This document shows, piece after piece, positions 1-64,000 of a stretch of DNA of 64,000 nucleotides. Origin of the DNA: an uncultured Gammaproteobacteria bacterium (lineage in GTDB: Bacteria > Cyanobacteriota > Vampirovibrionia > 2-02-FULL-35-15). Where the stretch lies: the NCBI GenBank assembly GCA_964602915.1, contig CAZRTB010000003.1:75914-139913 (forward strand), in the 5' to 3' direction. A program made the translations under genes and the position numbers. The notes beneath the pieces are model-generated. The model was given only the letters and a program-made list of their open reading frames with translations. It had not been told where the DNA came from and searched no databases. Numbering within the stretch: the first letter of the stretch is position 1; each line of letters opens with the position of its first letter.

Positions 1-401
1 GTATAAATATCTTCTATTACACCTTTTAAAATAAAGTCTGACAGTGGAAGAGTAATACTTTGAAGATATAAAAATCCTCTTACCTCATACTCACCTTTTT
101 TCTTAATAACTAATAAAAGATTTTGTTTTTTCTCTATTTTTCTTCTAACAAATTCTTGCCAGTTTTTTCCTTCACCTTGAAAGCTATATCTCTCTGGTAA
201 ATTTAGCCTCTGAATTGTTGCAAGATTAGCCCACAACTCAGCAATCTCTTTTACATGATCTTCGCTAGCAGAACATATTTCCAAATCATCAATTTCAAAA
301 TGAACATTATTGCTTATTTCTGCAATTTTTTTTAGATTAGCCATTTCATCACTAGTTTTTGTGATTTGTTCAGTTTTCATTTTTTCACCATTCTCATTCA
401 T
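1..401 (-). CDS. Hypothetical protein, 5' partial at the window edge. The translation (MNENGEKMKTEQITK...LVIKKKGEYEVRGFLYLQ) weakly resembles the N-terminal half of a GNAT acetyltransferase.
   Basis: Open minus-strand frame running off position 1. ATG at 401; an in-frame alternative ATG at 380 has a GGTGA Shine-Dalgarno-like element 5 nt upstream. It is absent from the ORF track because it is truncated. Confidence 0.3.
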   Translation of the reverse strand, partial: MNENGEKMKTEQITKTSDEMANLKKIAEISNNVHFEIDDLEICSASEDHVKEIAELWANLATIQRLNLPERYSFQGEGKNWQEFVRRKIEKKQNLLLVIKKKGEYEVRGFLYLQSITLPLSDFILKGVIEDIY

Positions 402-506
402 TACTTTAAATTTTAATCCTTTTTTTGCTAGCTCTGATTTATTTGAGCTGAATATATAAAGTTAAGACCTTAACCTTTTTGACAGATCTCTATATTAAAT
501 CGATTT

Positions 507-541
507 AATAAAATAAAAAGGCGAGACTTGAAAATCTCGCC
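507..541 (-). terminator. Rho-independent terminator downstream of the peroxiredoxin gene
   Basis: Stem GGCGAGA / TCTCGCC (520-526 and 535-541) with an 8-nt loop, followed on the minus strand by TTTTTATTTTATT. Confidence 0.6.
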
Positions 542-574
542 TTCATAATGAACATTTAACGATTATTTAACCAG

Positions 575-1153
575 TTATTTACCTAGTGTCTTTTCGCCTG
601 GTTTCCAGCCAACTGGACATAATTCGCCAGTTTGAAATGCTGATAAAACTCTTAAGGTTTCATCAACACTTCTTCCTACTTGAAGATCATGAAGTGTAAT
701 TGCTCTTACTTTACCTTCTGGATCAATAATATAGGTACCTCTTAATGAGATTCCTTTTTCTTCAAGAAGCATTCCATAATCTGAGCTGATTTTCTTAGTA
801 ATATCAGATATTAAAGGGAAATTTAATTTTCCTAAACCACCCTGTTCACTCCAACCTTTGTGAGAATAAACACTATCAATACTTCCACCAATCAATTGAG
901 CATTCATCTTTTTGAACTCATCTGATTTTTTATTAAATTCAAGAATTTCTGTAGGACATACAAAAGTAAAATCTAAAGGATAGAAAAATAATACTACCCA
1001 TTTACCTTTATAGTCAGAAAGAGAAATCTCTTTAATTTGACCATCAATATAAGCTGGTGCTTTAAATTGAGGTGCCAATTGACCTACCAATGGTCTGTTT
1101 GTTGAACATGGAACTGCATGAACTCCATTTTTTTCTTGTACTGCTGTAGCCAC
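575..1153 (-). CDS. ahpC: Typical 2-Cys peroxiredoxin (AhpC/TsaA family)
   Basis: Peroxidatic Cys motif FTFVCPTEI and resolving Cys in GELCPVGW near the C-terminus. GTG start with a GGAGG Shine-Dalgarno 5 nt upstream. Confidence 0.85.
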   Translation of the reverse strand: MATAVQEKNGVHAVPCSTNRPLVGQLAPQFKAPAYIDGQIKEISLSDYKGKWVVLFFYPLDFTFVCPTEILEFNKKSDEFKKMNAQLIGGSIDSVYSHKGWSEQGGLGKLNFPLISDITKKISSDYGMLLEEKGISLRGTYIIDPEGKVRAITLHDLQVGRSVDETLRVLSAFQTGELCPVGWKPGEKTLGK

Positions 1154-1313
1154 AAATGCCTCCTTATTTTTATCTTTTTAAAAAGATATTTTAAAACTCA
1201 AAACTGTTCAATTATGATTTTACCTGCATTATAAGGAAATAACATGTCTTACAAATGTATTGGGCAATTGATTATTTGTAAATTATGTATGGTTAACTAA
1301 AGTATTACACTTT

Positions 1314-2402
1314 TTAGTTATTTGAAAATTCTATGCCTAAGCCAGGCTCTAGAGAAGGAATAATTCTATTGTCCGTTAAACTAAGTCCACTAAAGGGATC
1401 AATATCTAAAAGTAAATGACCATCCAGATCAACATAGTCAACAAGTGGAGATAAATGTACCGCAGCTGAAATAGCACATGAAGATTCAATCATACATCCA
1501 AGCATGACTTTCAACTTATAACATCTGGCAAGATTTATAGTTCTAAACGCTTCTATAATACTTCCTGTTTTCATAAGCTTGATATTTATACCATGAGCTT
1601 TAGTAGCAATAAGTTCAACATCATTTCCTACCATACAATCTTCATCTACAAAAATAGGTACTGGTGATTCATCTAAAATTTTTGCAAGATGATTTAAGCT
1701 TCCTTTTTTTAAAGGCTGTTCTAAAAGCTCTACATTATATTCTGGAAGAATTTGTAGAAACCTCTTTGCAGTATCTAGATCCCACCCTCCGTTAGCATCA
1801 ATTCTTAAAAGACATTCATGATCAGCTGTTAGTTGTTTAATGGTATTTAATATCCTTATATCTTCATCATATCCTCTACCAAGTTTAATTTTCAATATTT
1901 TATATCCCTGAGAGATTGCATCTTTAACTTTTTCTTCAATTATCATCAAGTTATCAAGCCCAATAGTAAATGATGTTTGAGGAAGTTTATACCCATTGCC
2001 ATTTCTAATAAAAGGGTCGTCCTGAAAGAAAAACTGATAGAGAGATTTGTTATTTATTTTTCCAACCAAATCCCAAAATGCCATCTCCAATGCAAGTCTA
2101 GCCGACGATGAGAATCCACCCTGGAGCAAATTATATTCATTCAAATCATCACAAAGTTTTTGCACATTCATAATATAGTCTTCAATTGATCTGTGTTTCG
2201 AAAAATTTTGAATGAAATTTATAACGGAGGATTGATCTTCACCATAATATGGCGAAGGTGCAGCTTCACCATATGCAACCATATCATCAAATCTAATAGT
2301 TACTAAAACATTTTTCGCATGTGTCATTGAGCCACGTGAAATAGTGAATGGGTATTTTAATTTTAGATTTAAAGGTCTTGCTGATAAATTCAATTTAGAC
2401 AT
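1314..2402 (-). CDS. Enolase-superfamily dipeptide epimerase (L-Ala-D/L-Glu epimerase-like, MR/MLE family)
   Basis: KIKLG...RIDANGGW...DEDC motifs typical of the mandelate racemase / muconate lactonizing enzyme (MR/MLE) family. 13-nt overlap with the upstream DUF1611 gene suggests co-transcription. Confidence 0.7.
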   Translation of the reverse strand: MSKLNLSARPLNLKLKYPFTISRGSMTHAKNVLVTIRFDDMVAYGEAAPSPYYGEDQSSVINFIQNFSKHRSIEDYIMNVQKLCDDLNEYNLLQGGFSSSARLALEMAFWDLVGKINNKSLYQFFFQDDPFIRNGNGYKLPQTSFTIGLDNLMIIEEKVKDAISQGYKILKIKLGRGYDEDIRILNTIKQLTADHECLLRIDANGGWDLDTAKRFLQILPEYNVELLEQPLKKGSLNHLAKILDESPVPIFVDEDCMVGNDVELIATKAHGINIKLMKTGSIIEAFRTINLARCYKLKVMLGCMIESSCAISAAVHLSPLVDYVDLDGHLLLDIDPFSGLSLTDNRIIPSLEPGLGIEFSNN

Positions 2403-3433
2403 GCTTTAAACAACTTCTCCCCACCAAAACGAATTACATCATCTGCTGGCAAACCTGTTTCATCTTCAGCCTTCTTAATCTCATCAAGAGCTAAAGATTC
2501 AGTTAAACCAAAGGTATTTAATCCTACACCAACTACTTTTGCTTTTCTAATTGGCAAGGATAAATCTTCATAAACTTTAATAAACTGGTTAAGAGACTCA
2601 ATCTTAACTTTTGTATTTTTAATAAAATCTCTTTTAGCCTTATGACACAAAATTAATTTACCAGGAAGACAGCCATGCAAAAGGGAAAGTGTAACTCCAG
2701 ACCAGCCTGGATGAAGGATAGAACCCTGTCCTTCGACAAAAGCGATATCATAACCTTCTTTAGCAGACTTTACAACTTCCTCCTCAACAGCTCCTGCCAT
2801 AAAATCTGCCACAATAGCATCTAAAGGAATGCCTTCTCCTGAAATCATCATCCCTGTTTGACCTGTTGCTATAAATTTTGCATTTTCCCCGGCTTTCTTT
2901 GCTGATTTTGTAAGCTCTAAAGATACCGTCATCTTACCTATAGCACCATCAGTACCAACTGTTAAAACAACATTCATAGGATAATCTAAGATTTTAGTAT
3001 TAGCTATTTCAAATTTTCTTTCTGATTTTCTAACATCCCAAATAAAAACATTTTTTTCTTTTGCAAAATTATTTATTTCAGAGATATCAGCTAAAAAGTC
3101 ATGAAGTCCATTTACAATATTTATTTTTAAATTAATAGCTTTTTTTATATCCGGGATCCACTCTGGGGGGAACGATCCACCTGAAACTGCAATTCCTATT
3201 AATAGGATGTCAGCAGATGGATTATGTTGTTTAGCTGATTCTATAGAATCATATATATTTACTGGCGGTAAATCATTATAAACATCATTTGCTTTTTTAC
3301 CAGCAAGATTTTTATCCACGATAGCAACTGTTTCTGCTAATCCGTATCTTATAAAACCAATACCAGTCTTTGCATTTTCACCACCAAAAGCAGACTGAGC
3401 ATATACTATTACTTTGTTTTTTTTCGTTATCAT
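2390..3433 (-). CDS. DUF1611-family protein, the usual operon partner of dipeptide epimerases
   Basis: About 350 aa with a Rossmann-like N-terminus; translationally coupled to the epimerase gene. Confidence 0.45.
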   Translation of the reverse strand: MITKKNKVIVYAQSAFGGENAKTGIGFIRYGLAETVAIVDKNLAGKKANDVYNDLPPVNIYDSIESAKQHNPSADILLIGIAVSGGSFPPEWIPDIKKAINLKINIVNGLHDFLADISEINNFAKEKNVFIWDVRKSERKFEIANTKILDYPMNVVLTVGTDGAIGKMTVSLELTKSAKKAGENAKFIATGQTGMMISGEGIPLDAIVADFMAGAVEEEVVKSAKEGYDIAFVEGQGSILHPGWSGVTLSLLHGCLPGKLILCHKAKRDFIKNTKVKIESLNQFIKVYEDLSLPIRKAKVVGVGLNTFGLTESLALDEIKKAEDETGLPADDVIRFGGEKLFKACLN

Positions 3434-3442
3434 TTACCCAGA

Positions 3443-5557
3443 TCAAGAAATTATTTTTATAAATCTTTCAATTAAATCACTATCCCATTGCTTACCTGCA
3501 CCAGATTTTAATCTTTCTACCGCTTCCTCCTGTGGAAGAGTTGCTCTATATGGTCTATTACTTGTCATTGCCTGGTATGCATCAACAATACTTACAATAC
3601 GAGCACCAATAGGAATATCATCTCCTTTTAATCCATGCGGATAACCTGACCCATCAATATATTCATGATGATATAAAACCAAATTAGCGACTTCTTCAAG
3701 AGGCTTAATAGGTTTCAAAATCCTGGCACCAATTACAGGATGTTTTTTCATAATTTCATACTCTTCAGCAGTTAGTTTAGATGGTTTGCATAAAATACTT
3801 TCAGGGATTCCAATCTTCCCTATATCATGCATAGCCGCGGCTAACCTTACCCATTCTATTTCCTGAAGTCCTAGACCTAAATCCTTTGCAAGCATATATG
3901 CATACTCTGAAACTCTTCTACTATGCCCCTCAGTATATGAATCTTTCGCATCGAGAGCTAATGCCAGACTCTGAACGGAATCAAGGATATCTGCACTATA
4001 AACACTTTTTTGATTTTTCAAATGGTTACTAATGTTTTCTATTATTTCAGGGCCTGTTTTAAGACTTGTTCTTTTAAGAATTATTTCTGGAATAGCGCTT
4101 GAAACAAGCTGTTGCCAGCGGTCTTTAGACTGCCCCTGTATTTCATCAACTCCTGAAACTTGGAATTTCCCACGTGACTTAGATAAAATCATTCCTTGCT
4201 CAAGAAAAGTTAATAGCTCTGACAATGTATTTGCATGCGTAGGATAAGTAACAAAAGAAAAATTGTAATCAACAGTTCCAACACCTAAAACAGTAAGATT
4301 TGAAAGCTTTTCTTTTAATGATTCTGCTTCTACTCTTGCTAGAGTCTGATCAACACCTTTCATTAAAATAACAAACTCATCTCCCGAATATCTGGCAACA
4401 TGAAATCTCTCTCCATATATTCTGTTTAAAAATCGTGATGTGTGAGATAAAACTAGATTTCCTGCAACAAATCCTAAATTTAGATTTATTTCTTTTAACT
4501 TTTCAATGTCTACCATTATCAAGCTAAATGGCTGAGATTTAATATTTGATTCAATCTCATAGTGTCCTAATTCTCTTAGAAAATCATCTGTAGTTAAAGT
4601 ATTATAAAGCAAAGAATCTTTAAGTTCTAAATCTCTTTTCCTTTCAAGATCTTTCCCAATAGAAACTCCAAGAATAAATGCAATCTGTCTAATATAATTC
4701 TTCTCCAAAAGATTTAAATCTCTGGAATAATCACATTGATGCAGGGTTATTACACCAATCGTATTGTTCTTATAAGTTATAGGAAATCCATAAAATGATC
4801 TAATTGACAGAAGGAGTTCTATATTGTTCTTTTGAATATTGTTTTCTAAATAGTACTCTGACTGGTCCCCATTAAATATTTCAGACAACCACTCTGACTC
4901 ACACTCTGGAACTACTGAAATAGAACCTAAGTAAGGATTCAATACAGCCTCAAAGCTCAACTCATTATCATATTCTTTTAATTTTTTTGTTGTGAAAAAT
5001 TTTATTACAGTACGTGTAGATTGAATTAGTCCGGAGACTTCATTACAAACACTAGAAATCTGATTTTTAATATCTAAATCTGAAGAAACTATCTTTTGAA
5101 TCTTTTTTATGCTTACTTCATAAGTCAGATTTTTTTTATTTTGATGATATTCAGAACCAATACAAAGAGCCTTATCAACTAGTGAAAGAATAGTTTTAGC
5201 CTTTTCAAGATCTATATTTTCAGGAGTTTTACTTGATTTGGCAAAGATAAAACCGTATGATGATGATATTCCATAAAACATATCATCCATCCAGAATTTA
5301 TTTTCATCAATACCATTGTCAAGCATAGAGATTCTACTATACAAAGAATCATCTATAGATAAAGTGGGTTCTTTTGAAATAACAGTATTGTTTTGAGCTC
5401 TTAGTTTAAGATAAACGAATTCACAAGATAAATATTGCCTTAGTAAATTTGTTATTTTTTGTAACCACAATTTATCCTGATCAGCTTCAATAAGCAAAGA
5501 GGTCAACTCTAAGAAAATTGAATCTGCCAGTTTTACATCAAGCAATTTCTGACTCAT
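3443..5557 (-). CDS. Cyclic-di-GMP signalling protein: N-terminal sensor region, GGDEF-type domain (variant SGDEF), and a C-terminal HD-GYP phosphodiesterase domain
   Basis: RYSGDEFVILM (GGDEF-like), HDIGKIGIPESIL and HHEYIDGSGYPHGLKG (HD-GYP signature). Confidence 0.8.
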   Translation of the reverse strand: MSQKLLDVKLADSIFLELTSLLIEADQDKLWLQKITNLLRQYLSCEFVYLKLRAQNNTVISKEPTLSIDDSLYSRISMLDNGIDENKFWMDDMFYGISSSYGFIFAKSSKTPENIDLEKAKTILSLVDKALCIGSEYHQNKKNLTYEVSIKKIQKIVSSDLDIKNQISSVCNEVSGLIQSTRTVIKFFTTKKLKEYDNELSFEAVLNPYLGSISVVPECESEWLSEIFNGDQSEYYLENNIQKNNIELLLSIRSFYGFPITYKNNTIGVITLHQCDYSRDLNLLEKNYIRQIAFILGVSIGKDLERKRDLELKDSLLYNTLTTDDFLRELGHYEIESNIKSQPFSLIMVDIEKLKEINLNLGFVAGNLVLSHTSRFLNRIYGERFHVARYSGDEFVILMKGVDQTLARVEAESLKEKLSNLTVLGVGTVDYNFSFVTYPTHANTLSELLTFLEQGMILSKSRGKFQVSGVDEIQGQSKDRWQQLVSSAIPEIILKRTSLKTGPEIIENISNHLKNQKSVYSADILDSVQSLALALDAKDSYTEGHSRRVSEYAYMLAKDLGLGLQEIEWVRLAAAMHDIGKIGIPESILCKPSKLTAEEYEIMKKHPVIGARILKPIKPLEEVANLVLYHHEYIDGSGYPHGLKGDDIPIGARIVSIVDAYQAMTSNRPYRATLPQEEAVERLKSGAGKQWDSDLIERFIKIIS

Positions 5558-5751
5558 TTAATACATTCTAACATTAGAAGAGTGTGCCAATAAATCAATA
5601 ATCAAACTATTTACGTCATTGCGAGAAGTAATTTTATTGCGACGAAGCATATCTCACAATCATTAAATTGATTATTAGCTAGATTGCCACGCCTCACTTG
5701 GTTCTGCTCGCAATGACATTATTCAAAAGATTAACCTGCTTAATATAGACT

Positions 5752-6798
5752 TTAAAGATCTACTTTAACCTGAGATTTAGGACCTTCCCAATAATTATTG
5801 TTAAAACCATTTTTAGGTTCAGTAACTTCAAACATCCTTGTAATTGTCTGAGCCGCTCTATTAAAGATTCGATCGTCTACTTCTATTTTATTTACTTCTT
5901 GTTTAAGTGCAGAAATTACGGATTCTAACTTATGATATTTCATATTTGGGCAAAGAGGTAATGGAAAGGTAGTAACAATTGTTTTATGCTTCATATCTCT
6001 CTGCATTCTGGCTACAAGTCCTTGCTCTGAAAGGATAATAAATTGTTGTTTTTCATGATTTGAAACATACTTATATATCTGTGATGTACTTCCTACAAAA
6101 TCTGCAAGCCTCCATACTTCCGGATCACATTCTGGATGAGCAACAACAACTGCTGATGGATATTTTTCTCTCATGACAAAAACATCTTTTGGAGTAATCT
6201 GATAATGTGTTGGGCAAAAACCATCATAAATATGTAATTTCTTTTCTGGAATTTGCTCCTGAACCCAAACCCCTAGCCCTTTATCCGGAACAAAAATAAC
6301 TTCTTTTTCAGATAGAGATTTCACTACTTGCACTGCATTTGTACTGGTACAACATATATCAGATTCAGCTTTTACATCTGCACTAGAGTTAACATAGCAA
6401 ACAACTGGAGCCCCTGGATGTTCAGCTTTAAAAGCTCTTAAATCATCAATGGATATCATGTCTGCCATCGGACATCCAGATTGTAAGTCAGGCAATAAAA
6501 CAGTTTTTTTGGGATTCAAAAGTTTCGCAGTTTCAGCCATAAAATGTACACCACAAAAAATAATAAAATCTGCAGAAGTTTTAGCCGCAAAACGTGAAAG
6601 CGCTAAACTATCACCTACTTGATCAGCGATATCCTGAACTTCCAATCTTTGATAAATATGAGTTATTATTACTGCATTTTTCTTTATAGTTAAATCTTTA
6701 ATTTCTTGCTTTAATTCTTCAATATTTCTTTCAGGGGTATGATTTCCATTCCCATTTAAATTAGGTTTTATCTCTCTTTGTACAATGTGTAATATCAT
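5752..6798 (-). CDS. nadA: Quinolinate synthase A
   Basis: FCGVHFMAETAK and other NadA motifs. Last gene of the nadC-nadB-nadA cluster. Confidence 0.9.
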   Translation of the reverse strand: MILHIVQREIKPNLNGNGNHTPERNIEELKQEIKDLTIKKNAVIITHIYQRLEVQDIADQVGDSLALSRFAAKTSADFIIFCGVHFMAETAKLLNPKKTVLLPDLQSGCPMADMISIDDLRAFKAEHPGAPVVCYVNSSADVKAESDICCTSTNAVQVVKSLSEKEVIFVPDKGLGVWVQEQIPEKKLHIYDGFCPTHYQITPKDVFVMREKYPSAVVVAHPECDPEVWRLADFVGSTSQIYKYVSNHEKQQFIILSEQGLVARMQRDMKHKTIVTTFPLPLCPNMKYHKLESVISALKQEVNKIEVDDRIFNRAAQTITRMFEVTEPKNGFNNNYWEGPKSQVKVDL

Positions 6799-6828
6799 AA
6801 TCGTAAAGCTTTTTAATATTATAGAGCT

Positions 6829-8448
6829 TTATTTAGAAAATGATACTAGGTTCTTTGTACTTATAGTTTCTTGCCAAAGGAATTCTTCTCCTGGCTTAAA
6901 AATTGTATGCATTGGTTTTTTAGGTTTATCTGAGTAGTCTTCCCTATAATGAACACCTAAGGATTCTTTCCTATTTAGCGCTGATTTGGTAATTAGTACA
7001 GATAAATAGATCATATTTTTCAATTCTTGGACTTTATAGTCAATCGATAATTTATCAATATTATAAGCTTCATTCATTTTATTAAGATAGATAAGATGAT
7101 TCTCTAAATCTTTCCCATTTCTTACAAGTCCAAGTATTGCAGAATTATTTTTCTTAAGATTTAACAAATCATCACTTATTTTATTTTCACTATAATTTGT
7201 TTTATCAAAATTATCAGAAAGAACATAATCAAGGGCATTCATCTGTTCTTCTTTTATAAGAGCATTTACAAGGAAATATGGAACGACTATACACTCTAGA
7301 AGTGAGTTACTGGCAAGCCTGTTGGCTCCATGGAATCCATTCGAACCAGCCTCTCCAACAACCCATAGATTTTTCACACAAGTTCTTCCATTAACATCAC
7401 ACTTCACTCCACCAATAAAATAATGAGCAGAAGGCCTTACTGGAATGCCCTTACCAAAAATATCTAACTTTCTTTGAATACAAGAATCATATACAGTAGG
7501 AAATCTTTCTTTAAAATATTTTTCATCAAAATTACTGAGGTCTAAATAAACAAAATCCGAATTCGTATTTTTCATCTCCTGCACAATTGCCCTGGATAAG
7601 ACATCTCTAGGTGCAAGCTCTCCAGCAGGATGGTATTTTAATGCAAAAAACTCTCCATTAATATTTTTCAGCTTTGCTCCTTCACCTCGAATAGCTTCAG
7701 TTATTAAAAAAGGATCATGAATTTTATCTATGAGTACGGTGGGATGAAATTGAATCATTTCAAGATCCTGCAGATTTGCACCTGCTTTATAAGCCATAAC
7801 AACTCCATCACCCGAAGAAACACGTGGATTTGTAGTATATTCAAATATTTGTCCGATACCACCCGTAGCAACAATCACATGCTCAGAAAGCAAAATATAT
7901 TTATCCTTAGTAATATCTTCTACTATTACTCCACAAGCATTACCATTTTTATTTTTTAGAATTGACAGAACAACTGTTCCTTGAGATATTGAAATATTCT
8001 GATCTCTACAAGCTTTATCTATTAATATTTTTGTAATATGTCTCCCTGAAGCATCTCCACCCACATGACACACTCTGGCAAATGAATGCGCCGCTTCTTT
8101 TGTTAAGTGTGGATTATTAGATTCATCCAGGTCAAACTTCACACCATAAGATAAAAGTTTTTCATAAGCAGTATTAGAATATAAAATAATTTCTCTGGAT
8201 AGACTTTCATCATTTAAAAAACATCCTGCCTCTAGTGTATCTTCTAAATGCTTTTCTACGCTGTCAGACTTATCTAAGGGTATAGCAATACCGCCTTGAG
8301 CATAAGTACTAGAACCTTCAGTTACCGCTTCTTTGGATAAAACAAGCACATTCTTATTTGCTTTAGATAATTCAAGGGCACAAATAAGCCCACTTATACC
8401 AGAACCAATAATGATTGCAGAATACTTTCCTTTTACGTCAAAATGCAT
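6829..8448 (-). CDS. nadB: L-aspartate oxidase
   Basis: N-terminal FAD dinucleotide-binding motif IIGSGISGL and succinate dehydrogenase/fumarate reductase flavoprotein-like architecture, in nad gene context. Confidence 0.9.
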   Translation of the reverse strand: MHFDVKGKYSAIIIGSGISGLICALELSKANKNVLVLSKEAVTEGSSTYAQGGIAIPLDKSDSVEKHLEDTLEAGCFLNDESLSREIILYSNTAYEKLLSYGVKFDLDESNNPHLTKEAAHSFARVCHVGGDASGRHITKILIDKACRDQNISISQGTVVLSILKNKNGNACGVIVEDITKDKYILLSEHVIVATGGIGQIFEYTTNPRVSSGDGVVMAYKAGANLQDLEMIQFHPTVLIDKIHDPFLITEAIRGEGAKLKNINGEFFALKYHPAGELAPRDVLSRAIVQEMKNTNSDFVYLDLSNFDEKYFKERFPTVYDSCIQRKLDIFGKGIPVRPSAHYFIGGVKCDVNGRTCVKNLWVVGEAGSNGFHGANRLASNSLLECIVVPYFLVNALIKEEQMNALDYVLSDNFDKTNYSENKISDDLLNLKKNNSAILGLVRNGKDLENHLIYLNKMNEAYNIDKLSIDYKVQELKNMIYLSVLITKSALNRKESLGVHYREDYSDKPKKPMHTIFKPGEEFLWQETISTKNLVSFSK

Positions 8449-8511
8449 GTTTATAATATATCAAATTTGGCACTACAAACACAAATACTGATCATATTTT
8501 AAAGACCAGGA

Positions 8512-9345
8512 TCAATTATCAGCTTCTAAAGAAAAATCAACCCATTTTGAATTCTTAAACATGTAACTTGTTGAAATATAATTTACACCTGTATCAGCAT
8601 AAGATTTAATATTTTTTAGATTTATCTGACCACTTGCTTCTGTTTTAATTTTTCCCGGAACCAGTACCAAAGCTTTCTTTAAATCTTTAGAACTCCAATT
8701 ATCAAACATAATAACATCTGGATTCAATCCTACAGCTTCTTTTAATTGGCTAATATCCTCTACTTCAACTTCTATTTTTATTTTTTTTGAAAGTCTCTTT
8801 CTTATTTTTTGAATTGCTGATTGAATTCCACCAGCCTGTGCAATATGATTGTCCTTAATTAAAATCGCATCTGAAAGATTCATACGGTGATTCTTTCCAC
8901 CACCACAAACAACTGCATATTTCTCCAAGAATCTAAGCCCTGGAGTAGTTTTTCTTGTATCTAACAAAATAGCTTTTGTTTTTCTAATTAAACCGGTAAG
9001 TTCGTTTGTAAGCGTAGCTATTCCTGACATATGAGAAATAAAGTTTATTGCTGTGCGCTCTGCTCTTAATATAGATACTGTTTTTCCTCTTACTATAGCT
9101 ATTACAGAATTCTTTTTAGCATACCTACCATCTCTCATCTTCAAATTAACAGTTAAGGATTTATCTACAGCATTAAAAACTTTAGAGAATATTTCAGCAC
9201 CAGAGATAACAGCATTTTCTTTTAAAATTAATTTAAATTTAGACTTATGATTAGCAGAAAAAATACTGTCAGAAGTTATATCTCCCTTTTTTTCTATATC
9301 TTCTTCTAATGCTAATTTAATTATTTTATTAACAGAATTTTCCAT
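8512..9345 (-). CDS. nadC: Nicotinate-nucleotide (quinolinate) pyrophosphorylase
   Basis: Quinolinate phosphoribosyltransferase (QPRTase) fold motifs; first gene of the nad cluster. Confidence 0.85.
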   Translation of the reverse strand: MENSVNKIIKLALEEDIEKKGDITSDSIFSANHKSKFKLILKENAVISGAEIFSKVFNAVDKSLTVNLKMRDGRYAKKNSVIAIVRGKTVSILRAERTAINFISHMSGIATLTNELTGLIRKTKAILLDTRKTTPGLRFLEKYAVVCGGGKNHRMNLSDAILIKDNHIAQAGGIQSAIQKIRKRLSKKIKIEVEVEDISQLKEAVGLNPDVIMFDNWSSKDLKKALVLVPGKIKTEASGQINLKNIKSYADTGVNYISTSYMFKNSKWVDFSLEADN

Positions 9346-11192
9346 TATTCGCCAGAACTATCTTCTTCCAGACTTGCTTCTAATAGTTTTCTCTCATCAG
9401 GAAGCAAAACTTTTTGTCCCACTCTGAGTTTAAATTTCTTATCCCCTTTTACAAGGTCAATAGTAGGATCTTCATTCCTGGATTTACTTTTAACAATCTG
9501 CTTGACATACCAGTCTTCAATAGGGTCAAATAAAGAAGCTTCAATCCTATTTGGCACACTCATTCCTAAAGAGGTTTTTAGCTTAGCTTCTCTCGTTTCT
9601 TTATCATCTTCAGGTTTTACAGCATAGTCAGCAGTATAAACATTAACTAGAGCTAAATTTTTATCTTTTGTACTTATTACACCAACCAACTCTACTTGTT
9701 TTCTTTGTAACTGAATATCAGGTTTTGGTTTCTCTGCTTCAGGAACTTCTTTCTTTTCAGGTGGTGGTGGTAAAACAGCTTCCTGACCAAATGGATCAAA
9801 TCTGTTTTCAATAGCATCTCTTGCCATTAAAATTAAAGCTAATCTATCTTTTTCAGTAATTGGCTGAATATAATCTGGATCTTCACTAACTATAGCTTCA
9901 GTAATTTCATTTGCTCCTTCATTTCCTAAAGGAATTTTATTATTCTTATTAAATAGCCCACTTATAAAATCTTCTTTTTTAACAGAACTTATACTCTTTT
10001 TATTAAACAAATCTCTAACAACAATCTTTTCTTTATTTCCTTCAGTCGAAACATTTGGTAAATCCATAGAAGGAACTAAATATCCCCAGGCTAGATATAA
10101 CAGAGTAGCGGTCAACCCACCTAAAATAACTATCTTCAAAGGACCAAGTCTATCATTCTGATAATTATCAAACATTTTCGAACCTTTCATTTGCAATTCT
10201 ATACCATTATCAAAGTTTTTTGTAGTCTCATCTTGCAAGTCTTTTGGAATGTCAGGTTTTATAGCCCTTATAACAGGAATTACTGTGCTCTGTTCTTCAA
10301 CAGAAGCAGTGAATTGGTTTTTATAAAAATCATTTATATTTTCAGACTGGGGTTGATCTTCCTCTTTCTTTTCCAGATCTTGAGCTTCAACAGATTTAAA
10401 CTTAATTTCATTTTCTTCAGCACTATCAACCAGCTCAGATTCTAAACCTCCATGAAAAATATCTTCGACTCCAACCTGCTCAACCTCAGTTGAAGCCCAA
10501 GGGAAAGATGCAGAATGGATCTCCTCAATCTCTTTATTATGTTCTTCTAAAGAAATCCTTTCTTCAAAAAGATTCGACAGATCTTCTTTTTTAGGTTCTG
10601 TTTTTTTAACTTCTGGAGTTTTAGTTTCTTGCGGCTCTGCTTTTGCAGTCTTCTTTAATTCAGATTCATCACTAATAAAATATGGCTTTTTAGATTTTGT
10701 GGTTTTTGATTTTTTACTTTTCTTTTGTTGAACTGGTGGCCATACATATGCCGATGGTGATTCGCCCGAAGTACTTATTTGGACTTCTTCAAAAGGTGGC
10801 ATAACTGCAGTGCTTGGAGAAATAATTAAATCTTCTTCACTCTGAACAATTTGAGCAGAGACATTAAAGGTTACATCTTTCCTTGTTTCAATTTCTACCT
10901 GTGGTTTAATATCAGGTTTAGGCTCACCCTTCTTCCTCAACGGATTAGAATAGCCTTCGCTTTGAACTGACGACTCACTCTCAACCTCTCTCTTAATTGG
11001 CAAGTCAAGAGAAGTATCATCAAAGATTATTGTCGTTAAATTTTTGTCAAGGCTTTGTAACTTGCCAAGTTTAACTCTTTTAAAATTTACTTTTGGAAGT
11101 TTTGCTTCTAAGTTCTGAAATGTAGAATAAGATTTTAAGAGAAGATCAAACTGCTCTAATTCTTCATTAGACATTTCATTAAAATTTTGCAT
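9345..11192 (-). CDS. Hypothetical Lys/Glu-rich protein with a single central transmembrane helix
   Basis: Transmembrane segment LGPLKIVILGGLTATLLYLAWGYLV and charged low-complexity regions. Immediately downstream of the GspE-like ATPase on the same strand. Confidence 0.45.
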   Translation of the reverse strand: MQNFNEMSNEELEQFDLLLKSYSTFQNLEAKLPKVNFKRVKLGKLQSLDKNLTTIIFDDTSLDLPIKREVESESSVQSEGYSNPLRKKGEPKPDIKPQVEIETRKDVTFNVSAQIVQSEEDLIISPSTAVMPPFEEVQISTSGESPSAYVWPPVQQKKSKKSKTTKSKKPYFISDESELKKTAKAEPQETKTPEVKKTEPKKEDLSNLFEERISLEEHNKEIEEIHSASFPWASTEVEQVGVEDIFHGGLESELVDSAEENEIKFKSVEAQDLEKKEEDQPQSENINDFYKNQFTASVEEQSTVIPVIRAIKPDIPKDLQDETTKNFDNGIELQMKGSKMFDNYQNDRLGPLKIVILGGLTATLLYLAWGYLVPSMDLPNVSTEGNKEKIVVRDLFNKKSISSVKKEDFISGLFNKNNKIPLGNEGANEITEAIVSEDPDYIQPITEKDRLALILMARDAIENRFDPFGQEAVLPPPPEKKEVPEAEKPKPDIQLQRKQVELVGVISTKDKNLALVNVYTADYAVKPEDDKETREAKLKTSLGMSVPNRIEASLFDPIEDWYVKQIVKSKSRNEDPTIDLVKGDKKFKLRVGQKVLLPDERKLLEASLEEDSSGE

Positions 11193-11203
11193 TTATTTTT
11201 TTT

Positions 11204-12952
11204 CTAACTCTGCTTAACTATAGGTATAACTCTTAAAAGTTCTTCTAATGTGGTTTTTCTTTTTCTAACTTTTTGGATTCCTGCATGAGCCAAAGAAGGA
11301 ACACCAAGTCTTACAAGTTCAGTTTTAATTTCATTTAGATTTGGTTTTTCTTGAATCATCTGTTCGATTTTATCTGTTACTGGCATGATTTCAAAAACTC
11401 CTTCTCTACCAGAATATCCACTACCACCACATTTTTCACAACCTACAGCTTTAGCAAAAGACTCATCTGTAGATGACGATAGACTTAACAATTCAAGTTC
11501 CTCAACGGAAGGTTTATACTCCTGATAACAAGAGCAAACTTTACGAACAAGCCTTTGTGCTACAACACCAATTAAAGCGCTTGATATCAAATATGGTGCA
11601 ATACCCATATCCATAAGTCTTGTTATAGTACTTGCCGCATCATTTGTATGCAAAGTACTTAGAACAAGGTGACCTGTAAGTGCCGCTTGAATAGCAATTT
11701 CTGCTGTCTCAAGATCTCTAATTTCACCTATCATTACGATATCAGGATCCTGACGTAAAATACTTCTTAAACCCGAAGCAAATGTAAGACCTGCTTTTAC
11801 ATTAACCTGAACCTGATTAACTCTAGCTAGCTGATACTCAACCGGATCTTCTACGGTAACAACATTTTTAGTCGTATCGACTAACTTTGCCAAGCTAGTA
11901 TAAAGAGTACTCGTTTTACCTGAACCAGTAGGACCAGTAATCAATATCATCCCTTGACTTCTACCGAGCCATTCTTCATAAGCCGCCAATCTTCCTTTTG
12001 GCATACCAAGGTCCAATAAACTACTATAATTGTTTTCATGGGGGAGAATTCTTATAACACATTTCTCACCATGTAACGTAGGCAATGTTGACACACGGAG
12101 ATCTACTCTATGACCACTAAGTACTTCAGTCACACGTCCATCCTGAGGTTGTCTTTGCTCAGCGATATTCAAATCAGCAATTATCTTTATACGAGCAATT
12201 ACAACTTTTCTTAGATCCTGAACAGTTGAAAAATATCTACAGATATCTCTTAGGATTCCATCAACTCTAAATCTAACGACCAATCCTTTTGTCGTCGGTT
12301 CAAAGTGAATATCACTTGTTCTCTGAGATAGAGCTTCAGCCATTAATGCTCTTACATCATTTGCAATAGCACCTTCATCAGTAGCCATAATCTGACGAAT
12401 CGGAATTTTATCAATACTAGCTTCAAGCTCTGCGCCTAATTTTGCTTGGGGAGCAGGAATAGATTCTGCTTGTGATTGAGATTGTTTTGATTGAGAAGGT
12501 TTTTGTTGTAATAAAGAAGCTTGAGCTTGACCCGTTGGTTTTGATGAATATCCTTGTACATCAGCAGGTGTTTTTCCAATCAATGCAAACCATTTATTCC
12601 AACTATCTTGTTTTATCGGCTTAAATTCAATTTGACAACCATTTAAAAAGTCTGAGAGAGTTTTCTTTAAAGTAGGGTCTGGGTTATTCGGAACACCAAC
12701 ATAAAGCTTATTACTCCAGAAAAGAAGTGGTATAGCCTGTTCTGCTGGCCATGCAGATGGCATAGCTGATAAAAGCTGTTTGTCCAAATATTCAAAATTT
12801 AATTCTCCATTCTGATCAACTAATAGATTCAATGCATCATTTAGCGATGCCTTTCCTGATTTTAGTAATTGAGTTAGTGACACTTTTGATGGATTTGCTG
12901 TTGCCATAACAATATTATTCCCAAAATTATTTTTCAGACTATTATCTAACAA
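11204..12952 (-). CDS. Type II secretion / type IV pilus-family ATPase (GspE/PilB-like) with an N-terminal T2SSE_N/MshEN-like domain
   Basis: Walker A GPTGSGKTSTLY, Asp/His boxes, and a tetracysteine zinc motif CEKCGGSGYSGREG. Confidence 0.85.
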   Translation of the reverse strand: MLDNSLKNNFGNNIVMATANPSKVSLTQLLKSGKASLNDALNLLVDQNGELNFEYLDKQLLSAMPSAWPAEQAIPLLFWSNKLYVGVPNNPDPTLKKTLSDFLNGCQIEFKPIKQDSWNKWFALIGKTPADVQGYSSKPTGQAQASLLQQKPSQSKQSQSQAESIPAPQAKLGAELEASIDKIPIRQIMATDEGAIANDVRALMAEALSQRTSDIHFEPTTKGLVVRFRVDGILRDICRYFSTVQDLRKVVIARIKIIADLNIAEQRQPQDGRVTEVLSGHRVDLRVSTLPTLHGEKCVIRILPHENNYSSLLDLGMPKGRLAAYEEWLGRSQGMILITGPTGSGKTSTLYTSLAKLVDTTKNVVTVEDPVEYQLARVNQVQVNVKAGLTFASGLRSILRQDPDIVMIGEIRDLETAEIAIQAALTGHLVLSTLHTNDAASTITRLMDMGIAPYLISSALIGVVAQRLVRKVCSCYQEYKPSVEELELLSLSSSTDESFAKAVGCEKCGGSGYSGREGVFEIMPVTDKIEQMIQEKPNLNEIKTELVRLGVPSLAHAGIQKVRKRKTTLEELLRVIPIVKQS

Positions 12953-13193
12953 TTAAAGACATCTTTTAGAACTATTTATTCACAACATAAAGGTTATAAC
13001 ATTTTACTTCAACTTTTTTTGTCGTAAAAATCCTATTTAATTTGGTCAAAAAGACTACTATTTCAAGCATATCTAATATCTATACCCCACTTCTTTGAAC
13101 TAGAACTCACTTATTAACCACTTTTTAACGTTAATATTATCTTTATATTTTATTCAGGTGGCACACTAATAAGAATATCTCATCATTTAAAAA

Positions 13194-14519
13194 GTGAACA
13201 AAAGTTTTAATTTTAGAATTTATGAACAAAGAAGAAAAAAACTTTCTCAAAAGTTAGCAAACAATTCTTTGCTTATAGTTCCAAATTCTAATCATTCAAT
13301 TAGATCAAACGATGTTGAATATAGATTTAAAGCTGATCCTGATTTTCAATATTTAAGTGGATTTGAAGAACCCTCTTCAATACTTGTTTTGAAAAAAGAA
13401 AAGAATAATACGAAATTTATTTTATACGTTCCACCAAAAGATAAAGATAAAGAAATTTGGACAGGAAAAAGACATGGTACAGAAGGAGCAAAAAGCATTT
13501 TTAAAGCTCACCAAGCTTTTGATATTTCAACTTTCTACAAAGAATTTCATAACTTAATTCAAAATACAAATACGATTTACTATCCAATAGGAAGATTTAA
13601 AGATTTAGATCTTAAAATTACAAGTTTAATTAATAATCAAAAGAACTTAAATAGATCTGGGGCTAATTCTTTAAATTCAATTTCTGACTCAAGAGATCTT
13701 ATTCATGAAATGAGATTAATAAAAGACTCTCATGAAATTTCACTTATGCAAAAAGCCGCAGATATTTCAAGGCTGGCTCACATTGATGCTATGAAATTTG
13801 CAAAGCCTGGAATGTATGAATATGAACTTGAAGCAATTATAGAAAGTAGGTTTAGAAAAGAAGGTTCAGCAGGACCTTCTTATCCTACTATCGCTGGATC
13901 TGGAGAAAACTGCACTATTCTTCACTACATTGAAAATAATAAGCTAATAAGAAAAGATCAGTTAATTTTAATTGATGCTGGATGTGAGTATGAGAATTAT
14001 GCTTCAGATCTCACTAGAACTTTCCCTTCAGGAAAAAAATTCACAAGTCCACAAAAAGATTTATATGAAATAGTACTTTCTGCACAGAACTCTGCTATCA
14101 AACAGTCTAAGCCAGGAAAGACTTTTGACTCAGTACACCAAAAAGCTTTAAGAACAATAATTGAAGGATTAAAAGAGCTAAAATTATTAAAAGGTAGTTA
14201 CGAAAAGATTGTTAAAAGTGGTGAGTATAGAAAATTCTACATGCATAAAACCGGTCACTGGCTTGGCTTAGACGTACATGATGCAGGAAGATATTTTGAT
14301 GAAAATAAAAAGTCAATCAAACTGCAAGCCGGAATGGTTACCACCGTTGAGCCAGGGATCTATATTTCAAGAGATTTAAATGTACCAAAACACTTCAGAG
14401 GCATTGGAATTAGAATTGAAGATGATGTTCTTATCACCAAGAGCGGGAACAAAGTATTAACAGCTGGCACGCCTAAAACAGTTAAGGAAATAGAAGCTAT
14501 TAGAGAAAATAATTTTTAA
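13194..14519 (+). CDS. pepP: Xaa-Pro aminopeptidase (M24B family)
   Basis: HKTGHWLGLDVHD and GIRIEDD metal-ligand motifs. Confidence 0.85.
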   Translation: MNKSFNFRIYEQRRKKLSQKLANNSLLIVPNSNHSIRSNDVEYRFKADPDFQYLSGFEEPSSILVLKKEKNNTKFILYVPPKDKDKEIWTGKRHGTEGAKSIFKAHQAFDISTFYKEFHNLIQNTNTIYYPIGRFKDLDLKITSLINNQKNLNRSGANSLNSISDSRDLIHEMRLIKDSHEISLMQKAADISRLAHIDAMKFAKPGMYEYELEAIIESRFRKEGSAGPSYPTIAGSGENCTILHYIENNKLIRKDQLILIDAGCEYENYASDLTRTFPSGKKFTSPQKDLYEIVLSAQNSAIKQSKPGKTFDSVHQKALRTIIEGLKELKLLKGSYEKIVKSGEYRKFYMHKTGHWLGLDVHDAGRYFDENKKSIKLQAGMVTTVEPGIYISRDLNVPKHFRGIGIRIEDDVLITKSGNKVLTAGTPKTVKEIEAIRENNF

Positions 14520-14527
14520 GATTTCAG

Positions 14528-15445
14528 CTATTCAAATGGATTTGAAGGTCTTGTCGTATCTGATCCCCCCATTGCTGGTGGAGGCTGTTGTTTTGGGGAA
14601 TTATCTGCTGGTGCAGGTGGGGGAGCGCTATTGCTGGAAGAATCTGCATTAATTGTTTTTAATGACTGAGAAGTTCCACTTCCACTTCCTACCTGAGCTT
14701 CAGCCGGTGAACTCTGGGCTGGAGCAGAAGCTGGGGGTGTTGTTGAACCTTCTTCTTTTTTAACTTGTTGCTCAGCTTGTGGTTGTGGGGACGATCCAGG
14801 ATTTGTCGGTGGTGGGGCTGTTTGTTGACTGTTTTGAGCTGGGGGTGGGGGAGTAACAGGAGAAGGAGGAGTAGTTCCACTTCTTTTTTGTTTAGCTTTT
14901 CCTGTTGAAAAATATGTTGGTGCAACCATTGAAGTCCCTGAAGGAGCTGACATTGAATCTTCACTTTGAGGTTTTAAAATATAACTTATGCCTTCTACAT
15001 CAGTAATTTCAATTCTCGCAGTAGGATTAAAATTAATCATTGAAATTGATATGGTTTGAGAATCATCTAAAAAATCACCAAGCTGATATTCTTTTGCTGG
15101 ATCATCTGGAGTTGAAAGATTTTTTAAAAGCACTCTAGGTTTATTACCTATAAGATAAATTGCTATTAATTTAAATACTTTACTTGGATCAGATTTTTCT
15201 TCAATATCATCAGCAAGAGCAGAATCCTCTTCACTTATGACATCTTCTTTTTTATCTTTTTTGCTTTTTGAATCTTTATCTTTTTTTGGATCACTTTTTG
15301 CTTTGTCTTTCGAAATGGTCTCTTTTGTTTTAGGAAGACTTTTTGAAAGTGATGAAGCAGAAAACACTTTTATATCAAAAGTAAATATAGAAAGCAGAAT
15401 TACTGCCAATGCTAAATATTTAAAATAAATTTTTCTTTTCACCAT
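14528..15445 (-). CDS. Secreted or membrane-anchored low-complexity protein rich in Lys/Asp and Pro/Gln
   Basis: N-terminal hydrophobic signal/anchor, a KDKxxK charged stretch, and a long PPPxxP/SPxQ C-terminal region. Confidence 0.5.
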   Translation of the reverse strand: MVKRKIYFKYLALAVILLSIFTFDIKVFSASSLSKSLPKTKETISKDKAKSDPKKDKDSKSKKDKKEDVISEEDSALADDIEEKSDPSKVFKLIAIYLIGNKPRVLLKNLSTPDDPAKEYQLGDFLDDSQTISISMINFNPTARIEITDVEGISYILKPQSEDSMSAPSGTSMVAPTYFSTGKAKQKRSGTTPPSPVTPPPPAQNSQQTAPPPTNPGSSPQPQAEQQVKKEEGSTTPPASAPAQSSPAEAQVGSGSGTSQSLKTINADSSSNSAPPPAPADNSPKQQPPPAMGGSDTTRPSNPFE

Positions 15446-15577
15446 CTTTACTAATTTGTTTTATTTACGTCTCTTATATTTCTTACCCTATTTAAGTAAA
15501 TTTAGTATCTATAAAAATATTAATATATCTTACGAATAATGCTCTTCATAACTTTTATGGACTTTACCTAACTTTTA

Positions 15578-17140
15578 ATGCCTTATTTTAACAAAAAGCT
15601 CTATAATCTTTTTGTTATGATTTGGCTTAAAGATATTATTTCAATTTTATATCCAGAATTACTTGTGCTTTTAGCATTAATACTAGCGATTTTATTAAGT
15701 ACAAGTAAAAATAAAAGCCTTATATGGCTTACTTCTTTAATTCTTTTATTATCTGGACTGGTGCATATAGTCAAAACTCAGCTTCCACTAAAAGAACCTA
15801 TTCAGATTTTAAGCGGCATGTTTATAGCTGACAATTTAAGTATAGTTTTTAGAACATTAATACTACTAATATCAATTTTAGTTATTTTAGGATCTGTAAA
15901 GTATTCAGAAGGCTTTACTCATAAAAGTGAATTTATGATCGTATTGCTCAGTGCTATTTTAGGAGCCATGTTCCTTGCTGGTGCAAACGATCTCATTACA
16001 CTTTTTGTTGCACTTGAAACAATGGGTCTAAGTTCAATACTGTTAGTAGGATATTCAAAATATGACTTACGTAGTAATGAAGCTTCACTTAAATACCTTT
16101 TAAATAGTGCAAGTGCATCTGCCATATTTTTATTTGGATTATCTATTCTTTATGGGATATGTGGATCCACTCATTTCTATGAAATTAAATATAAATTATT
16201 ACAGCAATCGCTAAACGGCAATTTAAACATTTCAATTATTAGCGTAATGATTGTTTTAATTATCGGTGGACTTGCATTTAAACTTGGTGGTGCACCGATG
16301 CACATGTGGTCTCCAGATGTATATGAAGGAGCACCTACACCAGTAACTGCATTCCTTTCTATTATTTCAAAATCAGCAGGACTTGTAATCAGCATAAGAA
16401 TATTATTTAATTTATTTGATTTTGCAGTAAATTCATGGCAACCAATCATTGTAATTATTTCAATCTTATCGATGATAATCGGTAATTTTGTAGCACTTTC
16501 AGAAGTTATAAGCAGAGCTTCTATAAAAAGACTCATGGCATATTCCTCAATTGCACAGATTGGTTATATACTTTCAGGTCTAGCTCTTGCAAAACCAGAA
16601 ACAGTTTCAGCAAGCATCTTTTACATGATCGTTTATTCCATAATGAATATTGGCGCATTCCTTTGCATAATTGGTTTTGGAAATGAAGCAAACTCAGACA
16701 ATATTTCTGACTACGCAGGACTTGCAAAGAAAAGACCGCTTTTAGCTTTTGCATTTGCAATATGCTTATTTAACCTTGCAGGGTTACCAGTACCGCCTGC
16801 TGGATTTATAGCAAAGTTTATATTATTTAAAGTTAGTTTTTCAGCTGGTAGCTTAGGGGTTATATTAGGAAGTATTGGGCTAGTTACAACAATACTTTCA
16901 ATTTATTATTATTCATTTGTAGCGAAACTTATGATAGTCGACGAACCATCAGAAGCAGTTTTAAAAATTGATTCAAATCCTTTAGCTTTAGGAGCATCAA
17001 AAGAATTAAATACTGCTATTTCTTTTGCATTAGCAGGAATATTTGCACTGGTTTTTGTAAGCAGTTCTATACTTAAGTACTCAGATAAAACAGCTAATGG
17101 ACTAGCATCAATAGAACACATTATTAGTTATAAGAAGTAA
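15578..17140 (+). CDS. NuoN/ND2-like proton-pumping antiporter subunit (complex I / Mrp family), stand-alone
   Basis: MHMWSPDVYEGAPTPVTAF motif and about 14 predicted transmembrane helices. No other nuo or mrp genes in the window. Confidence 0.75.
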   Translation: MPYFNKKLYNLFVMIWLKDIISILYPELLVLLALILAILLSTSKNKSLIWLTSLILLLSGLVHIVKTQLPLKEPIQILSGMFIADNLSIVFRTLILLISILVILGSVKYSEGFTHKSEFMIVLLSAILGAMFLAGANDLITLFVALETMGLSSILLVGYSKYDLRSNEASLKYLLNSASASAIFLFGLSILYGICGSTHFYEIKYKLLQQSLNGNLNISIISVMIVLIIGGLAFKLGGAPMHMWSPDVYEGAPTPVTAFLSIISKSAGLVISIRILFNLFDFAVNSWQPIIVIISILSMIIGNFVALSEVISRASIKRLMAYSSIAQIGYILSGLALAKPETVSASIFYMIVYSIMNIGAFLCIIGFGNEANSDNISDYAGLAKKRPLLAFAFAICLFNLAGLPVPPAGFIAKFILFKVSFSAGSLGVILGSIGLVTTILSIYYYSFVAKLMIVDEPSEAVLKIDSNPLALGASKELNTAISFALAGIFALVFVSSSILKYSDKTANGLASIEHIISYKK

Positions 17141-17193
17141 TTCAATAAAAGATAAGTGACATACACCGCTAGGTATAATATACTTATTATATT

Positions 17194-18492
17194 ATGTCTA
17201 ATAAAACTTCAAATTTAAAAGAGCTTTTACAAAAAGATGAGAATTACCTCTCAAGCGCACTTTATAGAGTTTTTCATATTGTTGCAGAAAAAGGAGAAGG
17301 TCCCTATCTTTATACTACTGATGGAGAAAAATATTTAGACCTTACTTGTGGTATTGGTGTAACTCAGCTTGGACACTGCCATCCTGAAATAGTCCAGACA
17401 GCAAAAGACCAAGTAGAAAAACTAATTCACATTAGTTGCGTAACACATCACACCTTAAATATTCAGCTGGCAGAAAAACTTTCAGAGATCTTACCTGGAG
17501 ATATTAATAATACTTTTTTTTGTAATAGCGGAGCAGAAGCAGTAGATGGAGCGATAAAACTCAGTCGCTATGCAAACCCTGGAAGACCAAACATTGTTTC
17601 ATTCAGAGGATCATTTCATGGAAGAACTTTAGGAAGCACTGCTCTTTCTTCATCTAAAGCACTTCACAGAAAACATTATGACCCACTTCTAACCGGTATA
17701 AATTTTGTTGACTATCCAAACTGCTATTCTTGCCCTGTATTTAAAGACCCGAGTAGTTGTAATCTAGAATGCCTTGATCTTTTAACAAGGATGTTTAAGC
17801 TAAATCTACCACCAGAATCTGTTTCAGCCATTATTATTGAACCGATAATTGGAGAAGGTGGCTACATTCCATCTCCACCAAATGCTTTAAATAAAAAGCA
17901 CAGCTATTTAAAAGAACTAAGAAAAATATGCGACCAATATGGCATTTTATTAATTGCTGATGAGGTTCAGTCAGGAATTGCAAGAACAGGGAAATGGTTT
18001 GGCATTGATAACTATGACGTAGTACCAGATGTAATCACTATGGCAAAAGGACTTGGCAGTGGGTTTCCTATCGGCGCATTTGCATCAAAGAAAAAATTTA
18101 TGTCACTAATGCCACCAGGCTCACATGGAAGTACATTTGGAGGAAATCCAGTTTCCTGTGCTGTAGGATATAAGACTTTAGAAATTATTGAAAGAGATAA
18201 AATTTTAGATTATGTTTCTAAGACTGGAACTGAAATAATGAAACATTTAGAAAACGAACTGAAATCAAAAGCAAAAGTTAGAGGCTTTGGTTTTATGATA
18301 GGAATTGATTTAGGATCAAAAGAAAAAGTAGACAAAGTAATAGAAGAATGTTTCAAAGAAAAAATGCTTGTATTGAGCGCTGGAGCTGATCAAAGTGCCA
18401 TTAGACTTATACCTCCACTAAATATTGAAAAATCCCTTTTAAAGTCTTCAACTGATAAAATTATTGAAATTATAAAAAAGCTTAAGCAATAG
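17194..18492 (+). CDS. Class III pyridoxal-phosphate-dependent aminotransferase (GABA/acetylornithine/omega-amino acid aminotransferase family)
   Basis: Class III aminotransferase fold and motifs; followed 11 nt later by an aldehyde dehydrogenase gene (gabT/gabD-like pair). Confidence 0.8.
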   Translation: MSNKTSNLKELLQKDENYLSSALYRVFHIVAEKGEGPYLYTTDGEKYLDLTCGIGVTQLGHCHPEIVQTAKDQVEKLIHISCVTHHTLNIQLAEKLSEILPGDINNTFFCNSGAEAVDGAIKLSRYANPGRPNIVSFRGSFHGRTLGSTALSSSKALHRKHYDPLLTGINFVDYPNCYSCPVFKDPSSCNLECLDLLTRMFKLNLPPESVSAIIIEPIIGEGGYIPSPPNALNKKHSYLKELRKICDQYGILLIADEVQSGIARTGKWFGIDNYDVVPDVITMAKGLGSGFPIGAFASKKKFMSLMPPGSHGSTFGGNPVSCAVGYKTLEIIERDKILDYVSKTGTEIMKHLENELKSKAKVRGFGFMIGIDLGSKEKVDKVIEECFKEKMLVLSAGADQSAIRLIPPLNIEKSLLKSSTDKIIEIIKKLKQ

Positions 18493-18502
18493 AGGAGGAA
18501 CT

Positions 18503-20002
18503 ATGACAACAGCAACTGCAACCACTTATAAAAATAACATTGGTGGTTCTTTAAAAGACTCTTCAAGTACAGATTTTTTTGAAAAATATAATCCTGCCGA
18601 TAAAAATGATTTTTTAGGTAGATTTCCTAAATCAAATGAAAAGGATTTAGAAGAAGCAGTAATTGAAGCTAAAAAAGCTTTTGAAATATGGAAAAATACC
18701 CCAGCTCCAAAAAGAGCAGAAGTACTTTATAAAGCGGCAGAAATTACAATGAATGAGAAAGAGTCACTAGCACAGATTCTCACTCGTGAAACAGGAAAAC
18801 CTATCGTAGAAGCACGTGGAGAGATTCAGGAAGTAATAGATACTTACATGTTTTTTGCTGGTGAAGGCAGAAGGATTTATGGGATGACTGGTCAAAGTGA
18901 ACTTCACAATAAATCTATCATCACTATCAGACAACCTATCGGTATTTGTGGACTTATTCCTGCATGGAATTTTCCATCAGCAGTACCCAGCTGGAAAGCG
19001 GCACCTGCATTAATCACTGGAAATGTTTGTATTATAAAACCATCTAAAGATGCTCCGATATCAGCCTACAGACTAGTAGAAAATCTATACAAAGCAGGAC
19101 TTCCAAAAGGCTGTGCCAGTGTGCTTTTCGGCAGTGGAGAGTTTGGCGACAAGATAGTTCGTCATCCTGATATAAAAGTTATTAGTATAACTGGCTCTAC
19201 AGAAGTAGGCAGTAAAGTTTATGAAATTTGTGGGAAAATGTTAAAAAAATGTGCATTGGAACTTGGTGGAAAAAATGCTATTGTGGCACTTGAAGATGCA
19301 AATCAGAATTTACTTTTAGAAGGTGTTTTATGGGGATCATTTGGTACTGCAGGTCAGAGATGTACTTCATGTAGCAGACTAATTATTCAGAAATCTTCAT
19401 GGAGTGACTCTTTTATAGAGAAGCTTGCTAATACTGCTAAAAAATTAGTAGTAGGAAATGGTTTAAATGATAAGACACAAGTAGGTCCAGTAATTACTGA
19501 CGCTCAAAGAAAAAACATTCATGGTTTTGTAGAGCGTGCCATTAAAGAAGGCGGGAAAGTTCTTTGTGGTGGAAATATTTTAAGTGGTGGTGATTATGAC
19601 AAAGGAAATTTCTATGCTCCTACCATAGTTACCGGTATTAAACCAAACATGGAACTAGCCTGTGAAGAGGTTTTCGGACCAGTTTTAGCCGTTATTGAAG
19701 TAAAAGATTTTGAAGAGGCTATCAAAGTCGCTAATAATACTCAGTATGGATTATCTCTTTCTATTTACACTAAAGATGTAAATCTTGCAATGCAAGCAAG
19801 CAATAGATTAGAATCTGGAATTGTTTATATCAATGCTCCTACTATCGGTGCAGAGTGTGGTGGTGCCGCCGCATTCGGAGGATGGAAACATACAGGAAAC
19901 GGCTCCCGTGAAGGTGGAGTTTTAGCTCTTGATACTTATACTCAGTACAAAACCATTTATATAGACTACTCAAATAAACTACAAAGAGCACAGATAGATT
20001 AG
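18503..20002 (+). CDS. NAD(P)-dependent aldehyde dehydrogenase (succinate-semialdehyde dehydrogenase-like)
   Basis: Catalytic motifs ELGGKNA and CTSCSR. Strong Shine-Dalgarno AGGAGG upstream. Confidence 0.85.
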   Translation: MTTATATTYKNNIGGSLKDSSSTDFFEKYNPADKNDFLGRFPKSNEKDLEEAVIEAKKAFEIWKNTPAPKRAEVLYKAAEITMNEKESLAQILTRETGKPIVEARGEIQEVIDTYMFFAGEGRRIYGMTGQSELHNKSIITIRQPIGICGLIPAWNFPSAVPSWKAAPALITGNVCIIKPSKDAPISAYRLVENLYKAGLPKGCASVLFGSGEFGDKIVRHPDIKVISITGSTEVGSKVYEICGKMLKKCALELGGKNAIVALEDANQNLLLEGVLWGSFGTAGQRCTSCSRLIIQKSSWSDSFIEKLANTAKKLVVGNGLNDKTQVGPVITDAQRKNIHGFVERAIKEGGKVLCGGNILSGGDYDKGNFYAPTIVTGIKPNMELACEEVFGPVLAVIEVKDFEEAIKVANNTQYGLSLSIYTKDVNLAMQASNRLESGIVYINAPTIGAECGGAAAFGGWKHTGNGSREGGVLALDTYTQYKTIYIDYSNKLQRAQID

Positions 20003-20144
20003 TTTATAGAATATTTTAGAATAACACAAAAGATAATATATCTTATAATTTATATTATTCACACATTTACATATCTTTTAACATATATTTAATGTTTATC
20101 AATATAGTGTATAAGGTATAATAAAAACAAGAATTACGAATGAA

Positions 20145-20603
20145 ATGCTTAAATATATAAAACAAGTCTCAAAAAAATTTAAGAGTCAAAAGGATTCACC
20201 TGTTTGGCTCATTCAATTTTTACCTGTAGAAGAGCAAATAAAAGTTGTTAGAAAAGCCCTTGGTATTTCACAAGTACAGCTAGCTAAAAAGCTAGGCTTT
20301 AGCAGTAATGTGCCTATAACGAAAATGGAAAAGGGGCAGATAGTGAACCCTACTATAGATACTCTAAAAAAATATGCAGAAGCTCTCCAGTGCGAGCTAG
20401 TGGTTCGTTTCGTTCCAAAAAAAGAGATTGAAGAAATAGTAAATGAACAGGCAGAGAAAAAAGCCCGTGAAATAGTTTCACTCTCTGTAGGCAATTCTGC
20501 TATGGAGCTTCAAAAACCAGACAACGAAACAATAAATGAAGAGATAGAAAAAATGAAAGGAGAGCTTCTCGAAAAGAGAAGATCTATCATATGGGAAGAA
20601 TAG
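20145..20603 (+). CDS. XRE-family helix-turn-helix protein (mobile mystery protein A-like), probable antitoxin/regulator partner of the Fic protein
   Basis: Helix-turn-helix LGISQVQLAKKLGFS. The 3' end overlaps the Fic gene by 13 nt. Confidence 0.65.
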   Translation: MLKYIKQVSKKFKSQKDSPVWLIQFLPVEEQIKVVRKALGISQVQLAKKLGFSSNVPITKMEKGQIVNPTIDTLKKYAEALQCELVVRFVPKKEIEEIVNEQAEKKAREIVSLSVGNSAMELQKPDNETINEEIEKMKGELLEKRRSIIWEE

Positions 20604-21214
20604 GCGACCTAGAAGAAAGTAGCTCTGGAGAAACCAGCTTAGACGACGCTTCTGGACTCATTCCTTCCTATATAACGAATAGAAAAGAATTATATGAAGC
20701 AGAGTTTTTGAATATTTCAGAAGCTACAAAATTCTATCTTTCAAATCCATCAAAAATAAATAAATTTAAAATTACCAGAGAAGATATATTTCTTTTACAT
20801 AAAAAAATGTTTTCTGATGTCTGGTCTTGGGCAGGTAAAAAGAGAGCAAGCAATAAAAATATTGGTGTAGATTTTTTTAAAATTGATGAAGAAATAAAAA
20901 AATTAGAAGGGGATTTTCTTTTTTGGGAAAGAGAGGATGTTGACCTCATTGAATTAATTACAAAGCTCCATCACAGACTAGTCTGGATACATCCTTTTGA
21001 AGGTGGCAATGGTAGGTGGAGCAGAATGGTAACTAACTTAATCTTTTATAAGCATAAAAAGACGTTTATAAAGTGGCCTGATGATGAAATACAGCTAAAG
21101 AAAAAATCTTCCTTTAGAGAGCTTTATTTAGAAGCACTTAAGGAAGCAGATAACAGTAATATAAAAAAACTAACAGAACTCTTTAAAACCCTTATTACTA
21201 AACCCCTCTACTAA
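20591..21214 (+). CDS. Fic/Doc-family protein (mobile mystery protein B-like)
   Basis: Canonical Fic active-site motif HPFEGGNGRWSR. Confidence 0.8.
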   Translation: MGRIGDLEESSSGETSLDDASGLIPSYITNRKELYEAEFLNISEATKFYLSNPSKINKFKITREDIFLLHKKMFSDVWSWAGKKRASNKNIGVDFFKIDEEIKKLEGDFLFWEREDVDLIELITKLHHRLVWIHPFEGGNGRWSRMVTNLIFYKHKKTFIKWPDDEIQLKKKSSFRELYLEALKEADNSNIKKLTELFKTLITKPLY

Positions 21215-21809
21215 TATCTGCCAGTTTTTGGTACTGATTAGGATTCACAGAAAACTCAAACTCTAAATATGGAGAATTAGAACTAATAGTTATTAATCCT
21301 GAATCCAGACAGGTAGCTAAAAGTTTAACAATCCCAACTGCTGATAATTTTTTTTGTGCATACGGATCATAGTTACATTTCTGAGAAAATTTATAGAAAT
21401 CGAAAATCTCCCCATGCTGGAAAGGAGGATTTGTAAGAAATCCTACTGTACCTAAAAATCTCATAAAACCATCTTCACCATTCAAATTATCTATAAGCTC
21501 TAAAATATTACTATCATCTAATACCTGAATTAAATCCTGAGCATTTTCTGCAGGACCAACAACATCACCAATTTTACTTAACTTGATTTCCTGTAATGCC
21601 TGAAAAACAGAAGCTGAAGACCTATCCCTAAGCGCAATAGAAATGGCATTGTTTATAAAGGTATCTTCAACATATGCATTTCCATTTAATTTATATGCCT
21701 TACCAGGATCTACTAAAACAAAATCCTGCGATTTCAAACCATTTAAAGGTAAATCAGGATAAGTGTTCTTAGCTACACGAACGAGCGCTTCAATTAATTT
21801 TGGTTTCAT
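21198..21809 (-). CDS. Putative small SAM-dependent methyltransferase-like protein (NPPF motif; RsmD/N6-adenine methyltransferase-like)
   Basis: LTNPPFQHG, a (D/N)PP(Y/F) motif IV, lies about 56 aa downstream of a DVVGPAEN motif-I-like segment. This spacing fits a class I methyltransferase but the match is weak overall. Confidence 0.3.
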   Translation of the reverse strand: MKPKLIEALVRVAKNTYPDLPLNGLKSQDFVLVDPGKAYKLNGNAYVEDTFINNAISIALRDRSSASVFQALQEIKLSKIGDVVGPAENAQDLIQVLDDSNILELIDNLNGEDGFMRFLGTVGFLTNPPFQHGEIFDFYKFSQKCNYDPYAQKKLSAVGIVKLLATCLDSGLITISSNSPYLEFEFSVNPNQYQKLADISRGV

Positions 21810-21993
21810 GATTTTTATAAGTTCATTAAATAAAAGACTAAAATATTCTAATCAAAACAAAAATAATATTCATTAATTAAATTTAATATTTACCTATAGA
21901 TTTATTAAATCCACATGGCATTTAACCCACTCTTAAGAAGTATCAAAATTCTAACCATTCTTCCTTTGTATACCCAAAAGGGGACTCTTTAGT

Positions 21994-23049
21994 ATGGCTA
22001 GCGTTGGGATTAATGATTATTCACCTGTAAGCTTACCTAACAGTTTTAATACTAGTGACACTAAATATTTCGATGACAATACACAAAGTAATACCACAAA
22101 TAATAACGATAGATTTATTCCAAGAAAGCCAAACAACCCTCCTCAAAGAAAGTCTTTTTTTAGAAGATTCTTCGATAGAGTAATTAATTTTTTTAAAGGA
22201 CTATTTGGAATTGAAGAAGAGCCAGATAATCAAATCAGATCAAATGACAATATTTTATCTTTAAACAATAGTGGAAATGATAAGTACCCCGAAAAACATA
22301 GTGTTTTTACTAACAATGTTCAGGAAAGGCTTTCATATAGTAATAATCCTTGTGATGAAAATTTCAGGGCTCATCTAAATGGAATCACTGATTATAGAAA
22401 TGTCAGATATGGAAGTGATTATATTAAAGAGCTATGTCACCAAATCACACAAGGGCGTGGAAAACAAACATTAGACTCAGCACTCATTAGTACAACAAAA
22501 ACTTTTAATGGTAATCCTTCCTCAGAACATAAGCCATTATTTAGATTAGGTAGTGAAAATTATGATAATCCAAATAGAGATTTCGAGGTGCTTTGCATAA
22601 CTGGAAGCGGAACAGGATTAGGGGACGATAGAAGGTTTAGGTTTGATTCAGCAATGCTTGAAGGTGCAGTTAAAAATTCTTATGGAGAAAAATGTAAGAA
22701 TTTCCAATCATTAAATGACCCCAATAGAGCACAATTAGAATCAGCGATTAGAGAAAGATCAGAAAGTGCAAGAAAAAATGGAAGAAAGCTGTATATCGTA
22801 TACAGAGGACATGGTGAGTTGGGACAAACCCAGTCTGGGGCTAGAAATAGCTATAAACAAGGTAGTGCAAATTATATATTTAAATTGAATAAAGCTGGAT
22901 ATTTTAGCGAGGCAGAGTACAAAGCATTACTTACTCAATATGCAGACGACCTGGATGTAACTTCAGTAATAGGCTCATGTCATAGTGGAGCCGCTATAAC
23001 AGCAATTGAAAAAGATGTAGAAAAAAGAATGGTAACATTACCATCATAA
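21994..23049 (+). CDS. Caspase-like (clan CD, peptidase C14-like) domain protein with a long Asn/Ser-rich insertion
   Basis: An N-terminal VGINDYSP strand, YRGHGE (the His-Gly pair) and GSCHSG (a metacaspase-like catalytic Cys motif) appear in the expected order. About 250 aa of low-complexity sequence separates the first strand from the His. Confidence 0.4.
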   Translation: MASVGINDYSPVSLPNSFNTSDTKYFDDNTQSNTTNNNDRFIPRKPNNPPQRKSFFRRFFDRVINFFKGLFGIEEEPDNQIRSNDNILSLNNSGNDKYPEKHSVFTNNVQERLSYSNNPCDENFRAHLNGITDYRNVRYGSDYIKELCHQITQGRGKQTLDSALISTTKTFNGNPSSEHKPLFRLGSENYDNPNRDFEVLCITGSGTGLGDDRRFRFDSAMLEGAVKNSYGEKCKNFQSLNDPNRAQLESAIRERSESARKNGRKLYIVYRGHGELGQTQSGARNSYKQGSANYIFKLNKAGYFSEAEYKALLTQYADDLDVTSVIGSCHSGAAITAIEKDVEKRMVTLPS

Positions 23050-23141
23050 TCTTAAGTAATCTTACTTTTTACGAATAAAAGACTTATATCACACAAACTT
23101 CATATAGAATAGAATTAAAATACTTAATGAGGTAATAAGAC

Positions 23142-23564
23142 TTGCTAGCATCTACCGATCCAATAATCACTACCCATATCTTAAGTACAATGTTAATGGC
23201 AGGGATTGCATGGTTTGTACAAATAGTACACTATCCATTATTTTCTAAAGTAGGAAATGAATACTTCCCGGAATACTTAAAGGGACATTCTATTTTAACC
23301 ACATTTATTGTTTCACCATTAATGCTAATTGAAGTTTGTACAGGAGGATTTCTCTTTCATAAATATCCACAAGAAAAGATTTTTTTTATTGGTTTTGTTT
23401 TACTGATTGTAATTTGGTTTTCTACATTCCTGATTCAAGTGCCAAGACAAAACATTCTCGGAAAAGGGTTTAAACAAAAAGCTTATGAAGAATTGATTTT
23501 TTCAAACTGTATCAGGACTGCTCTCTGGACAATGAGAATGATCATTTTTGTTTTCTTTTTTTAA
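23142..23564 (+). CDS. Small integral membrane protein (about 4 transmembrane helices), hypothetical
   Basis: Hydrophobic profile; probable TTG start; a terminator hairpin immediately downstream. Confidence 0.4.
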   Translation: MLASTDPIITTHILSTMLMAGIAWFVQIVHYPLFSKVGNEYFPEYLKGHSILTTFIVSPLMLIEVCTGGFLFHKYPQEKIFFIGFVLLIVIWFSTFLIQVPRQNILGKGFKQKAYEELIFSNCIRTALWTMRMIIFVFFF

Positions 23565-23565
23565 T

Positions 23566-23604
23566 AGCACCAGGCAAGCTGGTGCTTCTATAAATATTAT
23601 TTTG
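23566..23604 (+). terminator. Intrinsic terminator hairpin between the membrane-protein gene and convergent ribH
   Basis: AGCACCAG-gcaag-CTGGTGCT 8-bp stem followed by a T-rich TCTATAAATATTATTTT. Confidence 0.4.
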
Positions 23605-24079
23605 CTAGACTTTTAATTTTTCTAGAAATGTCAACCATCTCTAAAGCTGAAAGCCCTGCTTCTGATCCTTTGTTTCCGACTTTTCCACCAGCTCTATCTA
23701 AAGCCTGGTCTACATTCTCTGTAGTAATTACTCCAAAAATCACTGGGACTCCAGTAAGCACGCCAAGATAATTTAACTCAGTACTCACAGCTGAGCATAT
23801 ATAATCAAAATGTGGTGTTTCTCCTCTTATAACAGCACCAAGGCATATAACTGCAGAGTATTTATTTTGATCTAAAAGATTCTTAGCAATCGTAGGAATT
23901 TCAAATGCCCCAGGAACCCTATAAACATCAACATTTTTATCATTCACTCCATTCTTAAGAAGTGTTTCTATACATCCACTTAAAAGTTTTTCAGTAACAA
24001 ACTCATTAAATTTACTAACCACTATTGCAAACTTCTCTTCAGAAGTAACTTTTACAGAGCCTTCAAAAACATTAACCAC
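23597..24079 (-). CDS. ribH: 6,7-dimethyl-8-ribityllumazine synthase
   Basis: Lumazine synthase motifs (GAFEIP) at about 160 aa. Confidence 0.9.
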   Translation of the reverse strand: MVNVFEGSVKVTSEEKFAIVVSKFNEFVTEKLLSGCIETLLKNGVNDKNVDVYRVPGAFEIPTIAKNLLDQNKYSAVICLGAVIRGETPHFDYICSAVSTELNYLGVLTGVPVIFGVITTENVDQALDRAGGKVGNKGSEAGLSALEMVDISRKIKSLAK

Positions 24080-24214
24080 TGTTATCTCTTTACTCCAATA
24101 ATAGGTAGCGAACGATAAATATCAACGAAATCTGATTTAGTAATCTTTTTATTTTGCTTATATTTTTTTGCAAGTCTAAATAATATATACAGAAACAACG
24201 TTGTACTCCTTATT

Positions 24215-25489
24215 TTATTTTTGACCTCTAGTATCTAAATTTATAATATGTCCTAATTTTTCATTTTTTGTTTTTAAGTAACTCTCATTATGTTCGTTTG
24301 GAAGCTCTATTGGTTCCCTTCCTGTAACTTTTAATCCATATCCCTCAATCCCTACAATTTTTCTTGGATTATTTGTCATTAGTTTAATAGAGGTAAGACC
24401 AAGATCAGTTAATATTTGTGCACCAACTCCATATTCTCTTAAGTCTGCTTTAAAACCAAGCATTTCATTTGCTTCAACAGTATCATAGCCTTTATCCTGA
24501 AGTTCATAAGCTTTTATTTTATTTATAAGTCCAATACCGCGACCTTCTTGTTTCAAATAAACAACAACACCAGATCCATTCTTTGCTATTTTTTCAAGTG
24601 CTACATTTAACTGTGCATTACAATCACAGCGCAAACTATGAAAAACATCTCCTGTTAAACACTCACTATGAACTCTGACTAAAACATCTTTTTTATCTTT
24701 TATATCTCCACAAACAATTGCTACATGTTCTTTATTATTCAAAGTATCCCTATATGCAAAAATCTCAAACTGTACTTTATACTTTTCAGCAATTTCGCTA
24801 GGTAGCTTTGCTCTGGCCTCCCTAACAACAAATCTTTCTTTTAGTAATCTATATGAAATTAACTGAGCAACAGAAATAAATTTCAAACTATGTTTTTTAG
24901 CAAACTTAACAAGATCTGGTCTTCTTGCCATAGACCCATCTTCATTTAAAATCTCACAAATAACACCCGAAGGCTTCAAACCTGCCAAGCGAGAGAGATC
25001 CACAGAAGCTTCTGTTTGACCTACTCTTTTTAAAACTCCACCTTTTTTTGCACGAAGTGGAAAGATATGTCCTGGTCTAACTAAATCTTCAGCTTTTGAA
25101 TTATCATCTATTGCGACCTGAATTGTTTTTGATCTATCACTAGCAGATATCCCTGTAGTCACACCAAATTTTTTATGAGCATCAATACTTATAGTAAAGG
25201 CAGTGGTGAAATTACTCGAATTTTTTTGAACCATTTCCGGAAGTTCTAATTTTTCAGCAAGATCATCTTCTAAAGTAAGACAAATTAATCCTCTCCCTTC
25301 TTTTGCCATAAAATTAATGATTTCTGGAGTGATTTTTTCTGCAGAACAAACTAAATCACCTTCATTTTCACGATCTTCATCATCAGCAACAATTACCATT
25401 TCACCATTTTTAATAGCAATAATAGCTTCTTCAACAGTATTAAATAATTGATCTTTAAGATTAATTTCTTTTTGTGTGTTTGTATTCAT
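24215..25489 (-). CDS. ribBA: Bifunctional 3,4-dihydroxy-2-butanone-4-phosphate synthase / GTP cyclohydrolase II
   Basis: N-terminal 3,4-dihydroxy-2-butanone-4-phosphate synthase (DHBP synthase) domain and C-terminal GTP cyclohydrolase II domain with a CxxGxxxxSxRCDC zinc motif. Confidence 0.9.
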
Positions 25490-26124
25490 TAGGATTTGAG
25501 AGCAAGATCGTTTAGTTTGTTTGTTTCTAAATAATTAATCAAATATCTACTTATTAGATCTATTTCTAAGTTTACTAAATTGCCTTTTTTTATCAAGCCA
25601 AGATTTGTATTACTCCTTGTGAAAGGTATTAAAGTAAAGCTAAAAATACACCTGTTTTCAAGATCTGAATCAATAACTGTAAGACTGACCCCATTAACAC
25701 ATATTGATCCTTTGTTAGTTATAAATTTTCTTAAATCTCTAGAGTATTGAACCTGTACAACTGTATTTTCTCCATTTTGAATTATGTTATAGATTTCTCC
25801 ACATGCGTCAACATGGCCGGATACTAAATGCCCACTTATTTTATCTCCCATTTTTAATGCTGGTTCCAGATTTACTTTATCGCCAATTTTATAGGTCTTA
25901 AAATTTGTTTTATTTAATGTTTCTTCTGTAGCTTGAATAGTGAATGATTGCCCACCATCTACCACTTGATTCCTGCTACTTACTGTCTGACAGCACCCAT
26001 CAACAGAAATACTATCTCCAAGTTCTATCCCTTTAATATTGCTTTTAATAGTTAATTCTAAGATTCCATCAGAATGCTTTAAGCTAAGTATTTCACCAAT
26101 TTCTTGTACTATTCCACTAAACAT
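25489..26124 (-). CDS. ribE: Riboflavin synthase alpha chain
   Basis: [10 protein letters not shown] start and duplicated lumazine-binding halves. Confidence 0.85.
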
Positions 26125-26195
26125 ATAGCTAATAGAATACAGCTTTAATAAGCAATTTTCAACATTTAGGCTTTTAAACTCTTAAATTAACTATC

Positions 26196-26480
26196 TTAAA
26201 AATTAACTCCACGATAAATAGCATCAATCATGCCTCTGGAATATTTATTTCCACCTGTGTAAAAATTAACAATAATAAATCTTTCATACTTTCTATAATC
26301 ATCCATATATTGCTGAGCTTGTTCTTCCATTGATAATTCTTTTTTTGCTGGTAATACACAAGTACTTACACCATTTCTATCCCATGCAGGAGGTTTCTTT
26401 TTCTCCATAGCCCCCTCAGGAAAAGGTGTTATTTCCCTTTTATATGAGTAGTCATTATCTTTTACTTTTAATGCAGGCAT
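26196..26480 (-). CDS. Hypothetical 94-aa protein
   Basis: ORF only. No signal peptide and no recognisable motif. Confidence 0.3.
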   Translation of the reverse strand: MPALKVKDNDYSYKREITPFPEGAMEKKKPPAWDRNGVSTCVLPAKKELSMEEQAQQYMDDYRKYERFIIVNFYTGGNKYSRGMIDAIYRGVNF

Positions 26481-26622
26481 ATAGATTACCTATGTTGGTT
26501 TCACCAATGAAGGTAATATTACAAACTAGTGTTAAAGTATGGTTAAAAAAAGGTAGGATATAAGTCTTATTTAGGGGTAGCCAAGAGCATATAGCAAATA
26601 AGTTATAGAAGATCTGGATAGC

Positions 26623-27165
26623 TTAGCCAGTTATTACCAAGTCCATTTTTACATCCCACTCATCAATATCAATCGCTTCAACCAAACAGTCTTTAGGACA
26701 TAAACCAATTTTTATGCTTTTAGGATTTAGTTTTAGAAATGAATCATAAAAACCCTTTCCAAATCCCAGTCTATTCCCACTCTTATCAAAACAAAGACCT
26801 GGAACAAGTATCAAATCTAAATTAATTTTTTTATCTACCTGATCATAATAATTATCACTTTGAAGTACAGGCTCTAAAATATTAAATGAGTTTTTTTCCA
26901 GCTGAGTTTTATCTGGTAGAAATGGAATAACTAACAAATTTTTGCCTTGAACTTTCGGCAAAAACCAGTTTTTATCAATATCATTAAAAAGGTCTTTTAA
27001 AGATACTTCTATATCATTTCCTAGATATGACATAACATTCTTTCCTTCTCTATATATCTTATTAAGCTTGATTTCTTGAATAATCTTATGACTAATTGAT
27101 TTGAGATCTAACTCTTTTCTAATTGATCTTGCCCAGTCTCTAAGTTTTACCTTATTTGTTTCCAT
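26623..27165 (-). CDS. 5-formyltetrahydrofolate cyclo-ligase
   Basis: Family motif LVPGLCFDKSGNRLGFGKGFYD at about 180 aa. Confidence 0.7.
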   Translation of the reverse strand: METNKVKLRDWARSIRKELDLKSISHKIIQEIKLNKIYREGKNVMSYLGNDIEVSLKDLFNDIDKNWFLPKVQGKNLLVIPFLPDKTQLEKNSFNILEPVLQSDNYYDQVDKKINLDLILVPGLCFDKSGNRLGFGKGFYDSFLKLNPKSIKIGLCPKDCLVEAIDIDEWDVKMDLVITG

Positions 27166-27304
27166 CAGATTAAATAAATTTGTTTTATTCCTTCACAAAG
27201 TAATATTTTTTACTCTATACTATTACAGTCTTTAGTTTATAGTCTAAGAGCTAAGATTTTGTTAGTTTTTAGGAAATAGTTTTAAAATTTAAAATTTAGA
27301 AAAG

Positions 27305-30300
27305 TTGGAGAAAACAGAAATGTCAAAAGTTCAAACAATGGAAAGACCTCAAAACCAGAAGAAATCTGATCCAGAAACATTAAAGTTTATATATGGAGTT
27401 GTTTTAAGTTGTTTCCTTTTATCAGGAATAAGTGGTCTTATTTATGAAAATGTTTGGACTAGAATGCTTACATATGTTTTTGGTGGAACGACACTAGCAG
27501 TTAGTACTGTTTTAACAGCATTCCTTGGAGGTCTTGCACTAGGTAGTTATCTTGGCGGAAGATACATTGATCATTTCAAAAAGCCTTTATTAGCTTACGG
27601 GATACTAGAACTTGCTATAGGAATCTATGGGTTATTAGTTCCTACTCTTTTCAGTGAAGCTTTCCTTACACCGATCTGGCAAACAGTTGTTCAGATGTTT
27701 GAAGGTGTACAATTCATTTCCTATTTAGTTAGATTTCTTATTTCTGTAATGCTGTTAGCAGTTCCTACTGTTTTAATGGGAGCTACATTACCCATACTGA
27801 GCCGTTACCTAACAAATGTAAGGTCTGATGTTGTTCCATTTAACGTCGGAGCACTCTACACCATTAACACTGTAGGTGCTGTAATTGGATGTTTTTTAAG
27901 TGGTTTTATTTTCTTACCCTCTATTGGAGTAAGCCCTACTGTTTATATAGCAGCATTTTTAAACCTGATTTTAGCTTCAGCAGTTATTTTCCTTGCAAAA
28001 GCAAACTCAAAAGTACAAGTAGACACTCCAGAAGCTAAGCAGGATTCTAGGAACCTTGAAGAGCTTGTTGCTGAATCAGAAGATATTCCTCTTGAGTTAA
28101 TTAAACTAAGCATGATTGCATTTGCAGTAAGCGGATTTGTTGCTCTTGTTTTTGAAGTTGTTTGGACAAGAACTTTAACTCTTGTTTTCGGCTCATCTAC
28201 ATATGCATTCTCTACCATGTTAACTACATTTCTTATTGGGTTAGCCATAGGATCCGCTGTAATGACAAAGCTACAAGAAAAGATTGAAAGACCTGTCTTT
28301 TGGATCGGAGCACTTTTATGTGGCATTGCAGTCACTGGGTTTCTAACAGCGTGTATGTTTAATGAACTCCCATGGATGTTTTTATCTCAAGCTCAAAAAC
28401 TTCCTGATGATCCAGGAACTAGCTGGTTTTTACTTACTGTGCACAGATTTTTTGTATCCAGCTTTGTAATGTTCTTGCCTACACTTCTATCAGGAATGAT
28501 ATTCCCATTAATTATTAGAGTCTATTCTTCCAGACCAGATCATATTGGTGAAACAGTTGGAAAGCTTTATGCATTAAATACTTTTGGATGTATCATTGGC
28601 TCTTTTACTACAGGATTTATTTTCATCCCACTATTTGGATCTTTAGGTAGTGGTATTCAAGCAACTACAAAATTAGGTATCTTAGTTGCTCTTGGAACAG
28701 GATTATATATTGTATACAGAGATATTCTTCAGAATGATTCATTAAACGAGAAACAGTCAAAGATCTCAATTTCATGGATTTATATGTCAGCAGTGATTGG
28801 ATTAGTTTCTACTTTATTTGTAATTCCAGCATGGGACAAATCCATCATGACTACTGGAGTTGCAATTTATCACTCTCTCTCTTATAAGAATTTAACAAGA
28901 GAGCAATTCTTCAATATTTTCAAATTTGACAATGCAAGAGAAAAAATTAAGTTTTACAAAGAAGGGCTTACAACTGTAGTTACTATCACTGCAGATGAAA
29001 GTGGAAACACTACATTGCTTAAAAATAATGGTAAGGTTGATGCAGGTGTTCCTACTGATGGTGATGGTCCATCTCAAGCAGACATGGTTACTCAGGTATT
29101 ACTTGGACAACTACCTTTACTTTTACATAAGAATGAGCCGGAGAGTGCTCTTGTTGTTGGTTTGGGAAGTGGTTGTACCACTGGTTCTGTTGTTAGATAC
29201 CCATCTATTAAAAGCGTAAAAGTCTGTGAAATTGAAAGAGCTGTAATTGATGGCGATAAATATTTTGAGCCTCCACTGGATAAAGATCCTTTAGGTGGAA
29301 ATGGCTCTCCTTTAAATCCACAAAGAAATCCACTAGCTGAAAGAATTAAAGCTATCCATACTGATGGCAGAAATTACCTTTTAACTACAAAAGAAAAATT
29401 TGACATCATAATTTCACAGCCAGCAGATCCATGGGTAAATGGTGCATCACAACTATTTACTAGAGAATTCTGGAGACTAGGTTCTCAGCACTTAAAACCA
29501 AATGGTTTATTCTGCGAATGGATTCAACTTTACTCCATAACACCAGAATATCTTGGAGTACTTGTAAATAGCTTCAAGCAATCCTTCGGAAAATATGAGA
29601 ATGGTAAAAAAGTAAGTGATGGTTACGTTTATTTATTCAGACCAGGACTTGCTGGTGAAATTCTGCTCATTGGTTCAAACGATCCAATAGAAGTTGATGT
29701 AGACAAAATAGAAAAAAGAATTAAAACAAGCTTTACAGCAAAAGGGAAATCTGGAGCTGTATTAGAAGTTAAAACTCTTGATGACTTAGGAAGAATATCT
29801 ATAAACGATTCCGTAGGAATTGTTTCACAACTCCTTTTAGGTGATGATCAGGTTACTGAATTTGCAAAGATTCAAACTCAGAATGTCCCTAGATTAAAAT
29901 CATTACCGCTTGCTCAAAGAATCAATACAGACGACAACGTTATTATTGAATTTGAAGCTCCTAAAAAACTTCATTTGTTTTATGCACCAATTGCTGATAA
30001 CTTAGATTCAATTTCTCAAGGAACGAATGGAGATATCACTAAGTATTTAATTAACATCGGAAAAACAGATGTAGAAAAGTCTGCTTTCCTTGCAAGACTT
30101 GCAATTGCACATGTAAAGAAAGCAAATCTGCAAGATCCTAGAGGAAAACTCGTCGATCCAAACCTAAAAATTGCTACATTCCTTGCAGATAAAGCTGTAG
30201 AGCTAAATCCATCAGCAGAAGCATTTGCCGCAAAATACTTTGTGTCTAGCAGAAAAGGAAATGAAATAGAAGCAACTTCATACTTAACTAAAGCTGAAAC

Positions 30301-31231
30301 TGCTCCTGTTAATTCAGTTCATGATGCTATAGCAGTTGGTCAAATCAAAGCGCAAAAAGGAAATATTGATGGTTCTATATCTTCATTTAGACAAGCAACT
30401 CAGCTAGATCCTCAAAACAGTTCAGCATGGGCTAAGCTAGGAGAAGCGACATTTAACAGAGGACAATCATCAAATAACAGATCAGCTTTTGAAGAAGCTT
30501 TGTCATACTTCAAAAAATCTCGTGAAATCTCTCCATATAATGTGGAGGCATGGTCAGGAGAAGGTAATGTATACTTTAGCTTTGCAAGCAGATTTAAAGA
30601 CTTTAAATTTATTCCTCTTGCAGAACAAGCATATAGAAATTCTTTTAAAGCAGATTTAAACTACTGGCCTTCCCGTATAAATTATGCAAAGATTTTATAT
30701 GGTCAAGGTCCTACTAGATATAATGAGGCTCTCAAGAATTTTAGTCATGTAATAAGTAGACTTTATCCAGAGAGTGCTGAAGCCAGGTATTTAGCAGGAA
30801 TGATTTATCAATCACAAAATAATTTTGTGCCAGCTTATCAGCTTTATAACAGTGCTGTTCAGCTTGGACTATCTGGAAGTCAGCTGGCTGATGCTCAGGC
30901 TCAGATACAGATATTAACTGCTGAGCTTCAAAAAATGCAAAACGGTCAATATCAACCTCAACAGCAACCACAACAGCAACAACAGCAAGCTCAACAGCAA
31001 AATCAGGCAACTGACAATGCAAAGCAAGAGCTTGAAAAGAAAATTCAAGAAGCTGAAAAGAATCCAGAAAACGCAAAAAAAACTGAAGCTCTAAAAAGAG
31101 TACTTCAAATAGGTGATGAAATTAAAGAGGTTCCATCTGACGAAGCTGGAAATACTAAAAAATCCGATAGCGCCCCTCCAAGTAAAGCTCTAGAAGATTC
31201 ATTTAATCCATCATCTAACAAGTCAAACTAA
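27305..31231 (+). CDS. Large fusion protein: N-terminal MFS-like transmembrane domain, spermidine/spermine synthase-like aminopropyltransferase domain, TPR-like repeats, and a poly-Gln/charged tail
   Basis: About 12 N-terminal transmembrane helices; DIIISQPADPWVNGASQLFTREFW (spermidine synthase family); TPR-like helical repeats; QQQPQQQQQQAQQQ low-complexity stretch. Confidence 0.7.
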   Translation: MEKTEMSKVQTMERPQNQKKSDPETLKFIYGVVLSCFLLSGISGLIYENVWTRMLTYVFGGTTLAVSTVLTAFLGGLALGSYLGGRYIDHFKKPLLAYGILELAIGIYGLLVPTLFSEAFLTPIWQTVVQMFEGVQFISYLVRFLISVMLLAVPTVLMGATLPILSRYLTNVRSDVVPFNVGALYTINTVGAVIGCFLSGFIFLPSIGVSPTVYIAAFLNLILASAVIFLAKANSKVQVDTPEAKQDSRNLEELVAESEDIPLELIKLSMIAFAVSGFVALVFEVVWTRTLTLVFGSSTYAFSTMLTTFLIGLAIGSAVMTKLQEKIERPVFWIGALLCGIAVTGFLTACMFNELPWMFLSQAQKLPDDPGTSWFLLTVHRFFVSSFVMFLPTLLSGMIFPLIIRVYSSRPDHIGETVGKLYALNTFGCIIGSFTTGFIFIPLFGSLGSGIQATTKLGILVALGTGLYIVYRDILQNDSLNEKQSKISISWIYMSAVIGLVSTLFVIPAWDKSIMTTGVAIYHSLSYKNLTREQFFNIFKFDNAREKIKFYKEGLTTVVTITADESGNTTLLKNNGKVDAGVPTDGDGPSQADMVTQVLLGQLPLLLHKNEPESALVVGLGSGCTTGSVVRYPSIKSVKVCEIERAVIDGDKYFEPPLDKDPLGGNGSPLNPQRNPLAERIKAIHTDGRNYLLTTKEKFDIIISQPADPWVNGASQLFTREFWRLGSQHLKPNGLFCEWIQLYSITPEYLGVLVNSFKQSFGKYENGKKVSDGYVYLFRPGLAGEILLIGSNDPIEVDVDKIEKRIKTSFTAKGKSGAVLEVKTLDDLGRISINDSVGIVSQLLLGDDQVTEFAKIQTQNVPRLKSLPLAQRINTDDNVIIEFEAPKKLHLFYAPIADNLDSISQGTNGDITKYLINIGKTDVEKSAFLARLAIAHVKKANLQDPRGKLVDPNLKIATFLADKAVELNPSAEAFAAKYFVSSRKGNEIEATSYLTKAETAPVNSVHDAIAVGQIKAQKGNIDGSISSFRQATQLDPQNSSAWAKLGEATFNRGQSSNNRSAFEEALSYFKKSREISPYNVEAWSGEGNVYFSFASRFKDFKFIPLAEQAYRNSFKADLNYWPSRINYAKILYGQGPTRYNEALKNFSHVISRLYPESAEARYLAGMIYQSQNNFVPAYQLYNSAVQLGLSGSQLADAQAQIQILTAELQKMQNGQYQPQQQPQQQQQQAQQQNQATDNAKQELEKKIQEAEKNPENAKKTEALKRVLQIGDEIKEVPSDEAGNTKKSDSAPPSKALEDSFNPSSNKSN

Positions 31232-31255
31232 AACAGATTGAAAGGTTAGATAAAA

Positions 31256-32347
31256 ATGTATAGAGCAGGAATTGTTGGCTTACCAAATGTAGGTAAATCT
31301 ACTCTTTTTAATTCATTAATTAAAAACCATCAGGCTGAGGCGGCTAACTATCCTTTTTGTACCATTGAGCCGAATGTAGGCATAGTTAATCTTCCTGATG
31401 AAAGGCTTGATAAGCTTGCACTAGCTTTTAAATCAGAGAAGATTGTACCTGCAGCATTTGAGTTTGTAGATATTGCTGGGCTAGTGAAAGGAGCAAGCAA
31501 AGGTGAAGGACTAGGGAATAAATTTTTAAGTCACATTCGTGAGGTCGACTCCATAGTACATGTAGTTAGATGTTTTGAAGACTCAAACATAATCCACGTA
31601 GAGCAAAAAGTGGATCCTGTTCGTGATATTGAAATAATAAGTACAGAACTTGCACTGGCAGATCTTCAGAGCTTAGAAAAGATGATTGAAAATACTGGTC
31701 GTAAAATTAAAAGCAATGATAAAGATGCTAAGAGACAGCTCGAAATCCTAAACATGTTACAGGGCTTTTTAAATGAAGGGAAGCCATTGTCATCATTAAA
31801 TCTGGAGAATGAAGATCTTATATTTTACAAATCATTATTTCTACTTTCTATTAAACCCGTAATTTATGCCTGCAATGTTTCAGAGGAAGATTTAAGTGAC
31901 CCATCTAAAAATCCTCACTACAAAGCAGTTATGGAATATGCTAGTAAAAGAAACTCTAAATGTGTTCCTATCTGTGCAAAGCTTGAAGCAGAATTAATTG
32001 TTTTAAGTGAAGAAGAAAAAGCAGAGTTTATAGGAGATAATGGATCAGGAATAAACAATCTTATTAGAGAGACCTTTGATTTACTTGGCTTAATGACGTA
32101 TTTTACTGTAGGAGAAAAAGAAGCCAGAGCATGGACTATAAATAAAAAAACAAAAGCCCCTCAGGCGGCTGGAGTAATTCACACTGACTTTGAAAAAGGA
32201 TTTATTAAAGCTGAGGTTATCAGCTATGGTGAATTAATAAAATTAGGCTCAAAAGCAAAAGCACGTGAAGCCGGTGTCGCTCGCCTTGAAGGAAAAGAGT
32301 ACATTATGCAGGATAGTGACGTAGTAGAGTTTAAATTTAATGTCTAG
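31256..32347 (+). CDS. ychF: Ribosome-binding ATPase YchF (Obg-family GTPase fold)
   Basis: [16 protein letters not shown]-loop and a TGS C-terminal domain. Confidence 0.9.
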
Positions 32348-32358
32348 ATTAAATTAAT

Positions 32359-32808
32359 TTAAAACGGTATCTCTTCATTACTTGTAAAAGCTTCTTCCAT
32401 ACTGGAAATCTGCTCTATATCATCTGTCTTTTTAAATGTTTCTGAATCACCTTTAGTACCCTGTGGTACTTCTATAGACATTACATCTTTTAATGAAATG
32501 ACTGAAGTTGCATCTATCTCTAATTCTCTTTTTTTCTTTCCATCCTGAGTAGTATAAGCATTAATCTGGGCACGTCCGATTACTAGAACTTTATCTCCAG
32601 CTTTTAAACTTTTCTCAGAAAACTCAGCTAGATCTCTCCATGCATTAACTCTAACGATCTGTGTAGAAGTACCTTCAGATTGCTGTGATCCTCTTGGCAT
32701 AAAGGATACTTCTAAAGTTAAATTCGCCACTGGAATATTTGTCGGAGTAAATCTTTTTTCTGGATCTTTTTTTAACGTTCCTGAAACAGTAATTGAGCTT
32801 AGACTCAT
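32359..32808 (-). CDS. ssb: Single-stranded DNA-binding protein
   Basis: OB-fold sequence and an acidic C-terminal tail ending EEIPF. The rpsF-ssb gene order is conserved. Confidence 0.85.
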   Translation of the reverse strand: MSLSSITVSGTLKKDPEKRFTPTNIPVANLTLEVSFMPRGSQQSEGTSTQIVRVNAWRDLAEFSEKSLKAGDKVLVIGRAQINAYTTQDGKKKRELEIDATSVISLKDVMSIEVPQGTKGDSETFKKTDDIEQISSMEEAFTSNEEIPF

Positions 32809-32814
32809 AATTAA

Positions 32815-33165
32815 TTACCTACTTATTTGTGCTGTATTTGGCAGTTTAACTCCGGGCTTGATTTCTTCTTTTCTGATAATCATATAACGCAAAATGTCAT
32901 CAGAGACTGCAAGATTTCTTTTTAATATATTTGGTAATTCAGAAGATGAGTTAAATACAAGACTAATATAATAGCCTTCTTTTATTCCATTAATTTTGTG
33001 AGAAAATCTTCTTCTATTTGGATCTTCTGTCCTAACGATAGTTCCACCATTGTTTTTAATTGTAGCTTCTACCTGGCTAATGATTCTCTCTAAATCATCT
33101 TCACCAACGTTTGATTTTAAAACGATTGTTGCTTCATATATTTTTTTGACTAATGTCTTAACCAT
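32815..33165 (-). CDS. rpsF: 30S ribosomal protein S6 (bS6)
   Basis: bS6-like sequence and position immediately upstream of ssb. Confidence 0.8.
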   Translation of the reverse strand: MVKTLVKKIYEATIVLKSNVGEDDLERIISQVEATIKNNGGTIVRTEDPNRRRFSHKINGIKEGYYISLVFNSSSELPNILKRNLAVSDDILRYMIIRKEEIKPGVKLPNTAQISR

Positions 33166-33190
33166 AATAACCTCTTACTTATTTTAGGTA

Positions 33191-33646
33191 TTAAAGTATA
33201 GCACTTAAAGAATCAATTTTTAACTGTCTTTCATTCTCTACAATATTTCCATTTTTATCTTTAACATAATCAATATATACATTTATATTTGTGTCTAAAG
33301 GGGTGACAAATGACTTATTGAAGTTTTCAACCCATTCAATAAGGATCACTGAACCATTTTCAAAATAAGATTTAACAGTTTCATTTTTATGAACTTTCAT
33401 ATAGAAATCCATATGAATAAATGGCAGTCTTCCAGAAAAATTTTCATTAATTCCAAGAAAAGTAGGACTATTTATTAGCTCTTTAACCTCAAGTCCTTCT
33501 GCCACTCCTTTTGCAAAAACTGTTTTACCTGTACCTAAATTACCATGCATACCAATTAAAGTTGGCTTTGTTATTTTTAAACCAATTTCTTTCCCCACTT
33601 GAAAAGTATCATTTGGACTTTTTGTAATTATAGTTCTACTATTCAT
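33191..33646 (-). CDS. tsaE: tRNA threonylcarbamoyladenosine biosynthesis protein TsaE (YjeE)
   Basis: P-loop GNLGTGKT at about 150 aa. Confidence 0.8.
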   Translation of the reverse strand: MNSRTIITKSPNDTFQVGKEIGLKITKPTLIGMHGNLGTGKTVFAKGVAEGLEVKELINSPTFLGINENFSGRLPFIHMDFYMKVHKNETVKSYFENGSVILIEWVENFNKSFVTPLDTNINVYIDYVKDKNGNIVENERQLKIDSLSAIL

Positions 33647-33662
33647 ATTTAAAAAACAAAGA

Positions 33663-34247
33663 TTATGGTTGCAACTTATCAGTTTTATCGTATTTTTTAG
33701 TGTAATCGTTTATAACCATTATGGGCTGAGAGATTTCTAAACCCTCACCACCAATAGCTTTTAAAGGCTTTCCATCAATGTTTAAATAAATTTTCTTTTC
33801 AGGTGCAACATCTTTTAAAGTTTTATATAACTGCAAATATTTTAATTGTGCATTTGCTGAACCCCCACCAATAAGAAACTGAGATGAAACATCAACAATA
33901 ATTTCATCCTTGCTACTTTCTACCTTTAGAAGTCTTGTTCCTTCTGGTATTTCACTCATAATTCCATCTAATTGTTCATTTTTTGTAGGACCTAAAAACA
34001 GTTCATATAAACTAGCATCGATAGGGCTATCTTCAGGACTTATTCTCCTTGATAAAGACACAAAAGATAGTTCATCTGGCTTTGTAGACTTTAAAAAATA
34101 GACTTTAACTCTGTTTGCTCCTTTAAAGAAAGACCGTGACTGGGTCTTAGTGGAAGAAGTCATTGAACAAGATGAAAGAAAAAGAGGAAGAATAAACAAA
34201 ATTATTATCGAGATGTTAGTTAATATTGTTTTGTATTTTTTTTGCAT
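33663..34247 (-). CDS. Lipoprotein with a GerMN-like (sporulation/germination) domain
   Basis: Lipobox LSSCS after a signal peptide. GerMN-like region. The 5' end overlaps the upstream gene. Confidence 0.45.
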   Translation of the reverse strand: MQKKYKTILTNISIIILFILPLFLSSCSMTSSTKTQSRSFFKGANRVKVYFLKSTKPDELSFVSLSRRISPEDSPIDASLYELFLGPTKNEQLDGIMSEIPEGTRLLKVESSKDEIIVDVSSQFLIGGGSANAQLKYLQLYKTLKDVAPEKKIYLNIDGKPLKAIGGEGLEISQPIMVINDYTKKYDKTDKLQP

Positions 34248-35118
34248 TTATATCCAGGATTAAATTATTTTCTTCATAGTTTAAGTTAACTGATTCTATT
34301 GTAAGTCCTTTTTTCTCATATTTTGCAAAATTAAATACAGGATTTATTAAGTCTTCTAGAACTTTACTAAATTCTCTGCCTATATCTGAGTCTTTTGTAA
34401 ATATATCTTTTGCTGAGCTCTTCAAATCTTTAATTAATATTTTTTTTTCCTCCAACCCTATCCTGCCTGTAAAGCTCAAGTAAATAGGTTCAGGATCAGC
34501 CTTTTCATTTTCAAGGCTTTCAATAGCCGATATTACACTTACCTCACCATTATTATTTATCATAATATCAATATCATTAACTTTTATTTTAGTAGAACCA
34601 AAAGGAGGAAGAGGAAGGTCTATAGCCGTATTTAGATTTTTCCATTTCGGAAGATTTTTTATAACCTCATTAATTTCATTTAAGTCAACAATAATTTTTG
34701 TCTTAATTGAAACAGGTAATAAAAGTCTACTTTTTCTTTTATTTCCCTCTTTAATCCTTTTTATATAAATAGGACCAGTTACATCAATATTTAAAGCTTT
34801 CAAAGGAATTTTTTTATACCTTAAGTTCTCACAATTTAGCGTGAACTTTTTTGCTTTTTTCATTAAAAGATCAATACCACTAAAAGAAGAAATCTTAATC
34901 CTTGATTTTTGTGCTCTCATCTTAATTTTTAAGTACGATTTCACTGAAGTTTCATATAGTTTTCTAACCAGGAAATTAAATCCTGTGTATTTCTGAATAG
35001 TATAGGAAGTACGACTAGCTGTTTTTAGCTCAACAGCTTCCTGAGCAAAAGCCGTAGTAATAGCCAAATTGATAAGAACAGTCAAAACAACCAGAATTAT
35101 TTTTATTCTATATACCAT
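34216..35118 (-). CDS. Secreted hypothetical protein (signal peptide)
   Basis: N-terminal signal peptide ending AFAQE. No catalytic motif identified. Confidence 0.4.
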   Translation of the reverse strand: MVYRIKIILVVLTVLINLAITTAFAQEAVELKTASRTSYTIQKYTGFNFLVRKLYETSVKSYLKIKMRAQKSRIKISSFSGIDLLMKKAKKFTLNCENLRYKKIPLKALNIDVTGPIYIKRIKEGNKRKSRLLLPVSIKTKIIVDLNEINEVIKNLPKWKNLNTAIDLPLPPFGSTKIKVNDIDIMINNNGEVSVISAIESLENEKADPEPIYLSFTGRIGLEEKKILIKDLKSSAKDIFTKDSDIGREFSKVLEDLINPVFNFAKYEKKGLTIESVNLNYEENNLILDINAKKIQNNIN

Positions 35119-35130
35119 TTAAAATTTGCT

Positions 35131-36009
35131 TTATTTCCCTTGATAAAAGACTTTCTTTGCAAAGCCTTTGAATGCTAACCATGTAAAGAACACCACGATT
35201 AAAAATAAAACCCATGCCATACTTGAAGCATACCCAAGTTTAAAGTCTTCAAATGCATTTTGATAAGCATAGAGAGAATAAAATGTTGTTGCATACTGAG
35301 GACCACCTGAAGTCATCACATAAGCCGGAACAAAGTATTGAAAAACACTGATTATCCCTATGACTAGATTAAAAAAGATTGTTGGTGAAAGCATTGGAAT
35401 TGTAATATAAAAAAGCTTTTGAAAAAAATTTGCACCATCAATATCGGCAGATTCATAAAGTGACTGAGGAATGTCCTGTAAGCCAGCAAGATAAATTAAA
35501 ACTGAGTTGCCTGTAGTCCAAATACTCATAATTACTAATGCTAATAGTGCCCATTTTGGATCACTAAACCATAGTGGACCATTAATCCCAACCTTATTTA
35601 AAAAACAGTTTAATAGTCCACCTTCATCCCCCCTGAAAATCCATAGCCAGATAATTGAACTGGCAACCAATGGGACAATACTAGGCAGATAGAAACAAGT
35701 CCTATAAATCGAGATTCCTTTAACTTTTTGATTCAAAATAATAGCTAAACTAACCCCTACTATGACTGAAAGTGGCAGAGTTATAGAAGCATACAAAAAG
35801 GTAACACTTAAAGATTTCCAAAATATAGGATCCTCTAACATGAATTTATAGTTATCTAGACCTATAAAAACTGGTTTTCTGAGGATATCGTACTCTGTAA
35901 AGCTCAAATATAAAGATGCAATAACAGGAATTAACAAAAACACAAAAAACCCTATTAGCCAGGGTAAAAGAAATAAGAGTACATAAAATATGTGCTTTGT
36001 TTTACTCAT
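35131..36009 (-). CDS. ABC transporter permease (MalF/UgpA-type, binding-protein-dependent inner-membrane component), apparently orphan
   Basis: EAA-loop region ESADIDGANFFQKLFYITIPM and 6 transmembrane helices. No ATPase or substrate-binding-protein genes adjacent. Confidence 0.7.
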   Translation of the reverse strand: MSKTKHIFYVLLFLLPWLIGFFVFLLIPVIASLYLSFTEYDILRKPVFIGLDNYKFMLEDPIFWKSLSVTFLYASITLPLSVIVGVSLAIILNQKVKGISIYRTCFYLPSIVPLVASSIIWLWIFRGDEGGLLNCFLNKVGINGPLWFSDPKWALLALVIMSIWTTGNSVLIYLAGLQDIPQSLYESADIDGANFFQKLFYITIPMLSPTIFFNLVIGIISVFQYFVPAYVMTSGGPQYATTFYSLYAYQNAFEDFKLGYASSMAWVLFLIVVFFTWLAFKGFAKKVFYQGK

Positions 36010-36017
36010 GAATATTT

Positions 36018-38219
36018 ATGGAATTAAACATATTTAAATTTAAACAAATTAAACTGAATCTATTTTTTAGAACATTAATTTATTCACTTCTTATTATATT
36101 GATTTCCTTTGGTTCTTACTTTGGAAGTATACCTGTTTTGAGTAACTTTTTACATGATATAGAAAATCAAACATATGATTTATTGTTTTTAATTCGACAT
36201 AAATTAAATTTTAATCCTAAAACACCAAAAGATATTGTAATTATTGGAATTGATGCCGCTTCAATTAAAAAAGTGGGAGTACCATGGCCATGGCCAAGGC
36301 AATTTCATGGATCTTTGGTAGATGCTTTGCATGAGTCAAATGCAAAAAGTGTATTTTTCGACATCATTTTTGATACCATTTCACCTTTAAGCTTGCAGAC
36401 ACAAGATATTGATGGTGACAATGTTTCCATGTCTACAACAGATGCAGGGAAAGAAGATGATGATATTTTTGGAATGTCAATTTCAAATGCCATGAATGTG
36501 TTTCTTGCTTGTGAAGCAGAACCACTTTCCAAAACCAAATATCACGTTGCACTTCCCATAGACACCTACTTGGATGCTCTAAATAATGATCCAAGTTTCT
36601 TAGGAAATACTGCAGTAACCTATGATGATGATAATTTCGTAAGAAGAGTTAAAGTCATTTACAGAGAATTCTTTAAAGATCCTGCTATAAGCAGTTCAAT
36701 ACCACTTAGAGTATCCCAGTTTATTCTAAATAAAAAAGCTGTTGTACTTCCAGATGGATTCGTTAAAATTGGTACAAGAAAAATTCCCGAGAAATTTCTA
36801 ATTAATTACTATGGTCCCTGTGGAACAATAAAAACCATTCCCTACTGGAAAGCTCTTGATTATATTTATAGTGGGAAGGGAAAGGTTTTTAAAAATAAAA
36901 TTGTTCTGGTAGGAAGAACAAATCTTAAAGCATCTATTGATCCCTTTAGAAGTGTCAGGGCACCTGATTCATTTGCAACACCATTTTCTAAAATTACACC
37001 GAATTTTTCTGGGGTAGAGGTTCAAGCCACAATCATTTCAAACATTTTAAACGAACATTATATAAAAAATGTTAGCACTTCCTCTCTCTTTATTATTTTG
37101 TTTTTCATAAGTTTAATTGCTTCACTTTCTGCATACTATTTCAGAGCTAAACTTCTAACATCACTATACTGCTCAGTATTTTTATCTGCAGGATATTTAA
37201 TATTCTCTTTTTTACTATTTACTTTTTTTATGATTGCAACTCCTCCAACCTTCCCAATTTATGGATTAATTATTCCTATCTTTTTTGTAAATTTTCTTGA
37301 TCAATATTTTGTTGTAGACAGCACGAGAAGAAGACAGGCAAAGTTCTTTAAACAGTTAGTATCTCCTCAGGTTGCTGAAGAAATTGAAAAAATGGGATAT
37401 GAAGAATTAGCACTTGGAGGAACAAGAAGAGAAATAACTGTAATCTTTACTGATATTCAGAATTTCACAAGCCTCTGTGAAAGGATTAAACCTGAAGTTG
37501 TAGTAAGTATATTAAATAAGTTTCTAACTGAAATGGTTAAAATCATCCATAAACATAATGGACTAGTAGACAAGTTTATTGGAGATGCCATTATGGCTCT
37601 TTGGGGCACTCCAAAACATATGGATAGCAAAGAGCAAGCTGAATCAGCATTAAGCTGTGCTCTAGCTATGAGAGATGGGCTTAAAGTAATTAATGAAATA
37701 TGGAGAGGAATGGGATTTGAGCAAGATTTAAATATTAGAATTGGGGTAAATACTGACGAAGCAATTACAGGAAACTTAGGTTCTCCACAAAGAGCACAAT
37801 TTAGCGCAATTGGAGATGGAGTTAATGTTGCCAGTCGCTTAGAAGGGGTAAATAAAGTTTATGGTACTGGGATCTTATTTTCAGAGAAAACTTATAATCT
37901 TATAGATAAAAACCACTTTAATTTTAGAGAAATTGACACTGTTCTAGTACCTGGGAAAGCCACTCCTATTAGAATCTTTGAACTAATTGATCCTAGGGTT
38001 TTTAATGAAGAGCTTATTAGAACATATGAAGAAGCTCTGAAAAGTTATAGAAATAAAGATTTTGATGGTGCTATAAAGCTATGGGAAAAATGCTTAAAAA
38101 TCAAATCTGAGGATAAGCCATCACTAGTAATGCTAAACAGAGCAATGAAATTCAAAGATAAAATAACTGAAGAGGAATTAATAAAATGGAGTCATGTCTG
38201 GTCCGTTGACAGCAAATAA
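36018..38219 (+). CDS. CHASE2 sensor domain / class III adenylate-guanylate cyclase
   Basis: N-terminal periplasmic CHASE2-like region flanked by transmembrane helices. Cyclase motifs FTDIQNFTSL and GDAIMALWG. Confidence 0.8.
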   Translation: MELNIFKFKQIKLNLFFRTLIYSLLIILISFGSYFGSIPVLSNFLHDIENQTYDLLFLIRHKLNFNPKTPKDIVIIGIDAASIKKVGVPWPWPRQFHGSLVDALHESNAKSVFFDIIFDTISPLSLQTQDIDGDNVSMSTTDAGKEDDDIFGMSISNAMNVFLACEAEPLSKTKYHVALPIDTYLDALNNDPSFLGNTAVTYDDDNFVRRVKVIYREFFKDPAISSSIPLRVSQFILNKKAVVLPDGFVKIGTRKIPEKFLINYYGPCGTIKTIPYWKALDYIYSGKGKVFKNKIVLVGRTNLKASIDPFRSVRAPDSFATPFSKITPNFSGVEVQATIISNILNEHYIKNVSTSSLFIILFFISLIASLSAYYFRAKLLTSLYCSVFLSAGYLIFSFLLFTFFMIATPPTFPIYGLIIPIFFVNFLDQYFVVDSTRRRQAKFFKQLVSPQVAEEIEKMGYEELALGGTRREITVIFTDIQNFTSLCERIKPEVVVSILNKFLTEMVKIIHKHNGLVDKFIGDAIMALWGTPKHMDSKEQAESALSCALAMRDGLKVINEIWRGMGFEQDLNIRIGVNTDEAITGNLGSPQRAQFSAIGDGVNVASRLEGVNKVYGTGILFSEKTYNLIDKNHFNFREIDTVLVPGKATPIRIFELIDPRVFNEELIRTYEEALKSYRNKDFDGAIKLWEKCLKIKSEDKPSLVMLNRAMKFKDKITEEELIKWSHVWSVDSK

Positions 38220-38362
38220 TGTTAGGTCGACGTTCTAAACTTCTTCTTCTTCTTCATGATGAGGAGAAAGAGTTCCTACTAAAAATACCGTGAGGTAGAC
38301 TCCTCCGATTAATAAAAGTGATAATGAAACTGAAATTGCTACGTCCATAATATATCCTATAG

Positions 38363-38635
38363 TTGTTATTCCTCAAAAAACCAAATCTAAACAAAAGTTA
38401 CTTTACATTTAATAGTATAAATTATAATTTAATTATGCAAGAAGTATTATTAAAAACCTTTATAAACAACTGGAATAGGGTTTTCTCCAAACATCCTTGG
38501 CTTGAAGCTTTTTGTCTATCTATAATAATTCACATTATATTTATTAACTTTATATGGTTATGTTGTCAAATACATGTCATCTTTGTACCTAAAGAACCCA
38601 GGCAAAAAATAATAGAGATAGAATTTATAAAATAA
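38363..38635 (+). CDS. Small hypothetical membrane protein; its stop lies 4 nt before cinA
   Basis: ORF with one hydrophobic helix. The true start may be the internal Met (MQEVLL...). Confidence 0.3.
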   Translation: MLFLKKPNLNKSYFTFNSINYNLIMQEVLLKTFINNWNRVFSKHPWLEAFCLSIIIHIIFINFIWLCCQIHVIFVPKEPRQKIIEIEFIK

Positions 38636-38639
38636 AACT

Positions 38640-39878
38640 ATGAAAGCAGAAATAATATGTGTTGGAACCGAACTGCTATTAGGTCAGATTGTTAACACTA
38701 ATGCTCAGTTTATTGCAAATGAATTACATGAACTAGGAATAGACTCACATTTTCAGACTACAGTTGGTGATAATGAAAAAAGAATCCATTCTGTTTTAGA
38801 AATTGCTATGACAAGGTCTGACATTATTATTACTACTGGTGGACTTGGACCAACTTCAGATGATCTAACACATGAATCTATAGCAAGTTTTTTCAACACA
38901 GCTCCCATTTTAGATAAAGTAGTTTTGAAGGAAATCGAAGAAAAATTTGCTCATAGAGGATACAAGAAAATGCCTTCTATGAATAAGAAGCAAGCATTTA
39001 AACCAGAATCTGCAAAATGGATTCCTAATACAAATGGAACAGCAAGAGGAATTATATGGAAAATAAATAAAAAATATATTCTTACATTCCCTGGCGTTCC
39101 AAGTGAACTTTATTCAATGTGGAAAAAAACAGTAAAACCTTTTCTTTTAAAGAATTTTTCTAAAGATATAATATTTTCAAGAACACTTAAATTTACTGGG
39201 ATTGGTGAATCAGCTTTAGCTGAAAAAATAGAACCATTCTTTGACCTAAAGACCACTACAGTAGCTCCTTATGCCAGTCTTGGTGAAGTAAAAATAAGAG
39301 TAACATCGAAATCCAAAAGTTTATCTAAAGCAAAATCTAATGTTTCTAAAATTTGTACAAAAATATTAAAAAAAACAAATGATTACTACTTTGGTGATGA
39401 TGATGAGTCTCTTGAAGAAATCGTAGGAAAAATACTGGTTTCAAAAAAACTAACGATATCACTTGCTGAATCATGTACTGGGGGATTTCTTTCTAAAAGA
39501 CTTACGGATATTCCTGGCAGTTCGAAATATATAAAACTAAACGCTATCACATACTCAAATTCAGCAAAAAATAAATTGTTAAAAGTCCCTCTTGATGTAT
39601 TAAATAAATATGGAGCCGTCAGTCCAGAAACTGCTATAGGAATGGCAAAGGGTATAAAAACTTTATCAGGATCAGATATAGGGTTTTCAATTACTGGGAT
39701 AGCTGGACCAGGTGGAGGAAGTAAGAAAAAACCAGTAGGACTTGTATATTTTGGATTAGTATATAAGAATAAAATTAAAGTAGAGAAAAAAGAATTTTAT
39801 TATAGGTACTCCAGAGCTGATATCAGATGGCTTTCAACACAATTTGCATTAAACTGGATTAGAAAAGAACTTAAATAG
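38640..39878 (+). CDS. cinA: Competence/damage-inducible protein CinA (N-terminal molybdenum-cofactor-binding MocF-like domain, C-terminal CinA domain)
   Basis: MKAEIICVGTELLLGQIVNTN N-terminus and a C-terminal nicotinamide mononucleotide (NMN) deamidase-like domain. Confidence 0.85.
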   Translation: MKAEIICVGTELLLGQIVNTNAQFIANELHELGIDSHFQTTVGDNEKRIHSVLEIAMTRSDIIITTGGLGPTSDDLTHESIASFFNTAPILDKVVLKEIEEKFAHRGYKKMPSMNKKQAFKPESAKWIPNTNGTARGIIWKINKKYILTFPGVPSELYSMWKKTVKPFLLKNFSKDIIFSRTLKFTGIGESALAEKIEPFFDLKTTTVAPYASLGEVKIRVTSKSKSLSKAKSNVSKICTKILKKTNDYYFGDDDESLEEIVGKILVSKKLTISLAESCTGGFLSKRLTDIPGSSKYIKLNAITYSNSAKNKLLKVPLDVLNKYGAVSPETAIGMAKGIKTLSGSDIGFSITGIAGPGGGSKKKPVGLVYFGLVYKNKIKVEKKEFYYRYSRADIRWLSTQFALNWIRKELK

Positions 39879-40674
39879 GCTTGAAAGCTTCTTTTAGTTT
39901 GCGAGCTAGCTCTACATTTAACTCATGTCCACTTTTAAAACCAATAACATGCATATTTATCTTCAAAGGATTAATTCCACAAAGCATTAAATCTCCAATT
40001 ATATCTAGAATTTTATGATAAGCTGGCTCTAAAGGCTCATAGAGTGGCTTATTAAACTTATCCTCATCAAGAGTTAAAAGCCTATCACTCACTCCAAAGT
40101 AATCATTTTCTTGTTTTCCAGCAAAAGTTCTTGCTCTTAAAATTTTAAATGAATCCTCATTAGAATCATAGCTAGCATACATCTGTCCAAGAGCTTTATG
40201 AGGATGATCCATAAGATAACTAGCTTTAAATCCACTGTGAGGAATAGCTACAATTTCTTTATTTCCACTTTTAATAAAAATTGGCTCTTTTAAGTGGTAG
40301 CACTGATTAGTTTTTAAAGGAGATTTTATATATCCACCATTTTTAAAACATTCATACCAATGAATAGCACTACCATCTTCAAAGACCAATTCATTTGAAT
40401 TAGTTTTAACTTCAATATCAGTAATATCAAGCAAAGCACATGTAGCTAAAAAGTGTTCAATCAAACAAACACTTTCACCATCTTTTGAAAGAACTGTATT
40501 TCTTACTGCATTAGTAACATTATCAACAGAAGCTGAGATTCTTTTATTGTTTAATAAAAAGACTATACCTGAATTTTCTTTAGCTTTTTGAATCGAAACA
40601 ATTACTTCCTCTTTTGAGAATAATCCTTTACCATTTATACTTAAGTCTTTTAATTTATTTATGGTTTCACTCAT
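39871..40674 (-). CDS. lpxC: UDP-3-O-acyl-N-acetylglucosamine deacetylase
   Basis: ARTFAG and HKILDIIGDLMLCG...GFKSGHELN align with the E. coli LpxC segments ARTFGF and HKMLDAIGDLFMCG...YKSGHALN. Confidence 0.8.
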   Translation of the reverse strand: MSETINKLKDLSINGKGLFSKEEVIVSIQKAKENSGIVFLLNNKRISASVDNVTNAVRNTVLSKDGESVCLIEHFLATCALLDITDIEVKTNSNELVFEDGSAIHWYECFKNGGYIKSPLKTNQCYHLKEPIFIKSGNKEIVAIPHSGFKASYLMDHPHKALGQMYASYDSNEDSFKILRARTFAGKQENDYFGVSDRLLTLDEDKFNKPLYEPLEPAYHKILDIIGDLMLCGINPLKINMHVIGFKSGHELNVELARKLKEAFKPI

Positions 40675-41484
40675 ATGAATAGTTCAAGTACAAATGAAAT
40701 TAAATCAAGTGTATCAATACTGCCTCCCAACATTCCATCAATAAAAAATCAGTTTAATATTGTTGGACTTAGTTTAATTCTACTCTTTAGAAGTTACCTT
40801 GCAATATTTACATTTAGAATTCCAAAAAAAGTTTTAATTGAACAAATTGTATCTATTGGTTTTAACACATTACCAATGGTTATTTTAATGACATTCTTTT
40901 CTGGAATGGTTATTTCCCTAGAAACAGCTAAATCCTTACAAGAATATGGTGGACGTGAAACTATTGGAGCTTTAATTTCTGTAGCATCTATTGTTGAGGT
41001 TGCTCCTGTCTTTGTTAGCTTTGCTATCGGAGCACAGGCTGGAACAGCCATTACAAGTGAGCTAGCACACATGCAGATTACTGAACAAATCTCAGCTATG
41101 AGACTGTTTAAAGTTAACCCGGTAAATTACATTGTCGGAACAAGACTACTTGCTATGATTTACTCGCTTTGCATAGCTATTATTATCGGAGCTTTTTGTG
41201 CAATTATGGGAGGGCTATTAGTAGCAAATCTTCAGGCTGGTATTGAAATAAATGTTTATCTAGACTCAGCATGGAGATCTATAAGAATTAAAGATATTTT
41301 CAGGTCATTTATTAAAGGTTTTGTAATTTCAAATTATCTTATCGGCATTCATACTTCTTTTGGTTTAGGTACAAGGGGAGGCGCAAAGGAAGTCGGTCAA
41401 ATGACCTCTGTAAGCACTATATGGAGCACAGTTGGAATTATATGCATTGATGCATTTTTAGACTATATTATGTATTCTGACTAA
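40675..41484 (+). CDS. mlaE: MlaE/YrbE-family ABC permease (phospholipid transport permease)
   Basis: About 260-aa permease with MlaE-like conserved core. No mlaF or mlaD nearby. Confidence 0.7.
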   Translation: MNSSSTNEIKSSVSILPPNIPSIKNQFNIVGLSLILLFRSYLAIFTFRIPKKVLIEQIVSIGFNTLPMVILMTFFSGMVISLETAKSLQEYGGRETIGALISVASIVEVAPVFVSFAIGAQAGTAITSELAHMQITEQISAMRLFKVNPVNYIVGTRLLAMIYSLCIAIIIGAFCAIMGGLLVANLQAGIEINVYLDSAWRSIRIKDIFRSFIKGFVISNYLIGIHTSFGLGTRGGAKEVGQMTSVSTIWSTVGIICIDAFLDYIMYSD

Positions 41485-41651
41485 GCTACTACGTTATGAG
41501 CTTCCCCAACATTTGCATGTCTTGTAACAGGATTATTTAAAAACTCTCTAACAGTTTTTACTCCACCTATTATTAGCGCAGTTTTAGGGTCTAATCCAGA
41601 AGCAAGACCTCCTGCTGTATAACGTCCAAAATTTAGTGCTATGTTATCCAT
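41481..41651 (-). CDS. Possible small protein (56 aa; MDNIALNFGRYTAGGLASGLDPKTALIIGGVKTVREFLNNPVTRHANVGEAHNVVA), not in the ORF track
   Basis: Manually translated minus-strand ORF starting 86 nt downstream of the 231-aa hypothetical gene. Gly-rich and non-random looking, but no homology is recognised. Confidence 0.2.
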   Translation of the reverse strand: MDNIALNFGRYTAGGLASGLDPKTALIIGGVKTVREFLNNPVTRHANVGEAHNVVA

Positions 41652-41737
41652 AAAATACCTTTCTTAAAACTTATGGTTTTACATATATATAAAGAAGTCT
41701 TGTTAGAAAAGTTGATAGTAGATTTTTTAATAAAGTC

Positions 41738-42433
41738 TTAACTTTGTTTAACTAAAGAAGGGGCTTCATTCTTAGAAGAAACTTTTGATATTACATAGTT
41801 TTTCACATCATTAAAATTTAATCCTAGATTTATAGCAGATTGTTCAAGTAGTCTAGACGCAAAACCTTCTGAGGAAAGTGCTCTAAATGCAGATCTGTTA
41901 AATAACTCATTTACTAATTTTTTAGTATTCAATTGCCCAGCATCAATAACATTCACAGAGAATAAAGCAGTTCTTCCTGCAAATCTTACAAGCATATTTC
42001 CAAATCCAGAAGCCGCTTTTGCAAATAAATTAGTGTAGTTATTTGGTTCAAAGAAAGTCGAGCCTAATGTGTTTTCTAAAGCTCTTGTTGATACATCTAC
42101 CCAATCTTTTTTTTCAATTTTTTGACCTTTTGCAAGTTTAAACAATGGGATTTCAATTGTTTTTCTTAAAGACTCAGTACCACCTCTGTAAAGTAATCTT
42201 GAAAACCCATCGATAGAACCTTCGGGAATACGAATCAAACTTCTGACAATAGCATCACTAAAGAGTCTGATAATATCAACAAAATCAAAATTTGCAGGTT
42301 GCGGAAAGGGTAAAGTAGCAGGTCTGTCTACTGAAATTTCTGTTTTTTGGGGAGCTGGACTTGGCTGAGGAGCTGGCCTCGTTCTATGAGTTTCCACAGG
42401 CTTTAATTTTTTTAGAGGAGCTACCGTCATCAA
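41738..42433 (-). CDS. Hypothetical protein with a Pro-rich N-terminus
   Basis: ORF with an N-terminal PAPQPSPAPQ stretch. No recognised domain. Confidence 0.4.
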   Translation of the reverse strand: MMTVAPLKKLKPVETHRTRPAPQPSPAPQKTEISVDRPATLPFPQPANFDFVDIIRLFSDAIVRSLIRIPEGSIDGFSRLLYRGGTESLRKTIEIPLFKLAKGQKIEKKDWVDVSTRALENTLGSTFFEPNNYTNLFAKAASGFGNMLVRFAGRTALFSVNVIDAGQLNTKKLVNELFNRSAFRALSSEGFASRLLEQSAINLGLNFNDVKNYVISKVSSKNEAPSLVKQS

Positions 42434-42681
42434 TTTTATTTAGAACTACTGTATATACCTTCTTACCTAATTCCATACACTAGGTATGGAGTACATTGGT
42501 AAATGTATCAAAACACTAGCTATAAAAATACGAATATAAACTCAAAGATTAAATATTTTAATGTTTAAGTTAAAATATTAAATCCATCTAAACTTCAAAC
42601 AAATATTAGCCATATATTTCAAGAGAAAACAGTCCGAAGATTAAATGTATTTAATCTTCGCAGAGATTTACCGAATTCGTA

Positions 42682-44349
42682 CTACGCATATCCAACTCTT
42701 CCAAATGATTGATCTGCACTAATAGTGCCTAACACCTTCTCAACAGGTTTTGATATAACATCATGCATATCTGTAATTTTTACACCTGCCTGATCAAGAG
42801 TTTCTTTAGCCTTACCTTCTATAGACTCCAAGCTATAACCCAAATCTTTAATGTCTACTTCTGACCCTGAATTGAACTGTTTTTCTCTAAGTAGTGATAA
42901 TAAGAAGGATTCTCTACCCATAGCTTCTCTTCTCTTTGTAAAGAATTTTAAGAACCCAGTATCACCAAATCTTGTAATCATATCAAACATTAATTTAGAA
43001 AATCTATTTTCGCTATTTCCTAAGCCTATTAAATGACCAAAAGGTTCAACGATATTAACTGCGGCTACCATAAATCCAAGGATTGCATTGTTATACCTTG
43101 ATTTATGAGCATAATACAACTGTCTTTCAACTTCTCTATCTGGATCATTTTTGCCTTCACCATTTACAGCGTCTTCATATTTACCTTTAACAGCATCTCC
43201 ACCTGCAATAAATTCTGGAATTATAAATCTAGGAATGTAATTTACTAACTGGAAAAGCTTTCTAGAAGAAGATAAAGCATTAATTAAATTCTTTCCTGTT
43301 TCAATTTTTGATATAGCTAAAATCTTACTTAAAGGATCAAAAACAATAGCTCCAATAAGCCCTAGACTTGCACAAATTGGAGCAGAGAAATCTGTAATAG
43401 ATGAAAGTTTTTGTCTTCTAGATTCATGCTTACCTAATTCGCCATCTTTGATCAAACCTTTTTCTTTTTTCTCTTTTATAACTTCAGCGGGATGCCAGAT
43501 ACCTCTCCAATGCTCAGCCATTCTATCCATAAGCATTCTGCCATAGAGTTTTAATGAAGGCTCTCCAATACCATCAACAACATTGCTTTGATTTATATCT
43601 TTAAAATAATCTACAGACTTAGAGTGTAAATCAGAAATATGTTCATTTAGTGCTTTCTTTGAAGATTCAGAGAATAAAGCCCCAATACCATTTTTAACAA
43701 GCTTCCATGTAGAAGTTACAAAATTAGCATGTAATGATCCACCAAAAAATCTTAAACGCCAATAACATTTAGCTGGTAAATCAAGAACTGTATCAATTAA
43801 TCTTTTATACTCTGAAGGAAGTATTGATGATATTAAGTTAGCAACAGGTTTTACTCTTGCCGCTTTTGTAGCTAATTCTCCTGATCCTGCAACAATTTCT
43901 TCTCCATAAAGCTCTTGCTGTAATCTATTTTCCATCCAGTCGTCTGGTGCTGATATTTTTCCTGACTCGACCGCTTCTAACTGATTTAAAATCTCCTTTT
44001 TAGATAAATTCTTATCAATCCCCATACCATAGAGATTGTGATACATTAAATTATCTCTTTCACCCTCAAAACTACTAGACATCGCTGTAAAGAATTTCTT
44101 TAATCCACCTAAAATAACTCCTTGAGAATCTCCTAAGAAATTTAAATAGTCTAATATGAAACCTGATAAGCCTGATACGACTAAACAAGTGTCAGCTTTT
44201 TGACCAACTTCTCTATTTACAACACCCCATCTTCTGGAGTTCTGATAGTTTTTATAGTTCTCACCAGAGTATCCCATGCTTAAGGTTCTAAGAAGGCCTT
44301 TTTGACCATCGAACCTATTCTGATTTAGCCATGGAATATATGATGACAT
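42682..44349 (-). CDS. Hypothetical 555-aa protein
   Basis: Long ORF with several amphipathic or hydrophobic segments. No recognised catalytic motif. A 12-bp-stem hairpin lies downstream (42635-42660). Confidence 0.45.
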   Translation of the reverse strand: MSSYIPWLNQNRFDGQKGLLRTLSMGYSGENYKNYQNSRRWGVVNREVGQKADTCLVVSGLSGFILDYLNFLGDSQGVILGGLKKFFTAMSSSFEGERDNLMYHNLYGMGIDKNLSKKEILNQLEAVESGKISAPDDWMENRLQQELYGEEIVAGSGELATKAARVKPVANLISSILPSEYKRLIDTVLDLPAKCYWRLRFFGGSLHANFVTSTWKLVKNGIGALFSESSKKALNEHISDLHSKSVDYFKDINQSNVVDGIGEPSLKLYGRMLMDRMAEHWRGIWHPAEVIKEKKEKGLIKDGELGKHESRRQKLSSITDFSAPICASLGLIGAIVFDPLSKILAISKIETGKNLINALSSSRKLFQLVNYIPRFIIPEFIAGGDAVKGKYEDAVNGEGKNDPDREVERQLYYAHKSRYNNAILGFMVAAVNIVEPFGHLIGLGNSENRFSKLMFDMITRFGDTGFLKFFTKRREAMGRESFLLSLLREKQFNSGSEVDIKDLGYSLESIEGKAKETLDQAGVKITDMHDVISKPVEKVLGTISADQSFGRVGYA

Positions 44350-44736
44350 TTACTAATTACTTTTCTTTAAAAAAATTGTTTTAAATAACTTTCTAAAATA
44401 TAAAATGTAAATCTAACTACTAGCTTTAAAAAAACTGGTTTTTAGATCTATATTTTGATTATTTACGATCAGTTAACTTAAAGTCAATCTTTTCTTAATA
44501 ATTTAACCTTCTACTATCTATTTGTTAACCATTTATTCATCATAAAAAAGTGAAAAACAGCAGACAAGGATATAATTTATCACATTTACCTTAATAATTT
44601 CTTAATATTTTAAAAAATATTAAAATTTTTGCATTTTTTTGAGAGTATTTCGCAATAGTAATAACAAGTTATAGGTGATTTTAACGGTTAAAATTAATAT
44701 CCTGCGTAATTTTCTATTTTTAAGGAAGGAAATGAA

Positions 44737-45843
44737 ATGAAATTGTTTGAATTTGAAGCAAAGAAACTAATGGAAATGGCTGGGATAACTGTGCCAAAAG
44801 GAAAAGTAATAAGAATAGCTGAAGAGGTTTTTGGGTTAAAGATAACTTTTCCAGTAGTAATTAAATGCCAGGTTCAAACTGGGGGCAGAGGAAAAGCAGG
44901 TGGAGTAAAGTTTGCTAATAATGTAGAAGAAGCATATGAAATAGCAAAACAGCTTTTAAAACTTGAAATTAAAGGTATTAAAACATCCTCAATATTAATC
45001 GAACCAAAAACTGAAATTGAAAAAGAGCTTTATTTAGCAATCACTTTAGATAGAGGTAAGAAGTGCCATATCCTACTTGGTTCTAGCGAAGGTGGCGTAG
45101 AAATTGAATCCTCAGATTCTATAAAAATAGTCCCTATTGAAGGTGAATATAAACCTTATCTAGGAAGAAAACTTGCAAGTGAAATAGGAATTGAAACTTC
45201 AAAATTAAATGCATTTGCTGATATCGTAAATAAACTCTATAGTGTTTATGAAAAGTATGATTTAGACTTAGCTGAAATCAATCCTTTAGTTTATACAAAG
45301 GATGGAAGGATTTTAGCTCTTGATGGAAAGATGACTGTAAATGAAGATTCAATCGATAGACAGCCTTATTTCGAGGGTTGGGAATCAAACCATCTAACTG
45401 ACATTAGCGACCGTGAAGTAAAAGCAAAATTATCAGGATTAAATCTTGTTGAGCTGTCAGGAAAAATCGGCATTATTTGTAATGGTGCTGGTTTAACAAT
45501 GGCCACTATGGATTTAGTTAAAAACTTTGGTGGTGAACCAGCGAATTTCTTAGATGTTGGCGGTGGAGCAAATGAAGCAAAAGTAACCAGAGCTTTAAAT
45601 CTTGTTTCAGAAAATCCAAATGCAAAAGTTATTTTAGTAAATATTTTAGGTGGAATAACTGCTTGTGATGAAGTGGCAAAGGCACTTAAAGGATTTGCAG
45701 ATAAAAACAAAGATAGAAAATTGGTCGTAAGACTTCTTGGAAACAATCAGCAAAAAGCCGCTGAAATTATGCAAGGATCAGGGATTAAAACCATTGATAA
45801 TTTAGACCTTGCAGTAAAAGAAGCAGTAGCAATAGGAAAGTAA
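44737..45843 (+). CDS. sucC: Succinyl-CoA ligase (ADP-forming) beta subunit
   Basis: ATP-grasp N-terminus plus CoA-ligase domain; followed by sucD 16 nt downstream. Confidence 0.8.
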
Positions 45844-45859
45844 AAAAGGAGATCTAACA

Positions 45860-46744
45860 ATGGCAGTTCTAATTAATGAAAATACAAAAGTTATAGTTCA
45901 GGGTATTACTGGTGGCATGGGGAAAACACATACTAAACTAATGCTTGACTATGGGACTAAAGTCGTTGCTGGTGTCACACCAGGCAAAGGTGGTCAAGAA
46001 ATCCATGGAGTAAAAGTTTATAATTCTGTTAGCGAAGCTAAAGAAAAAACAGGTGCAACTGTAAGTTGTATTTTTGTACCAGGGTCCCTTACTCTAGATG
46101 CGGCATATGAAGCTTTTGATGCAGGGATAGAACTAGTAATCATTATTACTGAAGGTGTTCCTCCTCATGATGAAGTAAAAATTATTCGTGAAGCAAAAAA
46201 CAGAGGAATAAAAGTAGTTGGACCAAATTGTCCAGGTGTAATTTCTCCAGGGAAATGTCAGATAGGCATTCACCCTGGAATTATTTACAAACCAGGGAAA
46301 GTTGGAATGGTAAGTAGAAGTGGAACGCTCACTTATGAAGTAGCACTTGCATTATCAAATGCTGGAATTGGTCAGTCTACCTGTATCGGTATCGGTGGAG
46401 ATCCAGTTATAGGCATAGGATTTATCGAAGCACTACAACTCTTTAATGATGATAAAGATACAGAAGCTATCGTACTTATGGGAGAAATAGGTGGAACAGC
46501 AGAAGAAGAAGCCGCAGAATACATTAAAAAGAATATAAAGAAGCCAGTGGTAGGCTATATCGCTGGGCGTACAGCACCTCCTGGAAAAAGAATGGGACAT
46601 GCTGGTGCAATTATTTCTGGGAATAAAGGCACAGCTGAAAGCAAACTCAATGCTTTTAAATCAGCAAATGTAGAAGTCGCTGATTTACCAAGCCAAGTAG
46701 TGGAACTTATTAAAAAAGTAATTAAAGTTCCTGTTAAAGCTTAG
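45860..46744 (+). CDS. sucD: Succinyl-CoA ligase alpha subunit
   Basis: [19 protein letters not shown]-terminus and phospho-His loop GHAGAII. Confidence 0.9.
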
Positions 46745-46750
46745 AAAAAG

Positions 46751-48718
46751 CTAGCTTAAATATGCAGTTGCTTCATTCATAGGATTTGATAAAGTAGATT
46801 TTTCAGTCTGTGATGTTTCATGTAACTCAAATGGTATTTTCTTAATCAAGAATAAGTACCATTTATGCAATGAATCCAACAAAACTATTATTGAAAGTCC
46901 AAGAATAGATGAAATAAGAATTAAATTAATAATAAAGGGCTGTGGATTATCCTCTATTAAAATTTTTGACATCATCCCGAATCTCGGATTAAAGATCTGT
47001 TCTAAAGCACAAGAGATTGTAACTGTGAACATAAAAAACATAGGAATAGCAGTAAGTGCTAAATACTTTTCTTTTTTCATTTTAATGAGAATAGTAGATC
47101 CAATAGCAAGAGCTACTGCTGATAAAAGCTGATTCGCTACTCCAAAAATAGGCCATATAGTAGACACATTTCCATAGAAAATCATATAAGACCATGCACA
47201 CACTACAAATAAACTTCCTAAAATATTTGTAAATTTATTTTTGTAATCACCCCATGATGGATTTATCATGCCTAATGATTCCTGAAATAAAAATCTTGAA
47301 ACTCTTGTGCCAGCATCAATTGTAGTTAAGATAAACAATGCTTCAAACATAATCGCAAAATGATACCAAATGGCTGATAGCTGACCCATATAGGGAAGGC
47401 TACTTAAAACTTTAGTCATACCTACAGCAAGACTAACGGCTCCACCAGTTCTCCCCACTAGATTGTCTTCTCCCACAAGCTTCGTTAATGCAGATAGCTC
47501 AATCGGTTTAACCCAGTCAGGAGTAATCGATGAGTTAATAGCAAAGTAATCATCAGGAAATAAAATACATGCAGCAATGAGTGCCATAATAGCAACAAAT
47601 GCCTCCATAAGCATTCCGCCATAACCAATAAATAAACACTCTGATTCTTTTTTAATCATTTTAGGAGTTGTACCAGAACCAATTACTGAATGGAATCCAG
47701 AAATTGCACCACAAGCAATAGTAATAAATAAAAATGGGAATAGTTTTCCAGGTAAAACAGGTCCTCCACCATGAACGAACTGAGTTACTCTTGGCATTTC
47801 AAGATTCGGAGCTACAAAAATTACTCCAATAGCTAAGAAAAAGATAACTCCAATTTTTAAGAATGAACTTAAATAGTCTCTCGGTGCAAGAAGTAACCAG
47901 ACAGGAAGTGATGCCGCAAAAAAACCATAAACAGCAAGAGCAATGGTGAGTGTTTTACCATCATAAGTAAAATATTTTGCAATATTAGGATCTGCCTGAA
48001 CATACTGACCACCAACTACAGCCATAACAATAAGAACAAAGCCTAAAACAGATGCTTCAAATGTTTTGTGTGGTCTAAGAAATTTCATATAAATTCCTAT
48101 AAACATAGCAATGGGAATAGATGCTGAAATAGTAAAGAGTCCCCAAGCGCTGTGTTTTAAAGCATTTACAACAGCAAGACCAAGTCCTGCCATAGCTACA
48201 ATCATAATAATGAATATTGCAATGCCTGCCGCTATTCCACAGATAGGACCTATTTCCTCTTTAGCAAATTCAGAAATAGATTTTGCATCTCGGCGAAGAG
48301 ACATTACAAGAATAATAAAATCATGGACAGCTCCGGCAAAAACAGATCCTACAAGAATCCATAGAAACCCTGGCAGATAACCAAACTGTGCGGCAAGAAC
48401 AGGTCCCATTAGCGGTCCAGCTCCAGCTATTGCCGCAAAATGATGACCAAAAACAACAAACTTATTTGTAGGAATAAAATCATGTCCATTATTTAAGCGC
48501 TCACTTGGAGTTATTCTTTTATCATCCAGATTTAATATTTTCTTTGCTATAAAAGTCCCATAAAATCTATATCCTAAAAGTAAGAAACAAATTGAAGCTA
48601 CTGTAAGCCATAGAGCATTTACTTTCTCATTTGGATTAAAGATTTCTGCAACTACTGCAAATGAAATTGCACATAAAATTGAAATTACTATCCAAAAGAT
48701 GTGTTTAACTGATTTCAT
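46751..48718 (-). CDS. cstA: Carbon starvation protein A family membrane transporter
   Basis: GHHFAAIAGAGPLMGPVLAAQFGYLPG signature and more than 14 transmembrane helices. Confidence 0.85.
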   Translation of the reverse strand: MKSVKHIFWIVISILCAISFAVVAEIFNPNEKVNALWLTVASICFLLLGYRFYGTFIAKKILNLDDKRITPSERLNNGHDFIPTNKFVVFGHHFAAIAGAGPLMGPVLAAQFGYLPGFLWILVGSVFAGAVHDFIILVMSLRRDAKSISEFAKEEIGPICGIAAGIAIFIIMIVAMAGLGLAVVNALKHSAWGLFTISASIPIAMFIGIYMKFLRPHKTFEASVLGFVLIVMAVVGGQYVQADPNIAKYFTYDGKTLTIALAVYGFFAASLPVWLLLAPRDYLSSFLKIGVIFFLAIGVIFVAPNLEMPRVTQFVHGGGPVLPGKLFPFLFITIACGAISGFHSVIGSGTTPKMIKKESECLFIGYGGMLMEAFVAIMALIAACILFPDDYFAINSSITPDWVKPIELSALTKLVGEDNLVGRTGGAVSLAVGMTKVLSSLPYMGQLSAIWYHFAIMFEALFILTTIDAGTRVSRFLFQESLGMINPSWGDYKNKFTNILGSLFVVCAWSYMIFYGNVSTIWPIFGVANQLLSAVALAIGSTILIKMKKEKYLALTAIPMFFMFTVTISCALEQIFNPRFGMMSKILIEDNPQPFIINLILISSILGLSIIVLLDSLHKWYLFLIKKIPFELHETSQTEKSTLSNPMNEATAYLS

Positions 48719-49009
48719 GACTATTTAGATATTATCCGTAAGATTAAGAGTTGGAAATCTTTACTCTTAACTTGATATGTTTCAATCCACAGTTTTAAAG
48801 CGTATTAACTAAAATTCTATTGTTTTTTGAAGTTTTTTCAGGCTAGCCCTATCCTTAACCTATAAGGGTATAAATGATTATGCTAATATTTTTACTTACA
48901 AATAAGTCATTTTGAACAAGATCAATAAAATCAAAGCTTTAGTATATTCAGTTGAATTTCAACTAGTTTCAGAAAATACTGTGACTGAAAGAATAGGATT
49001 TCCACTTCT

Positions 49010-50410
49010 ATGGATTTAATACTTGGTATTTCTATTTGTTTAGTATTAATTTTACTAAACGGGTTTTTTGTTGGAATTGAGTTTGCACTAGCTCGAGTAA
49101 ATAAAACTAGGATTGAACAAAGAGCAAAAGAAAACAATAAAACAGCAAATTTAATTTTAAACGCACTAAATAATATTGATAGTTATATTTCTGCTGTACA
49201 AATAGGGATAACCATAAGTAGCCTTTCGCTTGGTGCTATTGGTGAACTAACGATTGCGAAGTCACTGATACCATTTGTAGAAACTTTTATTCCTAGTCAT
49301 CTGACAGATTTCACCGCTCATAGTATTGCACTAGTATTTGCATTGTTAATTGTTACTTATTTTCATGTAGTAATTGGTGAAATTATTCCAAAAACTGTTG
49401 CATATGTAAATCCAGAGAAAGCCGCATTTACTCTAATTTGGCCTCTTGAAATTTTTAAATTTATTATCAACCCTCTTGCAATATTACTAAAATCATCAGC
49501 CTCATCAATTTTAAGAGTATTTGGAATTACAGACCTTAGAACTACTTTTGTTTATACTGAAGATGAATTAAAAATGCTCTTAAATGTAAGCCATGAAGAA
49601 GGGGTTTTAGAAGAGACAGAAAAGGAAATGATTACAAATATATTTGATTTTCCTGATACCGTTGCACGTGAAATTATGACTCCAAGAACTGACATGATAT
49701 GCATTGAAGCAAATAAAACAATTAAAGATGCTGTTAAATTTATTATTGAATCAAAACATTCCAGAATACCGATTTTTGAAGAGTCAATTGATAATATCAC
49801 TGGGGTTATTACAACCAGAGACATAATGGAACATATGAATTCCGGAAATGAAAATAAACCAGTTAAAGAGATAGCGAAATCCATTATTAAAGTGCCAGAA
49901 AGCAAACCACTGGATGATCTTTTAACTGAACTTAGAAGAAAGTCTCTTCAAATGGCAATTGTAATTGGAGAATTTGGTGGAACATCAGGACTCGTTACAG
50001 TAGAAGATATTATTGAAGAAATTGTAGGCGAAATTAGAGATGAATATGACATAGAAATGGAACCAATCCAGGTCTTGCCTGATTCTGATATTTTAGTAGA
50101 TGGGAAATTAGCCATAGATGAAGTAAATGAAAAGCTAGGTACAAATTTTTCAAAAGAACACCATGATACAATCGGCGGTTTCACTTTTGGCTTAATAGGA
50201 CAAGAGTTTAACATCGGTGATGAAGTACAAAGTGATGGATATTTATTTAAAGTAGAGGTAAAAGATAAAAGCAGAGTCAAAGTTGTCAGATTAAGAAAGC
50301 TAGTAGACCAAATTAATTCTGAGGAAGAAAACAGCTCTACAAAAAACCACACAAACGGTAATGGTAAAAATAAATCTAAAGATTCAAAAAAAGAAATAAA
50401 GACTCAGTAG
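49010..50410 (+). CDS. CNNM/CorC/TlyC-family protein (DUF21 transmembrane domain, CBS pair, CorC_HlyC domain)
   Basis: DUF21 N-terminus GFFVGIEFALARV, CBS-pair region and a C-terminal transporter-associated domain. Confidence 0.8.
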   Translation: MDLILGISICLVLILLNGFFVGIEFALARVNKTRIEQRAKENNKTANLILNALNNIDSYISAVQIGITISSLSLGAIGELTIAKSLIPFVETFIPSHLTDFTAHSIALVFALLIVTYFHVVIGEIIPKTVAYVNPEKAAFTLIWPLEIFKFIINPLAILLKSSASSILRVFGITDLRTTFVYTEDELKMLLNVSHEEGVLEETEKEMITNIFDFPDTVAREIMTPRTDMICIEANKTIKDAVKFIIESKHSRIPIFEESIDNITGVITTRDIMEHMNSGNENKPVKEIAKSIIKVPESKPLDDLLTELRRKSLQMAIVIGEFGGTSGLVTVEDIIEEIVGEIRDEYDIEMEPIQVLPDSDILVDGKLAIDEVNEKLGTNFSKEHHDTIGGFTFGLIGQEFNIGDEVQSDGYLFKVEVKDKSRVKVVRLRKLVDQINSEEENSSTKNHTNGNGKNKSKDSKKEIKTQ

Positions 50411-50421
50411 GATAATGTTAA

Positions 50422-51150
50422 ATGTCAAAGCTTTTATTAATTGAAGTAGGAAACTCTTTTATCCATTGGACTATATTTAGCAATAATGGCTTTACTCAAA
50501 AAGAGAATTTAAGACATGGTGAAGTCTCCGAATTACCATTTAAGGAAGTAAATGAAGTCATATTGATATGCCCAATAAAAGAGATAAAAGAAGAGCTCTT
50601 AAAAAGCATTAAAATACATGATCTTAATTATTCTGAAATTACTTTAGATTCTCAAAAATTTATAAAAAACACATATCCTACACTTGGAATTGATAGAGTT
50701 TGTAATTTGATAGGAGCGGTTCAAACAAGTGGATCTGAATACTATGTAGTTTTTGATTTTGGTACAGCGACTACAGTTTCAACATGTAGCAATGAAGGAG
50801 ATTTCATAGGCGGCTTAATTAAAGCAGGGATTAAAACAGAACTAATTTCTTTACATAAAAATACAAGAACACTGCCAGAAGTTAGAACAGCAGACATAAA
50901 AGATATAAATATAATCTCAAGAAATACTGAAGAAGCTATTCTAAATGGAGTATTATTTAGCCAGATTTCATTCTGTAAGAACTATCTAACCGAACTAGAG
51001 AAAAAGCTATCATTAAAAGCTAAAGTTTTTATTACTGGGGGAAATGCAGAATTAATATCCAAACTGTTTAATGAATATGATTCATATGATCCTTTATTAA
51101 CACTTAAAGGAATATATTATGCATCAACCACCCTTTGCAAGACCTGCTAA
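50422..51150 (+). CDS. coaX: Type III pantothenate kinase
   Basis: LLIEVGNS (DxGNT-like) and DFGTATT motifs at about 240 aa. Confidence 0.7.
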   Translation: MSKLLLIEVGNSFIHWTIFSNNGFTQKENLRHGEVSELPFKEVNEVILICPIKEIKEELLKSIKIHDLNYSEITLDSQKFIKNTYPTLGIDRVCNLIGAVQTSGSEYYVVFDFGTATTVSTCSNEGDFIGGLIKAGIKTELISLHKNTRTLPEVRTADIKDINIISRNTEEAILNGVLFSQISFCKNYLTELEKKLSLKAKVFITGGNAELISKLFNEYDSYDPLLTLKGIYYASTTLCKTC

Positions 51151-51918
51151 ATAATATTTTTGATAAACATATCTACGATAAATAAGTGCTAATTTAAATC
51201 CTATTTCTCCATCTAAGAACCCTAATCTAAAAATATATCTATAAATAAAACTCCAAATCGATCTTAGCTGAGGTAAGTAAAAGGTTTTTTCTTTAATTTC
51301 TTTTGATGCTAATTCTGCATACTTTTCTAAAGCACTTTTATAGTGATCTATATCAGTATAAGCAAAGTGGTCTAATGGATTATTTAAATACCCAATATTT
51401 CCTTCTAGTTTAATACTTTCATGTACACTTCTCTTTTCAAAGCCCGCTCCTGTACTTCTCTTAAAAAGCCTAAGCTGATAGTCAGGATAATAACCACCTC
51501 TTCTAATTAGTTTATCCCCTATATAAAAGCTTCTTGCAATTTTAAATCCAACATTATCACCAGGATTTATTAGTTTAGATATAATTTCATCTTTTAAAGC
51601 TCTAGTGATGATTTCATCAGCATCCAGGGACAAAATCCAGTCACAAGAACACTTTGAAATAGCTAGGTTTTTCTGATCAGAGTATCCCAGCCAATCCTGA
51701 TGAAATACTTTTACATCATGTTTTTTTAAAATTTCAGGCGTTCTATCAGTACTCCCAGAATCAACAACTATAATTTCATCAGCTAAATCTTTAATAGCAC
51801 TTATTGTTTTTTCAATAATACGCTCTTCGTTTAAAGTAATTATAGCTATTGAAAGGGTAATATCTTTTTTAATTTCAGAACTTTTGTTTTTTTTATTGTT
51901 CACCATATACTTATACAA
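51124..51918 (-). CDS. Family 2 glycosyltransferase
   Basis: LSIAIITLNEE...VVDSGSTD...DAD GT-A fold motifs. Confidence 0.75.
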   Translation of the reverse strand: MYKYMVNNKKNKSSEIKKDITLSIAIITLNEERIIEKTISAIKDLADEIIVVDSGSTDRTPEILKKHDVKVFHQDWLGYSDQKNLAISKCSCDWILSLDADEIITRALKDEIISKLINPGDNVGFKIARSFYIGDKLIRRGGYYPDYQLRLFKRSTGAGFEKRSVHESIKLEGNIGYLNNPLDHFAYTDIDHYKSALEKYAELASKEIKEKTFYLPQLRSIWSFIYRYIFRLGFLDGEIGFKLALIYRRYVYQKYYLAGLAKGG

Positions 51919-51952
51919 AAGCCCTGGGCGAAATATGACTTTAACATTAAAT

Positions 51953-52026
51953 TAGCTGGAGGCGGACTTGAACCGCCGACCTGTGGGTTATGAATCCACC
52001 GCTCTCACCAACTGAGCTACCCAGCC
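51953..52026 (-). tRNA. tRNA with a CAU anticodon (Met; could instead be a lysidine-modified Ile2)
   Basis: Manual fold: acceptor GGCTGGG/TCCAGCT (two G-U pairs), D-arm GCTC/GAGC, anticodon loop TTCATAA, T-arm GGCGG-TTCAAGT-CCGCC, discriminator A. No encoded CCA. Confidence 0.8.
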
Positions 52027-52219
52027 ATTTCTTCTATCAATCCTTTTTAGAGGACAGGATTTACCGAATGAATCAGATAAATCCTTCATGCTTCAAATAT
52101 GTCATTAAGAAAAGCATAATAGAGTAGGTTAATTATTATACCTAGAAATACAGATTTTATGAAAATTAATTAAAATTCTCGACTCAGGAGCAAAATCCTA
52201 ATAAATCGTCATATGTCTT

Positions 52220-52444
52220 ATGGATACTTCATATTCAAAATATTTCAAAGGCTCATTTGTTTTACTAATTTTGTTTTTAACTTTTTTTGCAGTAAATTTA
52301 TTTCTTACTATAAATAACAAACCTAAATCTGCATATTCTGCTCTTGGTGGTGAAAGAATAGAAGAAAATAACCCTAAGCTTACAGATACAAGAGCTCATA
52401 ACTGGAGTGATTTAAAAAAAAGTAATCTATATAAGAAAAAATAA
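52220..52444 (+). CDS. Small hypothetical single-pass membrane protein (74 aa)
   Basis: ORF with one hydrophobic helix downstream of the tRNA. No further support. Confidence 0.25.
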   Translation: MDTSYSKYFKGSFVLLILFLTFFAVNLFLTINNKPKSAYSALGGERIEENNPKLTDTRAHNWSDLKKSNLYKKK

Positions 52445-52549
52445 TTCCTCTAATTGCGTTATATAATTAATAACTAAGAAGTCTTCATATTAAAGATAAT
52501 TTGTTCTGTATTTTAACTATCCTCTTAAGTTAAGTATTAAGGAAAACAT

Positions 52550-54208
52550 ATGATTGAAAAAACATTAGTTAACAAACCCGCAGACAATTCCAACTCATCA
52601 TTTGAAACCATAAATCAAGCCATTGTTACAGCCTTAAAAATAGCTAATGTAAAAGTGATTTATAACTACCCTGGAAGGCCCGCTTCTCATCTTTTAGATG
52701 AAGTTAGAAGCTCTGGATCAAATATAGATGTTCAGGATTATTTACCAAATGAGTTTGTAGCTACTGCAAAAGGTTTTGGTAGCTCCGTTGCTGGTTGTGA
52801 AAGATCACTTGTGGTTTTTAAAGATGTTGGAACCAACCTTGCTTGTGACCATTTTTATTGTTTAAACCATATTGGAATTAACAGAGGTTTGGTTTTTTTT
52901 ATTAGCGATGATCCTTCTGCCTGGGCTTCACAAAATGAAGAGGATTCCAGAGGGATTTATTTTAATGCAGGTCTTCCAATTTTCGAACCTTGTGATCATT
53001 TTAGTGCTTACTATTCTACACTTTTGGCTTTTGAGCTTTCTGAAAGATTCAGGCTCCCATTTTTTATAAGAACCACTGGTCGTGCTCTTAAAGAAAACTA
53101 TGATAAAAAAAATAATGATTTTAAGAATGTAGTCGTCCCTACAAACCCTGATTTTGTAGACATTCCATTTGATGCTATAGATAAATGGACTTCTATTTTC
53201 AAATCTGTTGAAGAAGACAGAGAAGAACTCACCGAAAAGCAAATAGCAATTTCTAATTTCTTTGATAACTCTGGACTAAATATTACGAAAGGGAAATCAA
53301 ATCTAGGAGTAATTGCATCTGGATTTCCTGCTACTCAATTGGAGCTAGAAGGGCTTAATGATGGTTTAAGTTTATTAAAACTTATTTCAATATATCCTCT
53401 CCCAGAAAAAACTATAATGGACTTTCTAAGAGATAAAGATAGAGTCTTAGTAATCGATCAAGGAGAACCACTTCTGGAACTCTTAATTAGAGATTGTGCA
53501 CAAAGACATGGATACAACAAACCAATCCTTGGAAAACTAAATGGTTACGTTAGAAAAGTCGGAGAATTTAGGGATGATGATTTAAAGATTTCTGTAACTG
53601 CTTTAAAAGGAAATAAACACCCAGGGAAATTTCCAGCTCATAAAATTATTTCTCATGCACCATCATATAAAGATGGTGATGGGTTTAAGACAATGCTGGA
53701 GTGTTTAAAAAAAGCCGTACAAGAAACTGGAATAAGACCACTTTATTGTGGTGATGCAGGTCAATCATCTAGAGTCCCCGAGACAAAAGATATCGAAGAT
53801 ATGCTTCATATGGAAACGACGATGGGATGCGCTGTCTCATACCTCTCAGGAGGAATTGAAGCATACCAAAGATCAAAGACAAAGCTCCCATTTAAAGGAA
53901 TAGCATACATAGGAGATAGCGATTTCTTCCATAGTGCATTTAGCGGGATCTGTGAAGCCTCAGTAAAAAATCACCCAATACTAATGCTATTAGTAGACAA
54001 TCAAGGAGCAGTTTCAACAGGAAAACAACCACATTTAGGAATGAAAATTAATGATGAAATTAAGATTTTATCTATTAAAGAAATATTGCAATCAGCAGGT
54101 GTTAAACACATTACTGAAAGCGAAGTAAGTAAAAAAGAAGATTTAACTAAAAAGCTTATTGATGGAATTAAATCTAATGATTTTTACTGTGTCATTGTCC
54201 ACATGTAA
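52550..54208 (+). CDS. Thiamine-pyrophosphate enzyme related to the indolepyruvate/2-oxoacid:ferredoxin oxidoreductase alpha subunit (IorA-like), lacking the Fe-S cluster region
   Basis: N-terminal VIYNYPGRPASHLLD pyrimidine-binding-like domain and C-terminal YIGDSDFFHSAFSG (IorA-type GDSTFFHSG TPP-binding motif). No CxxCxxCxxxCP motifs. No iorB nearby. Confidence 0.5.
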   Translation: MIEKTLVNKPADNSNSSFETINQAIVTALKIANVKVIYNYPGRPASHLLDEVRSSGSNIDVQDYLPNEFVATAKGFGSSVAGCERSLVVFKDVGTNLACDHFYCLNHIGINRGLVFFISDDPSAWASQNEEDSRGIYFNAGLPIFEPCDHFSAYYSTLLAFELSERFRLPFFIRTTGRALKENYDKKNNDFKNVVVPTNPDFVDIPFDAIDKWTSIFKSVEEDREELTEKQIAISNFFDNSGLNITKGKSNLGVIASGFPATQLELEGLNDGLSLLKLISIYPLPEKTIMDFLRDKDRVLVIDQGEPLLELLIRDCAQRHGYNKPILGKLNGYVRKVGEFRDDDLKISVTALKGNKHPGKFPAHKIISHAPSYKDGDGFKTMLECLKKAVQETGIRPLYCGDAGQSSRVPETKDIEDMLHMETTMGCAVSYLSGGIEAYQRSKTKLPFKGIAYIGDSDFFHSAFSGICEASVKNHPILMLLVDNQGAVSTGKQPHLGMKINDEIKILSIKEILQSAGVKHITESEVSKKEDLTKKLIDGIKSNDFYCVIVHM

Positions 54209-54488
54209 AAAGTCCATCCATTTTTTCAGCAAGTTTAAAATCCAGCTCCGTAACTCCTGCGACGCTATGAGTAATGAGTTTTACATCAACATTTCCATAG
54301 ATATTTGACCATTCTGGATGATGATTCATCTTTTCACATTCAAACCCAACACCAACCATAAACTGCATAGCTTCTTTAAAGTTTTTAAATTTAAATAACT
54401 TGTGAAGCTTTCCATTACTTAACTGCCAATTTCTTAACCTAACAAGGTTAGACTTAATTTCTTCAATCGTTAATTTATGAACATCCAT
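54192..54488 (-). CDS. phhB: Pterin-4a-carbinolamine dehydratase
   Basis: 98 aa with the E-HHPEW motif (MNHHPEW). Confidence 0.8.
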   Translation of the reverse strand: MDVHKLTIEEIKSNLVRLRNWQLSNGKLHKLFKFKNFKEAMQFMVGVGFECEKMNHHPEWSNIYGNVDVKLITHSVAGVTELDFKLAEKMDGLFTCGQ

Positions 54489-54700
54489 AACTATCTATTT
54501 TAAATAATTAAGAAGAATTTGTGTAGAATTTTATAGAATTTAATTAAATTTTATCCTTAACCAATCTGAATATAGGTTTTATTGAAGAATTGAGTCAAAG
54601 AGGCTAGAATTTTTTGAACTATGCTAGTAATATATTTGGTTGTAAGGCTTAATTCTTAAGAATATTAAGGAATTAAGCCAAAATATCAAAGGAGAGAGTT

Positions 54701-54880
54701 ATGTCAAAAGAAAATTTAGTAGTAGGATCAAAAGTAAAAGATCTAATCAAAGATTCTGAACTTAGATCAGATGGTGATTTAGTAGAAGCACTTTCTGATA
54801 AAGTTGAAGCGATGTTAAAAGAAGCAATGAAACGTTGTAAAGAAAATGGTAGAAGTACAGTAAGACCTTGCGATTTATAA
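54701..54880 (+). CDS. Small histone-fold protein (bacterial histone HBb/DUF1931-like), 59 aa, not in the ORF track
   Basis: Manually translated: MSKENLVVGSKVKDLIKDSELRSDGDLVEALSDKVEAMLKEAMKRCKENGRSTVRPCDL. Shine-Dalgarno AAAGGAGAG 7 nt upstream and a textbook terminator immediately downstream. The helix-loop-helix pattern and the Lys and conserved Arg positions resemble bacterial histone-fold singlets. Confidence 0.55.
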   Translation: MSKENLVVGSKVKDLIKDSELRSDGDLVEALSDKVEAMLKEAMKRCKENGRSTVRPCDL

Positions 54881-54904
54881 GCCTATCTTTATAAATTAGA
54901 TTTT

Positions 54905-54932
54905 AAAAGCCTGCATTTCGCAGGCTTTTTTA
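54905..54932 (+). terminator. Rho-independent terminator of the histone-fold gene
   Basis: AAAAGCCTGC-atttc-GCAGGCTTTT followed by TTATTTT. Confidence 0.75.
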
Positions 54933-54949
54933 TTTTATAAGTTGCACTT

Positions 54950-56485
54950 TTACATTGCCGCAGAGCGTTTTACACTTTCTAATAATATTCTAGCTGAAAC
55001 AATATTTTCGGAAGATCCATTATTTCCGGTATTAATTTTCCTATCTATATCATCTAAATAAAGTTCATATGGACTTTTTCCTTTATGACCATGAAACAAA
55101 ATATAGTCTGGATCAACCAGATTTTCGTACAGTTGATCAATAGCAGTACTGAAAGGAGGTTTAGAACCTTGAATTGTAAAACTATCAATAGTAGGAATAC
55201 TAGAAGTAAGAAGAGTTTTTTTAACATGCTCTGAAACTGCAAGATCCCCTTGTTCTAACTTTGCAATTTCTCCAGTTCTAGAATCAATAGCAGAGCAAGC
55301 TACTCCAATATAGCTCCTAGAAACACCGAGTGAGTTAATCCTTTCAATTGGTTTTGGAAAAAAAGTTCTATCAACAATATCATTAATTTTAAAGACAACC
55401 TCAGTCAAAAGATGTTTTTTTGTTTGCCTGACCTGAGTATCACGACCGCCAAGCTCCTTTAATGTTTTTATTTGTAATTTATCAACTTTTTTATTTCCTA
55501 TTAAAAAATAAAATGGGGGCTTAGAATTATGATCTTTTTTATAATCTTCAATGCCTTCAACCACTGCATTTAGAGGAATAGAATTAATATCTAAAAGACC
55601 TGGATCCAGGATATAATGCTTTTTACCCTTGCCATCTTCTACAAAACAATTTCCAAAAGTTAAATCAAATGGACTAAAAAATAATCCTACAAGGTTTGCA
55701 GACTCAGCCGCAATTTCAGCGACATCAAATTCATCAGTATTTAAACCATATTTTTCTTCAAACCCTTTAATTAACAAAAAAGCTTCTGGTCTTGGAAACA
55801 TTGTGCCTATCAAAGCATCTAGATTCGTTCCTAATTTTCTTAAGTGTTTCACCTTTACGACATCAACACTTTCTCCTGAGGTAAATTTATAAGCCATTCT
55901 CAAATATCTATTAACCCATTTCTTATATTCATCTCTATTCCTATAAAATTTTTCAAATTTAGTTTCAGTAGTTACTTTTAATACTTTTGAATTTAAAATA
56001 TGAAAAGCAAATCCACTGGCAGGAAGGACTCCTGCAGAAGTACCATAAAAAGAATTAAAATTATTCATCCCTGAAAGCAAAGAGATTACATTTACAAGCA
56101 TTCCAGCACCCACTTCAGGAATTACTCTTATTTCTCCACCAGAAAAAATAATACCTCTAAAATTGTTGAGATTTTTCTTATCAAGAGATAAAGCACAGAT
56201 AATCTCAGCCAATTTTTGCTTGTTATCGTCAGAGAGATTATTAATTAATGCTCTAACTTCTGTAACCAAGAAATTAGAATACATTACTTTGTTTTTGTCG
56301 CCAGTAAATCTGGATATAATATTTTTTTCTATACAATCTTCAAAGAAACGATCAACAGATCTAAATCCTTCAGAATAATTCCTTGGACTTTTTAAAATCT
56401 CTGCACTTGAGACTTCAGTACAAGTTCTTTCTCTCAAAAAATTCCCCCTAAAGAGGGAAATCCCATTTATTGTTTTACTAATCAT
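54950..56485 (-). CDS. Patatin-like phospholipase domain protein (putative)
   Basis: Gly-rich oxyanion segment IIFSGGEIRVIPEVGAGML and lipase pentapeptide GTSAG, a DG(K)G segment later. N-terminal extension of about 100 aa. Confidence 0.45.
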   Translation of the reverse strand: MISKTINGISLFRGNFLRERTCTEVSSAEILKSPRNYSEGFRSVDRFFEDCIEKNIISRFTGDKNKVMYSNFLVTEVRALINNLSDDNKQKLAEIICALSLDKKNLNNFRGIIFSGGEIRVIPEVGAGMLVNVISLLSGMNNFNSFYGTSAGVLPASGFAFHILNSKVLKVTTETKFEKFYRNRDEYKKWVNRYLRMAYKFTSGESVDVVKVKHLRKLGTNLDALIGTMFPRPEAFLLIKGFEEKYGLNTDEFDVAEIAAESANLVGLFFSPFDLTFGNCFVEDGKGKKHYILDPGLLDINSIPLNAVVEGIEDYKKDHNSKPPFYFLIGNKKVDKLQIKTLKELGGRDTQVRQTKKHLLTEVVFKINDIVDRTFFPKPIERINSLGVSRSYIGVACSAIDSRTGEIAKLEQGDLAVSEHVKKTLLTSSIPTIDSFTIQGSKPPFSTAIDQLYENLVDPDYILFHGHKGKSPYELYLDDIDRKINTGNNGSSENIVSARILLESVKRSAAM

Positions 56486-56503
56486 TTAATTATTAGAATT
56501 ATA

Positions 56504-58987
56504 TTACACTAAGCCAATTTTTTCAAAAATATTAGCTAAACATTTATTCTGTGCAATATATAGAAAAGGTTTTATATACAAATTAGATACGGTTTTACCC
56601 GATTTAATTAGTTTTATAAATGCAGAATCATCATCAACCCTCTTAGAATAAGAAAGATCATGAGAATGGTTTATTAAATCTTCAGCAAAAAATGCCGCAT
56701 GTTTTGTAATCCACCTGGGCTTATGTCTAAATGACTTATTTAATCCAAATTTAGCAACAATTGATTCAGGGTAGTCATTTTTATCATAATTTTGTTTAAC
56801 TTTTGGCTTTTCATAAATATTTAAATTTTTCTTACAATGTATTATTTCAGAAAGAAGAATAGGAAGCTCACTTTGTAGAACATATGCATCAGCTAATCCA
56901 ACCTTAAAAGCATCTTCTCCTGAAAGTTTTAATCCAAGGTTTTTTAACTCTGCAGTACAAATCATCCTTTTTGCTAACTCTTTTCCAATAATAGCAGGCA
57001 ATTTCTCTGTACCACCCCAATCAGGAATTATACCCAAAGCAACTTCAGGCATTGCGACAAAAGCCTGATCAGTCATTATCCTATAGTCGCAGGCTAGTGC
57101 AAGCTCTAACCCACCACCTACAGCTGGTCCATCAAGAACAGCAAGAGTAGGAAGCTTACAATTAGAGACCTCTTCCATTACTCTCTTTCCGAGATTTCTA
57201 TATGCCAGAATTTTTTCAGTATTCCAATCCAAACTGTTTATATACTCTAGATCTGCACCAGAACAAAAAGCACCACCACCCTGACTTCTTATTATTACCG
57301 CTTTCACACCAGACTTTTCAAAAGTCTTAATGGTATCTGAAAGAGTATTTAACATATCAACACCTAAAGAATTTTGAATCATTTGAAGGTTTTGAATATG
57401 TAGTCTTCCAAGAACAATATATCCAATTTCATTTTGCACATAAGTCTGAATACCAGAGACATCTGACAATGAGACATTTATAATATCCCCAGATCTTGAT
57501 ATCCCGGTTTTCTCACTTGAATTAAAATTTTCATTTGCAATTTTTGAAAGCCTTAAGACTTCCTCATTACCCAAATCTCTGATTAGTTCAAAAGGACCAA
57601 CATTCCATTTAAATCCTTCTTTACAAGCAATTTCAATATCCTGGATTGAAGCTAATCCTTCATTGTAGATCTCTTGAGATATACAAACATAAGCAGATTT
57701 CAAACGATCTGAAATTACTGACGGTGATTGATAATTAGTAATTGATGGTTTAGGAAAGTCATAAGAAGTAATCTCAAAAGCTTTCTCGATATTATTTATG
57801 GCACCTCTTATTTTCTTTATTTGATCTTGAGCTAAAATTTTAATTTTTCCCACACAATCTGCTGGTGTAAAAAACGAGCCTAAACAAGCATGATTTTCAA
57901 GAATCTGGGAATATAAAACTTTCTGCCTTAATCTTCCCTCAGCAATTTCCAGCAATTCTTTTTTCTTTGTTAGGTTTCTTTCTTCTTTAATCTTTTTATA
58001 TAGCGATTTCTCATCTTTAAAGAAGCTTAGTTTTGGAGCTGAATAAAATTGTTTTTGAGCTTTACTTGTAGCAATTCTTATTTGTTTTGGATAAAAAGTT
58101 TCTAAGAAAATCTTGTCTATAAAAGCCTGCGATCCTAATCCTTCACTATATAGTTTAGCCGTTTCATTTAGTACTCCTACTAATATCCTGTTTGCCACAG
58201 CTCCAGGAGAATCTTTCCATGAAATAATAGGTTTCTTTCCCATAGATATAGCAAGATCTCTCATTGCCTGAATGACAACTTCTGAGGTATTACTCCCAGC
58301 AATTATTTCAATTAATGGATTTATATGTGCAGGTAAAAAGTAATGATAGCCAACGACTCTATCTGGATTATTAACTCTACTAGCAATATCATCTACTCTT
58401 AAAGAAGAAGTGTTAGTAGCTAAAATTGAGTTCTGGTTTAACACACAATTATAGAAACTAAAAACATCCTGCTTAAAAGAAACTATTTCCGGACCTGCTT
58501 CAAGAAGCATGGAAGAATTAGAATACTTCTCTTTTAAATTAGGTATTGTAGAACTTAAAAAAATCATTGCTGATGTATTATCAGAGATCTCATTAAAAGG
58601 GATTTTTCCACGCTCTGGGAAAACTACCATCTCATTAATTAAGTTCTTTTCTTTAATTATCTCTAACTGCTTTTTAGAGAGCTTTCTCTTTGCTACTGCT
58701 TTTTCAAGTGTTGAAAGTGCATTTTCTTTAGATTCTTTAAGCTTATCCTTATCTATATCCTGCATAATAACAGGAGTACTGGCTCTAGCAAAAGTAGAAC
58801 ATATTTTTGATCCCATTTCACCTGAAGATCCAAAAATTATAACACCATTTTTTTGAATTTCTTTTAATATTTCAGAGCTTTTTAAAACATCAACATTCTT
58901 AAATGAATCATAAAATTTATTCTTTTGCATTTGGGCTCCTGTAAAGCTAGAAATAATTATATAACCAAGCTCACTTATATGGAACAT
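56504..58987 (-). CDS. Bifunctional 3-hydroxyacyl-CoA dehydrogenase / enoyl-CoA hydratase (FadB-like) with reversed domain order (dehydrogenase N-terminal, crotonase C-terminal)
   Basis: N-terminal VIIFGSSGEMGSKI NAD-binding plus a 3-hydroxyacyl-CoA dehydrogenase (HACD) C-terminal domain. C-terminal FCSGADLEY and GGGLELALACDYRI crotonase motifs. Confidence 0.8.
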   Translation of the reverse strand: MFHISELGYIIISSFTGAQMQKNKFYDSFKNVDVLKSSEILKEIQKNGVIIFGSSGEMGSKICSTFARASTPVIMQDIDKDKLKESKENALSTLEKAVAKRKLSKKQLEIIKEKNLINEMVVFPERGKIPFNEISDNTSAMIFLSSTIPNLKEKYSNSSMLLEAGPEIVSFKQDVFSFYNCVLNQNSILATNTSSLRVDDIASRVNNPDRVVGYHYFLPAHINPLIEIIAGSNTSEVVIQAMRDLAISMGKKPIISWKDSPGAVANRILVGVLNETAKLYSEGLGSQAFIDKIFLETFYPKQIRIATSKAQKQFYSAPKLSFFKDEKSLYKKIKEERNLTKKKELLEIAEGRLRQKVLYSQILENHACLGSFFTPADCVGKIKILAQDQIKKIRGAINNIEKAFEITSYDFPKPSITNYQSPSVISDRLKSAYVCISQEIYNEGLASIQDIEIACKEGFKWNVGPFELIRDLGNEEVLRLSKIANENFNSSEKTGISRSGDIINVSLSDVSGIQTYVQNEIGYIVLGRLHIQNLQMIQNSLGVDMLNTLSDTIKTFEKSGVKAVIIRSQGGGAFCSGADLEYINSLDWNTEKILAYRNLGKRVMEEVSNCKLPTLAVLDGPAVGGGLELALACDYRIMTDQAFVAMPEVALGIIPDWGGTEKLPAIIGKELAKRMICTAELKNLGLKLSGEDAFKVGLADAYVLQSELPILLSEIIHCKKNLNIYEKPKVKQNYDKNDYPESIVAKFGLNKSFRHKPRWITKHAAFFAEDLINHSHDLSYSKRVDDDSAFIKLIKSGKTVSNLYIKPFLYIAQNKCLANIFEKIGLV

Positions 58988-59016
58988 TAAAGTTTAAATT
59001 AAACGTCATTAAAATC

Positions 59017-59409
59017 ATGATCCCTAAGAAAATGGAAAAAGAAACTATTAAAACAATATCCATTGATAATATTTTTTTAAAGAAAATCGTTTTCATTTAT
59101 AAAAAATTGAAAAATATAGCCAGATTTGAATCTATAAAGATTCAAAATCAAACCCCAAAACCAGCAGACCTGACAAAAGAACAACTTGAAAGAATTAAAT
59201 CCCTTGAAGGTAAAATAGGGTGTAGACTTGTAGCATATGAATCTGATGAAGAAATAAATGAAAGAAAAAACAGTATTCTTAGTCAAATTGAATTGTTATT
59301 AAATGAATATATTAATTTGTGTACGAATAGGAAAATTGAAAACAAGCCTGCTTTTTCTAAGCCAAAACAAAAGTTAATGAATAATGATTTTAATGGGTTT
59401 TTTGAATAG
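59017..59409 (+). CDS. Hypothetical 130-aa protein
   Basis: ORF only. Confidence 0.3.
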   Translation: MIPKKMEKETIKTISIDNIFLKKIVFIYKKLKNIARFESIKIQNQTPKPADLTKEQLERIKSLEGKIGCRLVAYESDEEINERKNSILSQIELLLNEYINLCTNRKIENKPAFSKPKQKLMNNDFNGFFE

Positions 59410-60355
59410 TTTGGACGAGTAAATCATCTAGCTCTTTTAAGATTTTTTCATTTAACTTATTTTCTACAGCTAGACAGTTTTCAAGAGCTTGTTTCTCATT
59501 TCGAATACCAGGAATTGTAAGAGAAACAGCTTTATGGTTTAAAACAAAATTTAACGCTATGGAAATAAGTTCTTCTCTCTCATTACTTCCAGCTATTTTT
59601 TTAAATAAGTCAACTTTACGTAAAATATCATCAAGACCATTCCCTGAATACCTTCTGATCCTAAAATCATTTTCAGGAAAAGTTGTATCTTTATTAAATT
59701 TACCTGTTAAAGCACCGTATGCTAACGGCACTCTAGCTAAAATCCCAATATTATATTTTAAGGCTTTCGGGAGAAGATTTATTTTTGGAGTCTGCGCCAA
59801 TGCATTATAAACAACCTGAATAGTATCAATTCTTCCTGTTTCAATTAATCCTAAAGCCTCATCTTCCAGATCATCATGAACAGAGACTCCAATATATTTG
59901 ATCTTTCCAGATTTTCTTAAAGATGAAAGAGTTTCATACCAATCAGTATCCTCTGTCCAATTTTCTCTCCACGCATGGAGCTGTATCAAATCAATACATT
60001 CAATGTCCAGATTTTTTAAACTTTGTTCAACTGAAGAAATTATTTTGTCGGTAGGAAATGCATCCTTAGCATGTGTATCTGGTGCAGGTGGCCACATGAG
60101 GGGAGGAATCTTAGTAGCTATATAAACCTTATCTTTTCTCTCTTTCAATACTTTTCCTATTATTTCTTCGCTATGTCCGTTTCCATAAGCTAAGGCAGTA
60201 TCAATGAAATTTACTCCTAGATCCAGGGCTTTATGCAGGGCTTTTATAGAGTCATTATCATCCTGCGGCCCCCACATGTTTCCACCGATAGCCCATGCCC
60301 CAAAACCAATAACAGACACATTTAAATTTGTTTTTCCTAATTTTTGATACCTCAT
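59390..60355 (-). CDS. Aldo/keto reductase family oxidoreductase
   Basis: MRYQKLGKTNLNVSVIGFGAW N-terminus and aldo/keto reductase (AKR) catalytic tetrad context. Confidence 0.85.
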   Translation of the reverse strand: MRYQKLGKTNLNVSVIGFGAWAIGGNMWGPQDDNDSIKALHKALDLGVNFIDTALAYGNGHSEEIIGKVLKERKDKVYIATKIPPLMWPPAPDTHAKDAFPTDKIISSVEQSLKNLDIECIDLIQLHAWRENWTEDTDWYETLSSLRKSGKIKYIGVSVHDDLEDEALGLIETGRIDTIQVVYNALAQTPKINLLPKALKYNIGILARVPLAYGALTGKFNKDTTFPENDFRIRRYSGNGLDDILRKVDLFKKIAGSNEREELISIALNFVLNHKAVSLTIPGIRNEKQALENCLAVENKLNEKILKELDDLLVQTIQKTH

Positions 60356-60547
60356 AGTTTTAAGATTATATATTAGTCATAAGATTAAAAATGCTTAATA
60401 TTACATAGTGATAACACTTTAAGTTTATATTTTTACTCATTTAATCAAACATTATCCAAAAATCCTATAAATAAGAAGTAATTGTAAGTTTTAAAATAGC
60501 AAAGATAGGGAAGGACCTAATCATTAGCACTTCTTGGAGATTATAAC

Positions 60548-61801
60548 GTGAAAAAAATAACATTGTTTATTGTTTTGATTTGTCTATTACTTTTAAATTT
60601 AAAGACTTCATTTACTTATGCCCAAGATTCTAATGAATGCACTTTTGATGCAGACTGTAGTGAAGGATATTTTTGTAATAGTGGAATTTGTGAAATTGAA
60701 AAAACTGTTAATTTAAGAGAATTAACAACAGGATCTCCAGCATACACACAACCTACGGCAACTACAACTCCATACTCATCCCCAGCATACGTAGCTCCTA
60801 CAGCTACTGCAACTCCATATTCATCCCCAGCATACGTAGCTCCTACAGCTACTGCAACTCCATATTCATCTCCAATTAACACTATTGATGAGGTATGCAC
60901 CCTTGTTGATACTGGAATTTCTACTCCAAACATTGATGCAACTGTTTTAAGTAGAGAAATTAAAGCCCTTAAATCAGGAAAAACTTCAAGAAAAGTAAAA
61001 AGCTTTAAAGAAGAAAATGGTTATAAGTTAGTGGAAATATATAACTCTAAATCTTCAAAAACTTCATTCGTAAAATTGAAATGTGGAATAGATAAAACTT
61101 GTGAAATTGGCAAAGATTGGACATGTAGTGATAGTGGCTGTGAAGAATGTAAAGAAATAATAGTACGTGGAAAAACAGTAAAGGCTTGTGTTTTAAAGAG
61201 TTTTGCAGAATGCTCTACTGATAATGGAATTATTTATACTGAAACAGGAGGGACAAAACCTGCTTACTGTACAGATCGTTCAAAAGCCTGTGTAGTAAAA
61301 AAAGGTCCTCTTACCTTTGACGAACCCTTTGATCCCCCTACCGTAAGCTGTAAATGTGAAAAACAATGTGATCCACCTTGTGGACCATGTGAAATTTGTG
61401 AGGTTCTTCCAGGAGAAGACAAAGGAAGTTGCTGGCTAAGACCCGGTGCAAACTGTAGCCATGAAGGTATAAGTGGTGACTGTGATGGATTAGGAGCTAA
61501 TAATTATTGCTATGCAAAATCTTGTCGCTGTGGCAAACCACCCATAGAAAAACCAGCTTCTCCAAAACCAGATCCAGGATTACCACTTTGTGGAAACAGC
61601 GGACCAGCTTGTAATGGTACTTGTAAAAATGGAAAGACCTGTCAACCTACAGTTGTAGAAGGTGAAGGAGCAGTTATTATTGGCGGTGGAGGCGGTGGTG
61701 GTTATTTCGGAGGCGGTGGCTGGGGTGGCGGCGGTGGCGGCTTCTGGTGGTCCACTGGTAGCGGAGGAAAACCTGCTAAAAAGGCTTGTATTTGTAGATA
61801 G
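60548..61801 (+). CDS. Secreted cysteine-rich protein with a 15-aa tandem repeat (PAYVAPTATATPYSS, three copies) and a poly-Gly/aromatic C-terminal tail
   Basis: Signal peptide; N-terminal CxxxDCxxxxxCxxxC module; more than 40 Cys; GGGGGGGYFGGGGWGGGGGGFWW tail. Confidence 0.7.
   Translation: MKKITLFIVLICLLLLNLKTSFTYAQDSNECTFDADCSEGYFCNSGICEIEKTVNLRELTTGSPAYTQPTATTTPYSSPAYVAPTATATPYSSPAYVAPTATATPYSSPINTIDEVCTLVDTGISTPNIDATVLSREIKALKSGKTSRKVKSFKEENGYKLVEIYNSKSSKTSFVKLKCGIDKTCEIGKDWTCSDSGCEECKEIIVRGKTVKACVLKSFAECSTDNGIIYTETGGTKPAYCTDRSKACVVKKGPLTFDEPFDPPTVSCKCEKQCDPPCGPCEICEVLPGEDKGSCWLRPGANCSHEGISGDCDGLGANNYCYAKSCRCGKPPIEKPASPKPDPGLPLCGNSGPACNGTCKNGKTCQPTVVEGEGAVIIGGGGGGGYFGGGGWGGGGGGFWWSTGSGGKPAKKACICR
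60733..60871 (+). repeat. Three tandem copies of a 45-bp coding repeat; copies 2 and 3 are identical at the DNA level except for one base
   Basis: CCAGCATACGTAGCTCCTACAGCTACTGCAACTCCATATTCATCC is repeated back to back; copy 1 has diverged. Confidence 0.85.
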
Positions 61802-61809
61802 AAATAAAG

Positions 61810-63747
61810 ATGAAAAGATATTTAATAAAATTAAAATTATTTATCCTATTTATAGTTCTAGCACTCACATTAAAATCCTCTTTTGCATATCCAATGCAAC
61901 CCTGCACATCAAACTCTGATTGTTCAATTCTGGGAGAATCATGTAATGCTGGCTACTGCATTTCAGACTACCAGCCTCCCACTGATCCATGTGCTTCATT
62001 AGTTTGTCCTTATGGCTGTGCAAATGGTCAATGCTTACCATTTCCCGCTCAACAATGCATAACTCAAGGTAATCCTTGCTATGGACCTGATTCAAACTGT
62101 TGTACTGGACTTACTTGTAATAATGGAACTTGTTCTTCTCCATGTAGAATACTATCTCAGCCTTGTGCCTCTGACTCTGAATGCTGTACTGGCTATTCAT
62201 GTATAAATGGGTTTTGCTCTACTCCCCAACAATGCATAACTCAAGGTAATCCTTGCTATGAACCTGCTTTAAACTGCTGTACTGGACTTACTTGTAATAA
62301 TGGAGCTTGTTCTTCTCCAACACCAATTCCAACATCAACACCAATTCCAACATCAACATCAACACCAACATCAACTCCAGCATCAACAGCAACTCCAACA
62401 CCAACTCCAACATCAACACCAACATCAACAGAAACTCCAACAGCAACTCCAACATCAACACCAACATCAACAGCAACTCCAACACCAACTCCAACATCAA
62501 CACCTAGTCCTAATTGTATGCTTGATCATGGAGGAACTTGTTGCAACTCTAATAGCTGTAGTGGCACCAACCATGGAACGATTAACTGTACCAATAGTCA
62601 AATTTGTTGTGTCGGTACTTGTACAACACCAACACCTACACCCCCATCCCCAACTCCGTCACCATCTCCAAGTCCATCACCTTCTTGCTGTTGTGCATGC
62701 GGACAATGTAATATTCAAAACACTCTGGGTAAAAGAATAGAATTTGAGACAAACACTTTAGATGAGATAAATGATCGTGTAAAGGAAATTTTAAAAGAAA
62801 AGAATCTGTCTAATGACAACAAGAGGTTTCGTTCAAAAGGAAACTATAATGCAATAATCTCAACTGGTGAAATTATTAACGACGCTGTTTATGATGAAAA
62901 AACAAACCTTATTAAAGTAAGAGTTAAAAACCTAAGATCAAAAGATGGTCCTTCAAGTTCTGAAAAAGAAACATGGCTTGATTTTCAGGTAGCACCTGCT
63001 TGTGGAAATGCCTGTACTGTAGATGCAGACTGTGGTTCAAAATGTTTAAAATGTGACCCGGGTAATTTAAAATGTACATTAAAACCAAACTCTTGTTTAA
63101 AAGATACTGACTGTCCTACAAGTACAACTGTTGGATATAAGTGTACAAACTGTAAGTGTATTCCAAAGAATACTAAATGCGAAATAGTTGATCACGGAAA
63201 AGTAAGCGCAATAGCTGTCTGTTTTGCTGGAGGTAAAACAAAAAAAGTTCAAAAAAATGCTAATGATACAGCTTGTGAAACTGAAGGGTGTGATTGTGCC
63301 AGTGGAGGAAAAATTGGCACATGCCAAACAGAAGAAAAAATATTAACTGCCACATGTAGTATAGTTACTCCAAACGGGAATGCTATGGGATTTGATCAAA
63401 GGACATATCACGCTTGTAAGTGTGCAAACCTAATGAATCCTCCTCCGCCACCACCTCCTCCAGAGACATGCATAGGTGAAGACGAGAAAGATGTATTTGG
63501 TAATCCTGTAATTAACCTGCTTACCTGTGGAAAGTACATAGAACAACCTGATGGAACAATAAATCTCGAAATAACAAAATCCATAGAAGTACCTAACCAA
63601 AAATGTAAAAATCAGGGTGTTCAATGTGCAGAAGGTAAGAGATGTCAACAAATTGAAGTAGATCAAACTATAGATTGCCCTCCTGGTTCAGAACAAATTA
63701 ATAAAAAAGTAAAAGTCTGCGGGTGTTCAAGTCTGCCACTTCTATAA
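61810..63747 (+). CDS. Secreted cysteine-rich multi-domain protein: three tandem knottin-like (C-C-CC-C-C) modules, a Thr/Pro-rich hypervariable linker, further Cys-rich domains, and a poly-Pro stretch
   Basis: Signal peptide. Modules [28 protein letters not shown] (copies 1 and 3) and [25 protein letters not shown] (copy 2). [11 protein letters not shown] linker encoded by a 12-nt microsatellite. PPPPPPPP near the C-terminus. Confidence 0.7.
62300..62515 (+). repeat. Imperfect microsatellite of about 12 nt (ACACCAACATCAAC-like units) encoding a Thr/Pro/Ser linker; it generates spurious ORFs on other frames
   Basis: Visible unit repetition in the DNA. Track ORFs 62288..62503(-), 62300..62740(+) and 62307..62507(+) are low-complexity artefacts of this repeat. 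Confidence 0.8.
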
Positions 63748-63778
63748 CTCATGTAGAAAATTTGATATTATTATTCTT

Positions 63779-64000
63779 ATGAATTATTTTTTAGTCAAAA
63801 CAGAGCCTGAAGAATATAGCTTTGAAACACTCCTTAAAGAAAAAAAAGTTATTTGGGATGGAGTAAGAAATTTTCAAGCCAGAAATAACTTAAAACTAAT
63901 GAAAAAAGGAGACCAGGTTCTCGTTTATCATAGTGGCAAGACTAAAGAAGTCGTTGGAGTAGCGGAAGTCATAAAAGAGCATTACACTGATCCAAAAGAC
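63779..64000 (+). CDS. EVE (PUA-like) domain protein, 3' partial at the window edge
   Basis: MNYFLVKTEPEEYSFETLL...WDGVRNFQARNNLKLMKKGDQVLVYHS matches the EVE-domain N-terminal consensus. Confidence 0.7.
   Translation, partial: MNYFLVKTEPEEYSFETLLKEKKVIWDGVRNFQARNNLKLMKKGDQVLVYHSGKTKEVVGVAEVIKEHYTDPKD

Follow-up and report, generated by a model that had tools for sequence, protein, structure and literature searches.

The DNA examined here, referred to as the window, is a 64-kb stretch with a G+C content of ~ 32%. On its forward strand lies a 180-nt gene encoding a 59-aa product, MSKENLVVGSKVKDLIKDSELRSDGDLVEALSDKVEAMLKEAMKRCKENGRSTVRPCDL, which we class below with the bacterial histones. The gene is placed between one divergent and one convergent gene, with a -10-like hexamer, a leader stem-loop, and a Shine-Dalgarno sequence upstream of its start codon and a terminator hairpin after its stop codon (Table 1). 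The first-pass annotation of this DNA had proposed a 180-nt gene and quoted its 59-aa product, and both match the open reading frame exactly. It had also reported an AGGAG-type Shine-Dalgarno site 7 nt before the ATG; the site is present, with AAGGAG in the same place at all aligned loci, and only the spacing was off, trivially, by 1 nt.

Table 1. Features at the histone locus, with positions counted from the first letter of the window
Feature	Positions	Strand	Basis
Putative -10 hexamer, TATATT	54631-54636	+	Invariant TATAnT columns upstream across 9 Melainabacteria loci
Leader inverted repeat / predicted stem-loop, GGCTTAATTCTTAA ... TTAAGGAATTAAGCC, one bulge	54646-54679	+	Perfect 10-bp arms, RNA fold
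Shine-Dalgarno sequence, AAAGGAG	54688-54694	+	Direct reading; 6 nt to ATG
CDS of 59-aa protein classed as FtF α3 histone	54701-54880 (stop codon included)	+	ATG-initiated ORF
Predicted intrinsic terminator, hairpin (54905-54929) plus T-run, with A-run flank	54905-54936	.	Scan and fold

The gene had been described as unannotated. This holds for the open reading frame track that the first-pass annotation worked from, but not for public metagenome assemblies, in which the gene has been called. A Pfam search with the query protein returned DUF5805 (PF19121) at 23.7 bits against a cut-off of 28.5 (E = 6e-5) and CBFD_NFYB_HMF (PF00808) at 17.5 bits against a cut-off of 21.4 (E = 5e-3). Both E-values are significant, yet both scores fall below the curated gathering threshold, and the protein is assigned to neither family. 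An NCBIfam search with the same query gave nothing at E <= 10. Because the Pfam scores are sub-threshold and no NCBIfam match exists, the orthologues in Melainabacteria metagenome-assembled genomes (MAGs) have been deposited as 'hypothetical protein'. The locus is an example of an annotation gap, in which a protein sits just under the Pfam cut-offs and is covered by no NCBIfam model. No paralogue of the histone was found within the 64-kb window.

Distribution and conservation

Five metagenome contigs carry the identical protein, and its neighbors on them are the same. In a comparison with species-representative genomes, a 'Candidatus Caenarcanales' MAG matched best (93%), from a group within the Melainabacteria / Vampirovibriophyceae, and seven further 'Candidatus Melainabacteria' MAGs matched at 83–88%, several of them from groundwater as judged by their names. 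The eight MAGs with the histone include JAGVKQ01, MFRM01, MFRN01, JAHFBF01, and JAHFBG01. The Melainabacteria are the non-photosynthetic sister group of the cyanobacteria. Nannocystaceae and further Myxococcota dominated the next tier (55–74% identity), which also held some Planctomycetota. In a neighbor-joining tree, the 73 proteins of the Melainabacteria tier formed one clade with no intruders, and the sister of this clade was of the Myxococcota type. When 1.84 billion cluster representatives were searched with a profile, 1,626 relatives were retrieved at E <= 1e-3, 361 of which remained at E <= 1e-10.

Gene order was compared across ~ 20 Melainabacteria loci and was found to be conserved: a TPP enzyme, a pterin-4a-carbinolamine dehydratase (-), the histone (+), a 511-aa protein (-), and a FadB-like protein (-). 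This conserved order argues for vertical inheritance within the Melainabacteria lineage. The median pairwise dN/dS of the histone gene was 0.105, indicating strong purifying selection, and the variable sites at codon positions 1, 2, and 3 numbered 23, 12, and 53 of 59, respectively. Between loci, the histone is 79–93% identical, compared with 29–38% for the adjacent 511-aa protein, and it is the best-conserved gene of the neighborhood. A tblastn search with E. coli HupA, covering the window and the related loci, found no HU gene at those loci. Leptospira is a genus that lacks HU.

Transcription signals and the leader stem-loop

The upstream alignment of nine Melainabacteria loci contains the invariant columns T143, A144, T145, A146, and T148, which form the TATAnT pattern of the hexamer, and an extended TGnTATAAT occupies the hexamer position in two loci. 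From this pattern we infer that TATATT is the -10 element of the promoter. A -35 element at canonical spacing was not found; TTGAAC (54614-54619) precedes the hexamer by just 11 nt, and the conserved TTGAC/TTGAAC, which stands 11–13 nt from TATAnT across loci, was rejected as a -35 for being too near. The sigma-70 candidate proposed by the scan, TTGAAG-17-TAGAAT at 54582-54610, was also set aside, being not conserved at other loci. As no proper -35 was found, the promoter assignment is based on the -10 hexamer by itself.

The arms of the leader repeat, GGCTTAATTC (54646-54655) and GAATTAAGCC (54670-54679), pair perfectly over 10 bp, within a longer stem that counts 14 pairs and a single bulge. 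The RNA fold of 54640-54703 reached -14.7 kcal/mol (z = -3.25), and the full leader had a z of -4.4. The first-pass annotation had noted the perfect 10-bp repeat and suggested that it could be an operator or an attenuator. The repeat is indeed perfect and recurs in relatives, but we reject the attenuator role, because the stem is followed by CCAAAAUAUCAAAGGAG with no U-run and because the Shine-Dalgarno sequence is left unpaired in the minimum-energy fold. Nor is the repeat statistically exceptional by itself, since the window contains five perfect 10-nt repeats of the hairpin type, against 3.1 ± 2.1 in shuffled sequences; two of these five flank the 180-nt histone gene. Among 19 distinct leaders, nine have an RRTTYY-N12-RRAAYY hairpin 53–61 nt before the ATG, while the other ten are without the motif, most of them having a different or weaker hairpin.

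These recurrent repeats could be read in two ways: as an RNA stem-loop, or as an operator site in the DNA, just downstream of the promoter, that a dimeric repressor would occupy. An operator would account for the palindrome with its constant 12-nt spacing from AATTCY to RGAATT in 9 of 19 leaders, for its location right behind the conserved -10 hexamer, a place from which a bound repressor would obstruct RNA polymerase, and for an arm core conserved in sequence, in which 4 of 12 pairs never vary. The substitutions seen across the eight distinct hairpins lean the other way. In these hairpins, 87.5% of cells are paired, and 5 of the 12 pairs change on both sides with pairing kept. The covariation score of 0.301, against 0.224 in shuffles, was reached by just 4 of 500 shuffles of the eight hairpins, and the pairing collapsed when partner columns were shifted. 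Non-canonical positions within the helices were G.U in 13 cases and A.C in 4 on the sense strand (the A.C positions lying where the ends fray), in a comparison for which the motif is blind to transitions and the register is fixed. Such a bias is expected from selection on a sense-strand RNA and not from a DNA palindrome. The substitution pattern is therefore suggestive of an RNA stem over a DNA operator, within the small sample that eight related sequences represent. More than half of the leaders are without the motif, and the majority of those carry another hairpin instead. On all of this evidence the operator seems to us unlikely, though it deserves to be kept in mind.

For the RNA stem-loop, a 5'-terminal location can be proposed. 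With TATATT acting as the -10 element, transcription would start at ~ 54643, and the stem-loop, which begins at 54646, would form the very 5' end of the mRNA. Stem-loops at the 5' end are known to stabilize bacterial mRNAs, ompA being an example, and by this analogy the leader structure would most likely be a 5'-terminal element that stabilizes the message or sets its dosage. An Rfam search with the leader and the terminator returned nothing near the gathering score, and the sole match in the whole window was a tRNA.

Downstream of the stop codon, the predicted terminator hairpin, AAAAGCCTGC-ATTTC-GCAGGCTTTT, is followed by TTATTTT, with the tail reading TTATTTTATA. A hairpin with a T-tract had been reported at this place as a "perfect GC hairpin"; the hairpin and the tract are there, and the stem consists of 10 pairs, of which 5 are G-C, around a loop of 5 nt. 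Three terminator-like sites were counted in the 1.2-kb stretch that holds this locus, against 0.4 ± 0.6 in shuffles, and the stem had a z of -4.9 on the forward strand and -2.95 on the reverse strand. At the related loci, the hairpin sequences differ and the T-run is conserved. Given the A-run before the hairpin, the T-run after it, and a convergent 511-aa gene on the reverse strand that ends at 54950, the terminator is probably bidirectional and serves both convergent genes. With a divergent neighbor upstream and a convergent one downstream, the histone gene would be monocistronic. Its own -10 element, stem-loop, strong ribosome-binding site, and terminator make up a layout that, as read from the sequence, suits high constitutive expression.

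Predicted fold and class among prokaryotic histones

An AlphaFold2 model of the 59-aa protein, built as a single chain on an alignment of 37 family members, had a mean pLDDT of 92.8 and helices at residues 9-18, 27-48 (a 22-residue α2), and 56-58 (a 3-residue α3). In α3 histones, the α3 helix is truncated to 3–4 residues and α2 is shortened (Schwab et al. 2024). The model shows this arrangement, with an α1-L1-long α2-L2-α3 order, a truncated α3, and a shortened α2, and the predicted structure of the protein is a histone fold of this form.

A Foldseek search of the PDB with the model ranked HLp first (9qt0/9qt1, TM 0.90–0.95, rmsd 0.8 Å, 43–44% identity), with HTkC and HBb after it. The top nine matches were all prokaryotic histones, and the eukaryotic H3, H4, and TAF folds came only after these. 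Searching the PDB sequences with phmmer gave E-values of 1.2e-10 for HLp (9qt0), 5.4e-5 for HTkC (9f2c), and ~ 2e-4 for HBb (8fvx, 8cmp), while a profile of the 37 family members gave 1.8e-20 for HLp, 1e-9 for HBb, and 5e-8 for HTkC. The histone fold that the first-pass annotation had claimed is thus borne out by the model and its best structural matches, and in the searches by sequence and by profile the protein groups with the same three histones and not with any unrelated small-protein family. In loop L2, R51-S52-T53-V54 is invariant in the family alignment, as is D58, so that an RxTV-type motif and the RD clamp are both present. We hold it to be very likely that the protein belongs to the α3/FtF sequence family.

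Small bacterial histones include the 'bacterial dimers' (HBb), which bend DNA, and the 'face-to-face' (FtF) histones (HLp, HTkC), which form a ring-shaped tetramer. The FtF sequence logo in the literature has R48, N52, and R54, equivalent to R49, N53, and R55 of HLp (PMC12701072), at the dimer-dimer interface. The bacterial dimer class is without conserved R48 and N52, and multimers beyond the dimer are absent from it. Residues were mapped by alignment to HLp, such that the query number equals the HLp number minus 4, and this offset was checked against the residues named in the HLp paper (A13, S14, K15, K17, K21, T27, G29, R49, S52, N53, R55, T61, and D62). The HLp tetramer signature R49/N53/R55 corresponds to R45/N49/R51 in the query, and the HLp RD clamp R55-D62 to R51-D58. 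R45, N49, R51, and D58 were invariant in 121 of 121 family members, whereas in HBb the first two of these positions are occupied by S and D. S10, K11, G25, and T53 were also invariant in the alignment of 121 relatives. In HLp, the residues S14, K15, K17, K21, and R59 are reported to account for 52% of the DNA-binding energy; all five are kept, as S10, K11, K13, K17, and R55 of the query.

The query therefore has the interface residues of the FtF class, which bacterial dimers are without. Because R45 and N49 are kept and are replaced by S and D in HBb, we file the protein, from its sequence, as an FtF-type α3 histone that is HLp-like and not an HBb-type dimer. By both profile and phmmer, the sequence is closer to HLp than to HBb, and the archaeal FtF histone HTkC scored no better than HBb in the profile search. 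The first-pass label of an 'HBb/DUF1931-like' histone was right as to the bacterial histone family, but its subtype has to be changed, as the protein is of the FtF/HLp type and is neither HBb-like nor a DUF1931 doublet. A DUF1931 doublet was rejected since the query has 59 aa and a single fold and gave no PF09123 match at E <= 10. The 'DUF1931' label appears in this context because the PDB entry of HLp carries that name from its depositor.

Comparison with the known systems brings out what is shared and what is not. HLp (Leptospira perolatii, PDB 9QT0/9QT1/9QT2; Nat Commun 2025, PMC12701072) has the same ~ 60-residue single fold with a truncated α3, the same five main DNA-binding residues, the R/N/R signature, and the RD clamp, and it fits the model at the 0.8 Å given above. 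The query differs from it in being without the N-terminal extension and in having a net charge of 0, versus +2, over the aligned core. The host here belongs to the Melainabacteria and that of HLp to the Spirochaetota, and the neighbors here are metabolic, whereas SMC/MAP/DUF350 genes make up the neighborhood of Leptospira hlp. The nearest relatives outside the clade, and its sister in the tree, are the FtF-type histones of Myxococcota (Nannocystaceae, Plesiocystis, Enhygromyxa), at 60–74% identity. These have the VVGSKVK and NGRSTVRP.DL motifs in common with the query, but unlike it they carry a basic tail (MAKxxKK...), a charge of ~ +4, and mostly H or Y at position 57.

HBb, or Bd0055 (Bdellovibrio bacteriovorus; PDB 8CMP, 8FVX, 9EZZ), shares the fold (TM 0.84–0.89, rmsd 0.8–0.9 Å), the α1 lysines K11, K13, and K17, the RxTV loop, and the RD clamp. 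Apart from S and D at the R45/N49 positions, HBb is set off by its weaker profile similarity and by acting as a dimer that bends DNA. HTkC (Thermococcus kodakarensis, PDB 9F2C) is of the same fold and size (TM 0.86–0.87, rmsd 1.3 Å) and shares R45, but it is only 33% identical, has E at the N49 position, and shows weaker profile similarity than HBb. DUF1931 proteins (PF09123; Aquifex AQ328, Thermus 1WWI) belong to the same histone-fold superfamily, and weak PF09123 matches were found in 7 of 37 relatives (best 2.4e-4). They are doublets in which a single chain of ~ 150 aa holds two folds, and they have been described as without DNA-binding signature residues, whereas the query is a singlet that keeps them.

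Peculiarities of the clade and proposed function

With 12 K/R and 12 D/E residues, the query has a net charge of 0 and a pI of 6.21, and 0 is also the median charge of its clade. In contrast, the other bacterial relatives have a median charge of +4 and a pI of 9.65, and over their aligned cores HLp, HTkC, and HBb carry charges of +2 to +3. Part of the charge difference arises because the query has no counterpart to the short, basic N-terminal tail found on its relatives in Myxococcota and Planctomycetota. C46 and C57 were invariant in 73 of 73 clade members, and E48 was found in 71 of them. Outside the clade all three residues are rare, with C57 in only 3 of 48 sequences. At the positions of query C46, E48, C57, and L59, HLp has T50, S52, T61, and F63; S52 and T61 belong to the HLp tetramer interface, and S52, T61, and F63 are three of the six residues that make hydrogen bonds between HLp dimers. 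The clade thus carries three marks, namely a net charge of 0, two invariant cysteines at or near the predicted tetramer interface, and a recurrent leader stem-loop. It represents a natural variant that raises the questions of how much positive charge an FtF histone needs for DNA binding and whether the tetramer interface is tunable.

By analogy with HLp, two chains would form a histone-fold dimer, and two dimers would join through the C-terminal end of α2, L2, and α3 (R45, N49, and R51) into a ring-shaped tetramer. Using S10, K11, K13, K17, and R55 together with the L1/L2 loops, the tetramer would contact the backbone of DNA irrespective of its sequence, and by wrapping or bridging ~ 60 bp it would act as a nucleoid organizer. 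Published work describes FtF histones as abundant and essential in L. interrogans and the HLp tetramer as wrapping ~ 60 bp. We regard a histone that organizes DNA as a tetramer as the probable explanation of the whole locus. The part of a major chromatin protein, as proposed in the first-pass annotation, is plausible from the precedents in Leptospira and Bdellovibrio and from the conserved expression signals, while the neutral charge urges caution. Because the charge is neutral and the interface residues are changed, the HLp mechanism should be transferred to this clade with care.

The same marks could point to a histone fold with a specialized role, for example that of a regulator present at low abundance, of a DNA binder responding to redox state, or of a scaffold between proteins, and not that of a global chromatin protein. 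The charge and pI of the clade, so different from those of its relatives, fit such a role, as do the near-invariance of C46, E48, and C57 in 73 clade members and their rarity elsewhere. The metabolic neighbors, where the context of Leptospira hlp is SMC-linked, can be added to these, and the literature itself cautions that some prokaryotic histone-fold proteins may not organize genomes. However, all of the main DNA-contact residues are invariant, the conservation is extreme for a 59-aa protein, and the core charge is only two units from that of HLp; the strong Shine-Dalgarno sequence, own promoter, and own terminator would also fit high expression. On balance we find a specialized role rather improbable.

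Similarly doubtful, and a shade more so, is a histone-fold dimer that bends DNA as HBb does and forms no face-to-face tetramer. The structural similarity to HBb is nearly that to HLp, the α1 lysines are common to both proteins, and the replacement of three HLp interface residues (by E48, C57, and L59) would be compatible with the loss of a tetramer. Against this, R45 and N49 (R48 and N52 of the FtF logo) are kept in the query and all 120 relatives, where HBb has S and D, and the profile E-value is eleven orders of magnitude better for HLp than for HBb. That the frame is a chance one in AT-rich intergenic DNA, which its 59 codons and its absence from the first-pass open reading frame track might suggest, is already refuted by the existence of 120 homologues with E < 1e-3 (72 at 75–97% identity, and nearly all exactly 59 aa long), by the profile matches to 1,626 cluster representatives, by the low dN/dS with changes biased to the third codon position, and by the confident fold prediction.

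Within the preferred reading of a tetrameric DNA organizer, a more specific and decidedly speculative proposal can be based on the charge and the interface residues. The clade may be a distinct FtF histone, charge-neutral and tail-less, whose assembly and wrapping would be switched by redox or metal through C46, C57, and E48 and whose dosage would be set by the 5' stem-loop, and it may serve as the principal nucleoid organizer of its lineage. We think it improbable that all of these elements hold together.

Recognition of bacterial histones dates only from 2023–2025, and detailed characterization is limited to two of them, the DNA-bending dimer HBb and the DNA-wrapping tetramer HLp. The family to which the query belongs was described in Hocher et al. 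2023, Schwab et al. 2024, and Hu et al. 2025. The histone family itself is therefore known; not yet described in it are a neutral charge, invariant cysteines, and a stem-loop in the leader. What the present locus adds is that, in one Melainabacteria lineage, an HLp-type histone forms a single-gene unit that is inherited vertically and is under strong constraint. In the published text, bacterial FtF histones are assigned to Spirochaetota, Planctomycetota, Bdellovibrionota, and Myxococcota, and neither Melainabacteria nor Cyanobacteria is named. Our literature search found no paper linking Melainabacteria to prokaryotic histones and none on 'DUF5805', and the text parts of the supplements to Schwab et al. 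mention neither Cyanobacteria nor Vampirovibrionia. Supplementary Table 1 of Hocher et al. 2023 does include two Melainabacteria MAG proteins, OGI19965.1 and OGI13341.1, without discussion, and since these are orthologues of the query, the clade has been catalogued but not discussed. Their sequences are those of two loci in our own analysis (L010 and L012), and the table gives them the values 6.18 and 6.22, which we read as pI.

Conserved cysteines and tandem relatives of the histone

In the face-to-face (FtF) histone of the window, we found two cysteines, C46 and C57, that are invariant across all 73 histones of the Melainabacteria clade (73/73) and rare elsewhere. The FtF histone of Leptospira perolatii (HLp), by contrast, has threonines at these positions (T50 and T61, respectively), the latter being a tetramer-interface residue. 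The cysteine pair could possibly form a disulfide or a metal site.

The top-scoring relatives in the 1.84-billion-protein library (P0121-P0130) were observed to be tandem doublets of the same FtF-like fold, each fitting two complete VVGSKVK...NGRSTVRPxDL units into 118-160 aa. In three of these proteins (P0121, P0122, and P0124) the N-terminus is hydrophobic and resembles a signal peptide, and these three are possibly exported. In the portions of the prokaryotic-histone papers that were consulted, we found no mention of FtF doublets, whether fused or possibly exported.

Flanks of the histone gene

Most related loci share an upstream block, ACTAGCAAATTTGAC-N7-TAGGTAATATATTT, with a palindromic core, CAAATTTG. 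The window and the related locus L005 carry diverged copies (GGCTAGAATTTTTTGAAC...). The block might serve as a binding site for a regulator, overlapping the histone promoter.

On the other side lies a convergent gene for a 511-aa protein, which had no match in Pfam. Its identity between loci is 29-38%, compared with 79-93% for the histone and 44-79% for the other neighbours. This is a rapidly evolving protein that is kept in conserved synteny.

Other features of the window

Beyond the two inverted repeats flanking the histone gene, three more were found, two of which lie less than 110 nt apart within the gap between ORFs ending at 42433 and 42682. A tRNA-Met was the only RNA gene detected across the 64-kb window. 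The domain combination of the 1,308-aa ORF represents an unusual fusion.

Coordinates of features in the window
Feature	Position	Strand	Details
Perfect 10-nt hairpin-type inverted repeat	15589-15617
1,308-aa ORF	27305-31231	+	MFS transporter domain, spermine/spermidine synthase domain, C-terminal TPR repeats
Perfect 10-nt hairpin-type inverted repeat	42552-42579
Perfect 10-nt hairpin-type inverted repeat	42635-42660
tRNA-Met (CAT)	51952-52027	-
Upstream block	54603-54637		Alignment of loci; equivalent place in L006, L008, L010, L012 and others
C46 codon	54836-54838	+	Histone coding sequence
C57 codon	54869-54871	+	Histone coding sequence
511-aa protein gene	54950-56485	-	ORF, convergent with histone gene
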